A stretch of DNA of 64,000 nt from an uncultured delta proteobacterium (GCA_963771465.1 CAVYTU010000015.1:800001-864000); one strand, 5' to 3'. Positions 1 through 64,000 are shown, counted from the stretch's first letter. Made by a program: numbers and translations. The notes: generated from the letters alone by a model not told the origin.

Positions 1-797
1 TTTCGCAATCTGTACGACCGATTCATTCCCGAATGGCGGCGCGATAATTTCTATTTGCGCTATGCGATTAAAATCCCCCTCGCCGACGTGCAACGGGCTC
101 ATGTGCTCGCCAAACGCGAAATGTTGGCCCAGATCGCCCAGCGGACGAAAGCGCATCTCGCTGAAAATGTCCTGACGATTTGTTTTGCCCGGCGCGCGGC
201 CGGCTATAAGCGAGCCGATTTGTTGTTTACCGACCTTGAGCGGCTGCGATCGATCGCCGAGGAAGCCGGGCCATTTCAGGTTATCTATAGCGGTAAGGCG
301 CACCCCCACGATGAAGCGGGAAAAGCGATGATCCGGCGCATTTTCGAATTTTCTGAAAAACTGAAAGGCGTGCTGCGCGTCGTCTACTTGGAAAATTATG
401 ATATGGATCTGGCCCGCGCCCTCTGCGCCGGCGTCGATCTGTGGTTGAACACGCCTGAAAGACCTCTGGAAGCCTCCGGCACCAGCGGCATGAAGGCCGC
501 GCTCAATGGCGTGCCGAGCCTCAGCGTTTTAGATGGTTGGTGGATCGAGGGCCACGTCGAGGGCGTGACCGGTTGGGCGATCGGCGCAAACGACGGCGGG
601 CCAAACCGATACGCTGGCCGAGGCTAATTCGCTCTACGACAAATTGGAAGATGTCATTCTGCCGCTTATATTACGCCAAGCCGGAAGCCTACACAGAAAT
701 CCGGCGCTCGGCGATCGCGTTGAACGGCTCGTTCTTTCACACCCAGCGCATGGTGCTGCAATACGTGCGCAACGCCTACAACGGTGTCGAACCCTGA
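1..797 (+). CDS. glgP: Alpha-glucan (glycogen/starch) phosphorylase, C-terminal part; 5' end outside window; two apparent +1 frameshifts (~600, ~668)
   Basis: Frame open from base 1 ([12 protein letters not shown]...); motifs [32 protein letters not shown] (PLP Lys), LDGWWIEG; C-terminus continues in +1 frames ([11 protein letters not shown] / YYAKPEAY...[16 protein letters not shown]). Confidence 0.9.
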
Positions 798-846
798 AAG
801 GAGTCGACGATAGATCAGGATTCGACTCTAACGACATAAGCACCCG

Positions 847-2712
847 ATGCGCTATCAACCAGCACTGAAGAGCGACGACGTCGAGTCGAATTTCTCGCCG
901 ATTCACTCTGCTCTGTTTGAGATTTACCGCGAGTATCGCGAGAATTTCAGCGGCAAGGTCGCGTCCTATATTCCCGAGCTGGCCAAGGTGAATCCGGCGC
1001 TGTTCGGTATCGCGCTCGCGACCGCCGACGGCGAGATTTACGAAGTCGGCGATGCGCGCCAGTTATTTACCATCCAATCGATCTCCAAGCCCTTTGTTTA
1101 CGCCCTCGCTTTGGAAGATCACGGCGTGGAACAGGTTCTGAAAAAAATTGGCGTCGAGCCAAGCGGCGAAGCGTTTAACTCGATTGTGTTCGACGAACGG
1201 GGCAACCGGCCGTTCAATCCAATGGTCAACGCCGGCGCCATCGCCGCGACGGCGCTAATCCAGGGAGAAAACCATAAACAGCGCTTAGAGCGCCTGCTGG
1301 GAAAATTTTCCGATTTATGCGGCCGCCCGGTGCAGATCGACCACGCGGTATACCGCTCAGAGCGCGCCACCGGCCATCGCAATCGGGCCATCGGTTTCCT
1401 CGAGCTCAATGCCGGAATGATCGCCGAGCCCATCGATGAACATCTCGAGCTCTATTTCGAGCAATGCTCGATCCTGGTCAGCGCCCGCGACTTGGCCGTG
1501 ATGGCCGCCACCGTCGCCAACAACGGGGTCAATCCGTTGACCGGGGCGCGGGCGATCGAGGAATGCTACGTGAAAAACGTCCTCGCCATAATGCAGAGTT
1601 GCGGCATGTACGATTACTCCGGCGAATGGAGTTATCGTATCGGGTTACCGGCCAAAAGCGGCGTTGGCGGCGGCATTATCGCGGCGCTACCTGGCCAATT
1701 GGGTATCGGAACCTTTTCGCCGCTTCTCGACGAGCAAGGCAACAGCTGCCGGGGCATTCAAGTTTGCGAAGATATTTCCGAACGATTCAAGCTGCATATG
1801 TTCGATATCCGCTCAACCACCTCGGTCGCCGTGCGCAACACCTACCGCGGCGACGCCGTGCGCTCGAAACTTCTGCGCGGCAATACCGAGCAGGAAATAC
1901 TGAACCGCAAGACCGCGGCGATTTGCGTTTACGAATTACAGGGCAATCTTTTTTTCGCGACCATGGAGCGACTGTTGCGCCAGCTCACCGCCGATATCGA
2001 TTCGGCGGAGTATCTAATTTTTGATTTCAAGCGGGTTCTGGAAATGGATAAATGCGCGCAGACGCTGTTGGAGCAATTGAACGCCACCCTCGCCGACAAA
2101 GGCAAAAAACTCATTGTCGCTCATCTGCCGCAAACCGACTCGAAACGAATGCCAGACCCAAATGCTTGGGAAACGGTGGACATCTTTCCCGATAGCGATT
2201 CGGCTTTGGAGTGGTGCGAAACCCAGCTGATTCTCGAAGATCGTCCGCCCATGACCCGCATCGACGAGCCGGTGCCGGTTGCAGCGATGAACATCGTCGC
2301 GAGCTTGGACGCCCGAGAGATCGCCTTGCTCGAATCGGTGTTGGAAAAAAGAACCTACGCCGCCAGGGAGAAAATCATCCGCGAAGGCGAATCGGCCGAC
2401 TCGCTCTTCTTGCTCGCCGCCGGCACCGTGAGCGTTTATCTCAAACTGACAACTGGAGCGCGGGAGAAACGCTTGAGCTCCATCAGCCCCGGCTTGGCCT
2501 TTGGCGAGCTGTCGTTGCTTGACGGCCGCGCCCGCTCCGCCGATGTCGTCGCCGATGTGCCAGTGGTCTGCTACATCCTGTCCACGCAAAAACTTAATGC
2601 GCTTGCGCTTGAACACCCTCAGATCAAGCACAAGCTAATTCTCAACATCGCCAGAGAATTATCAACGCGATTGCGCCGCGCTGACGCTGAAATCCGCACC
2701 TTGGCTGAATGA
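847..2712 (+). CDS. glsA: Glutaminase A fused to STAS and cyclic-nucleotide-binding domains
   Basis: FTIQSISKPF (catalytic SxxK), EPSGEAFN, NPMVNAGAI, GMYDYSG, PAKSGVGGG; then LQGNLFFAT (STAS) and FGELSLLDGRARSADVVA (cNMP-binding). Confidence 0.92.
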   Translation: MRYQPALKSDDVESNFSPIHSALFEIYREYRENFSGKVASYIPELAKVNPALFGIALATADGEIYEVGDARQLFTIQSISKPFVYALALEDHGVEQVLKKIGVEPSGEAFNSIVFDERGNRPFNPMVNAGAIAATALIQGENHKQRLERLLGKFSDLCGRPVQIDHAVYRSERATGHRNRAIGFLELNAGMIAEPIDEHLELYFEQCSILVSARDLAVMAATVANNGVNPLTGARAIEECYVKNVLAIMQSCGMYDYSGEWSYRIGLPAKSGVGGGIIAALPGQLGIGTFSPLLDEQGNSCRGIQVCEDISERFKLHMFDIRSTTSVAVRNTYRGDAVRSKLLRGNTEQEILNRKTAAICVYELQGNLFFATMERLLRQLTADIDSAEYLIFDFKRVLEMDKCAQTLLEQLNATLADKGKKLIVAHLPQTDSKRMPDPNAWETVDIFPDSDSALEWCETQLILEDRPPMTRIDEPVPVAAMNIVASLDAREIALLESVLEKRTYAAREKIIREGESADSLFLLAAGTVSVYLKLTTGAREKRLSSISPGLAFGELSLLDGRARSADVVADVPVVCYILSTQKLNALALEHPQIKHKLILNIARELSTRLRRADAEIRTLAE

Positions 2713-2803
2713 CCGCTCAGTTTTACCCAGGAATATTTTAGGGCTGGACTTCCGCGCCAATTCTAGCCCAACAGCAAACGATTAAGCGACTCTCGGTATT
2801 GCG

Positions 2804-4132
2804 TTAAAGCCCGCCACGCAGCTCGTACACCACGTGGGCAAATTGTTTTTTGAATACTTCCGTAGACACGTTGATTTCACTGCTGGAGGCAGCCCGCGCC
2901 AATTGCTCCAAGCGTCCGGGAATTTCAAAATCTTCCCGCTCCAAGCGAATCATATACTCGCGGGCGACTTTGTATGATGGCTTAGTGATATCGACGCTGC
3001 GCACCGAAGTCTTTTTGGTCTTGGCGTCCAGGAGATTTTCAAATTTGAGATATTGCAATTCGCCATCGACGATACAAACCAGGGCGCCGTCAAAGGTTGC
3101 AGTCAGCGCAGTTGGGTTGAGCAAAAACTCGACCGCACCGTAGCCGAGAGTTTTGACGTAGTCGCAATCGAAGGCAACTGGCGGCGCACAGCGCAGCTCG
3201 TAACCAACGGTCTTATGGACGATGGTCAGATTCTGGCCCCGCGCCGCGAAGCGACGTTCAACGAAGGTCTTTAAAATATAAGCGAGATCAAGCTCCGCCA
3301 AGCGCAAATGGCCGTAGCTGTCGCGTTGGATTTGGACGCCGTCGATCGCTGTCAACTCTTGTTCCGGCATCCGTTCGAGCAAACCTTCGGCGATCAGCGC
3401 AACGCCGTCACTGCGCGCCCAAAGGGCTTGGCGCTTGAGGATTGCGCCTTCGAGAATATCGCCGATCGTTTCAAGATGGACAGGGCCGGGAAATTCCTCA
3501 GGGATCACGGCTAACGTAGCGCCCGCGGCTTTGCCGACGCCGAGCGTCAGGTGTCCCGCGGTTCGCCCCATGACGACGACGAAGTACCAGCGCCCGGTGC
3601 TGCGCGAGTCTTCCATTAAGTTATGGACGATTTCGAAACCGTACTGGCGCGCCGTTTCAAAACCAAACGTCGGCGTTTCTCCAGGCAGCGGCAGATCGTT
3701 ATCGATGGTCTTCGGCACGTGGCAGACGCGAATCTCTCCCGCCGAGGCTTTCGCCACCTGGCTCGCTGCGTACATCGTATCGTCGCCGCCGATGGTGACG
3801 AGGTAGCGAATACCGAGAGTTTTTAGTGAAGCTACGACCTGAGCCAAATCGGCGCTATTCTTCGTCGGGTTGGCGCGTGAAGTAGCGAGAATCGATCCGC
3901 CTTCGAAATGGATGCGCGAAACGTCGTCATGATCGAGTTGCTTGATGCGGTCGGTGCGCCCGGCCATCAAATGAGAAAACCCGTCATAGATGCCGACCAC
4001 CTCATGACCCCGGTTGCCGGCTTCTAACGTTACCGCACCGATGGCGCCGTTAATTCCCGGCGCCGGGCCACCACCGACGACAATGCCGACACGTTTCGAT
4101 TCAGTTGAACTAGATTCGATCGCCATGGCCAT
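2804..4132 (-). CDS. pfp: Phosphofructokinase, probably PPi-dependent
   Basis: GGGPAPGIN, GGDDT (Asp typical of PPi enzymes), PKTIDNDL, VMGRTAG, GYELRC; start set at ATG 4132 after a GAGGGG RBS. Confidence 0.88.
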   Translation of the reverse strand: MAMAIESSSTESKRVGIVVGGGPAPGINGAIGAVTLEAGNRGHEVVGIYDGFSHLMAGRTDRIKQLDHDDVSRIHFEGGSILATSRANPTKNSADLAQVVASLKTLGIRYLVTIGGDDTMYAASQVAKASAGEIRVCHVPKTIDNDLPLPGETPTFGFETARQYGFEIVHNLMEDSRSTGRWYFVVVMGRTAGHLTLGVGKAAGATLAVIPEEFPGPVHLETIGDILEGAILKRQALWARSDGVALIAEGLLERMPEQELTAIDGVQIQRDSYGHLRLAELDLAYILKTFVERRFAARGQNLTIVHKTVGYELRCAPPVAFDCDYVKTLGYGAVEFLLNPTALTATFDGALVCIVDGELQYLKFENLLDAKTKKTSVRSVDITKPSYKVAREYMIRLEREDFEIPGRLEQLARAASSSEINVSTEVFKKQFAHVVYELRGGL

Positions 4133-4215
4133 CGCTCCCCTCATGAACAGCCGTTGCAAACCGGCGCAATCAACCTTGATGCCGTCACTCGATTCTAGGT
4201 TGTTGGAACTTTACG

Positions 4216-4232
4216 CGCAATGATTATGCCAG
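4216..4232 (-). promoter_or_regulatory. Candidate sigma-54 -24/-12 promoter for pfp
   Basis: Minus strand CTGGCATAATCATTGCG matches TGGCA-N6-TTGC (GG-N10-GC) about 85 nt upstream of the start. Confidence 0.45.
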
Positions 4233-4535
4233 TCTACGAGCCCAAACTTTCGGCCATCGTCGCATAACCGTTCTCGAACGGTGCGTCGCATGACTTGCGA
4301 ATAGCCGTAGTGCTACAAAAACATGCATTCTCTGATCGATTAATTGGCACTTCCGATTCAGCGAAATGGATTCGCCATGAATCGGTTTTAAAAAGATAAT
4401 TCATCCGAGGAACAAATCTTGCTCCTATGCGCTTTGGCGCGAAGATTTTGCCGTCGCTACCATCGACGGTCGCCGCTTGATCCCGGTCGGCTCATCTTCT
4501 AGATTACATGTTCGTCCGTCGACACATTCGCTATC

Positions 4536-7500
4536 ATGTCCATCCACGTCGCGCTCCATCACGTTACCCACTACCGCTACGACCGTGTCATCAATCTTGG
4601 GCCGCAAGTTTTGCGCTTGCGGCCGGCGCCCCATTGCCGCACGCGCATCCTCAGTTATTCGCTCCAGGTTTTACCCAACGAGCACTTCATCAATTGGCAG
4701 CAAGATCCCCAGGCAAACTATTTAGCGCGCCTGGTTTTTAACCACCCGACGAACGAATTTCGCATCGGCGTCGATCTAGTCGCCGAGATGGCGGTGATCA
4801 ATCCATTCGATTTTTTTCTTGAGCCCCATGCCGAGCATTACCCCTTCGAATATGAGTCCTGGCAACGCAACGAGCTCGCGCCCTACTGCAAACGTGAACC
4901 GCTCACGCCGTTGTTTGAAAATTATTTGAATTCGGTGCCGCGGCAGAAATCCCGCAGCGTCGATTTTCTCGTTGGCTTGAACGCGCGATTGGCGCGCGAC
5001 ATCAAATATTTGATTCGTATGGAACCCGGCGTGCAAACGCCGGAGGAAACTCTCGCCAAGGGGTCGGGCTCGTGCCGCGATTCGGCGTGGCTGCTCGTGC
5101 AGCTGCTGCGCCATTTAGGATTGGCGGCGCGTTTTGTCTCCGGCTATTTGATCCAACTCACCGCCGATGTGAAATCCCTCGACGGGCCTGCCGGTCCGGC
5201 AAAAGATTTCACCGATCTGCACGCGTGGGCCGAAGTGTACTTGCCCGGCGCCGGTTGGATCGGTCTCGACGCGACGTCAGGATTGTTCGCCGGTGAAGGC
5301 CACTTGCCGCTCGCCTGCACGCCCGAGCCGGGATCGGCGTCTCCGGTAACCGGCCATGTTGACCCATGCCAAGTAGAATTTTCCCATGAAATGTCGATCA
5401 CCAGGATATGGGAAGCGCCGCGCGTCACCAAGCCCTACAGCGAGGAACAGTGGCAGGCCATCGATCGACTCGGTCAAGCCGTCGATATCGAGCTTAAGAA
5501 AAACGATGTCCGGCTAACTATGGGCGGCGAACCGACTTTTATCTCGATGGACGATTCCGAGGGCGAAGAGTGGACAACGGCAGCGCTCGGGCCAAACAAA
5601 CGACGGCTGGCAGCCGAGGTGTATCATCGCCTGCGCAGCCGCTACGGCGCTCACGGTCTGGTGCATTTTGGCCAGGGCAAATGGTATCCCGGCGAGCCGT
5701 TGCCACGCTGGTCGCTCAACTGCTTTTGGCGCGCCGACGGCGAGCCGATTTGGCGCGACCCAGCATTGATCGCCGACGAGGCTCAGCCCGGCAAGGTGAT
5801 GGCGACGACGGCTGAGGACTTTCTCCGCGCTGTCGCCCAACGGCTCGGCCTGGACCAACAACATATTTTCCCCGCCTACGAGGATCTGTTTTACTACCTA
5901 TGGCGCGAGCACCGCTTGCCGGCCAATGTCGATCCCTTCGACTCTCGGCTCGAAGATGCGCTCGAACGGCAACGGCTTATGCGTGTGCTGACTCAAGGGC
6001 TAAAACAAATCGTCGGTCACGCGCTGCCGGTGGCGCGCGACTTTGCGACCGGGCGATGGCGCAGCGGCGCTTGGTTTCTGCGCTCTGAGCATTGTTATCT
6101 GTTGCCCGGCGACTCGCCCATGGGCTACCGCCTGCCGCTCGACTCGCTGCCGTGGACCAGCGCCAACGACTACCCGGATATTTTTCCACCGGATCCAACC
6201 CAGCCGTTCCCGCCCCTTGCCACTCATGCGCAAATCCGTTTTCAGCTCGGCGCAGTGAAGTCCGCGGCTGGCGAAAGGCCTAGCGGCGGCGCGGAAAATC
6301 GCGGCCCAACCGAACGTGCGCCCGCCAAGCACGAGAGCGCGGCCTGGATTTCGCGCACGGCGCTCTGCGCCGAGCCGCGCCACGGGGTGTTGTACATTTT
6401 CATACCGCCGGTGAATTCGGTGGAAGATTATCTCGAGCTCGTTTCGGCCGTCGAAGCCAGCGCCGAAGCCTTGCGCCAGCCGATCATGTTGGAAGGCTAC
6501 GAGCCACCGCGCGACCCGCGGCTGGCCAATTTTCGCATCACCCCGGACCCGGGCGTGATCGAGGTAAATATTCATCCGTCGTCGAACTGGGATGAGCTGA
6601 GCGAGCGCACGACTTTCCTCTACGAAACGGCGCGCGCCTGTCGCTTGTCGACGGAAAAATTCATGCTCGACGGCCGCCACACCGGCACCGGCGGCGGCAA
6701 TCATTTCGCCCTCGGCGGCGCCACGCCGGCGGATTCGCCGTGGCTCCGGCGGCCGGATCTGTTGCGTAGTTTGTTGAGCTTCTGGCACAACCATCCGTCG
6801 CTGTCGTTTCTTTTCAGCGGGCTGTTTATCGGGCCGACTTCCCAGGCGCCGCGCATCGATGAAGCGCGTAGCGACTCCGTGCGCGAGCTCGAAGTGGCGT
6901 TTCGCGAGATGGAGCGGCGCGCGGACGCCAAGGATTGCCCGCCTTGGCTCATCGACCGGCTGCTGCGCAATTTGCTGATTGATGTCACCGGCAATACTCA
7001 TCGCGCCGAATTCTGCATCGACAAACTCTATTCGCCGGACAGCGCTACCGGACGTTTGGGGTTGTTAGAAATGCGCGCCTTCGAGATGCCGCCGCACGCG
7101 CGCATGAGTCTGACCCAACAGTTACTGATCCGCGCGCTGATCGCGCGTTTTTGGGAAACGCCCTACGCGCCGCCGCGTCTGGCGCGCTGGGGCACGGAAC
7201 TGCATGACCGTTTTCTGTTACCGCATTTTGTCTGGCTCGACTTCGAGGACGTGATCGCGGAATTGAATCAAGCCGGCTATAGCTTCGATCCAGCGTGGTT
7301 TGCGCCGCACTTTGAATTTCGTTTTCCTAAATACGGCGACTTCGCCGCGCGTGGCATCGAAATGGAACTGCGCGCCGCCCTTGAGCCGTGGCATGTGCTC
7401 GGTGAAGAAGGCGCCGCCGGCGGCACCGCGCGCTACGTCGACTCCTCGTTGGAAAGAATTCAAGTCAAAGTCATCGGACTACCGCCGGATCGCTACGCGA

Positions 7501-7862
7501 TCACCTGCAACGAAGTAGCGCTGCCGCTACGATCGACCGGCACCGTCGGCGAATTCGTCGCCGCCGTGCGCTATCGCGCCTGGCAGCCGCCTTCGGCCTT
7601 GCATCCCACCATCGGCGTGCACACGCCGCTAACTTTTGATATCGTCGACCGCTGGATAAAGCGCAGCCTCGGCGGCTGCCAATACCACGTCATGCACCCC
7701 GGCGGCCGCAGCTATGAGGTCTTTCCCGTCAACGCCTTCGAAGCCGAGAGCCGTCGACTCGAACGGTTTTCCCGCATCGGTCACACGCCGGGGATTATGG
7801 AAATCGACGAGGCGCGCATCGACCCGGAGTTTCCCTTCACCCTCGATTTGCGTAAAATCTAG
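4536..7862 (+). CDS. Transglutaminase-domain / DUF2126 (putative amidoligase) protein
   Basis: N-terminal HVALHHVTHYRYDR, GSCRDSAWLL, DFTDLHAWAEVYLPGAGWIGLD (Cys-His-Asp triad); C-terminal TPDPGVIEVN, GTGGGNH, HRAEFCIDK. Confidence 0.9.
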   Translation: MSIHVALHHVTHYRYDRVINLGPQVLRLRPAPHCRTRILSYSLQVLPNEHFINWQQDPQANYLARLVFNHPTNEFRIGVDLVAEMAVINPFDFFLEPHAEHYPFEYESWQRNELAPYCKREPLTPLFENYLNSVPRQKSRSVDFLVGLNARLARDIKYLIRMEPGVQTPEETLAKGSGSCRDSAWLLVQLLRHLGLAARFVSGYLIQLTADVKSLDGPAGPAKDFTDLHAWAEVYLPGAGWIGLDATSGLFAGEGHLPLACTPEPGSASPVTGHVDPCQVEFSHEMSITRIWEAPRVTKPYSEEQWQAIDRLGQAVDIELKKNDVRLTMGGEPTFISMDDSEGEEWTTAALGPNKRRLAAEVYHRLRSRYGAHGLVHFGQGKWYPGEPLPRWSLNCFWRADGEPIWRDPALIADEAQPGKVMATTAEDFLRAVAQRLGLDQQHIFPAYEDLFYYLWREHRLPANVDPFDSRLEDALERQRLMRVLTQGLKQIVGHALPVARDFATGRWRSGAWFLRSEHCYLLPGDSPMGYRLPLDSLPWTSANDYPDIFPPDPTQPFPPLATHAQIRFQLGAVKSAAGERPSGGAENRGPTERAPAKHESAAWISRTALCAEPRHGVLYIFIPPVNSVEDYLELVSAVEASAEALRQPIMLEGYEPPRDPRLANFRITPDPGVIEVNIHPSSNWDELSERTTFLYETARACRLSTEKFMLDGRHTGTGGGNHFALGGATPADSPWLRRPDLLRSLLSFWHNHPSLSFLFSGLFIGPTSQAPRIDEARSDSVRELEVAFREMERRADAKDCPPWLIDRLLRNLLIDVTGNTHRAEFCIDKLYSPDSATGRLGLLEMRAFEMPPHARMSLTQQLLIRALIARFWETPYAPPRLARWGTELHDRFLLPHFVWLDFEDVIAELNQAGYSFDPAWFAPHFEFRFPKYGDFAARGIEMELRAALEPWHVLGEEGAAGGTARYVDSSLERIQVKVIGLPPDRYAITCNEVALPLRSTGTVGEFVAAVRYRAWQPPSALHPTIGVHTPLTFDIVDRWIKRSLGGCQYHVMHPGGRSYEVFPVNAFEAESRRLERFSRIGHTPGIMEIDEARIDPEFPFTLDLRKI

Positions 7863-7961
7863 GGCGACCGCCGGGTCACTCCTACCTTCGCATGGCAAGA
7901 GCAACGGAGACCGTGCAGCGCGAGGATTATCGATCGAAACTCTAAAGCAACATTTTGGCCC

Positions 7962-10475
7962 ATGGCCCGTTCAAAAGCGTTAATGAATTATCTTCCCACG
8001 CCCGATCGTTACGACGAAGTTTTCGATCCTCAGGGACGCCCACGGGTGCATTGGGCGCGCTTGGCCCAAGCGGCGCGGCGCGCCAGCCGCACGGCGTTGT
8101 CGCGCCGCGCCGGGACGATTCGCCGTGCCGTCGAGCAGGATGGCGTGACCTACAACATTTACGGCGATCCCAAGGGAACCGACCGCCCTTGGGAAGTCGA
8201 TTTATTGCCGTTGGTGATTGCGACGGAGGAATGGCAATTTCTCGCCAAAGCCGTCGAACAGCGCGCGCGCCTGATGGATCGCCTGCTCGCCGACCTCTAC
8301 GGCGCCAATCGCCTGCTCGCCGAAGGGTTGATCCCGCCGGCGATCATTCACGGTCATCACAATTATTTATGGCCCTGCCGCGGCATCGAGCCGCCGGGCG
8401 GAACCTTCCTGCATCTCTATGCCTGCGATCTCGCCCGCTCGCCCGATGGCCGCTGGTGGGTGATCGGCGATCGCACCCAAGGTCCTTCGGGGGCGGGTTA
8501 CGCGGTACAAAACCGGCTCATCGTGACGCCCCTGTACGAAAACATTTTTCGCTCTCTCGGGGTGCAAAGATTGGCGAATTTTTTCCGCACCCTGCAACAG
8601 CAGCTTGCCGCGCTCGCGCCCACCGATGGCGAAGCGCCGCTGGTCGCCCTGCTGACGCCGGGGCCGTACAACGAAACCTATTTCGAGCATGTTTTTCTCG
8701 CCCGCTATCTGGGTTACCCGCTGGTCGAAGGATCGGACCTGACGGTGCGCGACAATCGCGTCTATCTGAAAACCTTGCAAGGTTTGAAGCGCGTGCACGC
8801 GCTGGTGCGCCGTTTGGACGACGAATACTGCGATCCAGCCGCGTTGCGCACCGATTCGACCCTCGGTGTCGCCGGCTTGATCTCGGCGGCGCGCGCCGGC
8901 AACGTGCTGCTTGCCAATGCCCTGGGCTCCGGCGTGCTGGAGTCGCCGGCGCTACTCGGCTTCTTGCCGGCCATTTGCGAGCGGATGCTCGGCGAGCCTC
9001 TGGCGTTGCCGTCGGTGGCGACCTGGTGGTGCGGCGAAGCGCCGGCGCTCAAGCATGCGATCGACCGACTTCCCGAACTGGTCATCAAACCGGCCTTCGC
9101 TTCGATGAAACTCGAACCGACTTTCGGCCATAATTTAGATAGCGCCGGGCGCGCAGCGCTGGCGGAACGAATGCGCGCGACGCCCCACGCCTTTGTCGCT
9201 CAGGAATGGGTGCGCTTGTCTCAGGCGCCCACCTGGTCGAACGAGACCCAGCAGTTCGAACCACGGGTCGTCGGCTTGCGGCTTTATGCGACCGCCAACG
9301 GCAACGGCTACGACGTCATGCCCGGTGGGCTCGCCCGCGTCGCTCCCGAGTCGGCCATCGAAGTCATCACCATGCAACGGGGCGGATCAAGCAAAGATGT
9401 TTGGGTGCTAGGCGCCGGCGCGACGCCGTGGCAATCGCTGCTGGTGCCGCGCCTCGGCGCCCGCAATCTCGTGCGCGGCGGGTTCTATTCGCCGTCGCGC
9501 GCGGTGGAAAATCTGTTCTGGATGGGGCGCTACGCCGAGCGCATCGAAAATATCGGACGCTTGTTGCGGGCCGTCGGTCAACGCCTTACCGAAAGCGATC
9601 CGGCGCATTTGCCAACGCTCAAGGTGCTGACCCTGTTATCGGATAAAGCGCGCTTGCGCGAGCCGGTCGCCAACGGCAACGCACCGCCGCCGGCGAAGAA
9701 AAAACTGCCGCTCAACGTTGGCCCGGAGTGGGTGCTAGCGGCGGTGGGCGACCCGAAGGTTCAAAATGGCATTCCCGCCAACACCGGCCGGCTGCTGTTC
9801 TGCGCCACCCAACTTCGAGAGCGCATGTCGCTCGATCATTGGCGCACTGTGCAACGGCTCGCCCATGCGCACGAGCCGGTGGCGCAAAGTCTGGAGGCAG
9901 CGTTGACCGTTCTCGATCGCGTGATTCCCGTTGCCACGGCGCTCGCCGGCTACGCCTTTGACGATATGACCCGGGATGACGCCTGGCTCTTCCTCGTCAT
10001 GGGGCGACAGTTGGAGCGCATGGCGTTTTTGAGCTCGGCGGCGACCCATGTGCTCGGGCTGCCGGACGAAGATTGCGACGCCGTGCTGGGGGCGTTATTG
10101 GAAATCGGCAACGTCAGCATGACCTATCGGGCGCGCTACCAGCGTCACCCCGAACTGCTGCCGGTTCTCGACCTCTTGGTGCTCGACGAGCAGAATCCGC
10201 ACTCGGTCTGTTTTCAGCTGGCGGCGCTCTACAACCATCTGAAACAAGTCTGGGCGCGGCTGGAATTTCGGCCGGTCAATGATCCGGCCTCGCTGTTGCA
10301 GGCGCTCAGAGGATTCGATGTCGCCGAATTGGAAAATCTGCGCATGCGCCAAGGCGAACCTCTCGCCGCGCTTTTGGCGGCTTGTGAACGCTGCGCCTAC
10401 GGACTCTCCGACGAGCTCACCCATCGCTTTTTCATCCACGCCGGCGAACGCCCACAGACGAACGTAGCAGCATGA
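7962..10475 (+). CDS. Circularly permuted ATP-grasp (type 2) ligase fused to alpha-E domain
   Basis: DLARSPDGRWWVIGDRTQGPSGAGY, LTPGPYNETYFEH, RRLDDEYCDP, MPGGLARV, GGSSKDVWV; alpha-E ENLFWMGRYAERIE and GRQLER. Confidence 0.9.
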   Translation: MARSKALMNYLPTPDRYDEVFDPQGRPRVHWARLAQAARRASRTALSRRAGTIRRAVEQDGVTYNIYGDPKGTDRPWEVDLLPLVIATEEWQFLAKAVEQRARLMDRLLADLYGANRLLAEGLIPPAIIHGHHNYLWPCRGIEPPGGTFLHLYACDLARSPDGRWWVIGDRTQGPSGAGYAVQNRLIVTPLYENIFRSLGVQRLANFFRTLQQQLAALAPTDGEAPLVALLTPGPYNETYFEHVFLARYLGYPLVEGSDLTVRDNRVYLKTLQGLKRVHALVRRLDDEYCDPAALRTDSTLGVAGLISAARAGNVLLANALGSGVLESPALLGFLPAICERMLGEPLALPSVATWWCGEAPALKHAIDRLPELVIKPAFASMKLEPTFGHNLDSAGRAALAERMRATPHAFVAQEWVRLSQAPTWSNETQQFEPRVVGLRLYATANGNGYDVMPGGLARVAPESAIEVITMQRGGSSKDVWVLGAGATPWQSLLVPRLGARNLVRGGFYSPSRAVENLFWMGRYAERIENIGRLLRAVGQRLTESDPAHLPTLKVLTLLSDKARLREPVANGNAPPPAKKKLPLNVGPEWVLAAVGDPKVQNGIPANTGRLLFCATQLRERMSLDHWRTVQRLAHAHEPVAQSLEAALTVLDRVIPVATALAGYAFDDMTRDDAWLFLVMGRQLERMAFLSSAATHVLGLPDEDCDAVLGALLEIGNVSMTYRARYQRHPELLPVLDLLVLDEQNPHSVCFQLAALYNHLKQVWARLEFRPVNDPASLLQALRGFDVAELENLRMRQGEPLAALLAACERCAYGLSDELTHRFFIHAGERPQTNVAA

Positions 10476-11374
10476 GTCAAAACGGCGCGCGCCATTATCG
10501 GGTCGAACACTACACCGCGTACCGTTACTCGGAGCCAGTGATGCTATCGCATCAGCAGCTTCATCTGACGCCGCGGCCGCTGGACTACCAACCGATCCAA
10601 GACCATGAAGTGGCCATCAAACCGACGCCGACGCAACAGCGCAAAATGATCGACGCCTTCGGCAATCCAGTGACCGAGATCGCCATCGAAGCGGCGCACA
10701 CCACCTTGGATATCATCGCCCGAACGACCGTGGCGGTGGCGCAACGGCCGCTGATCGATCCAGCACAAACGCCTGCCTGGGAATCCGTTCGCGACGGCCT
10801 TGCCTACCGCGCCGGCTGGCATCCCGAGCCAGCGATGCTCGATGCCACGCACTTTCTGTTCGAATCCCCTTACGTGCGAGTGAAACGTACTCTTAGAGCC
10901 TATGCCGGCGATTGTTTTGAACCGGGCCGGCCGATACTGGAAGTGGCGACAGCGCTGATGGCGAAAATTCACGGCGAGTTTAAATTCGATGCGGCAGCGA
11001 CCAACGTCACCACGCCGGTGATGGAATTTTTCGAGCAGAAGCGCGGCGTGTGCCAGGACTTTACCCATTTGATGATCTCGTGCTTGCGTTCGAGCGGCTT
11101 GGCAGCGCGTTACGTGAGCGGCTATTTGCTCACGCGCCCGGCCCCCGGCAAGCCACCTCGCGCCGGCGCCGACGTGTCCCACGCGTGGGTATCACTATTT
11201 GTCCCTGGAAATGGCTGGATCGACTTCGACCCGACCAACAATGTTGTGCCATCGTGGGAGCATATCACCCTCGCATGGGGCCGCGACTTCTCCGACGTGA
11301 CGCCTTTGCGCGGTATCATCAACGGCGGCGGCGAGCAAACTCTGGAGGTCAAGGTGGCCGTCGAACCGCTCTAG
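10472..11374 (+). CDS. Transglutaminase-like protein with bacterial N-terminal domain
   Basis: YRVEHYTAYRY, GVCQDFTH, ARYVSGYL, SHAWVS, WIDFDPTN, WGRDFSDVTP; ATGA overlap with upstream gene. Confidence 0.9.
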   Translation: MSQNGARHYRVEHYTAYRYSEPVMLSHQQLHLTPRPLDYQPIQDHEVAIKPTPTQQRKMIDAFGNPVTEIAIEAAHTTLDIIARTTVAVAQRPLIDPAQTPAWESVRDGLAYRAGWHPEPAMLDATHFLFESPYVRVKRTLRAYAGDCFEPGRPILEVATALMAKIHGEFKFDAAATNVTTPVMEFFEQKRGVCQDFTHLMISCLRSSGLAARYVSGYLLTRPAPGKPPRAGADVSHAWVSLFVPGNGWIDFDPTNNVVPSWEHITLAWGRDFSDVTPLRGIINGGGEQTLEVKVAVEPL

Positions 11375-11419
11375 CAACTCATTGCGCCCTCGTTGCGCTC
11401 TCTACAGTGTGACCCCGCT

Positions 11420-12148
11420 CTACTGGGTCAGCGTCAGCAGAACATCGGCATACCAGGCGCAGTTGAGATCCAAGCGCTCGTCCTGAGCGACATCGCGGTC
11501 GGCCAAGTCCATGCGCGCCGAGTGCACGCCCAAGAGCATCCAGGCGAGTTCGCCGCGACCGGAACGCTCGGTCGTCATACGCGCGACGACGGGCGCACCG
11601 CTGGTACCGCGGTGCATTCTGGCGTCGGTCAAAAAATAGCCTTGGCCTTGGAAACGAATACCGAACGCGGAAGCGATTACCGCCTGGCGCGCCACCGGCA
11701 AGTGATGCAAGTTGTCATGAAACCCCAAGGGAAAACCGACGATCAGCACCGGCGTTCCCACTTCGACTTGATCCAATTCGGCGACCAGATGAGCCGGCGT
11801 AAAGGCTGACAGAACGATCGCCTCGGGCAATGCTGGTCGTTGAATCTCCACGGCGGCGACGTCGACGCTGCCGCCGGAGTCGACACTCTGGCGCCAAAGT
11901 GGTTGGTTTCCGCCGTACAGCGGCATCGACCACTGACACACCGCAGCTACGTTGTTGGAATCCATGTGCAGCTCGACGTCGAGCCGGTCCGGCCGGTGAT
12001 TGCTCGCCTCATCCAATACGACATGACGGCTGGTCACTAAAAATAACCGGTCATCGCGTTGGAAGAAAAAACCGGTGGCGCCGGTCAACGGCTTATCACC
12101 CAACATCGTCGAGACTCGGGTTACCGCCAACAGCAATGATTCGATCAA
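11420..12148 (-). CDS. Trypsin-like serine protease
   Basis: Triad motifs LVTSRHVV, DVAAV, GTSGAPV; probable TTG start at 12148 after AGGAG; no signal peptide seen. Confidence 0.8.
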   Translation of the reverse strand: MIESLLLAVTRVSTMLGDKPLTGATGFFFQRDDRLFLVTSRHVVLDEASNHRPDRLDVELHMDSNNVAAVCQWSMPLYGGNQPLWRQSVDSGGSVDVAAVEIQRPALPEAIVLSAFTPAHLVAELDQVEVGTPVLIVGFPLGFHDNLHHLPVARQAVIASAFGIRFQGQGYFLTDARMHRGTSGAPVVARMTTERSGRGELAWMLLGVHSARMDLADRDVAQDERLDLNCAWYADVLLTLTQ

Positions 12149-12526
12149 GCAAGTTCTCCTAAGCAATCCTGACTCTTGGACAAAATTAATTTTAGCGCAG
12201 ATTTTGCGATCGGTCATTGTATCCGCACGAGGAGTTTGTTTTGAATATCGACCCAATTGACTGAGTTCCGGAACAGCCAGCCAGACCGGGCTAAATAGTC
12301 AGAGAACCTCAGCCGCTCCCTTTCGTCATCAGCTTTATCGTTTCAAACCGGAGAAAGATACGCCGGCAACTATCCGTAGCATCCATGCGGAAACAGCATG
12401 ATCGAAAATGTGCCTTAGATAGGAGCGCCGATTGCTCGGCACGGCAGATTGGCGCGGACGTACAGCAGCGCTTCACACGACGCTGAGGGACCGATCTATA
12501 AAGACCTTTGAGCGGCTTGAGCTTGC

Positions 12527-12967
12527 TTAGGAAGCCAACGCCAACTCGATGTTTGACTGGCGCTGTGGGCTGATCTCTCCCGGCTTGACACCCGAAACAT
12601 TTTCCTCCTTGTAACGCACCAGCATGCGCCGGATGTAGCCCGGGTCAATGTTGAGAATCCCGCACACGTTGTAAAGACTGAAGACGCCGTGATCGTCACC
12701 GCTGAAAAACCATTCCTCCGCTTCGCGGTAGCTTCTCTTTTTGTGCCGGTTCACAGTAAAACAATCAGTAGTGTAGCAATCGATGGCGTCGCGCAGCACC
12801 GCCGCCATTAATCTTCGCTCCGGTGTGTAATTCGGCTTGCCTTGATAGACGTGCAAATATTCGTGCATGCAGAGCACGTCGTTTTGGCCGAACCAGCGTT
12901 GCGTTTCCTCCTTAGAGTATGGGTCATCGCCGCTCTGTTGATTTGCCACGTAATCTTTCTGCATCAT
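12527..12967 (-). CDS. Conserved hypothetical protein
   Basis: GGAGGGG RBS before ATG; motifs PERRLMAAVLRDAIDCY, EAEEWFFS, FSLYNVCGILNIDPGYIRR look like a real globular family. Confidence 0.7.
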   Translation of the reverse strand: MMQKDYVANQQSGDDPYSKEETQRWFGQNDVLCMHEYLHVYQGKPNYTPERRLMAAVLRDAIDCYTTDCFTVNRHKKRSYREAEEWFFSGDDHGVFSLYNVCGILNIDPGYIRRMLVRYKEENVSGVKPGEISPQRQSNIELALAS

Positions 12968-13322
12968 GATTCCCCTCCCAGGCCTCTTACATGCGCCACA
13001 GGATCGCACCGCGGACCAGCGTATCTCTGTGGAGTCGGCAGTTATTCGTAAACATGCCGCAACTCCATCGCTGAGCAACTCTTATACCGACAATCGATGC
13101 GCCGGCTGACTATCGGTAAGTTCCTGGAAAAGCTCGATTGGAAGTTGAAGGCGATTTCGAAAAGAGAAGGAAAATCAGAAAGGCTGTCCGAAAATTACTT
13201 ACACTAAATAACTACAACGCGATCGTTCTTGTGCGCCAATCGCGCGACAAGCACCGAGAGCGCCAACACTAGAATTATATTTCCAATAATCGCTGCACCG
13301 CGAAATGACCTCTGCTCCTTTG

Positions 13323-14018
13323 CTACTTCTTCCGCCGCCTCTGCCCGAACAATATCTTCTTACCCTCTTCGGTCATCCCCGCGGAGCCGACGTTAATAGT
13401 TTTCGCGAGGTCGTAGGCGCGCTGCACCGCCGGTCGCTTTTGAATCGTCTCAAACCAGCGCTTCAGGTAGGGAAACTCGTTGAGATCCTGGCCCTGCCGT
13501 TCGTGCAGCACGATCCACGGATAACAGGCCATGTCGGCGATTGAGTAATCACCGGCGACGAACTCGCGGTCTTCCAGCCGCTCATCAAGCACGCCGTAAA
13601 GCCGCTCGGTTTCTTTCGTGTAGCGTTCGATGGCGTAGGTGATTTTCTCGGCGCTATAATTTCGGAAGTGATGATTCTGTCCGAGCATCGGGCCGAGCCC
13701 GCCCATTTGCCAGAACAGCCACTGCATCACTTCCGTGCGCCCGCGCACGTCGCTCGGCAAATAGGCGCTGGCTTTGGTCGCGAGATATTCGAGGATCGCG
13801 CCGGATTCAAAAATGCTCAACGGCTCGCCTTCGTCCGCCGGCTCATGATCGACGATCGCCGGAATCCGATTATTCGGCGAGATTTTTAGAAACTCCGGGT
13901 TGAACTGTTCGCCCTTGCCGATGTTCACCGGCTTGATCGAATAAAGCAGCCCCGTCTCTTCGAGAAAGATCGTGATCTTGTGCCCGTTGGGCGTCGTCCA
14001 GTAGTAGAGATCTATCAT
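13323..14018 (-). CDS. Glutathione S-transferase family, YfcG/YghU-like GSH-dependent disulfide oxidoreductase
   Basis: MIDLYYWTTPNGHK, SPNNRIPAIVD, FESGAIL, WLFWQMGGLGPMLGQ; GGAGG RBS. Confidence 0.9.
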   Translation of the reverse strand: MIDLYYWTTPNGHKITIFLEETGLLYSIKPVNIGKGEQFNPEFLKISPNNRIPAIVDHEPADEGEPLSIFESGAILEYLATKASAYLPSDVRGRTEVMQWLFWQMGGLGPMLGQNHHFRNYSAEKITYAIERYTKETERLYGVLDERLEDREFVAGDYSIADMACYPWIVLHERQGQDLNEFPYLKRWFETIQKRPAVQRAYDLAKTINVGSAGMTEEGKKILFGQRRRKK

Positions 14019-14121
14019 TGTTCCTCCAAAGAAGGCTTGAGTAATACAATACGAAAGCTGGCGACCCTCCATCCCTCCGATCTGTCAGCGGAAGTGATCA
14101 CCTTTATTTTTACTCTCATGC

Positions 14122-15132
14122 CTACTTGCCGTATACCCGATCGATAAATCCGTCCTTTTCCAATTCGCGCACGACGCTGTCGTCGATCAGACTGTCAACC
14201 GTCACCTTGCTACCCGGCGTTTGCTTTAAGGCGTCGTCGAGCTGGATTTTCATACCTTCACGTGTCGTGTACGGGACACGCTCCAGGATCTTTGCCGTCG
14301 ACTCGTAGGAGCTGTCCAGATACGCCTTGTTCGCGCCGCGTAGATATTTGGCAACGACTCTTTGCGTACCCTCTCTATTGGTCTTGAAATAGTGTGACGC
14401 TTCGATCAGCGACATCATGACTCTGCGCACCACCGAACGATTTTTCGCCAGGTAGCTTTTGGTCGTCACCGCGCAGATAAACGGCAATGGGTAAGGCGTT
14501 TTGAGGTCCGACATATTCGCCAGAATGCGATGCGGCAGCCCGCCTGGAATGAGATGGACATTTCCGGGCGGTGATGGGAATCCCGCGATCAGGCCGCGGC
14601 TGAATCCGGCAGCGCGCTCCGAGGCGCCGCCCACTTGCAGGATCTTCACATCTTCCATCGCCCGCAATCCCAATCCTTTTAGTAATTCACGCGCAGCCAC
14701 GTCGGAGACGCTGCCGAAGCGGCTGATGCCGATCGACTTGCCTTTTAGGTCTTCAGCGGTTTTGATGCTGTCGAGAACCACCAACTCATAGGCCAAAGCA
14801 TTGATCGTGCAGCCGACGCTCACTGTGTCTGCGCCGCGCACGTTGGCGTTGGCGACACCACTACCCGCCGCGTTACCGATTTGAATGTCCTGGGCGATGA
14901 TCGCCGAGATGCCGATGGTGGTGCTGCCGATATAAACCAGCTCGACGTCGAGACCATTTTTTTTGTAAAGGCCTATCTCTTGCGGGATGGTCCAGATTTG
15001 ATTGAGCGTATCGGTCGAACTATAGGCAATCTTGATCTTGTCCTGCGATCGCGCGATGCCCGCCGAGATCATGCTCAGCAAGACAGAAACAAGAATCAAG
15101 AATTTTCGCCGCCTGTAACAGTTGCCCTTCAT
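14122..15132 (-). CDS. ABC substrate-binding protein, SsuA/NMT1-like
   Basis: Signal peptide, GLYKKNGLDVELV, DLKGKSIGISRFGS, VGGASER. Confidence 0.85.
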   Translation of the reverse strand: MKGNCYRRRKFLILVSVLLSMISAGIARSQDKIKIAYSSTDTLNQIWTIPQEIGLYKKNGLDVELVYIGSTTIGISAIIAQDIQIGNAAGSGVANANVRGADTVSVGCTINALAYELVVLDSIKTAEDLKGKSIGISRFGSVSDVAARELLKGLGLRAMEDVKILQVGGASERAAGFSRGLIAGFPSPPGNVHLIPGGLPHRILANMSDLKTPYPLPFICAVTTKSYLAKNRSVVRRVMMSLIEASHYFKTNREGTQRVVAKYLRGANKAYLDSSYESTAKILERVPYTTREGMKIQLDDALKQTPGSKVTVDSLIDDSVVRELEKDGFIDRVYGK

Positions 15133-15215
15133 AATCCCTCCTGCCATTGCGCCAAGTCGAAGACGGGCATCGCGTGCGGTGCCCGTGCATGGCTGTTCCC
15201 TATTGCCAGAGCTGC

Positions 15216-17456
15216 CTAACGCCTGCCTTGCAGCGCCGCATAAACCTTCTCGGCCGAGACCGGTGTGTCGAATATCCGCACGCCGCAAGCATCCTGCACA
15301 GCGTTGGCGATCGCCGCCGGCGGTGTAACGTTGGCGTGTTCGCCTATGCCTTTGGCTTCGTACGGTCCAGGACCGTTGTTGCCTTTAACCAGTACGGTTG
15401 TGAATTTTGGAATGTCGACAATGTTGGGAATCTTATATTCGCCGAGATTGGTCGTCGTCACCTTGCCCTGGTCGTCGAGTAGCTCTTCCATCAAGCCTGA
15501 GCCGATCGCCATGATCGCTTCACCGTCGATCTGACCCTGATGGCCAAGCGGATTGATAATCGTGCCGACGTCATGGGCGCTGACGAATTTAGTCAATTTC
15601 ACCCTGCCGGTTTCGCGATCGACTTCGACCTCGGCGACTTGGGCGATGAACGATGTCGACGAACCTTTGCGCGCCACTTCAGTTTCTATACTGACGGCCA
15701 TCGGCGCGTTCGTCGAATTCACCACCTCACTCAATGTCAACAACTTGCGTCTGCTTCCCTTGCTGGAAAATTTGCCTGACTCGTAAACCACTTGATCTTC
15801 CGCGCAGCTGAGCAGAGTCGCCGCTTGGCCGTTGAGTTTTTTGCGCAGCTCAGCCGAAGCTTGAAACGCCGCGGCGCTGTTAATATTGGTCGAGCGGCTG
15901 CCGCCGAAACCGACATCGACGCTATAGGAAACATCCGCGGTGTTGCCGATGCGGCAGCGCACCTGGTCGTAGGGTACTTGCATTTCCGTGGCGACGGTTT
16001 GACAAAGAACGGTTTGCAAGCCCGTTCCCTGATCGCCGGCGACGGTGAACACGGTCAAACTACCGTCGAGTTCAGCGGTTAGGTTGACCCAAACTTTGCC
16101 GGCGCCCGTGCCACGTTCATACATCGCCACGCCGCGGCCGACGTTGGGTCGTTTTGGTGATTTCCAATCCGCCGCATCGAGCGCGGCCGTTAACGTTTCT
16201 TTCGCCTTCACGCCGGTCCAGGATCTGCCCAGCGCATTTACTTCGCCTTCGCCGACCAGATTCATCATGCGAAACTTCGCCGGGTCCATTTTCAATTCTT
16301 TGGCGATGAGATCCATATGCGACTCAGAAGCGAACACTGCTTGGATCGCGCCCGGCGCGCGCCAGAAACCGCAGGGCACCGTGTTGGTGTAAACCTGCAA
16401 AGCTTCCATGTAACTGTTGTCGATCTTGTACGGCGTCGCCGAGCCAGCGCCGCCGATGCTGGCGCGCCCCGGCTTCATGCCGGCGTAGGCGCCGGTGCCG
16501 TGGATCGCTTGCAAGTAGCGCGCGGTCATTCGACCGTCGCGTTTCACGCCGGTCTTCACTTTGACCACGGTGTAGTGATCGGGATTCATCGCCGTCAACT
16601 CTTCGCTGTGAGTCAATACGATCTTCACCGGCCGCTTGGCCTGTTTGGCGAGAAAATAACAGATCGGCAACTCGCCCGCGCCGCTCTTGCCGCCGAAGTC
16701 GGCGCCGACGTGCACCGCTTGCAGATGAATCTGTTTCGGCGGAATACCCACCGCCTTGGCGAACTGGCCGCGCGTGCCAAACGGACCTTTGGTCGACGCC
16801 CACGCATTGACCGTGCCGTCGTCATCGATCTTGACGAGAAAAGACTGCGGCTCGAGATAACCTTGATGATGGATCGGCATGCGAAAAGTATGCTCCAACA
16901 CCAGATCGGCTTCGGCGAAGCCCTTTTCGATATCGCCTTTGCCGAAGGTCAGTTTGTTAAGCACGTTGCCGCCCGCCGGCGCCATGATGTCCGCCGGCGC
17001 GCCGTCGTAGGCGGGCGCGTTATCGTGCAACACGGGCGCATTGGGCTTCATCGCTTCAAGCACGTCGAAAACTGCGGGCAACTCTTCGTACTCGACGTCG
17101 ATTAAATGAATCGCTTCTTCGGCTGCGTCCTTGTCCTCGGCCGCCACCGCCGCGACCCGGTCGCCGATGAAGCGCACCTTATCCCAGCAGAGCACCGGAA
17201 TATCGCGAATGCTTTTGCCCTGATAATGCTCGGGTTCATCTTTGCCGGTGACGATCGCTTTCACGCCGGCAACTTTCCACGCTTTGGAAGTATCGATACT
17301 TTTGATCCGCGCATGGGGATACGGACTGCGCAAAATCTTGCCCCACAGCGCGTCGGGAAAATGCACGTCCGCGCCGTAGGTCGCCTGGCCACTGACTTTG
17401 TCCGCGCCCTCTACCCGTCCAACCGCTGCGCCGATGATTGAAGCCGTCTTCGCCAT
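15216..17456 (-). CDS. Xanthine dehydrogenase family molybdopterin-binding (large) subunit
   Basis: ILRSPYPHARI, VRFIGDRVAAV, VGADFGGK, WRAPGAIQ, GDQGTG, GQIDG, AKGIGE; start at ATG 17456 after AAGGAG. Confidence 0.9.
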   Translation of the reverse strand: MAKTASIIGAAVGRVEGADKVSGQATYGADVHFPDALWGKILRSPYPHARIKSIDTSKAWKVAGVKAIVTGKDEPEHYQGKSIRDIPVLCWDKVRFIGDRVAAVAAEDKDAAEEAIHLIDVEYEELPAVFDVLEAMKPNAPVLHDNAPAYDGAPADIMAPAGGNVLNKLTFGKGDIEKGFAEADLVLEHTFRMPIHHQGYLEPQSFLVKIDDDGTVNAWASTKGPFGTRGQFAKAVGIPPKQIHLQAVHVGADFGGKSGAGELPICYFLAKQAKRPVKIVLTHSEELTAMNPDHYTVVKVKTGVKRDGRMTARYLQAIHGTGAYAGMKPGRASIGGAGSATPYKIDNSYMEALQVYTNTVPCGFWRAPGAIQAVFASESHMDLIAKELKMDPAKFRMMNLVGEGEVNALGRSWTGVKAKETLTAALDAADWKSPKRPNVGRGVAMYERGTGAGKVWVNLTAELDGSLTVFTVAGDQGTGLQTVLCQTVATEMQVPYDQVRCRIGNTADVSYSVDVGFGGSRSTNINSAAAFQASAELRKKLNGQAATLLSCAEDQVVYESGKFSSKGSRRKLLTLSEVVNSTNAPMAVSIETEVARKGSSTSFIAQVAEVEVDRETGRVKLTKFVSAHDVGTIINPLGHQGQIDGEAIMAIGSGLMEELLDDQGKVTTTNLGEYKIPNIVDIPKFTTVLVKGNNGPGPYEAKGIGEHANVTPPAAIANAVQDACGVRIFDTPVSAEKVYAALQGRR

Positions 17457-17524
17457 CTTTAACTTCTCCTTTGACCTCGTTATGCTATGGTTTTTGTTGA
17501 CGTATCTTAATCTGATCGTGAATC

Positions 17525-18115
17525 GTGAATTCTGAACATTCGGCCCACTGCCGCGCCTGTAAAGAGCGTGTGGGCGAATTGCTAACCGCCATCTACGGCG
17601 CCTGCGGCGCAAACCACCAGTTTCCCTGGCCGTCTCACACACAAAACTACGCGAACACGGCTATTGGAAATAGGCTGGAGCAAATCCGTAACGCGCTCGG
17701 GGACTGGCGCGGCCACCGCGATTTTATAAAAAGCGCGCAAATGCCGCCTTGCGACTACTTCATACCCGACCCGCCTTTTATCGTAGAATTCGACGAGAAC
17801 CAACACTTTTCTCGCGCCCGTTTGCTCACCCTAAACAATTATCCGGCGAATGCTCAACTGGGCTTCCCTATTCCCCGTTGGCGCGAGCTTTGCCGCGAGA
17901 TCGACGCCAGGGACGACAAACCATTTGACCGCGATGAGCGGCGCGCCTGGTACGACGTCCTGCGCGATTGGGTTCCGAAAATCCACGGTTTCAATCCAAC
18001 CGTTCGGCTGTACGCAGGCGAATTTGACTGGTGTACGCTCGCCGCCGCTTCAACCACAGGAACCGAGCGATTTATGGCTTGGATCGGGGACCGGTTGCCG
18101 GATCGGATTCGCTAG
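17525..18115 (+). CDS. Hypothetical protein, probable PD-(D/E)xK-like nuclease fold
   Basis: PPCDYFIPDPPFIVEFDENQHF followed by RDERRAWYDVLRD, resembling Vsr/DUF559-like endonucleases; GTG start uncertain. Confidence 0.55.
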   Translation: MNSEHSAHCRACKERVGELLTAIYGACGANHQFPWPSHTQNYANTAIGNRLEQIRNALGDWRGHRDFIKSAQMPPCDYFIPDPPFIVEFDENQHFSRARLLTLNNYPANAQLGFPIPRWRELCREIDARDDKPFDRDERRAWYDVLRDWVPKIHGFNPTVRLYAGEFDWCTLAAASTTGTERFMAWIGDRLPDRIR

Positions 18116-18365
18116 AACCGATGGCTCAGGACATGGATGGAACCGCGCCGCGCACCACCCGGCTCACCGGAATGTCACGATATCACTAAACAATTTCAGG
18201 ATGCACGACGAAAGCTTTCAATTGCGCCGCCGGCCAGCGAAGACTTTCTGCGCTTCGTTCGTATCATCGATTAACGGAGCAGTTTATGGAGCACGTTGGC
18301 TCCTGAGATGGATGATGTATGATCGAAACGATCCACCACACGTTTAAAGTTGTCAGAAGCATACT

Positions 18366-18920
18366 ATGCCCGCGCCGTGGCCTGAGAAAGACGATCATGA
18401 ACTGCTTGCGTTGGTTCAGAGCGGCAGCCACCCGGCCTTTGCCGAGCTGGTTCAGCGCCACACTGCGCGTTTTTACCGGCTCGCCTTTCGCTATCTGCAA
18501 AACAAAGAGGCAGCGGAGGACATGGTTCAGGACGCGTTTCTCAAACTATGGGAAGATCCGGGCAAATGGCAGGCCGATCGAAATACGAAGTTTACCACCT
18601 GGTTTTATCGGGTCGTGGTGAATCTATGCCTGGATTGGCAGAAACGAAAACGACCGCTAGCGATCAACGAAGAAATGCCCTTGGCCGACGAACGGGAGTC
18701 TGTGGATCAAACCATGCTGCGCGACGAGGAGCAAAGAATTTTGGAGCAGGAAATTGCCGCCCTGCCGGAGCGTCAACGGACGGCGTTGAATCTCTGCTTC
18801 GACGAAGGCTTGAGCAATCAGGACGCCGCTGACGCCATGGGCGTAAACTTGAAAGCACTGCAGTCGCTAATCATGCGCGCCAAGACCACGTTGAAAGAAC
18901 GTATGAAAAATTATCTGTGA
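18366..18920 (+). CDS. ECF sigma-70 factor
   Basis: Region 2 AEDMVQDAFLKLW, FTTWFYRVVVNLCLD; region 4 LPERQRTALNL...SNQDAADAMG...SLIMRAK. Confidence 0.92.
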   Translation: MPAPWPEKDDHELLALVQSGSHPAFAELVQRHTARFYRLAFRYLQNKEAAEDMVQDAFLKLWEDPGKWQADRNTKFTTWFYRVVVNLCLDWQKRKRPLAINEEMPLADERESVDQTMLRDEEQRILEQEIAALPERQRTALNLCFDEGLSNQDAADAMGVNLKALQSLIMRAKTTLKERMKNYL

Positions 18921-18927
18921 GGATCGT

Positions 18928-19242
18928 ATGAGCGAAAACCAAGACGAAAAATTAGACCAGATGCTGCGTTCACGACGCATCGAACCGGCGCACCGTGATC
19001 TCGCGGCGCGAATTATTCTCAAGGCGCAAACCGTGCCGCAGGTGCAAAATCTTTCGCTCTGGCAGGCGGTGCGCCAATTGTTCGCCGAATTTCACCTGCC
19101 GCAACCGGGCTACGTGCTCGCCACCGCCCTGGTTTTGGGTATGATGCTGGGGTTCAGCACGGCACCGGACAATGCTCAGATGAGCGACGCCGGTTCTGTG
19201 ACCGCGCAGAGTTACATCGCCAGCGACGAGGAGTTGTTATGA
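18928..19242 (+). CDS. Putative membrane anti-sigma factor
   Basis: Directly after ECF sigma; single TM helix (GYVLATALVLGMMLGF). Confidence 0.7.
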   Translation: MSENQDEKLDQMLRSRRIEPAHRDLAARIILKAQTVPQVQNLSLWQAVRQLFAEFHLPQPGYVLATALVLGMMLGFSTAPDNAQMSDAGSVTAQSYIASDEELL

Positions 19243-19676
19243 GCCAGAAAACTAAACTGGCGTTTATTGCGTCGATAGTTTTAAACGTGCTTCTGGTCGG
19301 CGTGCTGCTCGGACAATCGCCGCGCCGTTTCGAGCGCGGCGCCATGCGAGAGCAGCGCATGGAACAGGCGATCAAAGACATGCCCGAAGCATCACAGAAA
19401 CGCATTCGAGACAGATTTCAGCAACTTCGCGCCGCCGCCGAGCCGCTATTCAACCAAATGCGCCAGGTTCAAGATGAAGCAGCGCGGCTCCTTGGCGCCG
19501 AGCCCTTCGACGAAGCCGCGTTCGACGGACAGCAAGCCAAGATCAACGAATTGCGCGCCAATATGACAAAGAAATTATCCGAAGTGGTTAAAAATACCGT
19601 CAAAGACCTGACCCCCGAGGAACGGCGCCGTTTTGCCGATCTTTTGCGCCGCCCATCGCCAGCGGCCCAAACGTAG
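19239..19676 (+). CDS. Periplasmic heavy-metal sensor / Spy-CpxP-like protein
   Basis: N-terminal TM SIVLNVLLVG, helical body, AEPFDEAAF, LTPEERRRF motif. Confidence 0.8.
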   Translation: MSQKTKLAFIASIVLNVLLVGVLLGQSPRRFERGAMREQRMEQAIKDMPEASQKRIRDRFQQLRAAAEPLFNQMRQVQDEAARLLGAEPFDEAAFDGQQAKINELRANMTKKLSEVVKNTVKDLTPEERRRFADLLRRPSPAAQT

Positions 19677-19705
19677 AATTCCCCACAAAAACGCTCATTT
19701 CCAAT

Positions 19706-19733
19706 AGCGCCGGCAATCCCGGCGCTTTTTTTT
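19706..19733 (+). terminator. Rho-independent terminator
   Basis: AGCGCCGG-CAATC-CCGGCGCT followed by a T run. Confidence 0.85.
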
Positions 19734-19806
19734 CGCCCGCTGCGGAGATTTAGGTTGGCTAGGTCGTATTAACAGTTAACAATCGCCCATACGAAGGGAA
19801 AACTCT

Positions 19807-21020
19807 ATGAAATGGCTTAAGACAGCGCGCAACAAAATTATCGCCGGCATCACCGTCTTGGGGCTCACCGCCGGCGGCTGGTATTGGTACGCCAGCATAG
19901 CGCAAAGCTCGCAAGGCGAAGCGGTTCAGCCGATCACTGTGAGCCGCGGCAACATCGAAGAAGTCGTCACCTCCCAGGGCAAGCTCGAAGCCAAGCAGTA
20001 CGTCGACGTCGGCACCCAGGTTTCCGGCCAGCTAAAAGCCATCCACGTTGATATCGGCGATACGGTGACCAAAGGCCAACTACTCGCCGAGATCGATCCA
20101 CGCGTTTACCAGGCTCAGGTCGAAGCTGGGGAAGCCAAGCTAAATAGTTTGCGTGCTCAGCTAAACCAGCAGAAGGCCGAGGCGGTTTTGGCCGAACAGA
20201 ATCTCAAACGCAATCAAAATCTGATCGCCGTCAATGCCGTCAGCCAGCAGGCTTTGCAGGAGACCGAATCCCAGGTCGCAGTCGCCAAAGCCCAAGTCGA
20301 TTCGATTGCGGCGCAAATGCAGGAAACCGAGTCCAATCTAAAAGCGAGCCGAACCAATCTCAGTTACACAAAAATTTACGCGCCCATGGCCGGCACGGTA
20401 ACGACGTTGCCGACCAAAGAAGGACAGACATTGAACGCCAATCAGACCGCGCCGACGGTTTTGCAGATTGCCAGTCTCGATCTCATGACCGTGCGCGCCC
20501 AGGTCGCTGAGGCGGATGTGAGCCGAATCAAAGCCAACATGCCGGCCTATTTCACGACGCTCGGCAACAGCGAGCGGCGCTGGCCAGGCACGGTGCGGCA
20601 AGTATTGCCGACGCCGCAAATCGTCAATGACGTAGTGCTCTACGATGTCTTGATCGACGTGAAAAACGAAGGCCGAAAGCTTATGACCGGCATGACAACC
20701 CAGGTATTTTTCATCTTCGGCAAGGCGGAAAATGCCTTGATCGTACCCGCCGAGGTGCTCACGCGCCGCGCCGCGCGCGAAGACAACGACAAAGGCAAAG
20801 CCTATCGCGTCGCAGTGATCACGGCAAAAGGCCGCGAGCAGCGCGTCATTCACGTCGGACTGCAAAGCCGCACTCAGGCGGAAGTCGTCGACGGACTCAA
20901 CGAAGGTGAACGGATCGCCGTCAATCGTCCCGCCGGCGCCGCTAACCGGACCGCCGGTCAAGGCAATAATCCGCAGCGCGGTGCCGCCAATCAGCCGCGC
21001 TTGAACCGAGGACCACAGCT

Positions 21021-21024
<4 letters not shown>
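19807..21024 (+). CDS. macA: MacA-type periplasmic adaptor (membrane fusion protein)
   Basis: VDVGTQVSGQL, GQLLAEIDP, YTKIYAPMAGTV, GQTLNANQTAP, VAEADV. Confidence 0.88.
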
Positions 21025-22962
<1,938 letters not shown>

Positions 22963-22972
22963 GGTGATTTTT

Positions 22973-24316
22973 ATGCGAAAGCATTTTTTACACAGTACCA
23001 TCGCCGTTTCATTGGCTTTGTCGGCTTGCAGTCTGGCGCCAAAATACCAACGACCAGAGATGGCTCTGCCCACCGGCTGGACTAGCGTCGCCGGTGTTGG
23101 CGCTACGGAACAGAACACTACGTTGTTTTGGCAGGAGTTCGGCAGCGCCGATCTCAACCGTTTGATCGACACTGCACTGGCGCAGAATCTCGATCTCGAA
23201 GCCGCGCTGCATCGCATCGAGCAGGCGCGCGCCCAGGCGAAGAGCGCCGCCGCGCCGCTCTACCCGAGTGCCAGCGCCAGCGGCTCGGCTTCACGCACCT
23301 TCCAGGATCAGCGCGACACCACTTCGGTGCGGGGCGGCGGGAGCATCAGCTACGAAGTGGATCTGTGGGGGAAAAATCGCAACGCGGCGAAGTCCGCCGA
23401 CTATCGGATCAACGCGAGCGAGTTCGATCGCGAGGCACTGCGCCTAGTCGTCACCTCGGACGCGACCAATTTTTACGCGCAGATTTTGAGCCTCAATGAC
23501 CGTATCCGAATCGCTGAGTTCAATCTCAAAAACGCCGAAGAGATCCTGCGCATCATCGAAGCGCGCTTCGGCCAGGGCAGCGTCTCTGGTCTGGAAGTCT
23601 CCCAGCAGCGCGTGGCGGTGAACACCTTTCGCTCTGCGCTGGCGTCGCTGATCGAACAGCGCAGCACGACGGCGAATGCCTTGGCGATCCTGCTCGGGCT
23701 GGCGCCGCAGAATTTTTCCGCGCCGACCGCCGAGCTGGCGACGCTCTCCATGCCGCCGGTAAACCTAACGCCGCCGGCCACTCTGTTGACCGCGCGACCC
23801 GACATCGAGAGCGCTGAGGCCGGCCTGCTTTCGGCCAATGCCGATATCGGTGTCGCGCGCGCCGCCTTCTTTCCCTCGCTCACACTAGGTTTGGATACAG
23901 CGATCTCCGCCGGCTTCGGCGGACCGGCCGCCGCAGCCACCTCCATCGCGTCGAGCTTGCTCGCGCCGATTTTTACCGGCGGCAGGCTTACCGGCAATCT
24001 GGAAAATGTCACCGCGCGCCAGAAAGAGCTCGCAGTGCAGTATCGTCAGATCGTGCTCCTGGCATTTCAAGAAGTCGAAGACGCACTAGCCGCGCTTAAA
24101 AGTAACAACGATCGCGCCGTGCTGGCGCGCACCACCGTGGCCGAATCGCAAATTGCGTACGACATCGCCAAAGCGCGCTTCGACGCCGGGGCCATCGATT
24201 ATCTCAACCTGCTCGACACTCAGCGCACCCTCTTCCTGGCGCAGGACAGCCAGATCTCGATCAACCAGGGCCAGCTCGCCGCCTTCGTGCAGCTGCGCAA
24301 AGCGATGGGCTCGTGA
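22973..24316 (+). CDS. Outer-membrane efflux lipoprotein (NodT/OprM-like)
   Basis: Lipobox LSAC, SYEVDLWGK, RPDIESAE, ARAAFFPSLTL, AFQEVEDAL. Confidence 0.9.
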   Translation: MRKHFLHSTIAVSLALSACSLAPKYQRPEMALPTGWTSVAGVGATEQNTTLFWQEFGSADLNRLIDTALAQNLDLEAALHRIEQARAQAKSAAAPLYPSASASGSASRTFQDQRDTTSVRGGGSISYEVDLWGKNRNAAKSADYRINASEFDREALRLVVTSDATNFYAQILSLNDRIRIAEFNLKNAEEILRIIEARFGQGSVSGLEVSQQRVAVNTFRSALASLIEQRSTTANALAILLGLAPQNFSAPTAELATLSMPPVNLTPPATLLTARPDIESAEAGLLSANADIGVARAAFFPSLTLGLDTAISAGFGGPAAAATSIASSLLAPIFTGGRLTGNLENVTARQKELAVQYRQIVLLAFQEVEDALAALKSNNDRAVLARTTVAESQIAYDIAKARFDAGAIDYLNLLDTQRTLFLAQDSQISINQGQLAAFVQLRKAMGS

Positions 24317-24483
24317 GCCTGAACAGCTCAATGACTCGGGTACGGCCCCCTTTGCGGACTTAGAAAAAAGTTTGCCTGGCCCAATTCGGGCCTAGTTTCG
24401 CCGCTGGCAATTGGTAATATCAATTGATGAGAGATAAGCGTCAGCGCGATATGATAGTGAGTTTTGCATCGATGGAGCGACTC

Positions 24484-24732
24484 ATGAAACTTAGCTTGAT
24501 TGCGGCGCTGCTGTTTTTGTTGCCCGCTTGTGCCACCCAGCAGCCCCCTCCGCCGCCGCCCCCTCCAACAGTGAGCAACGCCAATCCGACAAGCAGCGCC
24601 AATCCGACGCCAAATACTTTTCGCACTGATACCACCGATTGTGAGCGCCAGGCCGCTCTTGCGGGCGCTGGCGGCAAATCCGCAGCTTTCGAGACCTGCA
24701 TGCGCGCACGCGGTCGCACGCCGAGCCGATAA
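24484..24732 (+). CDS. Small lipoprotein with poly-Pro linker
   Basis: MKLSLIAALLFLLPAC lipobox, P8 run, DTTDCERQA...FETCMRARG two-Cys motif; GGAG upstream. Confidence 0.7.
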   Translation: MKLSLIAALLFLLPACATQQPPPPPPPPTVSNANPTSSANPTPNTFRTDTTDCERQAALAGAGGKSAAFETCMRARGRTPSR

Positions 24733-24896
24733 GCGATCGCGTTGAAGATTTTCACTCGAATCGGCAGGCAGCAATTCCAATTGAACCCAGCCTCCATAGC
24801 TTTCCACTGCACCACTGACCGGCCAACGCAACAAGCCATCCGCCATGCGCTGCTCGATTTACTTGCAAGTCACCGCTCGATGATTATCTTGTAGGG

Positions 24897-26018
24897 ATGG
24901 CGGACCAGGATTATTACAAAATTCTCGGCGTCGAGCGCAGCGCCTCGAAGGATGACGTGCGCAAGGCCTACCGTAAACTTGCGCGCAAGTATCATCCCGA
25001 TATCAATCCCGGCAACAAAGAGGCCGAGAGCAAATTTAAAGATCTTTCGGTCGCCTACGACGTCCTGAGCGACGAAAAAAAACGCAAGCTCTACGACGAA
25101 TTCGGCGAGGCTGGCCTGGCCGCGGGTTTCGACGCCGACAAGGCGCGCAGTTACCAGCACTGGCAGCAGCAATCGACACGCGCCGGCGGTGGTTATAATT
25201 TCAACGTGGACGACCTCGGTGACCTTTTCGGCGGCCTCGGCGGTATGTTCCGGCAAGGTGCGCGCGCGCCGGCCGGACCGACTCGCGGCGCCGACATCGA
25301 ATCGAGCATGGACATCGACTTTCTCGACGCCGTGCGCGGATTTCAAACCGCGATCGCGCTTGAGCGACCGGTAACGTGCGACACTTGTCATGGTTCCGGC
25401 ACGAAAGCGGGCGGCACGCCGACAACCTGTCCCGAGTGCCACGGCAGCGGCAGCGTTGCCATCGCCCAGGGGCCGCTGCAGTATCGCCAAACCTGCCGGC
25501 GCTGTTCGGGCAGCGGCAAGTTGCCCGGCGATCTCTGCACTGTCTGCGGCGGCAGCGGCCGTGTGCCGCGGCCCGAAACCATTCGCGTCAACATTCCGCC
25601 CGGAGCCGAGCCGGAGAAACGCATTCGCCTGCGCGGCAAAGGCGAAGCGGGAATTCGCGGCGGTGCTGCGGGCGACCTATTTTTAACGCCGCGCATCCGG
25701 CCTCATCCGATACTGTCACGCTCGGGTCGAGACTTATCCATGGACGTGCCGATCACGGTTGGCGAAGCGCTGCGCGGCGCCAGCGTCGAGGTGCCGACGC
25801 CCAGTGGCTCGATAAGCGTGAAAATTCCCGTCGGCGCCCAAAGCGGTCAACAGCTGCGCATCAAAGGCAAAGGAGTCGCCGCCCACAGGCAAACTCCGGC
25901 CGGCGATTTGTATCTGCGGCTGATGGTGCATGTGCCGAAAGAAGAACTTGCCGAAGATGTCATCGATAAAATCGACCGGGCCTACGGCGATGACGTGCGT
26001 AAGAACCTGCGGCTGTAG
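24897..26018 (+). CDS. dnaJ: DnaJ chaperone (J domain, four zinc-finger repeats, C-terminal domain)
   Basis: [11 protein letters not shown] motif, [37 protein letters not shown]. Confidence 0.88.
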
Positions 26019-26033
26019 CGAAGGAGGAAAAAA

Positions 26034-26327
26034 ATGCCGCGAAAATATCTGCGTATTACCGAAGTGACAAAAATCTGCGGCGTTGACGTCAGGTTTGTCA
26101 AGCGCTTGGAGCAGGAAAAGGTCATTTACCCCATCGTCCGCCGCAGCGTGAAGTTTTATCCGCTCGATCAGGTCGACCGCGTCCGCGTCGCCCGCCTGCT
26201 CATCGAAGAAATGGGCGTCAATCTGGCCGGCGCCGAAGTCGCGCTGAACATGCGCGAGCAAATGATCGCGATGCAGCGTCAGTTTAATGAAATACTACGT
26301 TTGCTCGGGCGGGAGTGGAAGAAGTAG
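26034..26327 (+). CDS. MerR-type HTH protein, CbpM/HspR-like
   Basis: LRITEVTKICGV, LIEEMGVNLAGAEVALNMREQM; follows dnaJ; AGGAGG RBS. Confidence 0.8.
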   Translation: MPRKYLRITEVTKICGVDVRFVKRLEQEKVIYPIVRRSVKFYPLDQVDRVRVARLLIEEMGVNLAGAEVALNMREQMIAMQRQFNEILRLLGREWKK

Positions 26328-26385
26328 GCCGGTGCCGCGCAGTCCTTCTCTGATTCTCGTCTTGGTTTGATTCCATTCCAGAAAG

Positions 26386-27519
26386 CTATTTTTCCGCTCG
26401 TGGAAATCCATAGGCCTCGACGACTCGCTTCATGTACTCCGGCATCTTTGAGTAGTGACGCCAGTCAACCAGCGATTGCTTTTTTCCGCGCACAGCTTTC
26501 TCCTGCACAGTGCCCTGAATAAAGACGGAGCCCTCGTAGGGCCCGCCGTCCTCCAGCACTTTTTGGCCATCGGCAGAAGCCACGTACTCCAACCACAACA
26601 GCGCCGCGTAGGGCCGCTCGGCCGATGCCAGTATACCTTCCGATTCGTTAAGCCGGATAATCACTGGCTCCGTGAGTTTGTGTCCCAGGATATCCATCTT
26701 GTCTTTGTTTTTGGCTCTCAGAACGGAATCGTAATTGGGGCCGAAGAAAAGCGCGTACTCGCCGGCAAGCATACTGGTGATGGTGCGGGTATCGCCGCTG
26801 ACCCAAATGGGATTTTGCGCGGCCAACTTGCGCGCGAAATCGAGAGTCTTTTCAAGACCCCATGCCGGCACCAGGGCGGCGACGTCTTTGGGACGAATTC
26901 CGAGAGTAAATTTCCTGTCTTTGAATTCCGGTTTTAAGAATCCTTCCCAGGTATCGGGCACCGAGTCGGCCGGAAGGAGCTTTTTATGATGAGCTGTGAC
27001 CTGTATGCCGCTGCCGACGGCCACGATGTTCCGATTGATCGGGTCCACCATCTGCAGCGGCATCTGGATTACCCGGTGCTCGGCCATGCCATACATATCC
27101 ACCCTTTTCAGGTGCGGCAGGTAATCGTTATAATAATCGTAGTCGACTTCGTTGACATCGATGCCCTTAGCCAATCCTGCCTGTAATTCCTGAAGCTGGC
27201 GCGTATAAGCGTCGATGCCGCGGATCTCGTCTGCCTGGACTTGAATGAAAGGATACTTTTTCGTGAAACCTTCGCTCAATCGTTTGAGAATGCCGGCGTC
27301 GAGAGAGACGATGACGCGCAATTTGCCTTCCTGTTTTGCCTTACTCACGATTTCGTCATGGCTGGCGGCAAAGAGAAATCCCTTGGCTTCAGCCTCCTTT
27401 TTCGCTTTGAGTAGAGCAGAGCTGGGTTCGGCGGCGTAAACATGCGCAGCGGATATAACGGAGCTCATCACAAGCAGCGCCACCAAGCGACCAGCGATTT
27501 TTCCGGGCAGCAGAATCAT
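26386..27519 (-). CDS. Extracellular solute-binding protein (Fe/thiamine-type ABC SBP)
   Basis: Signal peptide, AKQEGKL, PDTWEGFLKPEFK, RPYAALLWLEYVASADGQK. Confidence 0.8.
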   Translation of the reverse strand: MILLPGKIAGRLVALLVMSSVISAAHVYAAEPSSALLKAKKEAEAKGFLFAASHDEIVSKAKQEGKLRVIVSLDAGILKRLSEGFTKKYPFIQVQADEIRGIDAYTRQLQELQAGLAKGIDVNEVDYDYYNDYLPHLKRVDMYGMAEHRVIQMPLQMVDPINRNIVAVGSGIQVTAHHKKLLPADSVPDTWEGFLKPEFKDRKFTLGIRPKDVAALVPAWGLEKTLDFARKLAAQNPIWVSGDTRTITSMLAGEYALFFGPNYDSVLRAKNKDKMDILGHKLTEPVIIRLNESEGILASAERPYAALLWLEYVASADGQKVLEDGGPYEGSVFIQGTVQEKAVRGKKQSLVDWRHYSKMPEYMKRVVEAYGFPRAEK

Positions 27520-27743
27520 CGTTCACCTCGATTGGGTCGAATTCGAACAACGGGATGGATAGCGCCCGGACTATATCCAGCCTTCAACGATCTTGTCAAT
27601 TTGTCATTTGAGCGATCCCAGATCGCATCAGTTGCTCTTGACGCCTCGCGCTCGATTGTATTACTAGCCTTGCGAACATCGGTGCACATGGGGTTGGTTT
27701 CATTGATTCGGTCCCTGACTAACTTTGTTACAAAGGAAAAGAT

Positions 27744-28457
27744 ATGAACCAGATGGTTTTTATTCATGGGCCCGGCGCGGGAGGATGCGCCGATTCGTTT
27801 GTCCATCAGCTCAAACACTATCCGGGCAGCCTCGCGCCTACTTTGCCGGGACATCCGGAGGGAGAACCCTGTGTGAATGTGGAACGATATACGGAGTGGT
27901 TGAGAGGATGGTTATGGTCCAAAGGCAAACAGCAAGACTTGGTGCTCGCCGGTTTCACGCTGGGAGGTTGTATCGCGCTCCAGTATGGCCTCGACTATCC
28001 GAATGAGGTCAAGGCGCTAGTATTGATGACCACAGGGATGCGACCCAGGGAGCGACGGCCGGGCACTCTGGAGTTTCGCCTGAAGGCCGCGGAGGATCCC
28101 GAAGTGTACCGGCAATGGTTGGAAACCATGCGCCATCAATTCTTGTTTATGGAGCCGGAGCTACGCGAACATCTTGTGGAGTGCCATCGTCGTGTCGGAC
28201 CATTATCGCAGTACCGTGATTTCGTCGTTATCGACCAATTCGATGTCAGGGACCGGATTAACAAGCTTAAACCGCCGCTCCTCTTAATAAAAGGCGCCGA
28301 CGATCCCGCGGCACCGCCGGAGTATGAACTGGAGATTCATGAGGCCGTGCCCAGTTCCCAGTACTTGAAATTTAAGAACGCCGGCCATTTTCCTTTCGCG
28401 GAGAGGCCGGCGGAAGTTAACCGTGCCATTGACGAGTTCCTGGCAGCCGGCACGTGA
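27744..28457 (+). CDS. Alpha/beta hydrolase fold protein
   Basis: VFIHGPG, GFTLGG (nucleophile elbow with Thr), GADDP, NAGHFPFAE. Confidence 0.8.
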   Translation: MNQMVFIHGPGAGGCADSFVHQLKHYPGSLAPTLPGHPEGEPCVNVERYTEWLRGWLWSKGKQQDLVLAGFTLGGCIALQYGLDYPNEVKALVLMTTGMRPRERRPGTLEFRLKAAEDPEVYRQWLETMRHQFLFMEPELREHLVECHRRVGPLSQYRDFVVIDQFDVRDRINKLKPPLLLIKGADDPAAPPEYELEIHEAVPSSQYLKFKNAGHFPFAERPAEVNRAIDEFLAAGT

Positions 28458-28465
28458 CTGGAAGC

Positions 28466-28548
28466 CAAAAAATCAAAATCGAAATCCGAATCTCGAAACA
28501 AATCCCAATAATCAAAAATCAAAATTCCAAACAGCCTGGTTTTGGATT
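28466..28548. repeat. Degenerate ~7-nt AAATC-type repeat tract between convergent genes
   Basis: aaaatcaaaatcgaaatccgaatctcgaaacaaatcccaataatcaaaaatcaaaattccaaac...ttttggatt; A-rich in a GC-rich genome. Confidence 0.55.
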
Positions 28549-28554
28549 GTTGTG

Positions 28555-29934
28555 TCATGCAGATAAATTTGGCGCCACCGTTAAGGAAATCAATTCGCCG
28601 ATCTGCTCGACTTCGTCCAACCGGCGCAAGCAGGCCAGGAGGTCGTCGATTTGCGTTTTTGGCAGCAGCGGCGCTGCTAGCGGCCGAAATTTTTGCTCCT
28701 GTTGCTCGTCGGTCATCAAGCGTTTGAAATGGCCAAGGTGGTAAGCCACTTTCGTTGAGAGAACTTTTCCTGATTTCATCTCGACGTCGACGATGTTCAA
28801 GGGGACTTCCGGCCAGGCGGCAACGGATTCTTCGCCAATCCGCACGCTGATTTTTTGCATGAGCGCCCGCACATCGGCGCGCCTGTAATACATTTGGTCG
28901 TAATGGCGAATCTCCAAGTTGCCTTCCATCAGCGCGACGGCCATCACGAAGGGCAGACTGTGATCGGCGCTCTCCCGGGTCTCTGGCTGCCAATTCGCTT
29001 CTCCCGAACCCATGACCTCGTAACCGGCGGGAAAAGTGTCGAGGCGAATCTCTTTAACGTCGTCGAGATCGGGAATTTGCGGTCGCAAATTAACAATCGC
29101 CTCGATCGCGCTTTGTGAAAAATAGCCCGCGGGAAATGCTTTCAACCGTGCTTTCATGATGCGGTAGCCGTCGGCAGAATCCGCGAAAGGCGTGAGATCA
29201 AAGCGGATTCCCGTGCTACTCAGGAATCCGGCTTTGCCTTCGAATACTTCCTCCGGTCCGGTCATCCCTTTGGCGGCCAGCATGGCGCAAAAAACGGCGT
29301 TCCTCGAAGCATTGGCCAACGCGCATCCCTTCCAATGGGAAATCTGCCCTCTTCTAATTTGCTCGATGCTGATATGAGACGAGACTGCCAAGCTGATCGC
29401 ATTGGCCATCTGCTCCTTGGTATGGCCGAACAGTTTGGCCGCCACCACCGCGGCCGCGATGACGCCGTAGGTCGACTGATCCCAGATATGCCCGCGCTCG
29501 TTTGCGCCGGCGTCGATGAGTCCACAAAGCACCTCATAACCCAAAACCATTCCGAGGATCACGTCTTTACCATCGCCGTGTCTTGCGTCCACGACGGCTA
29601 ACACGGGAGCAAGGAGGTCGCTTGGGTGACAAGTCGGTGAACTGGCGTAGGTGTCGTTGAAATCGAGATAGCGGATCATTACACCATTGACGAAAGCTGC
29701 GATATCCGGCGAGGTTTTCTGACCACTGACCAACACGGTAGACGGGACGGCCGAAGTTATCTCCGATGCGGCGGCTCTAGCGATCTTGGCTGGCGGACTT
29801 TCGGCCCCACCGAGCGCGCAGCCCACAGTATCCGTAACAATAAACTTGGTCCGTCGTGTCACCTCCGGCGGCAGGTCGCGATACGACAGCGTCAGCGCAT
29901 AGTCGCAAAGATGATGGAGGATTCGGTCGAGCAT
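28555..29934 (-). CDS. MmgE/PrpD family protein
   Basis: DTVGCALGG, AFVNGVMIRYLDFNDTY, HPSD, SHWKG, RESADHSLPF. Confidence 0.9.
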   Translation of the reverse strand: MLDRILHHLCDYALTLSYRDLPPEVTRRTKFIVTDTVGCALGGAESPPAKIARAAASEITSAVPSTVLVSGQKTSPDIAAFVNGVMIRYLDFNDTYASSPTCHPSDLLAPVLAVVDARHGDGKDVILGMVLGYEVLCGLIDAGANERGHIWDQSTYGVIAAAVVAAKLFGHTKEQMANAISLAVSSHISIEQIRRGQISHWKGCALANASRNAVFCAMLAAKGMTGPEEVFEGKAGFLSSTGIRFDLTPFADSADGYRIMKARLKAFPAGYFSQSAIEAIVNLRPQIPDLDDVKEIRLDTFPAGYEVMGSGEANWQPETRESADHSLPFVMAVALMEGNLEIRHYDQMYYRRADVRALMQKISVRIGEESVAAWPEVPLNIVDVEMKSGKVLSTKVAYHLGHFKRLMTDEQQEQKFRPLAAPLLPKTQIDDLLACLRRLDEVEQIGELISLTVAPNLSA

Positions 29935-30278
29935 TTTCTACGGGTCAAACCTTTACCGAAGGTCGGCTCAATACCTTCAATCGACGCCACGCAAACACTA
30001 CATAACTCGAAGCCACCGACCACCGCAAATGCGCCAGGTCCGCGCCGCAAAGAGAGCTTCCACGAGTTGAAGTTCTGCGCAGCTCGATCTTTGCTTAGCG
30101 GATTTTTTCACACACTCTGAAAGAAGAAGGTAATCTCTCCTGCGGGAATTACTGACTATACGTCTGCGCCGAATCGGGTTGACTTAGCGGCGCACCGTCG
30201 CGTAGTCTCAGCAGCGAAAGACGCATAGGAAGCGCTAGGTCAAGACCGACGAAAGACTACCAAGACTGAAGGTCCTTT

Positions 30279-31574
30279 GTGAAAAGAGTATTGGCGATTA
30301 TTTTGGGTGGCGGCGTCGGAACCCGGCTCTATCCGCTAACCAAACTGCGCGCCAAGCCGGCCGTGCCTCTCGGCGCCAAGTATCGCTTGATCGATATCCC
30401 CATCAGTAACTGCATCAATTCTGAGATTCAGCGCATTTACGTCTTGACGCAATTCAACTCCGCCTCTCTCAATCGGCATATTGCGCGCACTTACGCCGCG
30501 TTAGGCGCGGGCTTCTCCCAGGGATTTGTCGAGGTACTGGCGGCCCAGCAAACTTCGGAAAGTCCGAGCTGGTTTGAAGGAACGGCCGACGCAGTCCGGA
30601 AGTATCTGCGACTCTTCGCCGAATGGGACGTCGATCAGTATCTGATTTTGTCGGGCGATCACTTATATCGGATGAATTACGCGGAATTCATCCAGCACCA
30701 CCGGAATACCAAAGCCGACATTACGCTGTCGGTCGTGCCGGTCGATGAGCAGCGCGCGTCGGACTTCGGCCTGATGAAAATAGACGACAGCGGACGCGTG
30801 CTGTCGTTCAGCGAAAAACCTAAGGGTCCGGCGCTCAATGCCATGCGGGTGGATACGACCATTCTTGGCTTACCCGCTGACAAAGCGCAGCAGTCTCCCT
30901 ACGTCGCTTCGATGGGAATCTATGTCTTCGAGAAGCAGGTGTTGCACGATTTATTAAACCAAGCCCCAGACCAAACTGATTTTGGTAAGGAAATTCTGCC
31001 GGCTTCAGCTAGTGAGAAAAATGTTCACGCCTATCTGTTCAAAGATTACTGGGAAGACATCGGCACCATCGAGTCATTCTACAACGCCAACCTCGCCCTC
31101 ACTTATCAACCCGATCCGCCTTTCAGCTTCTACGATGAGAAGGCGCCGATCTATACCCACTCGCGCTATTTGCCGCCGACCAAGTTGCTCGATAGCCGAG
31201 TCATCGAATCGATGGTCGGTGAGGGTTGCATACTTAAAGAATGCACCGTGGAGCGTTCGGTAATCGGCATTCGCTCGCGCATCGAAACCGGTTGTGTGAT
31301 CGATAATGCCCTGCTGATGGGCGCCGACTACTACGAATCACCACTGCAACGCGCGAACGCTTTGGAGAGTGGAAAGATTCCCTTGGGAGTAGGCGCGAAC
31401 TCGACAATTCGACGAGCGATAGTCGACAAAAACGCGCGCATCGGCCGCAACGTGCAAATCGTCAATAGAGACCGCGTCCAGGAAGCCACCCGCGAGGAAT
31501 TGGGCTTTGTCATTCGCAGCGGCATCGTCGTCGTTATTAAAAACGCGATCATCGCCGATGGCACCGTTATCTAA
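30279..31574 (+). CDS. glgC: Glucose-1-phosphate adenylyltransferase (ADP-glucose pyrophosphorylase), cyanobacterial/plant type
   Basis: [75 protein letters not shown]. Confidence 0.95.
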
Positions 31575-31616
31575 CCTGACTTCGATCGAACATGACCCAA
31601 CAACCGATGGCAAACG

Positions 31617-32780
31617 TTAAGAAGAATACTCGACTGATTTTTTCTTGCGCATTCCGCCTTCGACCATCTTGTACTCGAAGAGGCGGCATTCCAACGCGCC
31701 GTTGAAGAGTGGCGTGCGCTTGGAAACCGCCAGATGGATGAGTTTAGGCAGTCGCATGTCGGCGCTCAAGAAATAGGCGCGCCAGCCGCTGAATTGTTTC
31801 TTCAACACGTCGCCGAGTTTCGGATAGAACTCAGCCAACGCTTCCTGTTCGCCCAGGCGCACGCCGTAGGGTGGATTGCTGACGATGATGCCTTCGGTCG
31901 CGGGAGCCGTGATGTCCAAGACATCGGCGCGTTTTAAACTGACGACCTCTGCCAAACCAGCTCCGGCTAGATTGGCGTTGGCCGCGCGTAGTACGTCGGC
32001 CGAAAGATCGCTGCCGTAAATGGCTTGCGACGTTCTGGGCTTGCGCCGCGCGCCACGCTTCTGGATCAGTTCGCGCCAGCGCCCAGAATCGAAGTTCTTG
32101 AATTTCTCGAACGCGAAGTGACGCCCCATACCGGGCGCGATGTCGAGCGCCATCTGCGCCGCCTCCAATAGGATCGTTCCGCTACCGCACATCGGATCGA
32201 GTAAAGGAACGCCCGGAGTCCATCCGGCCAGGCGGAGCATCCCGGCGGCAAGATTTTCTCTCAGCGGTGCTTCGCCGGTCGCGATGCGCTGGCCGCGCTT
32301 GAACAACGGTTCGCCGGTGGTGTCGAGATAAAGCGTAAACTCGCGCTCGGTCAGATGGCCTTGGATCGGAATATCCGGCGCGCGCGTGTCCACGCTCGGC
32401 CGGCGGTTCGAAAGTTTACGAATTTTGTCACACACCGCGTCTTTGATTTTGAGTGTAACGAAATTGAGACTCGTCAACGGGCTTTTGGTCGCGGAAATAT
32501 CGACGCGAATCGTGCACTCTGGATCGAACCAATCCGTCCACGGCAACGCGAATGCCGTGCGGTACACATCGTCCTCACTGCGGTACACGCTCGTTGCCAC
32601 CTGCCATAACACCCGGCTGGCGATGCGGCTCTCAAGATTGACTCGGTGGCAGAGGATAAAATCGCCGACGAATTGAACGCCGCCGCCCACCGCATGCATT
32701 TTTTCTGCGTGGAGTTGGCGCAGCTCGTCAACCAACAGCAGCTCCAAACCGCGTGGACAAGTCGCGAAGAAGTTTTCCAT
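31617..32780 (-). CDS. THUMP-domain RNA methyltransferase (RlmL/RlmK N-half-like)
   Basis: FFATCPRGLE, LYLDTTGEPLFKRG, APLRENLAA, DPMCGSGT, NPPYG. Confidence 0.9.
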   Translation of the reverse strand: MENFFATCPRGLELLLVDELRQLHAEKMHAVGGGVQFVGDFILCHRVNLESRIASRVLWQVATSVYRSEDDVYRTAFALPWTDWFDPECTIRVDISATKSPLTSLNFVTLKIKDAVCDKIRKLSNRRPSVDTRAPDIPIQGHLTEREFTLYLDTTGEPLFKRGQRIATGEAPLRENLAAGMLRLAGWTPGVPLLDPMCGSGTILLEAAQMALDIAPGMGRHFAFEKFKNFDSGRWRELIQKRGARRKPRTSQAIYGSDLSADVLRAANANLAGAGLAEVVSLKRADVLDITAPATEGIIVSNPPYGVRLGEQEALAEFYPKLGDVLKKQFSGWRAYFLSADMRLPKLIHLAVSKRTPLFNGALECRLFEYKMVEGGMRKKKSVEYSS

Positions 32781-32813
32781 CAGAGATTATCGCAATGTTA
32801 TTCAGCCAGAAAT

Positions 32814-32843
32814 AAAAAGGGCAACCCAATGGTTGCCCTTTTT
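32814..32843. terminator. Rho-independent terminator (bidirectional form) downstream of RRM gene
   Basis: AAAAAGGGCAACC-CAAT-GGTTGCCCTTTTT. Confidence 0.88.
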
Positions 32844-32867
32844 GCAGTTAATTCGTTAAAGAAAAAA

Positions 32868-33209
32868 CTACCAGCGGTTACCCCGGCCACCGCCGTCACG
32901 ATTACCCCGGCCACCACCACCACCGCGATTGCCACCGCCACCACCGAAGCCTTCGCGCTTCGCCATTGGCTTGGCCTCGTTGACCGTCAACGAACGCCCT
33001 TCGAACTGCGTGCCGTTGAGGCTGTCGATGGCCTTTTGCGCTTCGCTGGCCGAGCTCATCTCGACGAAGCCGAAACCGCGCGATTGACCGGTGAATTTAT
33101 CGGAAATCACGCTGGCGGATTCCACCGTGCCATGTTCCGAAAAGATTTCCTGCAAGCGGTCGCCCGTAACTGAATACGGCAAACCACCAACGTATAATTT
33201 ACTACCCAT
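32868..33209 (-). CDS. RRM RNA-binding protein with Gly-rich tail
   Basis: RNP2 LYVGGL, RNP1 RGFGFVEM, VNEAKP, GGGGNRGGGGG tail; AGGAGG RBS. Confidence 0.95.
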   Translation of the reverse strand: MGSKLYVGGLPYSVTGDRLQEIFSEHGTVESASVISDKFTGQSRGFGFVEMSSASEAQKAIDSLNGTQFEGRSLTVNEAKPMAKREGFGGGGGNRGGGGGRGNRDGGGRGNRW

Positions 33210-33408
33210 GTTCTCCTCCTATTAGAGAATGTTATGGTCTTTGACCCTGAGAAATGAACTGCTAATGGCTACCGAACATGGGGCTAACTGCTAAACCGCT
33301 CGCTGATCGGATTTTCCTTTAGGATCTGTTCGCAAGGAGAGACTGACAGGGGCCTTCAAGCCTGATTCTGTCCTCTATCAGAAGGCCGTTTACTGATGAA
33401 GATGATAA

Positions 33409-33437
33409 ACAGTAACCGCTCGCCTTGGTATTGTCAA
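33409..33437 (-). promoter_or_regulatory. Sigma-70 promoter of RRM gene
   Basis: Minus strand TTGACA-N17-TACTGT. Confidence 0.6.
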
Positions 33438-33550
33438 CCTGCATGCCAAAGAAATGTTCCTGGAGGCTGACGCCGCGAAATCGGCTTGCATCCCGTAGGG
33501 CGCCCACATAATAATGCGGCGGCAGTTACGGGTAGACGCTGGGAGGTGCG

Positions 33551-34531
33551 ATGAAAATAATTGCGATTGCCATTGGGATAGCTCTGAGCTGCATGCTGAA
33601 GTTTATCACGCCGGCCAATAGCTTGGCTCAGGAACGCGTGCGCATCGGCGTGCCTTTGTTCCCGACCGTTTCCTTTCCGGTTTTGATCGCGCAGGAAAAA
33701 GGTTTCTTTGAGCGAAATGGTTTGAAAGCGGAGATCATCCGCATCAACAGCGAGCCGACGACCTATCAAGCGCTAATCTCCGGCGACATCGATGCGACGT
33801 CGGGCGCGCCCACCGGGCTCGTGCAGTCAAACATTCAGGGCGTACCGGTGGTTTCGCTCGGCAGCTGGGACAACTTGGTTTCTTATACGATGGCGACTCG
33901 GGAGAAAGTCGATGATCTATCGCAACTCCGCGGTAAGAAAGTCGGCATCAATCGCCTCGGCGGCAAATCGTCGTTAGTTCTCCGTGTCATGCTCGAAGAC
34001 GCCGGTCTCAACACTTCGAAGGATATCACCTTGCTGCAACTCGGCGGCTCGCAGGAAAGACTGGCGGCGCTCATGCGCGGCGGCATCGACGCGGCGCCGG
34101 TGGATTTTGTCTTCGAGCCGAAAATGAAACAGCTAGGCTTTCACCTGGTCACCGCCAAAAAGACCGCCTTTATGAACGGCCCGATCACAGTCACCGTGGC
34201 CCAGTTGAAAGCGAACCGCGGCAAATGGCTTAAGTTCGTCAAAGCCTATCTGGAAGCCACCCATTACATGACGACCAACCGTGAAGGCGCCACGGACGTT
34301 CTCAAAAAAATCATCCAGACTGACGAGCGAGAAACCCTCGACCACGGTTACGAACAAATGCGCGCCCGCGCCACCGTCGATCTGGTGGCGCCCGAGCCGG
34401 CCATCGAAAATCTGGTGAGGATGATGACCTATGTCGACAAGCGGGCGGCCACCGTCGACCGCAGCAAGCTCGTCGATTACTCAATCCTGAAAGAACTTGC
34501 AGCGACCAGACAACTGCCGGTGAAAAAGTAG
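33551..34531 (+). CDS. ABC substrate-binding protein, SsuA/NMT1-like
   Basis: Signal peptide, AQEKGFFERNGL, LRGKKVGINRLGG, LGGSQERLAAL. Confidence 0.85.
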   Translation: MKIIAIAIGIALSCMLKFITPANSLAQERVRIGVPLFPTVSFPVLIAQEKGFFERNGLKAEIIRINSEPTTYQALISGDIDATSGAPTGLVQSNIQGVPVVSLGSWDNLVSYTMATREKVDDLSQLRGKKVGINRLGGKSSLVLRVMLEDAGLNTSKDITLLQLGGSQERLAALMRGGIDAAPVDFVFEPKMKQLGFHLVTAKKTAFMNGPITVTVAQLKANRGKWLKFVKAYLEATHYMTTNREGATDVLKKIIQTDERETLDHGYEQMRARATVDLVAPEPAIENLVRMMTYVDKRAATVDRSKLVDYSILKELAATRQLPVKK

Positions 34532-34588
34532 CGAAGTGCACTGGCGACTCCAGTACTCCATCCTGCATAATGAGGACCGTTCCTCGCA

Positions 34589-36067
34589 ATGAGTGAAATA
34601 TCTTTCATCGACACCACCCTGCGTGACGGCCAGCAAAGCCTCTGGGCGCTCGGCATGAAGACCGACGCCATGCTCGGCGCGGCGCACGATATGGATCGCA
34701 TCGGTTTCGAGTCGATGGAGTTCTTCGTCTCGATCATGATCAAGAAGTACGTCCGCGAGCTCAAGGAAAATCCTTGGACTTGGCTCCGCGAAGGAACGAA
34801 ACTTTTTCGCCGCACGCGACTGCGCAACCACGGCGGGCTGCACGGTTCCGGCGCCATGGAAAAGTTGCCGCAGTCGGCGATGAAGCTTTTCGCCGAACGC
34901 GTTGTCTCGTACGGCGTCACCATGACGCGCACGTCGAATTGCTGGAACGACTTCGAAGAGCTGCGTGGCGAAGTTATCGAGCTTCGCCAGATCGGCATGG
35001 ACACCGTCGTCAATCTCATCTACACGGTCTCGCCGCGCCATAGCGACGAATACTACGCGCAAAAAACCCGCGACGCCGCAGCCATCAGTCCCTACCGCAT
35101 CTGTTTCAAAGACGTCGGCGGCTTGCTGACACCCGAGCGCGCTCGAACGCTAATCCCCGCGATCATGCAAAACGCCGGCAAGGTTGCAGTCGAATACCAC
35201 GCCCACTGCAACAACGGCCTGGCACCGCTGTGTTATCTCGAAGCGATCAAACATGGCATCACCTCGCTGCACACGGCGATCCCGCCGCTCGCCAATGGCT
35301 CGTCGCAGCCGTCGATCTTGAACATGGCGAGGAATCTCCGCGCCTTGGGTTACACGCCGGTAGTCGATGAGCAAGCAGTTAAACCCGTTGTAGAATATTT
35401 TACCGCCATCGCCAAACGCGATGGCTTGGCGATCGGCAAGCCGTTCGCTTACGACGAGTCGCAGTATCGCCATCAAGTGCCTGGCGGCGTGATTTCCAAT
35501 CTGCGCCATCAGCTCAAGCTCGTCGGCAAAGAGGACAAGCTCGCCGAAACACTCGAAGAAGCCGCGCGCGTGCGCGCCGACTTCGGTTATCCGATCATGG
35601 TTACGCCGCTGTCACAGTTCGTCGTCAGCCAAGCGGCCATCAACGTGATCGTTGGCGAGCGCTACAAAGAAGTCACCGACCAGGTGATTCAATACGCGCT
35701 CGGCATCTGGGGCAAGGAAGCACCCTCACTGATCGATCCCGACGCCAAAGATAAAATATTGAATCGCCGGCGCGCCAAGGACTGGCAAAACTGGTCGCCG
35801 TCCGATTTGAGCTTGCAGCAAGTCCGGCAAAAACTCGGTGGAACCGTCTCCGACGAAGAACTCTTGCTGCGCGTCTACGCCGGTCCGGATGCGGTCGATG
35901 CGCTGATGACCAACGGCGCGCCGAAAGCGAAGCTGAATGCCAAAGGGCCGCTGATGAATTTGATCGAAGAGTTGACCAAGAAAAAAGACTTCGGTCACAT
36001 CTACATTCGCAGAGACGGCGTGTCGCTTACGTTGCGAAGGTCCGCCGAATCGTCTCATAGTCATTGA
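34589..36067 (+). CDS. Pyruvate carboxylase subunit B / oxaloacetate decarboxylase alpha-like carboxyltransferase, no biotin-carrier domain
   Basis: DTTLRDGQQSL, CFKDVGGLLTP, HAH, HQVPGGVISNL, GYPIMVTPLSQFV; no EAMKM motif. Confidence 0.85.
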   Translation: MSEISFIDTTLRDGQQSLWALGMKTDAMLGAAHDMDRIGFESMEFFVSIMIKKYVRELKENPWTWLREGTKLFRRTRLRNHGGLHGSGAMEKLPQSAMKLFAERVVSYGVTMTRTSNCWNDFEELRGEVIELRQIGMDTVVNLIYTVSPRHSDEYYAQKTRDAAAISPYRICFKDVGGLLTPERARTLIPAIMQNAGKVAVEYHAHCNNGLAPLCYLEAIKHGITSLHTAIPPLANGSSQPSILNMARNLRALGYTPVVDEQAVKPVVEYFTAIAKRDGLAIGKPFAYDESQYRHQVPGGVISNLRHQLKLVGKEDKLAETLEEAARVRADFGYPIMVTPLSQFVVSQAAINVIVGERYKEVTDQVIQYALGIWGKEAPSLIDPDAKDKILNRRRAKDWQNWSPSDLSLQQVRQKLGGTVSDEELLLRVYAGPDAVDALMTNGAPKAKLNAKGPLMNLIEELTKKKDFGHIYIRRDGVSLTLRRSAESSHSH

Positions 36068-36165
36068 CACTGCAATGGGACGACGCGGCGTCGTTTAGCG
36101 AACATGGTCCATTTTTTTCTTCTTTGCGTTCTTTGCGCCTAATTTTTTTTCCATCTGGAGCTTCA

Positions 36166-37605
36166 ATGAACTACGACGGCTTGCGCGATTGGCTCGACAA
36201 AGTCGACGCCCTCGGCGAACTCACCACGTTGGAAAACATTGACTGGAACTTGGAGATGGGAGCCGTCGTCGACGTGCTCTACCGCGAGCACCCGCCCTAC
36301 CCGCCGGCGTTGATCTTCGACCGCATCAAAGACCACCAGCCTGGCTATCGCGCGCTGTTCGGCCATTTTGCCTCGCCTAAGAGAATCGCGCTTACGCTTG
36401 GCGTCACCGAAGCATTCGATCACGTGCTGGAATTCACCCGCATCTATCACCAACGCATGAAGCGTTCGACGCCGCTACGCATGGAGGAAGTGAAGAGTGG
36501 CGCGGTGCATGAAAACGTCGAGGCGGATGCAGACGTAAATCTATTAAAATTTCCCGCGCCGTTGTTACATGAGAAAGATGGCGGCCGTTACCTTGGCACG
36601 GGCCATCTGGTCATCACCAAAGATCCCGACTCCGACTGGATCAATGTCGGCACCTACCGGATCATGTCGCAGGATCATAACACGCTTAGCATCTACATCG
36701 GTCCCGGGAAGCACGCCTTCATTCACAAACAGAAATATTTTGAGAAAAACCAAGCGATGCCCGTGAACGTCGTTCTCGGCAGCGATCCGCTCGATTGGTT
36801 CGCCGCATCATGTCCGGTGCCGGCGGGAATCAGTGAATTCGACTACGCCGGGGGCTTGCGAGGGACACCAACGAAAGTCATTCGCAGCGGCATCACCGGT
36901 TTGCCCTATCCCGCCGACGCGGAGATCGTTCTGGAAGGCGAAATTCGGCCGGGAGAATTCAAAGAAGAAGGCCCGTTCGGCGAGTGGCCAGGCTATTACG
37001 CCAGTCCGAAAAGTTTGGAACCCTTCATCCGCGTCAAAAGAATCCTGCATCGCAACAACCCCATCGTCTCCTGCGCCAATCCGGCGCGCCCGCCGCACAC
37101 GCTCACCTTGCTGCGCGCGATCACACGTTCCGCGCATCTCTGGGAGGAAATCGAGAAAGCCGGCATTCCCGATGTCCAAGGCGTCTGGTCGCACGAGCCC
37201 GGCCCGCGGCAGTTCACCGTCGTCGCCATCAAGCAGCGCTATCCCGGTCACGTAAAACAGGCCGGCGTCATCGCCTCGCAATGTTTTTCCGGCGGCTATC
37301 AAAACCGCTTCACCATCGTCGTCGACGACGATATCGATCCGACTAGAATCGACGACGTCGTTTGGGCGCTCTCCACACGCTGCGATCCTGGAGAAGATAT
37401 CGACATCCAGCGCCGCAGTTGGTCGAGCGCGCTCGACCCGATGATTCATCCCGACTCGAAAGTGTTTTTAAATTCGCGCGCGGTCATCGATGCCTGCCGG
37501 CCCTTTGAATGGATGGATAAATTTCCCGAAGTCGCCGAAACCAGCCGCGATTTACGCAAAGCCGTGCTCAGCAAGTTTGGCCGTGGCTTTTTCGGACTCA
37601 AATAA
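36166..37605 (+). CDS. UbiD family (de)carboxylase
   Basis: HEKDGGRYLGT, NVGTYR, PADAEIVLEG, EGPFGEWPGYY, VDDDIDP, WALSTRCDP. Confidence 0.92.
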   Translation: MNYDGLRDWLDKVDALGELTTLENIDWNLEMGAVVDVLYREHPPYPPALIFDRIKDHQPGYRALFGHFASPKRIALTLGVTEAFDHVLEFTRIYHQRMKRSTPLRMEEVKSGAVHENVEADADVNLLKFPAPLLHEKDGGRYLGTGHLVITKDPDSDWINVGTYRIMSQDHNTLSIYIGPGKHAFIHKQKYFEKNQAMPVNVVLGSDPLDWFAASCPVPAGISEFDYAGGLRGTPTKVIRSGITGLPYPADAEIVLEGEIRPGEFKEEGPFGEWPGYYASPKSLEPFIRVKRILHRNNPIVSCANPARPPHTLTLLRAITRSAHLWEEIEKAGIPDVQGVWSHEPGPRQFTVVAIKQRYPGHVKQAGVIASQCFSGGYQNRFTIVVDDDIDPTRIDDVVWALSTRCDPGEDIDIQRRSWSSALDPMIHPDSKVFLNSRAVIDACRPFEWMDKFPEVAETSRDLRKAVLSKFGRGFFGLK

Positions 37606-37802
37606 TTATTTACTGCAAGCGGTCGCCCTTTCTCAAAATAGCGACCAACTCAACAATTTTAATAGTATTGGGGAATTTTTACGCTGGCCAATGCAGGAAT
37701 TTCTCCTATGTCCGAGCTACTGAGAAATTCGCAATCTCTGGAATTTCAACCGGTTCCCACTGGCCCGAGGATTGCTCCTCTTAGCCCGTGGGAGGAAAAA
37801 CT

Positions 37803-38081
37803 ATGAAATACGGAATTTTTGCAATTATTCTCGTGTTTCTCCTCAGCGCTGTTCCAACGTCTGCTTTTGACGTGAAAAACAACGAGCCCGAAGAGCGCAG
37901 TTTGCGCATCGAGCTGGAAGCGGTTCCAGCGCCAGTGCAACAGGACTTTGACAAGTATATCCAAGATCTTGCAGCCTCGGCGCAGAGGGATACGCGCGCG
38001 GAAGAACAAGCGCGAAAAGAGCAAGTCGCTAAAGACTACCAAAGAAAAGTGTTAAACCCGATGGTGCTATTCAGCTGGTAG
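37803..38081 (+). CDS. Small secreted hypothetical protein
   Basis: GGAGG RBS, signal peptide MKYGIFAIILVFLLSAVPTSA. Confidence 0.65.
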   Translation: MKYGIFAIILVFLLSAVPTSAFDVKNNEPEERSLRIELEAVPAPVQQDFDKYIQDLAASAQRDTRAEEQARKEQVAKDYQRKVLNPMVLFSW

Positions 38082-38109
38082 CCGGCCTTGTTTGCGTCGT
38101 GGTTCGGAC

Positions 38110-38836
38110 TCATTCCTTCATCTTCGAATAACTGTTCACCGTCGCGTGCAGGTTGCGCGCGAAATCGGTTGCAGCCTGAGGGGTCATTTCGAAAGCGGTC
38201 TTGGCGTATTCTTTCGCGGCGAGGAGCGCGGGCAACGGGGTTTTCTTGAACTGAGTAATAAGTTTGGCAACGCTTGCGTCCAATTCGCTTGCCGGCGCAA
38301 CACTGCTCACGAGACCATAGGCGAGCGCCGTATGCGCGTCGACTTCCTCGGTGGAGTAAATCATGTAGGTTGCGGCCTTGCGTGACAGCCGATCGACCAA
38401 CGCGGAGAAAGCGATCGTCGGCATGATCCGATGCGCCATCTCGGGAAAGGAAAACTTCGCCTTGTCGCTGGCGATGGTGATGTCGCACAGCGCTGCGAGG
38501 GCGCAGCCCAGCCCGGCGGCGCGTCCTTGCACGACGCCAATGATCGGCGCCTTGCAGTTGCGAAACGAGCCGTAGAGATTGAAGATCGTCTCGGCCCGCT
38601 CCCGCACACCATAAGCTTCGAGCACCGGGCCGGGCGCGCCCATGGCCGCCCGGCCGAGACAGAAGTCATCGCCCGCGCCTTTGAAGACGACGGCGCGGGA
38701 GTCCGCCGATGCGGCGTTGAACATTTCCGTCACCTGCGCCCAGACTTCATCGGTCTGGCGATTTCCCGCTTCGGGTCGATTGAGAGTGATCGATCGTAAC
38801 ATCGCCATCTTTTTCCTTGAGTACTGCGTCTGCCAT
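38110..38836 (-). CDS. Enoyl-CoA hydratase/isomerase family; apparent +1 frameshift near 38793
   Basis: GAGGAGG RBS then MADAVLKEKDGDVT, continuing in +1 frame ITLNRPEAGN, GDDFCLG, GRAAGLGCAL, FSFPE. Confidence 0.85.
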
Positions 38837-38986
38837 CGTGCCTCCTCAACTTTCTATCTGATCGAAATTGGAATATCAGCTATCACGGGAACAATTTGCC
38901 GGTCAACTAAATCACGATCACAGGTTTTCAAACAACGTAGTTTAAGTCTCCGAGTCATTTAAGTCTCAAACTATCGTGCCGCCTGA

Positions 38987-39016
38987 TTGACACTCACAAA
39001 GCCTAATTGTTATAGC
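38987..39016 (+). promoter_or_regulatory. Candidate sigma-70 promoter
   Basis: TTGACA-N18-TATAGC with TG extended -10, about 60 nt before ATG 39078. Confidence 0.45.
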
Positions 39017-39077
39017 CAGTCAGGTCGTCGCATACGCATTAACTTAAGCTCGATAAAAAGTGACCGAGGGAGTAATC

Positions 39078-39997
39078 ATGGCAACCGATAGCATGCAGCA
39101 TCATGAGCAAACGTCGGCAGTCAAAGGGCCGCTCGTCTGGCTCGACATGGATCAGCGAGGGCTTGACGACGCCTATGACCAGACCGTTTACGCGCCCAAT
39201 CAGCCTTTGCTCGCCGCGCGCCGCAAAATCGCCAGCGAGTCGGTATTGAAACGATTTCCACCCCTGCGCCGCGCTTACGGCTCCAAGTGAAATTGAAAAA
39301 CTCGATATCTACAAAACCGCCAAACCCAACGCGCCGGTGATGGTCTTCACCCACGGCGGCGCCTGGCGCAATGGCACGGCCAAGGATGCCGCCTTTCAAG
39401 CCGAAATGTATATGAACGCCGGAGCCAATCTCGTCATTGTCGACTTCGTGCAAGTTCAAGATGCCGGCGGCAGCTTGCTGCCGATGATTCACCAAGTCCG
39501 TAGCGCCGTCGCCTGGGTTTACAAAAATAGCGCGAGCTTTCGGCGCCGACCCCGATCGTATTTTTGTTTCCGGCCAGTCATCCGGCGCCCACCTCACCGG
39601 CTGCCTACTGGTCACCGACTGGCAAAAGGAATTCGGCGTGCCGACAAACGTCATCAAAGGCGGATTGCTGGTTAGCGGCATGTATGACTTGAAGCCGGTA
39701 CGATTATCGAAGCGCAGCAAGTACGTGAATTTCACCGATGAGATCGAACAAGCGCTTAGCTCCCAGCGCCATCTCGATAAACTGAACGCGCCGATCATCG
39801 TCGCCTACGGCACCCAGGAGACGCCGGAGTTCCAGCGCCAGAGCCGCGACTTCGCCGCCGCAGTTAAAGCCGCCGGCAAACCGGTCGAGTTGATCGTGGG
39901 CGAAGGGTTCAATCATTTCGAGATGCAAGAAACACTCGGCAATCCCTACGGCATCGCCGGCCGCGCCGCGCTCAAGCTGATGAACCTGAATATTTGA
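39078..39997 (+). CDS. Alpha/beta hydrolase (arylformamidase-like); two apparent +1 frameshifts (~39287, ~39540)
   Basis: Three consecutive frames give LDDAYDQ...RRAYG / EKLDIY...HGGAW / GQSSGAHL...SGMYDL...ETPEFQRQS...NHFE. Confidence 0.82.
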
Positions 39998-40075
39998 CCG
40001 TAGAAGATTAGAGCGACCACAAAGAGAACAAAGCGCGATTCATCGCGCCCTCGGAGATTTTGCACAGGAGGAATC

Positions 40076-40615
40076 ATGAGCCGCATTCCCCACGCGAAGC
40101 GCGATGAATTGTCGCCGGAGCATCAACAAATCTGGGATCACATCCACGCTGTGCGAAGCGGCGGCGGCGGACCCTATTCGATGTTGCTCCATGTGCCGGC
40201 GCTAGCCGGCTACGTCGCGGCCACCGAAGATTATTTTCGCCTGGATTCGGCGCTCAGCGACGCCGACCGCGAGATCGTCATTCTCGCCGCGGCGCGCGAG
40301 TTGGGCGCGCACTATCCGTGGATGCGCCACGAGGCGCGCGCCCGTCAAGTCGGCGTGCGATCGGAAGTGATCGAGACGTTGCGCGGCAAGAACTCGCTCG
40401 CCGGTTTTACACCGCGCGAGAAGCTTTTGGCCGAAATTCCTCTGAGCCTCTTGCGCGAGCACGGCTTGTCGGATGAATTGTTCGCGCGCGCGGAACGTGA
40501 GCTAAACCGGCGGCAGCTCGTCGAAGTCATCGCGCTGGTCGGGCACTACAGCACTATCGGTTTTGTCGCCAACACTTTCCAAATACCTGCGCCCGAGGGC
40601 AGCCGGACTTTCTAG
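40076..40615 (+). CDS. Carboxymuconolactone decarboxylase (AhpD-fold) family protein, copy 1
   Basis: GPYSMLLH, DREIVILAAARE, YPWMRHE, LVGHYS; AGGAGG RBS. Confidence 0.85.
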   Translation: MSRIPHAKRDELSPEHQQIWDHIHAVRSGGGGPYSMLLHVPALAGYVAATEDYFRLDSALSDADREIVILAAARELGAHYPWMRHEARARQVGVRSEVIETLRGKNSLAGFTPREKLLAEIPLSLLREHGLSDELFARAERELNRRQLVEVIALVGHYSTIGFVANTFQIPAPEGSRTF

Positions 40616-40625
40616 AAAGGCAAAT

Positions 40626-41165
40626 ATGAGCAAACTACCCAACGCGACACGCGAATCCATGACGGCGGAACAACAGAAAATCTGGGACAAGATCCACGAA
40701 GGCCGAACCGGCGGCGGCGGGCCCTATTCCATGTTGATGCACTCGCCGGCGATGGCCGAGCACTTCGCCGGCACGGAAGATTACTTTCGTAATCACTCGC
40801 TGTTGCCCGACGCCGACCGCGAGATCATCATCCTCACTGCCGCCCGCGAGGTGGAAGCGCATTACGCCTGGACCCGACACGAAATTCGCGCCCACAAAGT
40901 CGGCATTCGTCCGGAAACCATCGAAGCGCTGCGCGCCCGCGCCGGACTCGATGAATTTAGCGGCAAAGAGAAGTTGCTGGTCGAATTCACTCGAACACTC
41001 ATGCGCGAGCATTTTCTGTCGGATGAATTGTTCGCTCGCATGGAAACCGAATTCGGCCAGGCGAAGTTCATCGAAACCGTCGGCCTGCTCGGCCACTACA
41101 TCACCATCGGTACGGTAATTAGAATGTTCGACGTCAGACCGCCGGAAGGAAGCAAAACGTTTTAG
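40626..41165 (+). CDS. Carboxymuconolactone decarboxylase (AhpD-fold) family protein, copy 2
   Basis: GPYSMLMH, DREIIILTAARE, YAWTRHE, LLGHY; same length (179 aa) as copy 1. Confidence 0.85.
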   Translation: MSKLPNATRESMTAEQQKIWDKIHEGRTGGGGPYSMLMHSPAMAEHFAGTEDYFRNHSLLPDADREIIILTAAREVEAHYAWTRHEIRAHKVGIRPETIEALRARAGLDEFSGKEKLLVEFTRTLMREHFLSDELFARMETEFGQAKFIETVGLLGHYITIGTVIRMFDVRPPEGSKTF

Positions 41166-41210
41166 TTTCGGAAATTAAGAATTCGCTGAAAATTATTCAC
41201 CACTCTTCTC

Positions 41211-41347
41211 CGTCATACCGGCGAACGCCGGACTCCATCCCTGCTGCGCTTAAAAGATTGTATCGCAATGTCCTGCTGAACGCAGCGAAGCAAGTGCATT
41301 GTTTTTCGACATCGGAAAAAGACATGCTTCGCTATCCTTAGGATGAC
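41211..41347. repeat. REP-like palindromic elements between convergent genes
   Basis: CGTCATA-CCGGCG-AA-CGCCGG hairpin; imperfect inverted repeat GTCCTGCTGAACGCAGCGAAGCA ... TGCTTCGCTATCCTTAGGATGAC. Confidence 0.6.
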
Positions 41348-41437
41348 TACTGTAGGACTGTGTGCATTGCGACTCAGTCGCTTGATAGAGGAAGACGTTC
41401 GCAGGATTTTCACCGGCGGAGAAACGCCAGCTAACCC

Positions 41438-42517
41438 TCAATCGCGCGCCAAGTAGGCGCCGTGCAACCCCTCGTTGGTTCCCAGTTCTTGGCGCAACTG
41501 CTCCGCGTCTGCGCGCGCCGTCAAGCGGCCAACGCGCACGCGATACCAGGTTTTGCCATTCACCTCGGTCGCGACCAGGTAAACTTCATTGCCCTTTGCG
41601 CTCAGCCGCTGCGCCATCATCGTTGCGACATCTTTCTCGACTGACGCGGCAACCTGCACTGACCATGGCTTGTCTCTGTCGGCGCCGTGCGACGCTGGCG
41701 CGACATCCACGTTCTTCGACGTTGTCGTGGCGCCGCTTCCATGGCCGACATTCGCGTTCCCTATGCCCGTCTCCGCCTGTGGCGATGTTGGACTCGATGC
41801 CGGCGACGCTTCCGGAACTTCTGGTTTCATCGCCAGCAGCGCGATCTTGCTGTTGGCCGCTTCGTTCGCCGCCGTGATTGCAGAATTACTTGGTGGCGCA
41901 CGATCGAGCGCCGGCTGCTTCGCCAGCGGAGCTACGAGTGGGACCCGTGCCTTTGGTTTTTCGATCACAGCAACCGTCCTTTTTTGAATATTCATTCCCG
42001 TGAGAATGCCAAGATAAAAAATAACGCCCGTGCTAACGACAAACGCTGCCGCAAACCCCACGCCCCGCGCGTGCCCGAAATAAAAACGTCGACGGACCTT
42101 TGGCGCGATTTGCTCGTTAAGTAAGTTCTGCTCCTGCGAATTGAGTTCATTTTTATCCGCCCAAGCCCTGAAGAACGCTTCAATCGCGCGGTCGTCGAGT
42201 GGTAGCGCAAGGTTGTCCGATAACGCCAACTCGTTTTGTCGCACCGGCTGATACTGCTGGATCAATGCCTCGGCGTTGCGCCCGCGCAACTCGGCCGGGC
42301 AAGTTTTGAACATAAAGCCGGTCGGCTGAAAGCGCGGCGATCGAGATTTATCGCGATCTAAATGCCGCAGCAAAGCTTCGCGAATATTATCAGCTTCGCC
42401 AATGAAGAGTTGGTAGTCAAAATTGTACAGTCCATACACGCCGGACACCGCAGGTGCGAAAGCGTGGATCGCTTCCTCCTCGAAACCATAGTATCGTCCG
42501 TCCGGCTGCCAAGTCAT
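41438..42517 (-). CDS. Membrane protein: degenerate GIY-YIG-like N-domain, TM helix, Pro/Ala linker, C-terminal SPOR domain
   Basis: APAVSGVYGL...LFIGEADNIREALLRH...ALIQQYQP; TM VGFAAAFVVSTGVIFYLGILTG; SPOR WSVQVAAS...WYRVRVGRL. Confidence 0.78.
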   Translation of the reverse strand: MTWQPDGRYYGFEEEAIHAFAPAVSGVYGLYNFDYQLFIGEADNIREALLRHLDRDKSRSPRFQPTGFMFKTCPAELRGRNAEALIQQYQPVRQNELALSDNLALPLDDRAIEAFFRAWADKNELNSQEQNLLNEQIAPKVRRRFYFGHARGVGFAAAFVVSTGVIFYLGILTGMNIQKRTVAVIEKPKARVPLVAPLAKQPALDRAPPSNSAITAANEAANSKIALLAMKPEVPEASPASSPTSPQAETGIGNANVGHGSGATTTSKNVDVAPASHGADRDKPWSVQVAASVEKDVATMMAQRLSAKGNEVYLVATEVNGKTWYRVRVGRLTARADAEQLRQELGTNEGLHGAYLARD

Positions 42518-42582
42518 GCTAATCCCTCACTACGTTGAGATGTAATGCGGTACTAATCTTTGTCATAAATTTTCGTTCCTGG

Positions 42583-43773
42583 CTAGACAATCGATACGAG
42601 CCCATGATCGCGAATAAACAACGGCTCACAACCAGTCTCGTGGATAATCACGGCGCCGCCCGAAGAAAATTGTATCCGTTCATCCGCCGTCATCGCCATC
42701 GGCTTCCAGATAAACACGTTGCCTGCTTCGATGCGCAAGTCACGCGCGCCCTTACCTTCGAAACGGCGATTGAAGAGCGGCCCGTCGTCACCATAACCGC
42801 AGCCCTGCAATTGCATCACTGTCTTCATACCGCGCCGCGCGCCGAAGCCGTTGACGAAATCGGCGAGTTGGCCGAATGTCATGCCCGGCTTGAGCAACGC
42901 CAAACCCTGCCGATAAACTTCCCCATGTAATGCGATGACCGGCTGCCATTCACTGCGCACCTTACCGAGCAGGACCGGCTGGCAAACTTGCGTCAGTTGG
43001 GCTCCCATGATCGCATGAATCTCATTGGTGAGCAGCGCGTTCGCCTCAAAGCGTCGGCCCAGCGGCGGGTTAGTGTAGCGCTTCGGTTTCGCCGTGTTGA
43101 TGCCATCGATGGTCAACGTCATCGGAAAATACTCGCTGCGTTCCTCCAGCATACGCGCCAGGACGGCCGCATAGACCAGACCCGCGTCCGCACCAGGCCG
43201 CGCCAGTGTGATCAGCTCGTCGAGCCCAGCGTTGGCGACTTGAGCTGAACGTCGGACATTTTCAATCTCCTCAGCGCTCTTCACATAGCGCACTTTGCCG
43301 ATAACGTCGGTGGCGTCGGCGAAATGCGCGTTGGGCAATTTGCCCATCACATGTTCGAGCGCGGTATGATTGGCCACTCCTTCGATCGACCGACAGTGGG
43401 TCAGTAAGCCGCCTTTGAGGCCGGCAACGCCGACCCGCGCGGTATGCATACCGAGATCGAGCAGCGCCTCCGCCATCGGCTCGGCCCACTCGCGGCCGGT
43501 CTGCCAAGGGTCGGGGATCCAGGAATTGTTCGACCGCCGATCGGCGACCACGATCGGCGCGCGGCCATCGGTCGGCAGCGCTAGCGCCGAGCAGCGTAGC
43601 TGCGTCATATAGCGCGCGTCGACGCCGTCGCCCAGCGGCACGAGAATACAGTCGAAGCCGGCTTGGCTTGCGTTGGCGCGCACGGCCTCCCAACGCCGGT
43701 CGCGCTCCCCGATCGAATAGCCGTTCCAGATATGAACCGTCGCACCGGCGCCCGGCGGAGTTGTCCAAGGCAT
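42583..43773 (-). CDS. M24 (pita-bread fold) peptidase/creatinase-like protein
   Basis: YSIGERDRRW, RYVKSAEEI, LKPGMTF, QGCGYGDDGP; start at ATG 43773 after GAAGGAG. Confidence 0.8.
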   Translation of the reverse strand: MPWTTPPGAGATVHIWNGYSIGERDRRWEAVRANASQAGFDCILVPLGDGVDARYMTQLRCSALALPTDGRAPIVVADRRSNNSWIPDPWQTGREWAEPMAEALLDLGMHTARVGVAGLKGGLLTHCRSIEGVANHTALEHVMGKLPNAHFADATDVIGKVRYVKSAEEIENVRRSAQVANAGLDELITLARPGADAGLVYAAVLARMLEERSEYFPMTLTIDGINTAKPKRYTNPPLGRRFEANALLTNEIHAIMGAQLTQVCQPVLLGKVRSEWQPVIALHGEVYRQGLALLKPGMTFGQLADFVNGFGARRGMKTVMQLQGCGYGDDGPLFNRRFEGKGARDLRIEAGNVFIWKPMAMTADERIQFSSGGAVIIHETGCEPLFIRDHGLVSIV

Positions 43774-43790
43774 TACGAAATCTCCTTCGA

Positions 43791-43872
43791 TGAAAGGATA
43801 AAGGCGGAAGGATAAAGAACGGAAAACCAGCAACAGCGGTGAGCCGAGATTATCCTTTATCCTTTATCCTTT
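43791..43872. repeat. Inverted heptamer repeat element (AAGGATA / TATCCTT)
   Basis: gaaaggataaaggcggaaggataaag ... ttatcctttatcctttatcctt between the two M24 genes. Confidence 0.6.
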
Positions 43873-45099
43873 AGCTTATCGACACCATTCCCGGCGTGCG
43901 TTTGACCAGCGGCTCGCCGCCTTTTTCGCTGCACAGCACACAGCCGCCCCAACTGGTATCGAAAGTGCCGTCGGCGCTGTGGGCGATCGGCTTGACGATA
44001 AACACGTTGCCTTTTTCAATCCTAACGTCGCGATTACGCGCGCCATGATTTTGCGGTGTAAAAAGAGGCCCGTCGTCGCCGTAGCCGCGCCCATGCATCA
44101 GCAGCTGGCTCTTCATGCCGCGTTTGGCGCCGAAGTTATTGATGATATCCATGAACTCGGCAAACGGCCGGCCGGGCGTGAGATATTCCAAACCGGCGTA
44201 ATACATTTCCCGCTGCATCTCGATGGCCGGCTTCCAGGAATCAGGAATCGGCCCGAGCAAGATCGGTTGCTGTTCCTGCGCGATCAAACCGCCGAAGACA
44301 GCGTCGACTTCGTTGGCGATGCGATACATCGGCTTGCAGCGTTCGTCCTTCGGTGGGATCTTCGAAGCGCGGCAAGCGGCCGCTGCCGTTGAGTCCGCTG
44401 TAAAACGCCATCGGATAATACTCGCTGCCGAGCTCGATCATGCGCTGCATCACCCGCGTGTAGAGCAGTCCTTCGTCCATGCCCGGCCGCGCCAACTCGA
44501 TCATCTTGTCGATACCCGCCGCGGCGATCGCCGCGCCTCGTCTAAGGCAGGCGATTTGTTCTTCGCTTTTGACGTATCGCGCATAGCCGATCACCTCGGT
44601 GCCGTTTTCAAAATTGGCGTTGGGCAAACGGTGGAGCACTTCGGCGTAGGAACTGTGATTAACCACACCGTGAAACGCCCGGCCATGGGTGTAAAAACCG
44701 CGCCGGATGCCCGACACGCCGATGCGCGCGCGCTCCATGCCGGCATCGATCAACGCTTGCGCCATGCTCTCACCCCAGGAATTTTCCATTGGCCGAAACT
44801 CTGGAATCCAGCCATTGCCATCTTCTTGACCGTCTCCGAGATCGGAAATGACGATCGGCTGGCGTCCATCGGTGGGCAAGATCACCGCGGCATTATCGAG
44901 ATGCGTCAGAAAACGGCAATCGGACCTGGTGCCGCGGCGCCTGTTCTAAGGATAAATGCAAATTGCGTCCATCGACACACAACGGCACGAAGATGCACTC
45001 GAAGCCCGCCTTCGCCGCGTTGTCGCGCACGCGCTGCCAGCGCCAATCGCGCTCGGCTAATGAATAACCACTCCAATTAATATCAGCCGCTGCTTCCAT
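43871..45099 (-). CDS. M24 family paralogue; two apparent +1 frameshifts (~44936, ~44330)
   Basis: YSLAERDWRW, ILPTDGRQPIV, RYVKSEEQI, HGRGYGDDGP; colinear with the 42583-43773 paralogue once frames are joined. Confidence 0.78.
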
Positions 45100-45162
45100 C
45101 GCTGCTGCTCCTCATGGGTCATCGTCGCAAGATAGTGGCGCTAGAAAATCCCAAATTTGTGG

Positions 45163-45633
45163 TTAATCCCCTTCTTCCTCCCCGAGCATGGTGCCGCGGC
45201 AGCGCCGCGCGCCGCACAAACAGGCGTGGTCGCGCTTGGCCTTCTTGGTATGGCGCTCGCCGATTTGCAGATTGTAGTCGTAGGCGAGTTCCTCTCCCGG
45301 CTTGATGTCGCGGCGCGCTTCGATGAACACTCGATGATCTTCTTCTTCGATCTCGCAGTTGGGCGCGCAGGAGTGATTGATCCAGCGCGCCGAGTTGCCG
45401 CCGCGCGTGGCATCGATGACGAACCCGTCGTCGACGGAAAAGAGCATCGTATGGGAGGAATTCTCATGCAGCCGGCCAAAGCGCCGGTCGGCTTCTTTGT
45501 CGGTGATGAGCTTCCCTTTGTATTCAATAATCCTGGTGCCCTTTGGAATCCGCCGCAGGGCAAACACGCCGCGTCCATGGATCGGCGAGGTGCGCACGCC
45601 AATGCGGCGGCGTTTATTTTTGCTTACAGCCAT
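45163..45633 (-). CDS. SET-domain protein-lysine methyltransferase with post-SET
   Basis: IHGRGVFA, IIEYKG, RWINHSCAPN, GEELAYDY, CLCGARRCRG. Confidence 0.92.
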   Translation of the reverse strand: MAVSKNKRRRIGVRTSPIHGRGVFALRRIPKGTRIIEYKGKLITDKEADRRFGRLHENSSHTMLFSVDDGFVIDATRGGNSARWINHSCAPNCEIEEEDHRVFIEARRDIKPGEELAYDYNLQIGERHTKKAKRDHACLCGARRCRGTMLGEEEGD

Positions 45634-45672
45634 CTTTCCTTTCAGGAATTCGCTACCAACCTTGGCTCTCGT

Positions 45673-47106
45673 TTAACGATCGTCCTCCATCCCCTTGACG
45701 AACTGCATCATCCGCTCAGCCGGTGCCTTGTCTTGGTATTGGCCGAACAGCCGTTGGCGCATGCGGTCGACTTCGCCGCTCTGCAAGCGCTCGTATAATT
45801 GGCTGCGCTTGCCGAACGGCGTCATCACCATATCCGCGGCGATCGCCATCAGACGTAAATGGTCCTTGGTATTCGGCGCGCCGCCGCGAAAGTAGCGCTC
45901 GACAAATGGACCAAGCTCCGTGCTCTGCAGATCCGACGCGCCGCCGCTGAGCATCAATGTGCTCGTGAGCAAAGCTTCCATCGTCTGCTCGGCGCGGTCG
46001 GAAGCTTCGATGCTGTGGACGCGGTACGCCGCACTCAACAACGGCGCCCAGGTGCCGCCGCCGGCAGCGTACCCATTAGACTCACCGACTTGAATGCACG
46101 ACCGGAGAATCTCGATATCCTGAATCAAACTCGACAAAAGAATTTGCGACGGTAGGCTGGTGTTGCGCTTGGCGTATTGGGTCAGCAACTGAGCAACGCC
46201 CAAGAACGCTTCAAGCTTCGTCACTAACCGAAGCATGGTCGAATACTGCCCCCAGGTGTGAATGTACATGATTCCTGACAGCAGCTTGGGATCTTTGTAA
46301 ACGAACAGCCGTTCCCACGGCACCACGACGTCATCGAAGATCAGCGCCGCATCGACTTCGTCGAAGCGCGTCGTCAGCGGCTGGCGCTCGGGGTCAGCGT
46401 TCTCGGCGTAAAGATCGCGACAGAGAATTTTCAGACCCTTGGTGTTCATCGGAATGGCGAACGCCATAGCATAGTCAGCTTCATCCGGCTCCCGCGGCCG
46501 ATTGGGATAAACGATCACTTCGTCGGCGATCGGCGCCAAGGTCGCCAAAGTGCGCAGGCCGCGCACCACTGGGCCTTCTTTGGTTTCGCCGACGATGTGC
46601 AGAATCAAGTCGGGATCATCCTGCTTCCCTACGGGCCTCGTGCGGTCATAATATTGGTCGGTCAGCGCGTGGGTGAGACAAAGATCGTTGCGGCTGACGT
46701 AGCGATGATAGGCGCGCGCATTGTCGGCCCACTGTTCGTTGGTCTTTTCGATCACATGGGTCCAGTCGAGCAATCCGACGATCAACTCCGCGACGAATTC
46801 CGGATAGCGCCCCATCTGGCCAAACGTTTGTTGCGCCCAGAATTCGATATTGCGCCGCTTGAGCAGCAGCTCCTGATGATTTTTTGGCGGCAGGTAACTG
46901 TACGAGATACGCTCGCCGTCGTGCTCGCAGGTCATGATGTCGCGATACTCCGGGGTATGCTGCTTGTCGTACATGTCGGCGAGCGTCTTGATCGTGCCGG
47001 TAAAACCCGTGTGTGCGGTCACGTCGACGATGCGCTTGCCCGCATGCCAAACCTCCCGGCCATCGCGCAACGCCTTGATATAATCGGCCCCTCGTCTTAC
47101 CGCCAT
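45673..47106 (-). CDS. 4-hydroxyphenylacetate 3-hydroxylase (HpaB) family oxygenase component
   Basis: YIKALRDGREVW, GQMGRYPE, LATLAPIADE, RFDEVDAALIFDDVVVPWERLF, RSQLYE. Confidence 0.88.
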   Translation of the reverse strand: MAVRRGADYIKALRDGREVWHAGKRIVDVTAHTGFTGTIKTLADMYDKQHTPEYRDIMTCEHDGERISYSYLPPKNHQELLLKRRNIEFWAQQTFGQMGRYPEFVAELIVGLLDWTHVIEKTNEQWADNARAYHRYVSRNDLCLTHALTDQYYDRTRPVGKQDDPDLILHIVGETKEGPVVRGLRTLATLAPIADEVIVYPNRPREPDEADYAMAFAIPMNTKGLKILCRDLYAENADPERQPLTTRFDEVDAALIFDDVVVPWERLFVYKDPKLLSGIMYIHTWGQYSTMLRLVTKLEAFLGVAQLLTQYAKRNTSLPSQILLSSLIQDIEILRSCIQVGESNGYAAGGGTWAPLLSAAYRVHSIEASDRAEQTMEALLTSTLMLSGGASDLQSTELGPFVERYFRGGAPNTKDHLRLMAIAADMVMTPFGKRSQLYERLQSGEVDRMRQRLFGQYQDKAPAERMMQFVKGMEDDR

Positions 47107-47422
47107 GAAAAACGACCTCCAACCTTGTTGCTGCTTGTTAGAGCACGAAGATTTATAGCGTTAATCTTGCACCGCAAGCAAGCTTACGATGGAACGGTTG
47201 CGCGCAACATTGCTGGCGCCAGTGCCGAGAGTGTCGTTGTAAGGAATGACCCGCATGCACGCGTCAAATTAAGACGCGGCAAGGGTCAATACTCGAAGGA
47301 AGTTGAAAAGATATCGCGTCGATTTATCACGAGGCGACGCTCAGCTTGGAACGATTTCCCTTAGTTTGATTTGCATTCTTTGCGGTCAATTCTCCAATCC
47401 TCAGTTTATAACTGTCTCGATC

Positions 47423-47857
47423 TTAATTCTTCTTCCCCGGCTCGGCCTGATAGCCTTGGTCCTTCCATTTGCTCACCGGGCAAAATGTCGTGCTCTGAAA
47501 ACCCATCTCTTCTGCTAGCTTCGCAGCCTGCGAGCTTTGCGCTCCGGTGCCTCAGGTGAAAACGATATAGGTTTCCTTGGACATTTTCTTGAGATGGCCT
47601 TCAAGTTCTGCCAACGGAATATTGATCGCGCCGGGAATAGTTTCTTTTTCGAAACTGGCCGCAGCGCGCACGTCGATGATCAACATTTTGCCGGCATCGA
47701 GTCGTTTCTTTAATTCCTCGGCCGGTGTTTGCTTGGCGCCAACGGCCCATTTCGTCTGGGGATCGACCGGGTAGCGCGGTTGCGCCTGGGCGGCGAATGA
47801 GGGTTGAGCCCACAATATTAGTGCGGTCAGACTCGCGCCTGCGACAAATGATCTCAC
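47423..47857 (-). CDS. Exported rhodanese-domain protein with in-frame TGA (47552-47554) at the active-site Cys: probable selenoprotein
   Basis: AAAGGAG RBS + GTG; signal peptide; LIIDVR, IPGAINIPL; ...KETYIVFT-TGA-GTGAQSSQAAKLAEEMGF...WKDQGY...KKN-TAA completes the rhodanese fold. Confidence 0.85.
47517..47536 (-). promoter_or_regulatory. Putative bacterial SECIS element (rhodanese)
   Basis: mRNA AGC-UCGCA-GGC-UGCGA-(A)-GCU hairpin; loop G 24 nt after UGA. Confidence 0.7.
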
Positions 47858-47892
47858 AAATACTCCTTTCTCAATTTGACCAAGAAGCTTAC

Positions 47893-48414
47893 TCAATCCC
47901 GATCCGACATTTCAAACGCCAGCGTCGCGTAACGCATAAAAACGCCGCCGCGCGGTTCCGCCAGCGGGCCGTTAGCCACTAAGCAAGCAATCACATGCTT
48001 GGCGCCGGGCTGCGCTTTGGTGCTCACCTCTACTCTCTGTTGTGCGTTGATGCCGACGATCGTCCCTGCCGGCCGTTCGAGCTGGCCATCGACCCAAATC
48101 TCACCGTAGTTATCAACGTTGGTCTCGAACCATACGCGGTAATCGCGCAACGCCAGGCCATTCACCTGCTCGGGCAACTCGACGGTAATCCGATACCAAG
48201 CAAAGGTAAAACCCTTGGAAATACTTCTGCGAATATCGGCACACAGGTTCCATCCCGAATCATCGAAGTCAGCCAAACGGGGCGGCGCTGCCAATAGCTG
48301 TGCGGTGAGACCTTCGTTCGGCTGGCCGGGCACCAATCCGGGACCGATGCGCCACTGTCCTTTCACCTTTCGACAATCCTCCGCGCTATTCAAATCCAAC
48401 GCGACCCTCGGCAT
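47893..48414 (-). CDS. Hypothetical protein with galactose-binding/GH2 sugar-binding-like jelly-roll features
   Basis: FDDSGW, FAWYRITVELP, VDNYGEIWVDG, HVIACLVAN; AAGGAGG RBS. Confidence 0.7.
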   Translation of the reverse strand: MPRVALDLNSAEDCRKVKGQWRIGPGLVPGQPNEGLTAQLLAAPPRLADFDDSGWNLCADIRRSISKGFTFAWYRITVELPEQVNGLALRDYRVWFETNVDNYGEIWVDGQLERPAGTIVGINAQQRVEVSTKAQPGAKHVIACLVANGPLAEPRGGVFMRYATLAFEMSDRD

Positions 48415-48460
48415 GGATGCCTCCTTAGACCCAATTTTTGCGGCAATGCGAAAATTTTTT

Positions 48461-48542
48461 TCACCACGAAGTTCACGAAGGACACGAAGGCTTCGGATGA
48501 CCAATACTCCGAACTTCGTGCTCTTCGTGTGCTTCGTGGTGA
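48461..48542. repeat. Palindromic element of three CACGAAG units at 9-nt period
   Basis: TCAC-CACGAAG-tt-CACGAAG-ga-CACGAAG-gc-TTCGGA ... TCCGAA-CTTCGTG-ct-CTTCGTG-tg-CTTCGTG-GTGA. Confidence 0.85.
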
Positions 48543-48583
48543 TTACGATCTTTGCCTTTTTGCTTGCTGCTATGCCGCGCTCG

Positions 48584-49936
48584 TTAACCTCGAAGAATCT
48601 CCGTCAGCGACCTTACGTTCTCTACTTTTTCCAAGCCTTCGATCTGCGCCAACGCGCGCTCAGCAGCGTCAGCGCTCAAAGTTTCGCGCGCGCACTGGGT
48701 AAACTTACCTCTCAGCTCGTCTTCCGACATGGGAAACTCCGAGCTGCCCCTGGAATGCTGCGCTTCGCGAGTAAGCACCTTGCCGTCCTTCAAGCGCACC
48801 GTGACGCGGCACGGGCGTCCGCCGGGGTCGGTTTTTCTCAGATTATTATCGAGATTCATTTGCACTCTTTCGGCCAACTTCAAAACATTCCGGTCACGCA
48901 CGGCGGCGTCGGTGAATGCATGCAACGACACCTCGCCGTCGATTAGCGCCCGCGCCACCAAGTAGGGCATGCAGAATTTCCCCTGGATGCTTGTTTGCGG
49001 CACTTTGAAAACGATTCGCTCGAAGGTGTGCTTGACGACATCGACGTCGACGCGCTCGACCATCTCCGGCGTCAAGCCGTTTTTAGCTCTGAATTCCAAG
49101 ATGGAATCGATCACCTGGTGGGTAAGTCCACCGCAAGGATAAGGCTTGATACGGATGCCGTCGCTGAGCAAGGCATACGATTGGCCCAACTCTTCGATCG
49201 GCTTCTCGTCGATGGGCGTACCTTGATGCAAAACTTTGTAAAAGCCAAAGCCTGATTCGATCGCTTTGCCGTTGGCGGTGTATCCGCCGGCCGCGAGCTT
49301 GGCGGCGAGCACGCCGTTGCGCGCGCCGAGACCGGCATGCAACGGTTTGGTCATGGTGCCAAAGTTTGCGACGATGCCGCCGGCCATCGATGCCGACATG
49401 CCGAGCGCCATCTCAACCTGCGATGCGTTGAGACCGAGCAATTTCGCGCATGCGGCCGCGGCGCCAAAAACACCTACCGTGCTCGGCGCGTGCCAACCGT
49501 CATGTTCGCTGTCGCGCAGGGAATGCACGATCTTAGCCGTAACCTCGTAACCGGCGGCGTAGGCTTCGATAATCTGCCGGCCGCTGGCGCCGAGCGCTTC
49601 ACCCAGAGCAAAAGTCGCCGGAATGATCGGCGAGGTCGGCTGGCCCATCAATGTGAAGCTGTGATCGAAATCCATCGCGTGGGCCGCCGTGCCATTGGCC
49701 AGCGCGGCGTTGAGCGCGGAAGATTTGAATCCTTGACCGATGACCGTGGTTTCTTCCTTAGCCTGTTCCAGGCGGGCAATCTCGGCGCAAATCTTTGCGT
49801 CCTCTTCTTTGCTGCCGGCAAGGGCCACGCCGAGGCAATCGCGCACCGCTACTTTGGCCGTCTCAATTGCCTTTGGCGGTAGGTTTTCATACTTCGCACT
49901 AACAACGAATTGAGCGATCTTTGCAGTTACGTCCAT
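48584..49936 (-). CDS. MmgE/PrpD family protein
   Basis: DCLGVALAGS, NGTAAHAMDFDH, GWHAPST, GTMTKPLHAG, KPYPCG, GKFCMPY. Confidence 0.9.
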   Translation of the reverse strand: MDVTAKIAQFVVSAKYENLPPKAIETAKVAVRDCLGVALAGSKEEDAKICAEIARLEQAKEETTVIGQGFKSSALNAALANGTAAHAMDFDHSFTLMGQPTSPIIPATFALGEALGASGRQIIEAYAAGYEVTAKIVHSLRDSEHDGWHAPSTVGVFGAAAACAKLLGLNASQVEMALGMSASMAGGIVANFGTMTKPLHAGLGARNGVLAAKLAAGGYTANGKAIESGFGFYKVLHQGTPIDEKPIEELGQSYALLSDGIRIKPYPCGGLTHQVIDSILEFRAKNGLTPEMVERVDVDVVKHTFERIVFKVPQTSIQGKFCMPYLVARALIDGEVSLHAFTDAAVRDRNVLKLAERVQMNLDNNLRKTDPGGRPCRVTVRLKDGKVLTREAQHSRGSSEFPMSEDELRGKFTQCARETLSADAAERALAQIEGLEKVENVRSLTEILRG

Positions 49937-50028
49937 AATTCCTCCTCACTAAATTCGGAATGGCAGATTTAATATCTCATCTGGCAGCGCGCAACATTTG
50001 AAGGCGCGAAATGTGGCGGCACATAGTC

Positions 50029-51114
50029 TCAACCACCAAGAATTTTTCGCGCCTGCTCGATCACTTCAGCCGGTTGACCCAAAACTTCTTTGACCAGCGC
50101 TTCCAAGTCCTCACCCGATGCATATTCCACTTCCATGCGGCTCCGCTTCGCTTCAGCCAAGAGCTCGGGATCTTTGAGGACGTTGCGAAAGCTGTCACGC
50201 AGCAGCTTCACTCGATCGGCCGGCGTCCCTGGCGTCACCATGACGGGCCGGCCGAATTCACCGCCGGAGAGGAGCGCTTGCGCCACTCGCCGCTTGGCGC
50301 TGGGAACCTTGAATTCCTCTAACACCTCGTAGACCGTCGGCGCTTCGGGCGCGCGCGGATCCCGTTTGCGCCCCGACTGAAGTAAATGCAGGTCGAAGCC
50401 CTTCTTATGCCACGAGGTGAACGGCTCTCGGCCAAAGTGCGCCGCCAAGGTATGAGCACGGCAGACTATCTCTCCTTTTTCGACCGCCAGGTCCGCTTCG
50501 GTTCCGCCTGGATATCCGGAAACCGAATTGAACTTTGCGCCCACCGTAAGCTCGAGCACCTTTCCGACGATGTAATCGGAGCTATTGGTTCCCGATCCGC
50601 CGCAACTGGGCGGGGTTTTAGCTTTGACGATGTCACCGATGCTTTTAAACGGTGTATCGGCGCGCATGTAGAACATGATCGAGTCCTGCGATGACGAGCC
50701 GAGCCAATGAAATTTGCGCAGGTCGAATTTCACTTCCTTCCGGCCGATCAGCTGCTCGATGTAGATGCTGTTATTCGGCAGCACGACATGGAGACCGTCC
50801 GGCTTTACAACGCCGTAAACATAATTCATCGCCGTCAGCGATGCCGCGCCTGCCATATTCTGCACAATGACGTTGGGGTTGCCCTCGATATACTTGCCCC
50901 AATAGCGCGCGATCAGCCGACCCCAGACATCGTAGAAGCCACCGGGCGCAGAACCCACAACGAATCTCAGTGTCTTGCCCCTGTAAAAAGGCTCGGCCTG
51001 AGCGCGACCGAGAGAGACGGGAAGAGCGCAAAGTGTCAGAACCCCAACTCCGATAAAAAACGCCAAGGCTTTCGATCGGAACTTCGACATTGTGACAAAC
51101 TTCATCCGAATCAT
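50029..51114 (-). CDS. Tripartite tricarboxylate transporter (Bug/TctC-like) substrate-binding protein
   Basis: VGSAPGGFYDVWGRL, VQNMAGA, KPDGL, GYPGG, FGRPVMVTPGTP; exact start uncertain. Confidence 0.85.
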   Translation of the reverse strand: MIRMKFVTMSKFRSKALAFFIGVGVLTLCALPVSLGRAQAEPFYRGKTLRFVVGSAPGGFYDVWGRLIARYWGKYIEGNPNVIVQNMAGAASLTAMNYVYGVVKPDGLHVVLPNNSIYIEQLIGRKEVKFDLRKFHWLGSSSQDSIMFYMRADTPFKSIGDIVKAKTPPSCGGSGTNSSDYIVGKVLELTVGAKFNSVSGYPGGTEADLAVEKGEIVCRAHTLAAHFGREPFTSWHKKGFDLHLLQSGRKRDPRAPEAPTVYEVLEEFKVPSAKRRVAQALLSGGEFGRPVMVTPGTPADRVKLLRDSFRNVLKDPELLAEAKRSRMEVEYASGEDLEALVKEVLGQPAEVIEQARKILGG

Positions 51115-51190
51115 GTGCGCGAGCCTAGTCGAAGTTCCGCCGATCTGTCAACTTACAATGCGTCGACGCGCGCGGCTTTTCATGCTACCG

Positions 51191-52853
51191 ATGAGCAGTC
51201 ATTCGCCGCTCGCCATGGAAAGGGACACCGCCCAACAATCTCGCGCCAACGTCGCCCGCAACGCCGGTATCGTCAGCTTGGCCGTGATGGCAAGCCGCGT
51301 CCTTGGTCTGGTGCGCGATCAAGTCTTTGCCGCGCTGTTCGGCGCGGGACTGCAATACGACGCCTTTCTCACCGCCTTTCGCGTGCCCAATTTACTGCGC
51401 GATCTGCTCGCCGAAGGCGCGCTTTCGGCCGCATTCGTGACGACCTTCACGCAAACTCTGCAAAGCCAAGGCAAAGAGGCAGCGGTTCGCCTGTCCAACC
51501 GCGTTGCCACACTTATCATTGCGATCATTGCCGCGCTTTCCATCCTGGCTTGGTTTTTCACGCCTGAAATCGTCCGCCTCCTCGCGCCGGGATTTTTTGC
51601 CGTGCCGGGAAAAGCTGAGCTGACCATCGATCTCACCCGCATCATGATGCCATTTCTGTTACTGATCGCGCTTGGCGGCGCAAGCGATGGGCATGCTCAA
51701 TGCGTTTAATATTTACGGCGTGCCGGCGCTCGCTTCGGCATTTTTTAACGTTGGCTCCATCGTCGGTGGATTGCTGCTCGGTTTTCTGCTCGGTCCGACC
51801 GTCGGCCTGAGTGCCATCGCCGGCATGGCTTACGGTGTTGTCATTGGCGGATTTCTGCAGCTCGCTGTGCAATGGCCGAGCCTCAAGCGCTGTGGTGTAA
51901 CCTATCGGCCCGCTATCAGTGTCCGTGACCCTGGCGTGCGCCAAATCATTCTTCTCATGGGCCCGGCGATCATCGGCACCGCCGCCGTGCAGATCAATGT
52001 CTTCATCAATACCAACTTCGCCTCGGCGATCGTCGATCCAAGCACCGGCGCGGTAATCAACGGTCCGGTGTCTTGGTTGAATTATGCGTTCCGCTTTATG
52101 CAGTTTCCCATTGGCGTTTTCGGCGTCGCCGTCGCCACCGCGACCCTGCCGACTCTCTCACGCAGCACGGCGAGTCCTGATTACGTTGATTTTCGCCGAA
52201 CTCTGGTTCACTCGCTGACGCTAGTTTTTCTTTTATGCATACCTTCGGCGGTAGGCCTGGCCGTCTTGGCAAAGCCGATCGTCGCGCTGGTCTTCGAGCA
52301 TGGAGCGTTCAACGCCTTCGACACGGCGCAAACAGCGAAGGCGCTAACGGCTTATGCCATCGGCCTCGCCGGCTACGGCGCGATCAAAGTGCTCTCGCCG
52401 GCATTTTACGCACTCAACGACGCGCGCACGCCGATGCTGATCAGCCTCGCTTCCATCGCCGTCAACTACGTTATGAACTCGCTGTTGGTAAACCGTTTCG
52501 GCCACGTCGGTCTGGCGTTTTCCACATCCGCCGTAGCGTTGGTCAATTTTTTGCTGCTGGCGCTTTTCATGCGCCGGCGCTTGGGGCGTCTCGACGGCCG
52601 CCGCCTCGGCGCTGCGATACTGCGTATCTGCGCCGCGGCGATCCCTGTGGCGATCGTCGCGTGGTTGGCGAACGAGTTCGCCAGCGCTCTACCACTGCAA
52701 GGTATCCTTCGCGAATTCGTCCAAGTGGCCACAGCGATTGTTCTAGCCGCAGTGACATTCTATTTAGGCTGCCGCCTCTTGAAGATTGAAGAATTGAACG
52801 AAGCCATCACCGCGATCGGTGGTCGGCTGCTGCGCTCGCGGCGGAATAAATAG
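51191..52853 (+). CDS. murJ: Lipid II flippase MurJ; apparent +1 frameshift near 51670
   Basis: SRVLGLVRD, AFRVPNLLRDLLAEGALSAAFV, YAFRFMQFPIGVFG, FYALNDARTP; start uncertain (51191 or 51215). Confidence 0.9.
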
Positions 52854-52946
52854 AAGTTTCGCCTTTCATCCACCAACACGCGCGCGAAAACGCCGTTGAC
52901 AACTTTGTTGTCGCCGTTTAACAATTCATTGATCGAAGGAGGCGTC

Positions 52947-53447
52947 ATGCCCAAAGTCACATCCCTCGGACACATGGGTTTTTACGTGCGCGATATCGAG
53001 CGCTCGGTCGCTTTCTACCGCGACATTCTCGGACTCAAAATCAGCGACCGCAGCCCGCGCGGCGCGGTGTTCATGACCGCTCAAGACCGCTTGGCCGAAC
53101 ATCACGAGCTTTATCTGGCGCCGGGGCGAAATGATGACGGCAAGGCGAATGTTTTGCAGCAAATCTCCTTCCGCTGCTCCACCGTCGCCGATGTCAAGGA
53201 GTTCTATCGTATATTTGTCGAAAACAAGGTGCCGATTAACCGCTGCGTCAGCCACGGCAACACCGTCAGCATTTACGCCGAAGATCCCGACGGCAACCCG
53301 GTCGAAGTGTATTGGCCCAACGGCGTCGACGTGCCGCAACCGTTTGGCAAGCCGATGGATTTGTCGAAGAGCGAAAGCGAAATCATGGCGCAGCTCGAAA
53401 ATATCCTTGCGGAATGGCGCGCCAGTCACACGGGAGCGGTAAGTTAG
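52947..53447 (+). CDS. VOC / glyoxalase family protein
   Basis: LGHMGFYVRDIERSVAFYRDILGL, EHHEL, SIYAEDPDGNPVEVY; AAGGAGG RBS. Confidence 0.88.
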   Translation: MPKVTSLGHMGFYVRDIERSVAFYRDILGLKISDRSPRGAVFMTAQDRLAEHHELYLAPGRNDDGKANVLQQISFRCSTVADVKEFYRIFVENKVPINRCVSHGNTVSIYAEDPDGNPVEVYWPNGVDVPQPFGKPMDLSKSESEIMAQLENILAEWRASHTGAVS

Positions 53448-53477
53448 AGATTCGCGATAGAGACAGGCAACGGCAAT

Positions 53478-54470
53478 ATGCGAGTCGACATTCACAGTCA
53501 CACCGCTCCGGCATCGTATGTTGAAGCGATCCGGCGCGATCCGAAAAGCATGGGCTGCCGCATCGAGAAAGACGCCCAGGGACACGAAGCGATCGTCCAG
53601 GACAACGGCCGCTCGACGCGCTTGCGCACCAATTTGATCGATCCGGAGCTGCGCCTTCGCGAGATGGCCGCCGAGCAAGTGGACGTGATCGTCGAATCGC
53701 TCCTGCCGCCGCTGTTGCCGCTGTGGGCGCCCACCGCCATGGGCGTACGCGTTTGCCAAGTGGTCAACGATGCGGTGGCCGCGGATGCCGCGCGCTTTCC
53801 ACGACGTATGGTGGCCATGGGCATCGTGCCGTTTCAGGATGCCGGCGAGGCGGTGCGCGAGCTCGACCGGGTGGTCAAACAGCACCGTATGAAGTCAGTG
53901 CTCATTCCCGCCAGCCATGCCGGCAAAAATCTCGACGAGCCGGAATTTTTTCCGTTCTTCGAGCGCGCCCAGGAATATGGCGTGCTGGTTTTTATCCATC
54001 CCCACGAAGTCGCCGCCGCCGATCGATTGAAAAAATACGCCCTGGGAAACTTGATCGGCAATCCGTTGGAAACCACCATCGCGCAGGCGAGTCTGATCTT
54101 TGGCGGCGTGCTCGAACGCTTGCCGGGACTGAAGGTTTGTTGCGCTCATGGCGGCGGCTATTCGCCGTGGATTCGCGGCCGCTGGCGCCACGGCCACGGC
54201 AGCCGTCACGAAGCGCGCGACACGATATCCAGACCCGTCTACGAATACTTAGGCCGCCTGTATTTCGACAGCTGCATCTTCGATTCGGCGTCGCTGGAAT
54301 TTCTGATTGAAACCATGGGCGCCGACCATGTTCTCCTCGGCACCGACTATCCCACGCCGATGATGGATGCGGGTCAGGTTGCCGTCATGGACAAGATCAC
54401 CGGACTCAGCGCGGAAGACAAAGAATATGTCATGGGCGGCAATGCCGCGAGACTGCTTGGATTGCAGTAA
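53478..54470 (+). CDS. Amidohydrolase_2 family (ACMSD-like decarboxylase/hydrolase)
   Basis: DIHSH, VFIHP, IGNPLETT, AHGGG, LGTDYP. Confidence 0.9.
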   Translation: MRVDIHSHTAPASYVEAIRRDPKSMGCRIEKDAQGHEAIVQDNGRSTRLRTNLIDPELRLREMAAEQVDVIVESLLPPLLPLWAPTAMGVRVCQVVNDAVAADAARFPRRMVAMGIVPFQDAGEAVRELDRVVKQHRMKSVLIPASHAGKNLDEPEFFPFFERAQEYGVLVFIHPHEVAAADRLKKYALGNLIGNPLETTIAQASLIFGGVLERLPGLKVCCAHGGGYSPWIRGRWRHGHGSRHEARDTISRPVYEYLGRLYFDSCIFDSASLEFLIETMGADHVLLGTDYPTPMMDAGQVAVMDKITGLSAEDKEYVMGGNAARLLGLQ

Positions 54471-54559
54471 CCGTGGCGGCTTATTGAGATGACCGAGGCT
54501 AACCAAACGAAATCTCATCTCCCAAGCAAATAACCTCGGAGAAAATCGGAAGGTGTTTG

Positions 54560-55129
54560 ATGCCACATATTCCCTACGTCGATCCTGACAATGTTGCGGA
54601 CCCGGAGATCAAAGGCTATCTAGAGCGCGCGCGCCGCGAAGGCACACCGCGCCCCGAAAGCCAGGCGGTGCGCGCCAACGTGCCCAACGTCATCCGCGCT
54701 TTCTCCCAAGCGTGGGATCTCACCTTTCGTAACGGTGTCGTCGATCACTCTCTCAAAGAGCTTTGCCGGGTTTACGTTTCCAAGTCGATCGATTGCGAAT
54801 ATTGAGGCGTGCAGCGCTCCGTCCAGGCTGGACGGCAAGGACTCACCGAAGCGAAGTACGACGAGCTGCTCAACTTCGCCGACTCAGACAAATTCACCGA
54901 GCGGGAGAAAGTCGCATTGACTTATACCAGCGCCATCGCCTGGAACTCCGAGATCGCCGACGACGCACTGTGGGCAAAATTGCACCAGCACTTTTCGAAT
55001 CCCGAATTGGTCGAGCTCGGCTTTTTCATCGGCCTGACGCTTGGCCAACAGCGCTGGATCAAAACCCTCGGCATCGAGCACGGCGCCGTGCTCGGCGATA
55101 CCACAACCGGTTTGGCGCCGGCGAAGTGA
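54560..55129 (+). CDS. AhpD/CMD-family protein with CxxU motif (in-frame TGA 54803-54805): probable selenoprotein
   Basis: The two ORF-track pieces (54557-54805, 54809-55129) are in one frame: LKELCRVYVSKSIDCEY-TGA-GVQRS...FTEREKVAL...HFSNPELVEL. Confidence 0.88.
54819..54835 (+). promoter_or_regulatory. Putative bacterial SECIS element (AhpD/CMD)
   Basis: Perfect 7-bp hairpin CCGUCCA-GGC-UGGACGG; loop G 21 nt after UGA. Confidence 0.75.
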
Positions 55130-55233
55130 GCAGCTCACCACGAAGCAACGAAGATTTGGCCGCAAATAACGCAGTTAGGATCGGGCTTGTCGCCGCGAGT
55201 TCGTCTATGGATTCACCAACGCGTACTGCCGGC

Positions 55234-56901
55234 TCAACGCAGCCGATCGGCGATTTTCGAAACATCGTCAACCGCATAGATCGCCAGCGCTTCGCGCCGG
55301 TTGCGCACGGTCAATTCGTGGCGTGGCAAATCGGCAATACTCAATCCCGATTGCTGCGCGACGACTTCCGAGATCACCATTTGACACTGATATTCCTTCG
55401 TCGAATCCTGCAAGCGGCTGGCGACGTTGACGGTGTCGCCGATGGCGGTCAGGTGGATTGAGGCGCCGTAACCCATACGTCCGACGACGGCCGGCCCACA
55501 GTGAATACCGACGCCGATCCGTAGCGGCTCGTCGAGATCTTCGGCGAGCATGCGGCTGAGCGCGTCGACTTGTTCAACCATCGCTTGGGCGGCGGCTAAC
55601 GCTTGACGGCAACCTTCCTGCGGCCCGCTGTCGACACCGAACAACGCCATCACGCCGTCGCCAATAAATTTGTCGACAATGCCACCAGCCTTGGTAATCG
55701 CCGCGCCGACCGATTCGAAATAACGGTTCAGCAGGAACACCAAATCGTAAGGTAGTTTATGCTCGGCGATCCCCGTAAACGTGCGCAGATCGGCGAACAA
55801 GACGGCGATCGTGCGCTCCTGGCCGGCGAGATACGCCGGCTGCGCATAACCGTCGCTCGCCTGCGCATCGGCGGGGAGTAGCCGGGTGGCGGTCACATCG
55901 GTCGTCGGTCTAAGTTGGCACGCCAGCCGCACGTTCGCAGCCGCGCCGACGCGCTGAAGCACTTTCAATTCACCGGCACTCGGCGGCGGTAAGGTGGACA
56001 ATCCTTGCGACACACGGATGCGGCAAGTCGAGCAGCGTCCTCGACCGCCGCACACCGACGCATGGGGAATCCCCGCCAACCGGCTCGCTTCGAGGACGGA
56101 AAAGCCGCGTGGCGCCAGCACTTCCCTGCCGTCGGCATAGCTGATGCAAATTTGGCTGCTCCGCTCGTAAAGAGAACGCGCGACGCGCGCCAAGAGCGCC
56201 AGTGTGATGGCGACGGCGAAGGTGATCAGCGCGCCGTCGTTGACGAGATAGATGATTTGGCGTTCGCTGCGCGGTGGAATTTTGGCCGCGGTGAGAAATC
56301 GCTCGACCCAGTCCGGCTGGCGGGCGATCAGGTTCGACAATTCGCGGCCGGCGTTGACGAACCCCATCAATCCGCACAGCGGAATGAGCAATGCCAGGAC
56401 AAGAAAGTAAGGCGCGACGCGCGGGTACCAAGGTTTCAATCTCAACCAATAATGAAAGCCGATGCAGCCGTGCGTCCATGCGACGAGAATCAGTATCGAC
56501 TGTCTCAATCCATCCATCGGCGAGGCATGCCAAAGCGTCAGAACGATCAACGCGTAGGAATCATCGATGCCGAAAAGCTCGTGGTTCAAGCGCGTGCCGA
56601 CGATGTGAATCGACAGCAGCAGCGGAATCGTCAAGCCGAAGAGCAATTGCAGCATCTCCGCCAGCGCCATGCGCAGGTGCCGGCGTTGATAGAGCGCCCA
56701 GATCGCGAGACTGAGATGCGTAAGCAAAGCACCGTATAGCGCCAATGTGCCGATCGGATTGCGCCAGAGCAACAAAAACCACTGCCGCCCCCACTCCATC
56801 GCGTCGAGGGAGATCAAACCGAGCCCGTGATTGAGCAGATGCGTCGATAGATAGGTCAGCAGAATCAGACCGGTAACCAGGCGTGTGCGGCGAACGTTCA
56901 T
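55234..56901 (-). CDS. Class III adenylate cyclase with His-containing membrane domain and 2Fe-2S ferredoxin domain (CyaC-like)
   Basis: TM helices with His (HLLNH, LLTH, IHIVG, WTHGCIG); CGGRGRCSTC...RLACQ; FADLRTFT, DKFIGDG, IGDTVNVASRL. Confidence 0.9.
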   Translation of the reverse strand: MNVRRTRLVTGLILLTYLSTHLLNHGLGLISLDAMEWGRQWFLLLWRNPIGTLALYGALLTHLSLAIWALYQRRHLRMALAEMLQLLFGLTIPLLLSIHIVGTRLNHELFGIDDSYALIVLTLWHASPMDGLRQSILILVAWTHGCIGFHYWLRLKPWYPRVAPYFLVLALLIPLCGLMGFVNAGRELSNLIARQPDWVERFLTAAKIPPRSERQIIYLVNDGALITFAVAITLALLARVARSLYERSSQICISYADGREVLAPRGFSVLEASRLAGIPHASVCGGRGRCSTCRIRVSQGLSTLPPPSAGELKVLQRVGAAANVRLACQLRPTTDVTATRLLPADAQASDGYAQPAYLAGQERTIAVLFADLRTFTGIAEHKLPYDLVFLLNRYFESVGAAITKAGGIVDKFIGDGVMALFGVDSGPQEGCRQALAAAQAMVEQVDALSRMLAEDLDEPLRIGVGIHCGPAVVGRMGYGASIHLTAIGDTVNVASRLQDSTKEYQCQMVISEVVAQQSGLSIADLPRHELTVRNRREALAIYAVDDVSKIADRLR

Positions 56902-57142
56902 GAATTGGGCGCCAATCTACTACGAGTCCGCGCCTCGGTCCATGTTGTTGTATGACAGCGCGGCAAAATTCACATGGCTGTCGTTCATTCGGCATCCGAT
57001 CTATTGCCTAATGGCTGTTGCCCATTGCCTTCTTGCTGTTGACTCCCTCTACGAACTCGTCCTATTTATGAACCGACCATTTTCATAAGAGAAATTTTTT
57101 GAGCGCGCTCGCGCGGCCGGGCCAGACCAAAGGAGCCAAATC

Positions 57143-58279
57143 ATGCGAGACGGATTTAAGATCATCGACGCTGACCGCCATGTGCTCGAGCCGTCGGATC
57201 TGTTCGCCAAGTATTTGCCGGAAAAATTTCGCAGCCGCGTCGACATCCAAGGACCGAATCAGTCCTATCGTCGCGTCGATGGCGAGCTGATCTCTGACGC
57301 CGACAAACTGCGCGACGTCAGCAAGCAAGAGGACTTTGGCTTTACCTTCGCGGCCTCGAAAAAGTGGCGCGAGACTTTCGCCGACGCGCTGGCGTCGAAG
57401 TTCGACACCGCGTCCAATGTCCGCGACATGGACAAAGAGGGCGTCGATGTCGGCGTGCTTTTTCCCACCGTCGGCCTCTACATCATGTGGCGCGACAACC
57501 TCGATCCCGACCTTAACGCCGCCATCTGCCGCGCCTACAACACTTGGCTGTCAGACTACTGCAGCGACAGTAACAAGCGGCTCTACGGCGTCGCGCTGAT
57601 CCCATTGCAAGATCCCAAGCGCGCGGTCGCAGAGCTCAAGTACGCCAAAGAGAAACTTGGCTTGGTCGGCATCTTCTGGCGGCCGAATAAATTATCTGGG
57701 CGGACGATGTCGAGCCCGGACTATGATCCGATCTATGAAACGGCCGCCGATCTCGGCGTCACCGTGTGCGTCCACGAAGGCGCGCGCACCGTGCTGCCGC
57801 AAGCGGGTTCGGATCGCTACAGTGAATTTGGCCGTCATATCGCCTGTCATCCCCTCGAACAGATGCTCGCGTCGTTAAATCTTTGCGCCGACGGAGTTTT
57901 AGAAAAATTTCCCGCGCTCAAAGTCGCCCATTTGGAATCGGGCTGCGGCTGGGTGCCGTTTTGGTTGGAACGCATGGATGAACACTGGGAACATGAGGGG
58001 CATGGCCAAGCCAAGACGACCAAAGAAAAACCGAGCTACTATTTCAAACGGCAATGCTGGACGAGTTGCGAAGCCGGCGAAGAGCTGGCGCCGGTTTATG
58101 TCGAGCATGTCGGCGCCGATTACTTATTGGTCGCGACGGATTATCCGCACAGCGATTGCATCGGTAAATTCCCCGATCGTACCGTCGGCGATCTCACCAA
58201 AAACGAACATCTCTCACAAGAAGCGCGGCGGAAAATTTTATGGGACAATCCGAAGCGCTTTTACGGACTGGAGGTTTAA
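57143..58279 (+). CDS. Amidohydrolase family protein
   Basis: IIDADRHVLEP, VLFPT, CRAYNTW, LESGCGWVPFWLERMDEHW, TDYPHSD. Confidence 0.9.
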   Translation: MRDGFKIIDADRHVLEPSDLFAKYLPEKFRSRVDIQGPNQSYRRVDGELISDADKLRDVSKQEDFGFTFAASKKWRETFADALASKFDTASNVRDMDKEGVDVGVLFPTVGLYIMWRDNLDPDLNAAICRAYNTWLSDYCSDSNKRLYGVALIPLQDPKRAVAELKYAKEKLGLVGIFWRPNKLSGRTMSSPDYDPIYETAADLGVTVCVHEGARTVLPQAGSDRYSEFGRHIACHPLEQMLASLNLCADGVLEKFPALKVAHLESGCGWVPFWLERMDEHWEHEGHGQAKTTKEKPSYYFKRQCWTSCEAGEELAPVYVEHVGADYLLVATDYPHSDCIGKFPDRTVGDLTKNEHLSQEARRKILWDNPKRFYGLEV

Positions 58280-58284
58280 GTCAC

Positions 58285-59310
58285 ATGGGTAAGTTTCACG
58301 TAGTGTATTTCGGCAGCAACGACGTGCCGGTCGATTTGCTCAAGCCGATCTTGGCTGAGATCGACGCAGACATGACCATCAGGCGGCCGACCACCGATGC
58401 GGAAGTGATTGAAATGGGCAAGGACGCCGACGGCATCATCATGCACGGCTCGGTGCCGCTGTCGCGGGAGATCATTTCGCAGTTAAAGCGCTGTAAAGTC
58501 GTCTGCCGCACCGGCGTCGGCGTCGATCGAATGGATCTCAAAGCCGCCCAAGATCACGGCATGATTATCTGCAACGCGGCGGGCTGTAATTCCATCGAAG
58601 TCGCCGAGCAAGCGATCGGCTTGCTGATCGCCATCTCGCGCAAGCTCATGCGCATGAACCAATACGTCCATGACGGCAAGTGGAAGCGACACACCGCGGA
58701 ATTGCACGCCTACCGCGGCCGGGTTTATCGAATTCAAGGTCGGACGATGGGCATTGTCGGCCTCGGCCACGTCGGCAAACAAGTTGCGCCGCGCGCCCAA
58801 GGCATGCGCTTGAACGTGCAAACCTTCGATCCCTATCTCGATGAAAAAACCGCCAAAGAATACGGCGTAAAGATGGTGTCCTTCGAGGAGTTGGTGAAAA
58901 CTTCCGACTTCATCAGCGTGCATGCGCCACTGACTAAACAAACCCGCCACATGTTCAGCACGGCGCAGTTCAAGGCGATGAAAAAGACCGCCTACCTTAT
59001 TAACTGCGCCCGCGGCGGCCTAGTGGATTCCGATGGCTTGTACGATGCCCTGGTGGCAGGCGAACTAGCGGGCGCCGCTCTTGACGTAACCGAACCGGAA
59101 CCATTGCCGTCCGATCACAAACTGCTAACACTCCCCAACGTCATCGTCACGTGCCATACCGCGGCGAATTCAGACGAGTCGTACGCTGACTGCCAGAGCC
59201 ACGCAGCGAGAGAAGTTGTCGGTGTGTTAAGCGGCAAAGGTCCGACAACTGAGATCAAAGATCCGTGGCTGTTGGCCGAAGCGCAGGAGGAGGGGTTTGG
59301 CGGAGTGTAA
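58285..59310 (+). CDS. D-isomer-specific 2-hydroxyacid dehydrogenase (CtBP/SerA-like)
   Basis: RTGVGVD, EVAE, GIVGLGHVG, HAPLT, INCARG, ALDVTEPEP, TCHTA. Confidence 0.9.
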   Translation: MGKFHVVYFGSNDVPVDLLKPILAEIDADMTIRRPTTDAEVIEMGKDADGIIMHGSVPLSREIISQLKRCKVVCRTGVGVDRMDLKAAQDHGMIICNAAGCNSIEVAEQAIGLLIAISRKLMRMNQYVHDGKWKRHTAELHAYRGRVYRIQGRTMGIVGLGHVGKQVAPRAQGMRLNVQTFDPYLDEKTAKEYGVKMVSFEELVKTSDFISVHAPLTKQTRHMFSTAQFKAMKKTAYLINCARGGLVDSDGLYDALVAGELAGAALDVTEPEPLPSDHKLLTLPNVIVTCHTAANSDESYADCQSHAAREVVGVLSGKGPTTEIKDPWLLAEAQEEGFGGV

Positions 59311-59484
59311 GAAGGATGCTGTGGAGTTGTATTTCCAATACCTGGAATGTTGCTTAAACAGTCTAAAGTTGGATTGCAACGATCGAGTCATGACCGCTCG
59401 CAACAATCTAATCGAGGCCGATCATTGTTGGGTGATTTGTGGCGATATACACGCTGATCAATCACTTCAGAGGAGAGCCTTGTC

Positions 59485-60480
59485 ATGAATCGATTTAAAT
59501 CTTCGATCCTGGGATTTTCTCTTTTATTGGTAATCGGCAGCATTGCTCAACCCGTTTCATCGCAAGAGACTAAGCGCTTCCACTTCGCAGTCAGCACCCC
59601 GGTCCACTACCTGCCCATTTGGGTCGCAAAGGATATGGGACTCTATTCAAAGCACGGAATCGATGTGGAGGTCATTTGGATTCGCAGCGGCGCCATGGCA
59701 ACGCTTGGGATCGTCAGCGGGCAGTTGCCGCTTTCCGGTGTCGGCGCGGCATCGGTGGTCGCCGCCAGGGCAGAAGGAGCGGATATTGAACTGCTCGCCT
59801 GTCCGTTGGATGGGGACGTGGTTTATTTCATCGCCCGGCCGGAGATTAAATCACCCGAGCAGCTTAGGGGAAAGGCAACCGCGGTTACGCGTTTGGGCAC
59901 GAGCGTGCATTTTTACCTGCGCACCGCGCTAAAGCAGCTTGGTATGGACGCGGACAAAGACATGACGATCCTGCAACTGGGCATCGGGGCCGAGATCGCC
60001 TCGGCATTGGAGTCGGGGAGAATCGCCGCTGCCACCCTGAGTTTTCGTGACTCCTTATCGTTTGTGGAGCGCGGTTGGCCGATATTGGTGGATCTGACGA
60101 ACTCGATCAAATATCCTCCCTCGTGTGTGGCCAGCACCAAAAGTTTTGTCCGCAACAATCCGAATACGGTCGAGCGCTTCTTGAAAGCGTACACCGAAGC
60201 GATTCACGTGATTAAAACTAACCCGGCCCTCGCCAAACGGGTTTATGCCAAGACCTACCGAGAGTCGGACACGCGGGTTATCGACAAGGTTGTGGACCAT
60301 TACGCCGTAATATTCAAATCGATTCCAACGATTCCTCAGGGCGGCCTGGAGACCGTGATCCGCGACTTGGCGTCGAGAAAACCGTTGGCAAAAGAGTTTT
60401 TGCAGCCAGACCTTTACAAGGACGACGCTCCGTTGCAGAAACTCATTAAGGAAGGTTGGTTCGAACAGCTGCGAAAGTGA
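59485..60480 (+). CDS. ABC substrate-binding protein, SsuA/NMT1-like
   Basis: Signal peptide, LPIWVAKDMGLYSKHGIDVE, QLRGKATAVTRLG. Confidence 0.85.
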   Translation: MNRFKSSILGFSLLLVIGSIAQPVSSQETKRFHFAVSTPVHYLPIWVAKDMGLYSKHGIDVEVIWIRSGAMATLGIVSGQLPLSGVGAASVVAARAEGADIELLACPLDGDVVYFIARPEIKSPEQLRGKATAVTRLGTSVHFYLRTALKQLGMDADKDMTILQLGIGAEIASALESGRIAAATLSFRDSLSFVERGWPILVDLTNSIKYPPSCVASTKSFVRNNPNTVERFLKAYTEAIHVIKTNPALAKRVYAKTYRESDTRVIDKVVDHYAVIFKSIPTIPQGGLETVIRDLASRKPLAKEFLQPDLYKDDAPLQKLIKEGWFEQLRK

Positions 60481-60600
60481 TCGCGCGTCGATTCGAGGAG
60501 CGGTTCGTCTTACACGCCGCCAAAACCTTCGTCCAGCCCGCAGTTCAGCCCAACTGATCCGAGACACGGCGAATTCGCTATTGAAATTATAGATTCATCG

Positions 60601-60775
60601 CTGCTTGCTGATGAATCGTACGTCGATTGTCAAAGCCGCGCTGGCATATCTCGATCCGGAAAGCTGGAGCCGAAAGTGTATTCTAAACGTGGCACGCATG
60701 GGAAAATTTTCAAGCGACCGGACGATCTCAGAATACGCGCGGGAAATTTGGCAAGTAAAACCGGTCGCGGTAAAA
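60601..60775 (+). pseudogene. Remnant of the 3' end of a glycogen/maltodextrin phosphorylase (E. coli GlgP/MalP type)
   Basis: [13 protein letters not shown] in one frame, then [40 protein letters not shown]; only ~120 nt to the upstream gene. Confidence 0.8.
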
Positions 60776-61076
60776 TACTCCCGGCTGTTCAGCGACAGTG
60801 AATCCGCCAACGATGAACGCCTAAGAATCGCTCGACCACTGATCAGAGAAGATACCGGCGGATCACAAACTGATCGCCGTACCCAACGTCATTGTCACTT
60901 ACCACTGCGGCGGCCTCCGACAAATCCTATATCGAGTGCGAACCCCGCGCGGCAAGTGAAGTCGTCGGTGTTCTATGCACCATTGGCCCGAATCATATTG
61001 ACTGAGCCTTTGCTTTGCTCAATTACCTATTGCGTAGGATAGTATCGATGGTGAATATACTTTGAGGATTATTCGG

Positions 61077-62291
61077 ATGGCCCCAACTTGCATCATTATC
61101 GCCGGCGCTGGTCCTGTCGGAGTCGTCTCGGCACTCGCTCTCGCGCAGCACGGCTACGCGGTCACGTTGCTCGAAGCGGACACCGTAATCGACGACAACC
61201 CGCGGGCGGCGACGACCCATCCGTCAACCTTAGAAATGATCGCAAGGGTTGGGCTCGTCGATCAGTTCATCAAAGAAGGTCTCGTCGCGCGCTATTTTCA
61301 GTTCTGGGATAAGCCGAGCCGAACGAAGGTTGTCGAGTTCGATCACGAGCTGCTGCGCGATGAAACGCCATACCCTTTCGTTGTCCAAACTGAACAGCAT
61401 AAGCTCGCGCGTATGGGCATCGAGCGGCTGAAAAGTTTCGCCCATGTCGACGTGCGATTTTCTACTCGGGTCACCGGCGCAACCCAAGACACCGACGGCG
61501 CAACCGTATCGGCGAACGGACCGAACGGATTAGAAATTCATCGGGGCGATTGGGTGATCGGCGCAGACGGGGGTCGCAGCACGGTGCGCAAAGCGCTCGA
61601 GATCGAATTCGAAGGCTTCACGTGGCCGGAAAACTTTCTCGTGTTGACCACCACGGAAGATTTTCAACAATTGCTCGGCGGCTGTTGTTATCGCAACTAT
61701 CTCGCCGACCCGGATGAATGGACGAATCTTTTCAAAGTCGCCGGTGACGACGGCAAAGGGCGTTGGCGCGCAGTGTTTCCGACAAAAGTCGAAGAAAGCG
61801 ACGAGCAAGCGCTCGGCGACGAGTCGACATACTCGCGCCTGCAACGCGTCTACCCGTTGAATCGCAAATACAACGTCGTGCATCGCAATCTCTACAAAGT
61901 TCATCAGCGTGTCGCCGCCACTTTTCGCAAGGGCCGGGTCATTCTCGCCGGCGATTCGGCGCACGTCAACAACTCGGTGGGCGGGTTGGGTCTTAACAGC
62001 GGCATCCACGATGCCATGGAGCTTGTCGACACCTTGCACCAGATCATCACCAAACAAGCCGATGATTCCTTGTTAGACCGTTATTCACGCCGGCGGCGCA
62101 TGAGCAATATCGAGTCGGTCCAGGAGCAAACCATCGCCAATAAAAAACGCCTCGAAGAGCGCGATCCCGCGGCGCGCCAAGCCAAGTTCGACGAACTGCG
62201 CGCGATCGCGGAAGATCCGAAAAGGCACAAGGAGTTCTTGTTACGCACCTCGCTGATTGCCAGCATGCGCAAGGCGCAAAGCATGGATTGA
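61077..62291 (+). CDS. FAD-dependent monooxygenase (MhpA/UbiH-like)
   Basis: IAGAGPVG, GADGGRSTVR, LAGDSAHVNNSVGGLGLNSGIHDA. Confidence 0.9.
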   Translation: MAPTCIIIAGAGPVGVVSALALAQHGYAVTLLEADTVIDDNPRAATTHPSTLEMIARVGLVDQFIKEGLVARYFQFWDKPSRTKVVEFDHELLRDETPYPFVVQTEQHKLARMGIERLKSFAHVDVRFSTRVTGATQDTDGATVSANGPNGLEIHRGDWVIGADGGRSTVRKALEIEFEGFTWPENFLVLTTTEDFQQLLGGCCYRNYLADPDEWTNLFKVAGDDGKGRWRAVFPTKVEESDEQALGDESTYSRLQRVYPLNRKYNVVHRNLYKVHQRVAATFRKGRVILAGDSAHVNNSVGGLGLNSGIHDAMELVDTLHQIITKQADDSLLDRYSRRRRMSNIESVQEQTIANKKRLEERDPAARQAKFDELRAIAEDPKRHKEFLLRTSLIASMRKAQSMD

Positions 62292-62497
62292 GCAACTGCC
62301 AACCCTCGTGGTTCTTTTCCAACATCGCGCGCGGCAGAAGAATTCGAACTCAATTGTTACGTCTCTAACACAAAAATGTCCGGTTCCGGCCCTTCTAAGG
62401 CTGTTCTAAGGAATATCTGAGCCAACGCTGCGACATCTAGGCATGTCCGCCCCTAATTAAAGAGGCATGAGGCTTGCTCCTTTAGTTCCCCATCGAG

Positions 62498-63079
62498 GTG
62501 AAGCCAATGCAGCCGTTGCAAAAATTCCGGTTCTTTCTAGCCGTTGTTGTCACGCTTCCCGTCGTCCCGGCGATTGCACAGACCGACGTAGACGAATACT
62601 ACCGGCAGTGGATCGACTATCGTAATGGCGAGATCTCGGTCGCTTTCGAAGACACGCCGCTCCAGTTCGCGCTCCATGCCTTTCAAGCCCGCACGGGATT
62701 TCAGCTCGTCGTACCGACACCCATCGAACGGAAGGTTGTCAGTCTGCGCATCGACCGCCAACCGCTGGAGCCGGCGGTGCGTTCGTTGATATCCACCATC
62801 GGTTTTAGAAACTTCGCCGTTATGTACGACGACAACGGCCGGCCGCGCCGAGCGGTCGTTCTCGGCGCGCAACCGCTGCCCGTGCCAATTGTCGAATTAG
62901 CCGTAGCGCCTTTAACCTTGCCGGAACGGGACCGGCTTAAGAAAGATATGGAGCAATGGAGCAAATTGAAGTTGGAAGAACGCGGCAAGATCGAAGACCG
63001 CCTGAAAAGCTTGCCACCCTCCGACGATCGAGAAATCTTGGTGAAAGAGTACGGCCGCCAGCTCTTGGAAGCCAAATAG
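62498..63079 (+). CDS. Secreted hypothetical protein (STN/N0-like domain)
   Basis: Signal peptide, ISVAFEDTPLQFAL...VSLRIDRQPLEPAVRSL resembles secretin/TonB N0 domains. Confidence 0.6.
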   Translation: MKPMQPLQKFRFFLAVVVTLPVVPAIAQTDVDEYYRQWIDYRNGEISVAFEDTPLQFALHAFQARTGFQLVVPTPIERKVVSLRIDRQPLEPAVRSLISTIGFRNFAVMYDDNGRPRRAVVLGAQPLPVPIVELAVAPLTLPERDRLKKDMEQWSKLKLEERGKIEDRLKSLPPSDDREILVKEYGRQLLEAK

Positions 63080-63111
63080 CCAGGATCTTTTAACCCGTCA
63101 TCATTTTCAAA

Positions 63112-64000
63112 TCATCCGCCCCACAATTCTTTGCTCGCGATGCGCGCGCCTTCGGCCATCGCTTGAAACTTCGCCCAGCCCACTTGTGGATGACCGACGC
63201 GCGAGCCGATGCCGCAGTCGGTGCCGGCGATGATGTTTTCGCGGCCGAGGATTTTAGCGTAGCGCACCAAACGGTCGGCGATCGCTTGGGGATGTTCGAT
63301 GAAATCACTGTAGTGGCCAATCACACCGGGCATGAGCATCTTGCCATCGGGCAGTTTCACTTCTTGCCAGACGCGCCACTCGTGATCGTGACATGGGTTC
63401 GACGCTTCGATGGAGTAAGCGCTGGCGCGCACCTTAAGAATCAGATCGACGATATCCTTGAGCGGGATATCGTACTTGTGCGGTCCATGGTAACTGCCCC
63501 AACACATGTGAAAGCGGATACGATCTTCCGGCAGGCCTTTCAAGGCGTGATTCAACACATCGATGCGCAGCTCCTGATACTTGCGATAATCGGCCAGGCT
63601 CATCGCCGGATGCATCTGCCACGCATCGGCCAAGTCCGGATCATCGATCTGCAGCACAAATCCCGCGTCGACGATCGCTTGGTACTCGACACTCATCGCC
63701 TCGGCGATGGCATAAAGATATTCCTCGTTGGTTTTGTAAAATTCATTTTTCATCCAGTGCTCCATGGTGCCCGGAGCTACGGCCGGTAGAAATGCTTCGG
63801 CGCAATGCTTCCCTTGGAGAGCGGCCTTCAAATTGGCGATATCGGCATTCACTTCATCTTGACCGATATATTTCAACGGCTCGACGCAGTAGAACACTCG
63901 CGCATGATGACCGATGGAAGTTCGGCCGCCGCGGTTAAAATACTCGGTAAATTCTTTCATATCGCGGCCAAAGATCGACGTGGGTTTGAAATCCGCACCG
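63112..64000 (-). CDS. Cobalamin-independent methionine synthase II family protein, 5' end outside window
   Basis: LQIDDPDL, HMCWG (HxC Zn ligands), IEASNP, IAGTDCG. Confidence 0.88.
   Translation of the reverse strand, partial: GADFKPTSIFGRDMKEFTEYFNRGGRTSIGHHARVFYCVEPLKYIGQDEVNADIANLKAALQGKHCAEAFLPAVAPGTMEHWMKNEFYKTNEEYLYAIAEAMSVEYQAIVDAGFVLQIDDPDLADAWQMHPAMSLADYRKYQELRIDVLNHALKGLPEDRIRFHMCWGSYHGPHKYDIPLKDIVDLILKVRASAYSIEASNPCHDHEWRVWQEVKLPDGKMLMPGVIGHYSDFIEHPQAIADRLVRYAKILGRENIIAGTDCGIGSRVGHPQVGWAKFQAMAEGARIASKELWGG

Follow-up and report, generated by a model that had tools for sequence, protein, structure and literature searches.

A UGA codon at the catalytic position of a predicted exported rhodanese from an uncultured delta proteobacterium

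The window analysed here is the whole stretch of 64,000 nucleotides (GCA_963771465.1 CAVYTU010000015.1:800001-864000) from an uncultured delta proteobacterium. On its minus strand, a rhodanese-like reading frame halts at IVFT*. The question raised by this locus is whether the protein ends there, or whether the UGA is read as selenocysteine (Sec) at the active site of a longer, exported enzyme, as the initial annotation had proposed. A genuine selenoprotein, in this case a real exported Sec-rhodanese, was found to be very probable. The strong part of the evidence comprises the reading frame, the Sec codon, the conservation of the SECIS element, the Sec decoding machinery, the fold and a conserved hydrophobic leader. 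The features of the gene are listed below.

47423-47857, minus strand: Sec-rhodanese precursor gene, 144 codons (translation with TGA as U, Pfam Rhodanese, full-length alignment with Cys homologues, AF2 model, Foldseek)
47863-47867, minus strand: Shine-Dalgarno sequence AGGAG, 5 nt before the GTG start (sequence read directly)
47855-47857, minus strand: GTG start codon
47792-47857, minus strand: predicted Sec-pathway signal peptide, residues 1-22, MRS / FVAGASLTALILWA / QPSFA (n/h/c layout by eye, hydropathy)
47492-47722, minus strand: rhodanese homology domain, residues 46-122 (PF00581; Pfam and PDB profile matches)
47552-47554, minus strand: UGA for Sec102, first residue of the active-site loop U-G-T-G-A-Q-S (Cys-homologue alignment, codon counts, model)
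47517-47536, minus strand: SECIS hairpin AGCUCGCA-GGC-UGCG(A)AGCU, 20 nt (RNAalifold, pairing, synonymous entropy)
47480-47482, minus strand: codon of Cys126 (FCP motif), candidate partner of Sec102 (invariance, model)
47423-47425, minus strand: TAA stop codon

Reading frame and the codon at the catalytic position

Translated from the GTG at 47857, the frame reads MRSF...YIVFT, meets the TGA, and continues through GTGAQSSQAAKLAEEMGFQSTTFCPVSKWKDQGYQAEPGKKN to the TAA. With TGA as U, the 144-aa minus-strand product is MRSFVAGASLTALILWAQPSFAAQAQ...YIVFT-U-GTGAQSSQAAKLAEEMGFQSTTFCPVSKWKDQGYQAEPGKKN. The 42-residue read-through tail reported earlier was recovered in full, and the second Cys that had been placed in a TFCP motif lies within it as Cys126. 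The automatic listing began the ORF at an upstream TTG (47896), but the ATG starts of the orthologues align with the GTG instead. A promoter and terminator scan of 47100-48700 found neither.

In one rival reading of the locus, the UGA marks a genuine stop, or is a defect, and leaves a 101-aa fragment that lacks the catalytic loop, with the downstream frame as a decaying remnant or an assembly error. Gene calls agree with it on their face. The public call for the window's own gene is 101 aa, and among the best 120 of 357 matches from a database search, 105 stop at the UGA position, with lengths mostly of 100-102 aa, and the remaining 15 are full length. Some of the calls cut at the UGA among the matches listed carry the name 'SseA'. 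To this may be added the irregular copies described at the end of this section, namely CGA in two loci, a frameshift after the TGA in a third and an added TAA in a fourth.

Homologues at the UGA column argue otherwise. The in-frame TGA at 47552-47554 was found where homologues carry the catalytic Cys, as the halt at IVFT* had suggested. Thirteen full-length homologues were used in the alignment at this column. Cys-containing homologues aligning at the UGA, which the initial annotation had named as a check, were found in 11 of them, in the context F-T-C-G-T-G-R-x-S-S-Q-A-A-K-L-A-E. The other two, both JGI calls, have W, which is taken to be TGA translated as Trp.

The codon was then counted in 100 loci, 20 from species-representative genomes and 80 from metagenomes. 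The metagenome query was an alignment of Cys forms, chosen to bring such forms to the top of the ranking. TGA was present in 91 of the 100, TGC in 7 (L034, L101-L105 and L120) and CGA in 2 (L028 and L125); these counts include 7 loci read by eye beyond the motif match. The TGA-bearing loci span MAGs labelled as deltaproteobacteria, Thermodesulfobacteriota, Binatia and Acidobacteriota lineages. The same TGA in 91 loci, with Cys at that position in 7, is far beyond chance.

Conservation of the tail was measured as median dN/dS against the window. It was 0.083 for the 39 codons downstream of the TGA (n = 82 distinct sequences) and 0.062 for the 30 codons upstream (n = 81 sequences). The codon-entropy and dN/dS sets exclude L036 because of its frameshift and L147 because of its short length. 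In the 83 distinct TGA forms, the downstream F, C, P and W residues are invariant in the protein and their codons vary synonymously. Low dN/dS together with synonymous variation indicates a tail that is translated and held by purifying selection. The codon at 47552-47554 is bridged, with no other letter there, by contigs of one DNA run (X1, record 3, no differences) and of two RNA libraries (X15, record 10; X17, record 13), which shows that the TGA did not arise by an assembly slip; for transcription, the RNA-library contigs are no proof. Thus, neither a TGC or TGT in the reads nor an unconserved stretch of 42 downstream codons, the two sequence outcomes named beforehand as fatal to the proposal, was encountered: TGA stands in the 91 loci and in independent DNA and RNA-library contigs, and the downstream dN/dS is low.

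Several loci depart from the common form. In L028 (2346-2774) and L125, CGA (Arg) replaces the TGA, and the gene is intact in all other respects, SECIS hairpin included. These two loci are otherwise near-identical to the TGA-bearing L024 and L123, and the same CGA form was seen in G031 of the related-genome survey. CGA is a natural one-step Sec-to-Arg allele, presumably an inactive one. L036 (4001-4430) keeps the TGA and the hairpin core and has a frameshift just past the Sec codon, and L026 (1706-2137) has an additional in-frame TAA five codons upstream of the TGA. Either decay of these two copies or errors in their assembly would explain the irregularities.

The SECIS hairpin and the selenocysteine machinery

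The hairpin begins 15 nt after the UGA and has 8 bp. Its apical loop GGC occupies 47526-47528, which are nt 27-29 when the U of the UGA is counted as 1. We take it to resemble the apical stem-loop of E. coli fdhF. The whole element lies within the coding sequence for S-S-Q-A-A-K-L. Codons +6 to +11 (AGC UCG CAG GCU GCG AAG) showed synonymous entropies of 0.26, 0, 0, 0, 0 and 0.10 bits across the 83 distinct TGA forms; other four-fold degenerate codons of the same gene, among them G33, T22 and A13, showed 1.0-1.9 bits.

The RNAalifold consensus of 69 distinct sequences gave 8 pairs at -8.29 kcal/mol and is the same hairpin. Its cells were paired in 99.1% of cases, falling to 14-50% when the 3' partner was slid. 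Only one compensatory change was found, C-G to U-A in L119. Covariation was accordingly minimal, at 1 compensatory cell of 552, a level reached by 23 of 500 shuffles; an element that varies so little can show almost none. In the Cys loci, the hairpin fold was lost in 6 of 7, with L105 retaining it; the same codons have drifted to AGU UCA CAG GCC GCA AAA in the Cys locus L034. In L037 and L039, the lower stem pairs only in a shifted register.

Single-sequence folding gave a different result. The minimum free energy fold of the 81 nt after the UGA was not the hairpin and had an energy no better than shuffles (z = 0.55), and the isolated hairpin (32 nt, -10.3 kcal/mol) was likewise no better than shuffles (z = -0.49). 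Therefore, thermodynamics alone cannot support a SECIS. An Rfam search of 47380-47900 returned just two chance-level matches (E above 5). The SECIS-like hairpin that had been described after the UGA is nonetheless real, supported by comparative data and not by free energy. A small apical loop containing G is a feature named for bacterial SECIS elements in the available part of PMC1088965, and the hairpin here fits that description.

The hairpin core, CGCAGGCTGCG, occurs in 8 copies in the genome, and the window copy is the only one preceded by an in-frame TGA within a conserved frame. The idea of the core as a shared SECIS module was rejected, since the other genomic copies lack such a TGA.

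The genome (6.9 Mb, 19 contigs, 55.7% G+C) was searched for the decoding machinery. Outside the window, a single cluster at C14:197319-201637 holds selA, selB and selD in succession (L001, L003 and L005), with profile scores of 614.1, 358.6 and 376.3 bits, respectively, all exceeding the curated cut-offs. The tRNA-Sec gene (selC) is at C13:400992-401082, with 76.7 bits, above its curated cut-off, and ARAGORN reported it as tRNA-SeC(tca) with anticodon UCA. All four genes, whose absence would have spoken against Sec insertion, are therefore present. The selD gene contains its own in-frame TGA in the context G-U-A-A-K. Its SECIS-like element is a different 8-bp hairpin with a GUU loop, UCGCGCAA-GUU-UUGCGCGA.

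These results bear on two readings that dispense with Sec. A true stop or defect is contradicted by the downstream dN/dS of the tail with its abundant synonymous change, by a TGA kept across several lineages, by the frozen SECIS, by the Sec machinery, and by the same letters in contigs from independent runs; we regard it as very improbable. In the second reading, a variant code or near-cognate suppression would insert Trp, Cys or Arg at the UGA. The W in the two JGI calls and the existence of a CGA (Arg) allele could be taken that way, but the homologues have Cys and not Trp in the UGA column, and a dedicated conserved hairpin accompanies a full selABCD set. Furthermore, TGA is the commonest stop in this genome, terminating 669 of the 1688 open frames of at least 400 codons, and is thus an ordinary stop there. 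Readthrough of this kind is scarcely credible. Decoding as Sec remains the preferred reading, in which SelB and tRNA-Sec(UCA) would decode the UGA at 47552-47554 as Sec102 under the direction of the hairpin 15 nt downstream.

Fold, export and proposed chemistry

The read-through protein matched Pfam Rhodanese (PF00581) with 66.1 bits (cut-off 22.2; E 4.1e-18) over profile positions 2-88 of 102. Without the tail, the first 101 aa scored 44.3 bits and covered 2-66 of 102, so the tail completes the domain. The AF2 model, built on a 24-row alignment (pLDDT 84.7), has a strand at 97-101, Sec102, a helix at 106-117, a strand at 121-125 and Cys126. It agrees with an alpha/beta fold whose nucleophile sits where a central strand ends and opens the loop ahead of a helix. 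Foldseek with this model matched the single-domain rhodaneses 3nhv, 3tp9, 3gk5, 6bev (TSTD1) and YgaP (E 2.5e-8 to 1.7e-5), and matches of the PDB profile search included 1yt8, 6mxv, 6bev (TSTD1) and 2jtq (PspE). The rise in Pfam score and coverage, the model and the Foldseek matches agree with the earlier statement that read-through completes the rhodanese fold. The loop in the window lacks the Arg that is commonest among orthologues at +4, having A106/Q107 in its place, which is a little unusual for an anion-binding loop.

Four Cys-type rhodanese paralogues lie within about 14 kb elsewhere in the same genome (C19:118254-132599; L182-L185, outside the window), with 30-36% identity to the query.

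The leader was inspected by eye and by hydropathy. A basic n-region is followed by a hydrophobic core of 14 residues and then by S-F-A, which puts small residues at -3 and -1, and the Kyte-Doolittle 10-residue maximum of the N-terminus is 1.98. A hydrophobic N-terminus (>1.6) was present in 92 of the 93 orthologues scored. Neither a twin-arginine (RR) motif nor a lipobox Cys was seen in the window leader. The n/h/c layout, the hydropathy and the orthologues are consistent with the signal peptide described earlier; from these sequences, the protein is probably exported by the Sec pathway, and cleavage would fall after SFA.

Cys orthologues (Vicinamibacteria-type; L101, L105, P0023, P0024 and others) often have R-R before the hydrophobic core, e.g. 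Y-R-R-T-I-L. The Sec forms, unlike them, have no such R-R. The RR-bearing Cys forms may be exported via Tat and not Sec.

In the mechanism that we propose, export and signal-peptide cleavage would yield a mature protein of about 122 aa. The Sec102 selenolate, heading the six-residue loop U-G-T-G-x-x-S, would take a sulfane sulfur from thiosulfate or polysulfide and hand it to a thiol, cyanide or sulfite outside the cytoplasm. PspE and Sud are said to carry out such sulfur transfer with Cys. The lower pKa of selenium and its better properties as a leaving group would be of benefit in the periplasm. Cys126, placed where the neighbouring strand ends, would be available for a protective or resolving selenenylsulfide. 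Within this explanation, sulfurtransferase chemistry is argued by analogy, and we give it about an even chance.

The main rival accepts a real exported Sec-rhodanese and regards it as mainly a selenol/thiol redox protein, working by a Sec102-Cys126 selenenylsulfide cycle and not as a simple ping-pong sulfurtransferase. Its tasks might be persulfide or polysulfide reduction, or exchange with periplasmic disulfides. All 83 distinct TGA forms keep Cys126, encoded by TGC or TGT in a 38/45 split, and the Cys forms keep it too. The model places Sec102 and Cys126 directly after strands 97-101 and 121-125. We take these strands to be adjacent and parallel, as presumably in the rhodanese fold, and the two side chains should then be close. 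In addition, most predicted prokaryotic selenoproteins are thiol-oxidoreductase-like, according to the available part of PMC9312934. However, the U-x23-C spacing matches neither the UxxC nor the CxxU redox motif, and the nearest curated families are sulfurtransferases. The six-residue loop, as we understand it, is also of the sulfurtransferase type. We consider a mainly redox role possible and on balance unlikely.

Cys126 may form a selenenylsulfide with Sec102, and whether that bond is protective or catalytic distinguishes sulfur transfer from the redox cycle. A bolder proposal is that the gene founds a Sec-dominant exported clade for extracytoplasmic sulfane-sulfur chemistry in soil bacteria, with a Sec102-Cys126 selenenylsulfide switch; we hold this to be doubtful. 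If true, such a switch would enable a rhodanese to function in an oxidising, reductant-poor periplasm and to withstand over-oxidation there, by a mechanism undescribed for PspE-type rhodaneses or for the catalogued Sec-rhodanese forms.

Gene neighbourhood, distribution and known systems

The gene order in the window is TctC, MmgE/PrpD, a 203-aa protein and the Sec-rhodanese. The initial annotation had read this run (TctC / MmgE-PrpD / jelly-roll) as a functional tie to catabolism. Among the 20 genome loci, the TctC/PrpD order was kept in six (L021, L022, L023, L025, L026 and L027), all from close relatives whose rhodaneses are 73-79% identical. The other 14 lacked the TctC, MmgE/PrpD and 203-aa neighbours. 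Flanking ORFs were scanned in 10 of these 14 and were unrelated: Zn-ADH with UbiD, NMT1-like binding proteins, cupin, FAD monooxygenase, glyoxalase, TIR and WD40. Across the 20 loci and the 10 scanned flanks, no conserved partner pointing to a substrate was found beyond the close relatives. The gene orders lend no support to the proposed tie to this gene run or to organic-acid catabolism.

The protein upstream of the rhodanese (47893-48504, minus strand; about 173-203 aa) lies 35 nt away, has no Pfam match, and is conserved beside the rhodanese only among the six close relatives. A feature search of the ESM Atlas placed it with clusters auto-named 'glycosyl hydrolase family 2 sugar-binding domain' (score 0.99), in keeping with the earlier 'jelly-roll' label, but this is only a lead. 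Elsewhere in the window, two adjacent minus-strand ORFs, 42583-43833 (416 aa) and 43871-44329 (152 aa), both match Peptidase_M24. The shorter one, which matches just the C-terminal half of the profile, could be either a fragment or the result of duplication.

Among 61 related genomes, the gene was present in 14, 13 of which carry one TGA. It was found in 12 of 30 genomes of the same genus (besides G000), in 1 of 6 from other genera of the family and in 0 of 24 from the other families searched. The gene is also common in soil, rhizosphere and sediment metagenomes. Patchy presence and unshared neighbours indicate that it behaves as a free-standing accessory gene.

This distribution also bears on a third function, in which the protein would be a periplasmic carrier of selenite-derived selenium at its Sec/Cys site, serving uptake or detoxification. 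Going by titles of references cited in PMC5877670 and PMC13510729, rhodanese can carry selenium as perselenide, and the extracytoplasmic rhodanese-like lipoprotein ExtH of Geobacter is linked to selenite uptake; the organism here also invests in Sec machinery. Against this, the loci examined showed no selenium-related neighbour genes, the gene is patchy even within the genus (12 of 30 genomes), and Se and S substrates are indistinguishable from sequence. Selenium handling is improbable as the main role. ExtH itself was considered as a Sec-rhodanese and dropped, because the available parts of both sources call it just a rhodanese-like (lipo)protein; a Sec-rhodanese of the present kind is not described there.

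Sulfur transfer outside the cytoplasm, the preferred reading, has Cys-based precedents. Sud of Wolinella succinogenes is a periplasmic polysulfide-sulfur transferase of the exported rhodanese type that uses Cys and serves polysulfide reductase. No polysulfide reductase genes were seen beside the gene in the window and the flanks scanned. PspE, the periplasmic thiosulfate sulfurtransferase of E. coli (NF007627 / TIGR02981; 2jtq), likewise has a small single rhodanese domain and a signal peptide, which is predicted here. It was the best NCBIfam match (E 1.5e-11), and 2jtq was matched by profile (E 3.3e-10). However, the scores of 44.4 against a cut-off of 102 bits (NF007627) and of 40 against 126.3 bits (TIGR02981) are far below the PspE cut-offs, so the product is not a PspE equivalog. 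It also differs from PspE in having Sec for Cys and the additional invariant Cys126, and in lying outside any psp operon. By analogy, the two likely share a working mode, with one nucleophile heading a six-residue loop outside the cytoplasm.

Two curated families are also rhodanese-domain selenoproteins. The scores were 34.4 against 115 bits for Rhodanese_LYCAU (NF041203, 'form 3', CxU) and 17 against 805 bits for TsoB (NF045694, 'form 5', UxxxxU), both below the cut-off. The motif here, T-U-G-T-G, differs from both in the position of Sec.

About 1.1 kb downstream of the orthologue in L030, a gene at 5543-6730 (plus strand) encodes a VTT/DedA membrane domain fused to a rhodanese domain. It has an in-frame TGA in the context L-Y-C-S-U-P-N-E, a CxU like that of the 'LYCAU' form 3, and its frame stays open and rhodanese-like for about 50 codons past the TGA. 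This is a candidate second selenoprotein, and two kinds of Sec-rhodanese would thus coexist as separate genes.

Since the catalytic residue is encoded by UGA, gene callers cut the protein to 101 residues, and hundreds of calls of about 101 aa hide a complete conserved selenoenzyme, which is a systematic error. Furthermore, one catalytic position occurs naturally with Sec, Cys or Arg, and the minimal SECIS is unusually invariant, which makes the gene convenient for studying what a sulfurtransferase gains from selenium outside the cytoplasm.

Sec-rhodaneses were known beforehand, as the initial annotation had stated for metagenome surveys, and they are listed in both surveys and reviews. They have been catalogued since 2004-2005, and the gene here opens no fresh category. 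Three sequences were reported from the Sargasso Sea (PMC1088965) and, in the available part of the study, eight genes from Olavius symbionts (PMC1976440). Entries including 'COG0607 form 1' appear in the available part of PMC9312934. A 2026 review (PMC13188914) gives five forms in the part available, of which form 2 is PF00581 with UxxG. The U-G-T-G here fits that form as compared by description and not by sequence. The available part of this review makes no mention of signal peptide, periplasm, secreted, exported or extracytoplasmic. The catalogued proteins and the present one are alike in having Sec for the catalytic Cys and in being single-domain and COG0607/PspE-like, and the former were predicted by similar logic, from a TGA/Cys pair and a bacterial SECIS. 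They differ in the prevalence of Sec. In the available part of the GOS study (PMC2398784), 'Sulfurtransferase COG0607' had 6 Sec against 4,277 Cys homologues, whereas Sec is dominant here, at 91 of 100 loci. The gene belongs to what is possibly a distinct, exported and Sec-dominant subfamily of the Sec-rhodaneses.
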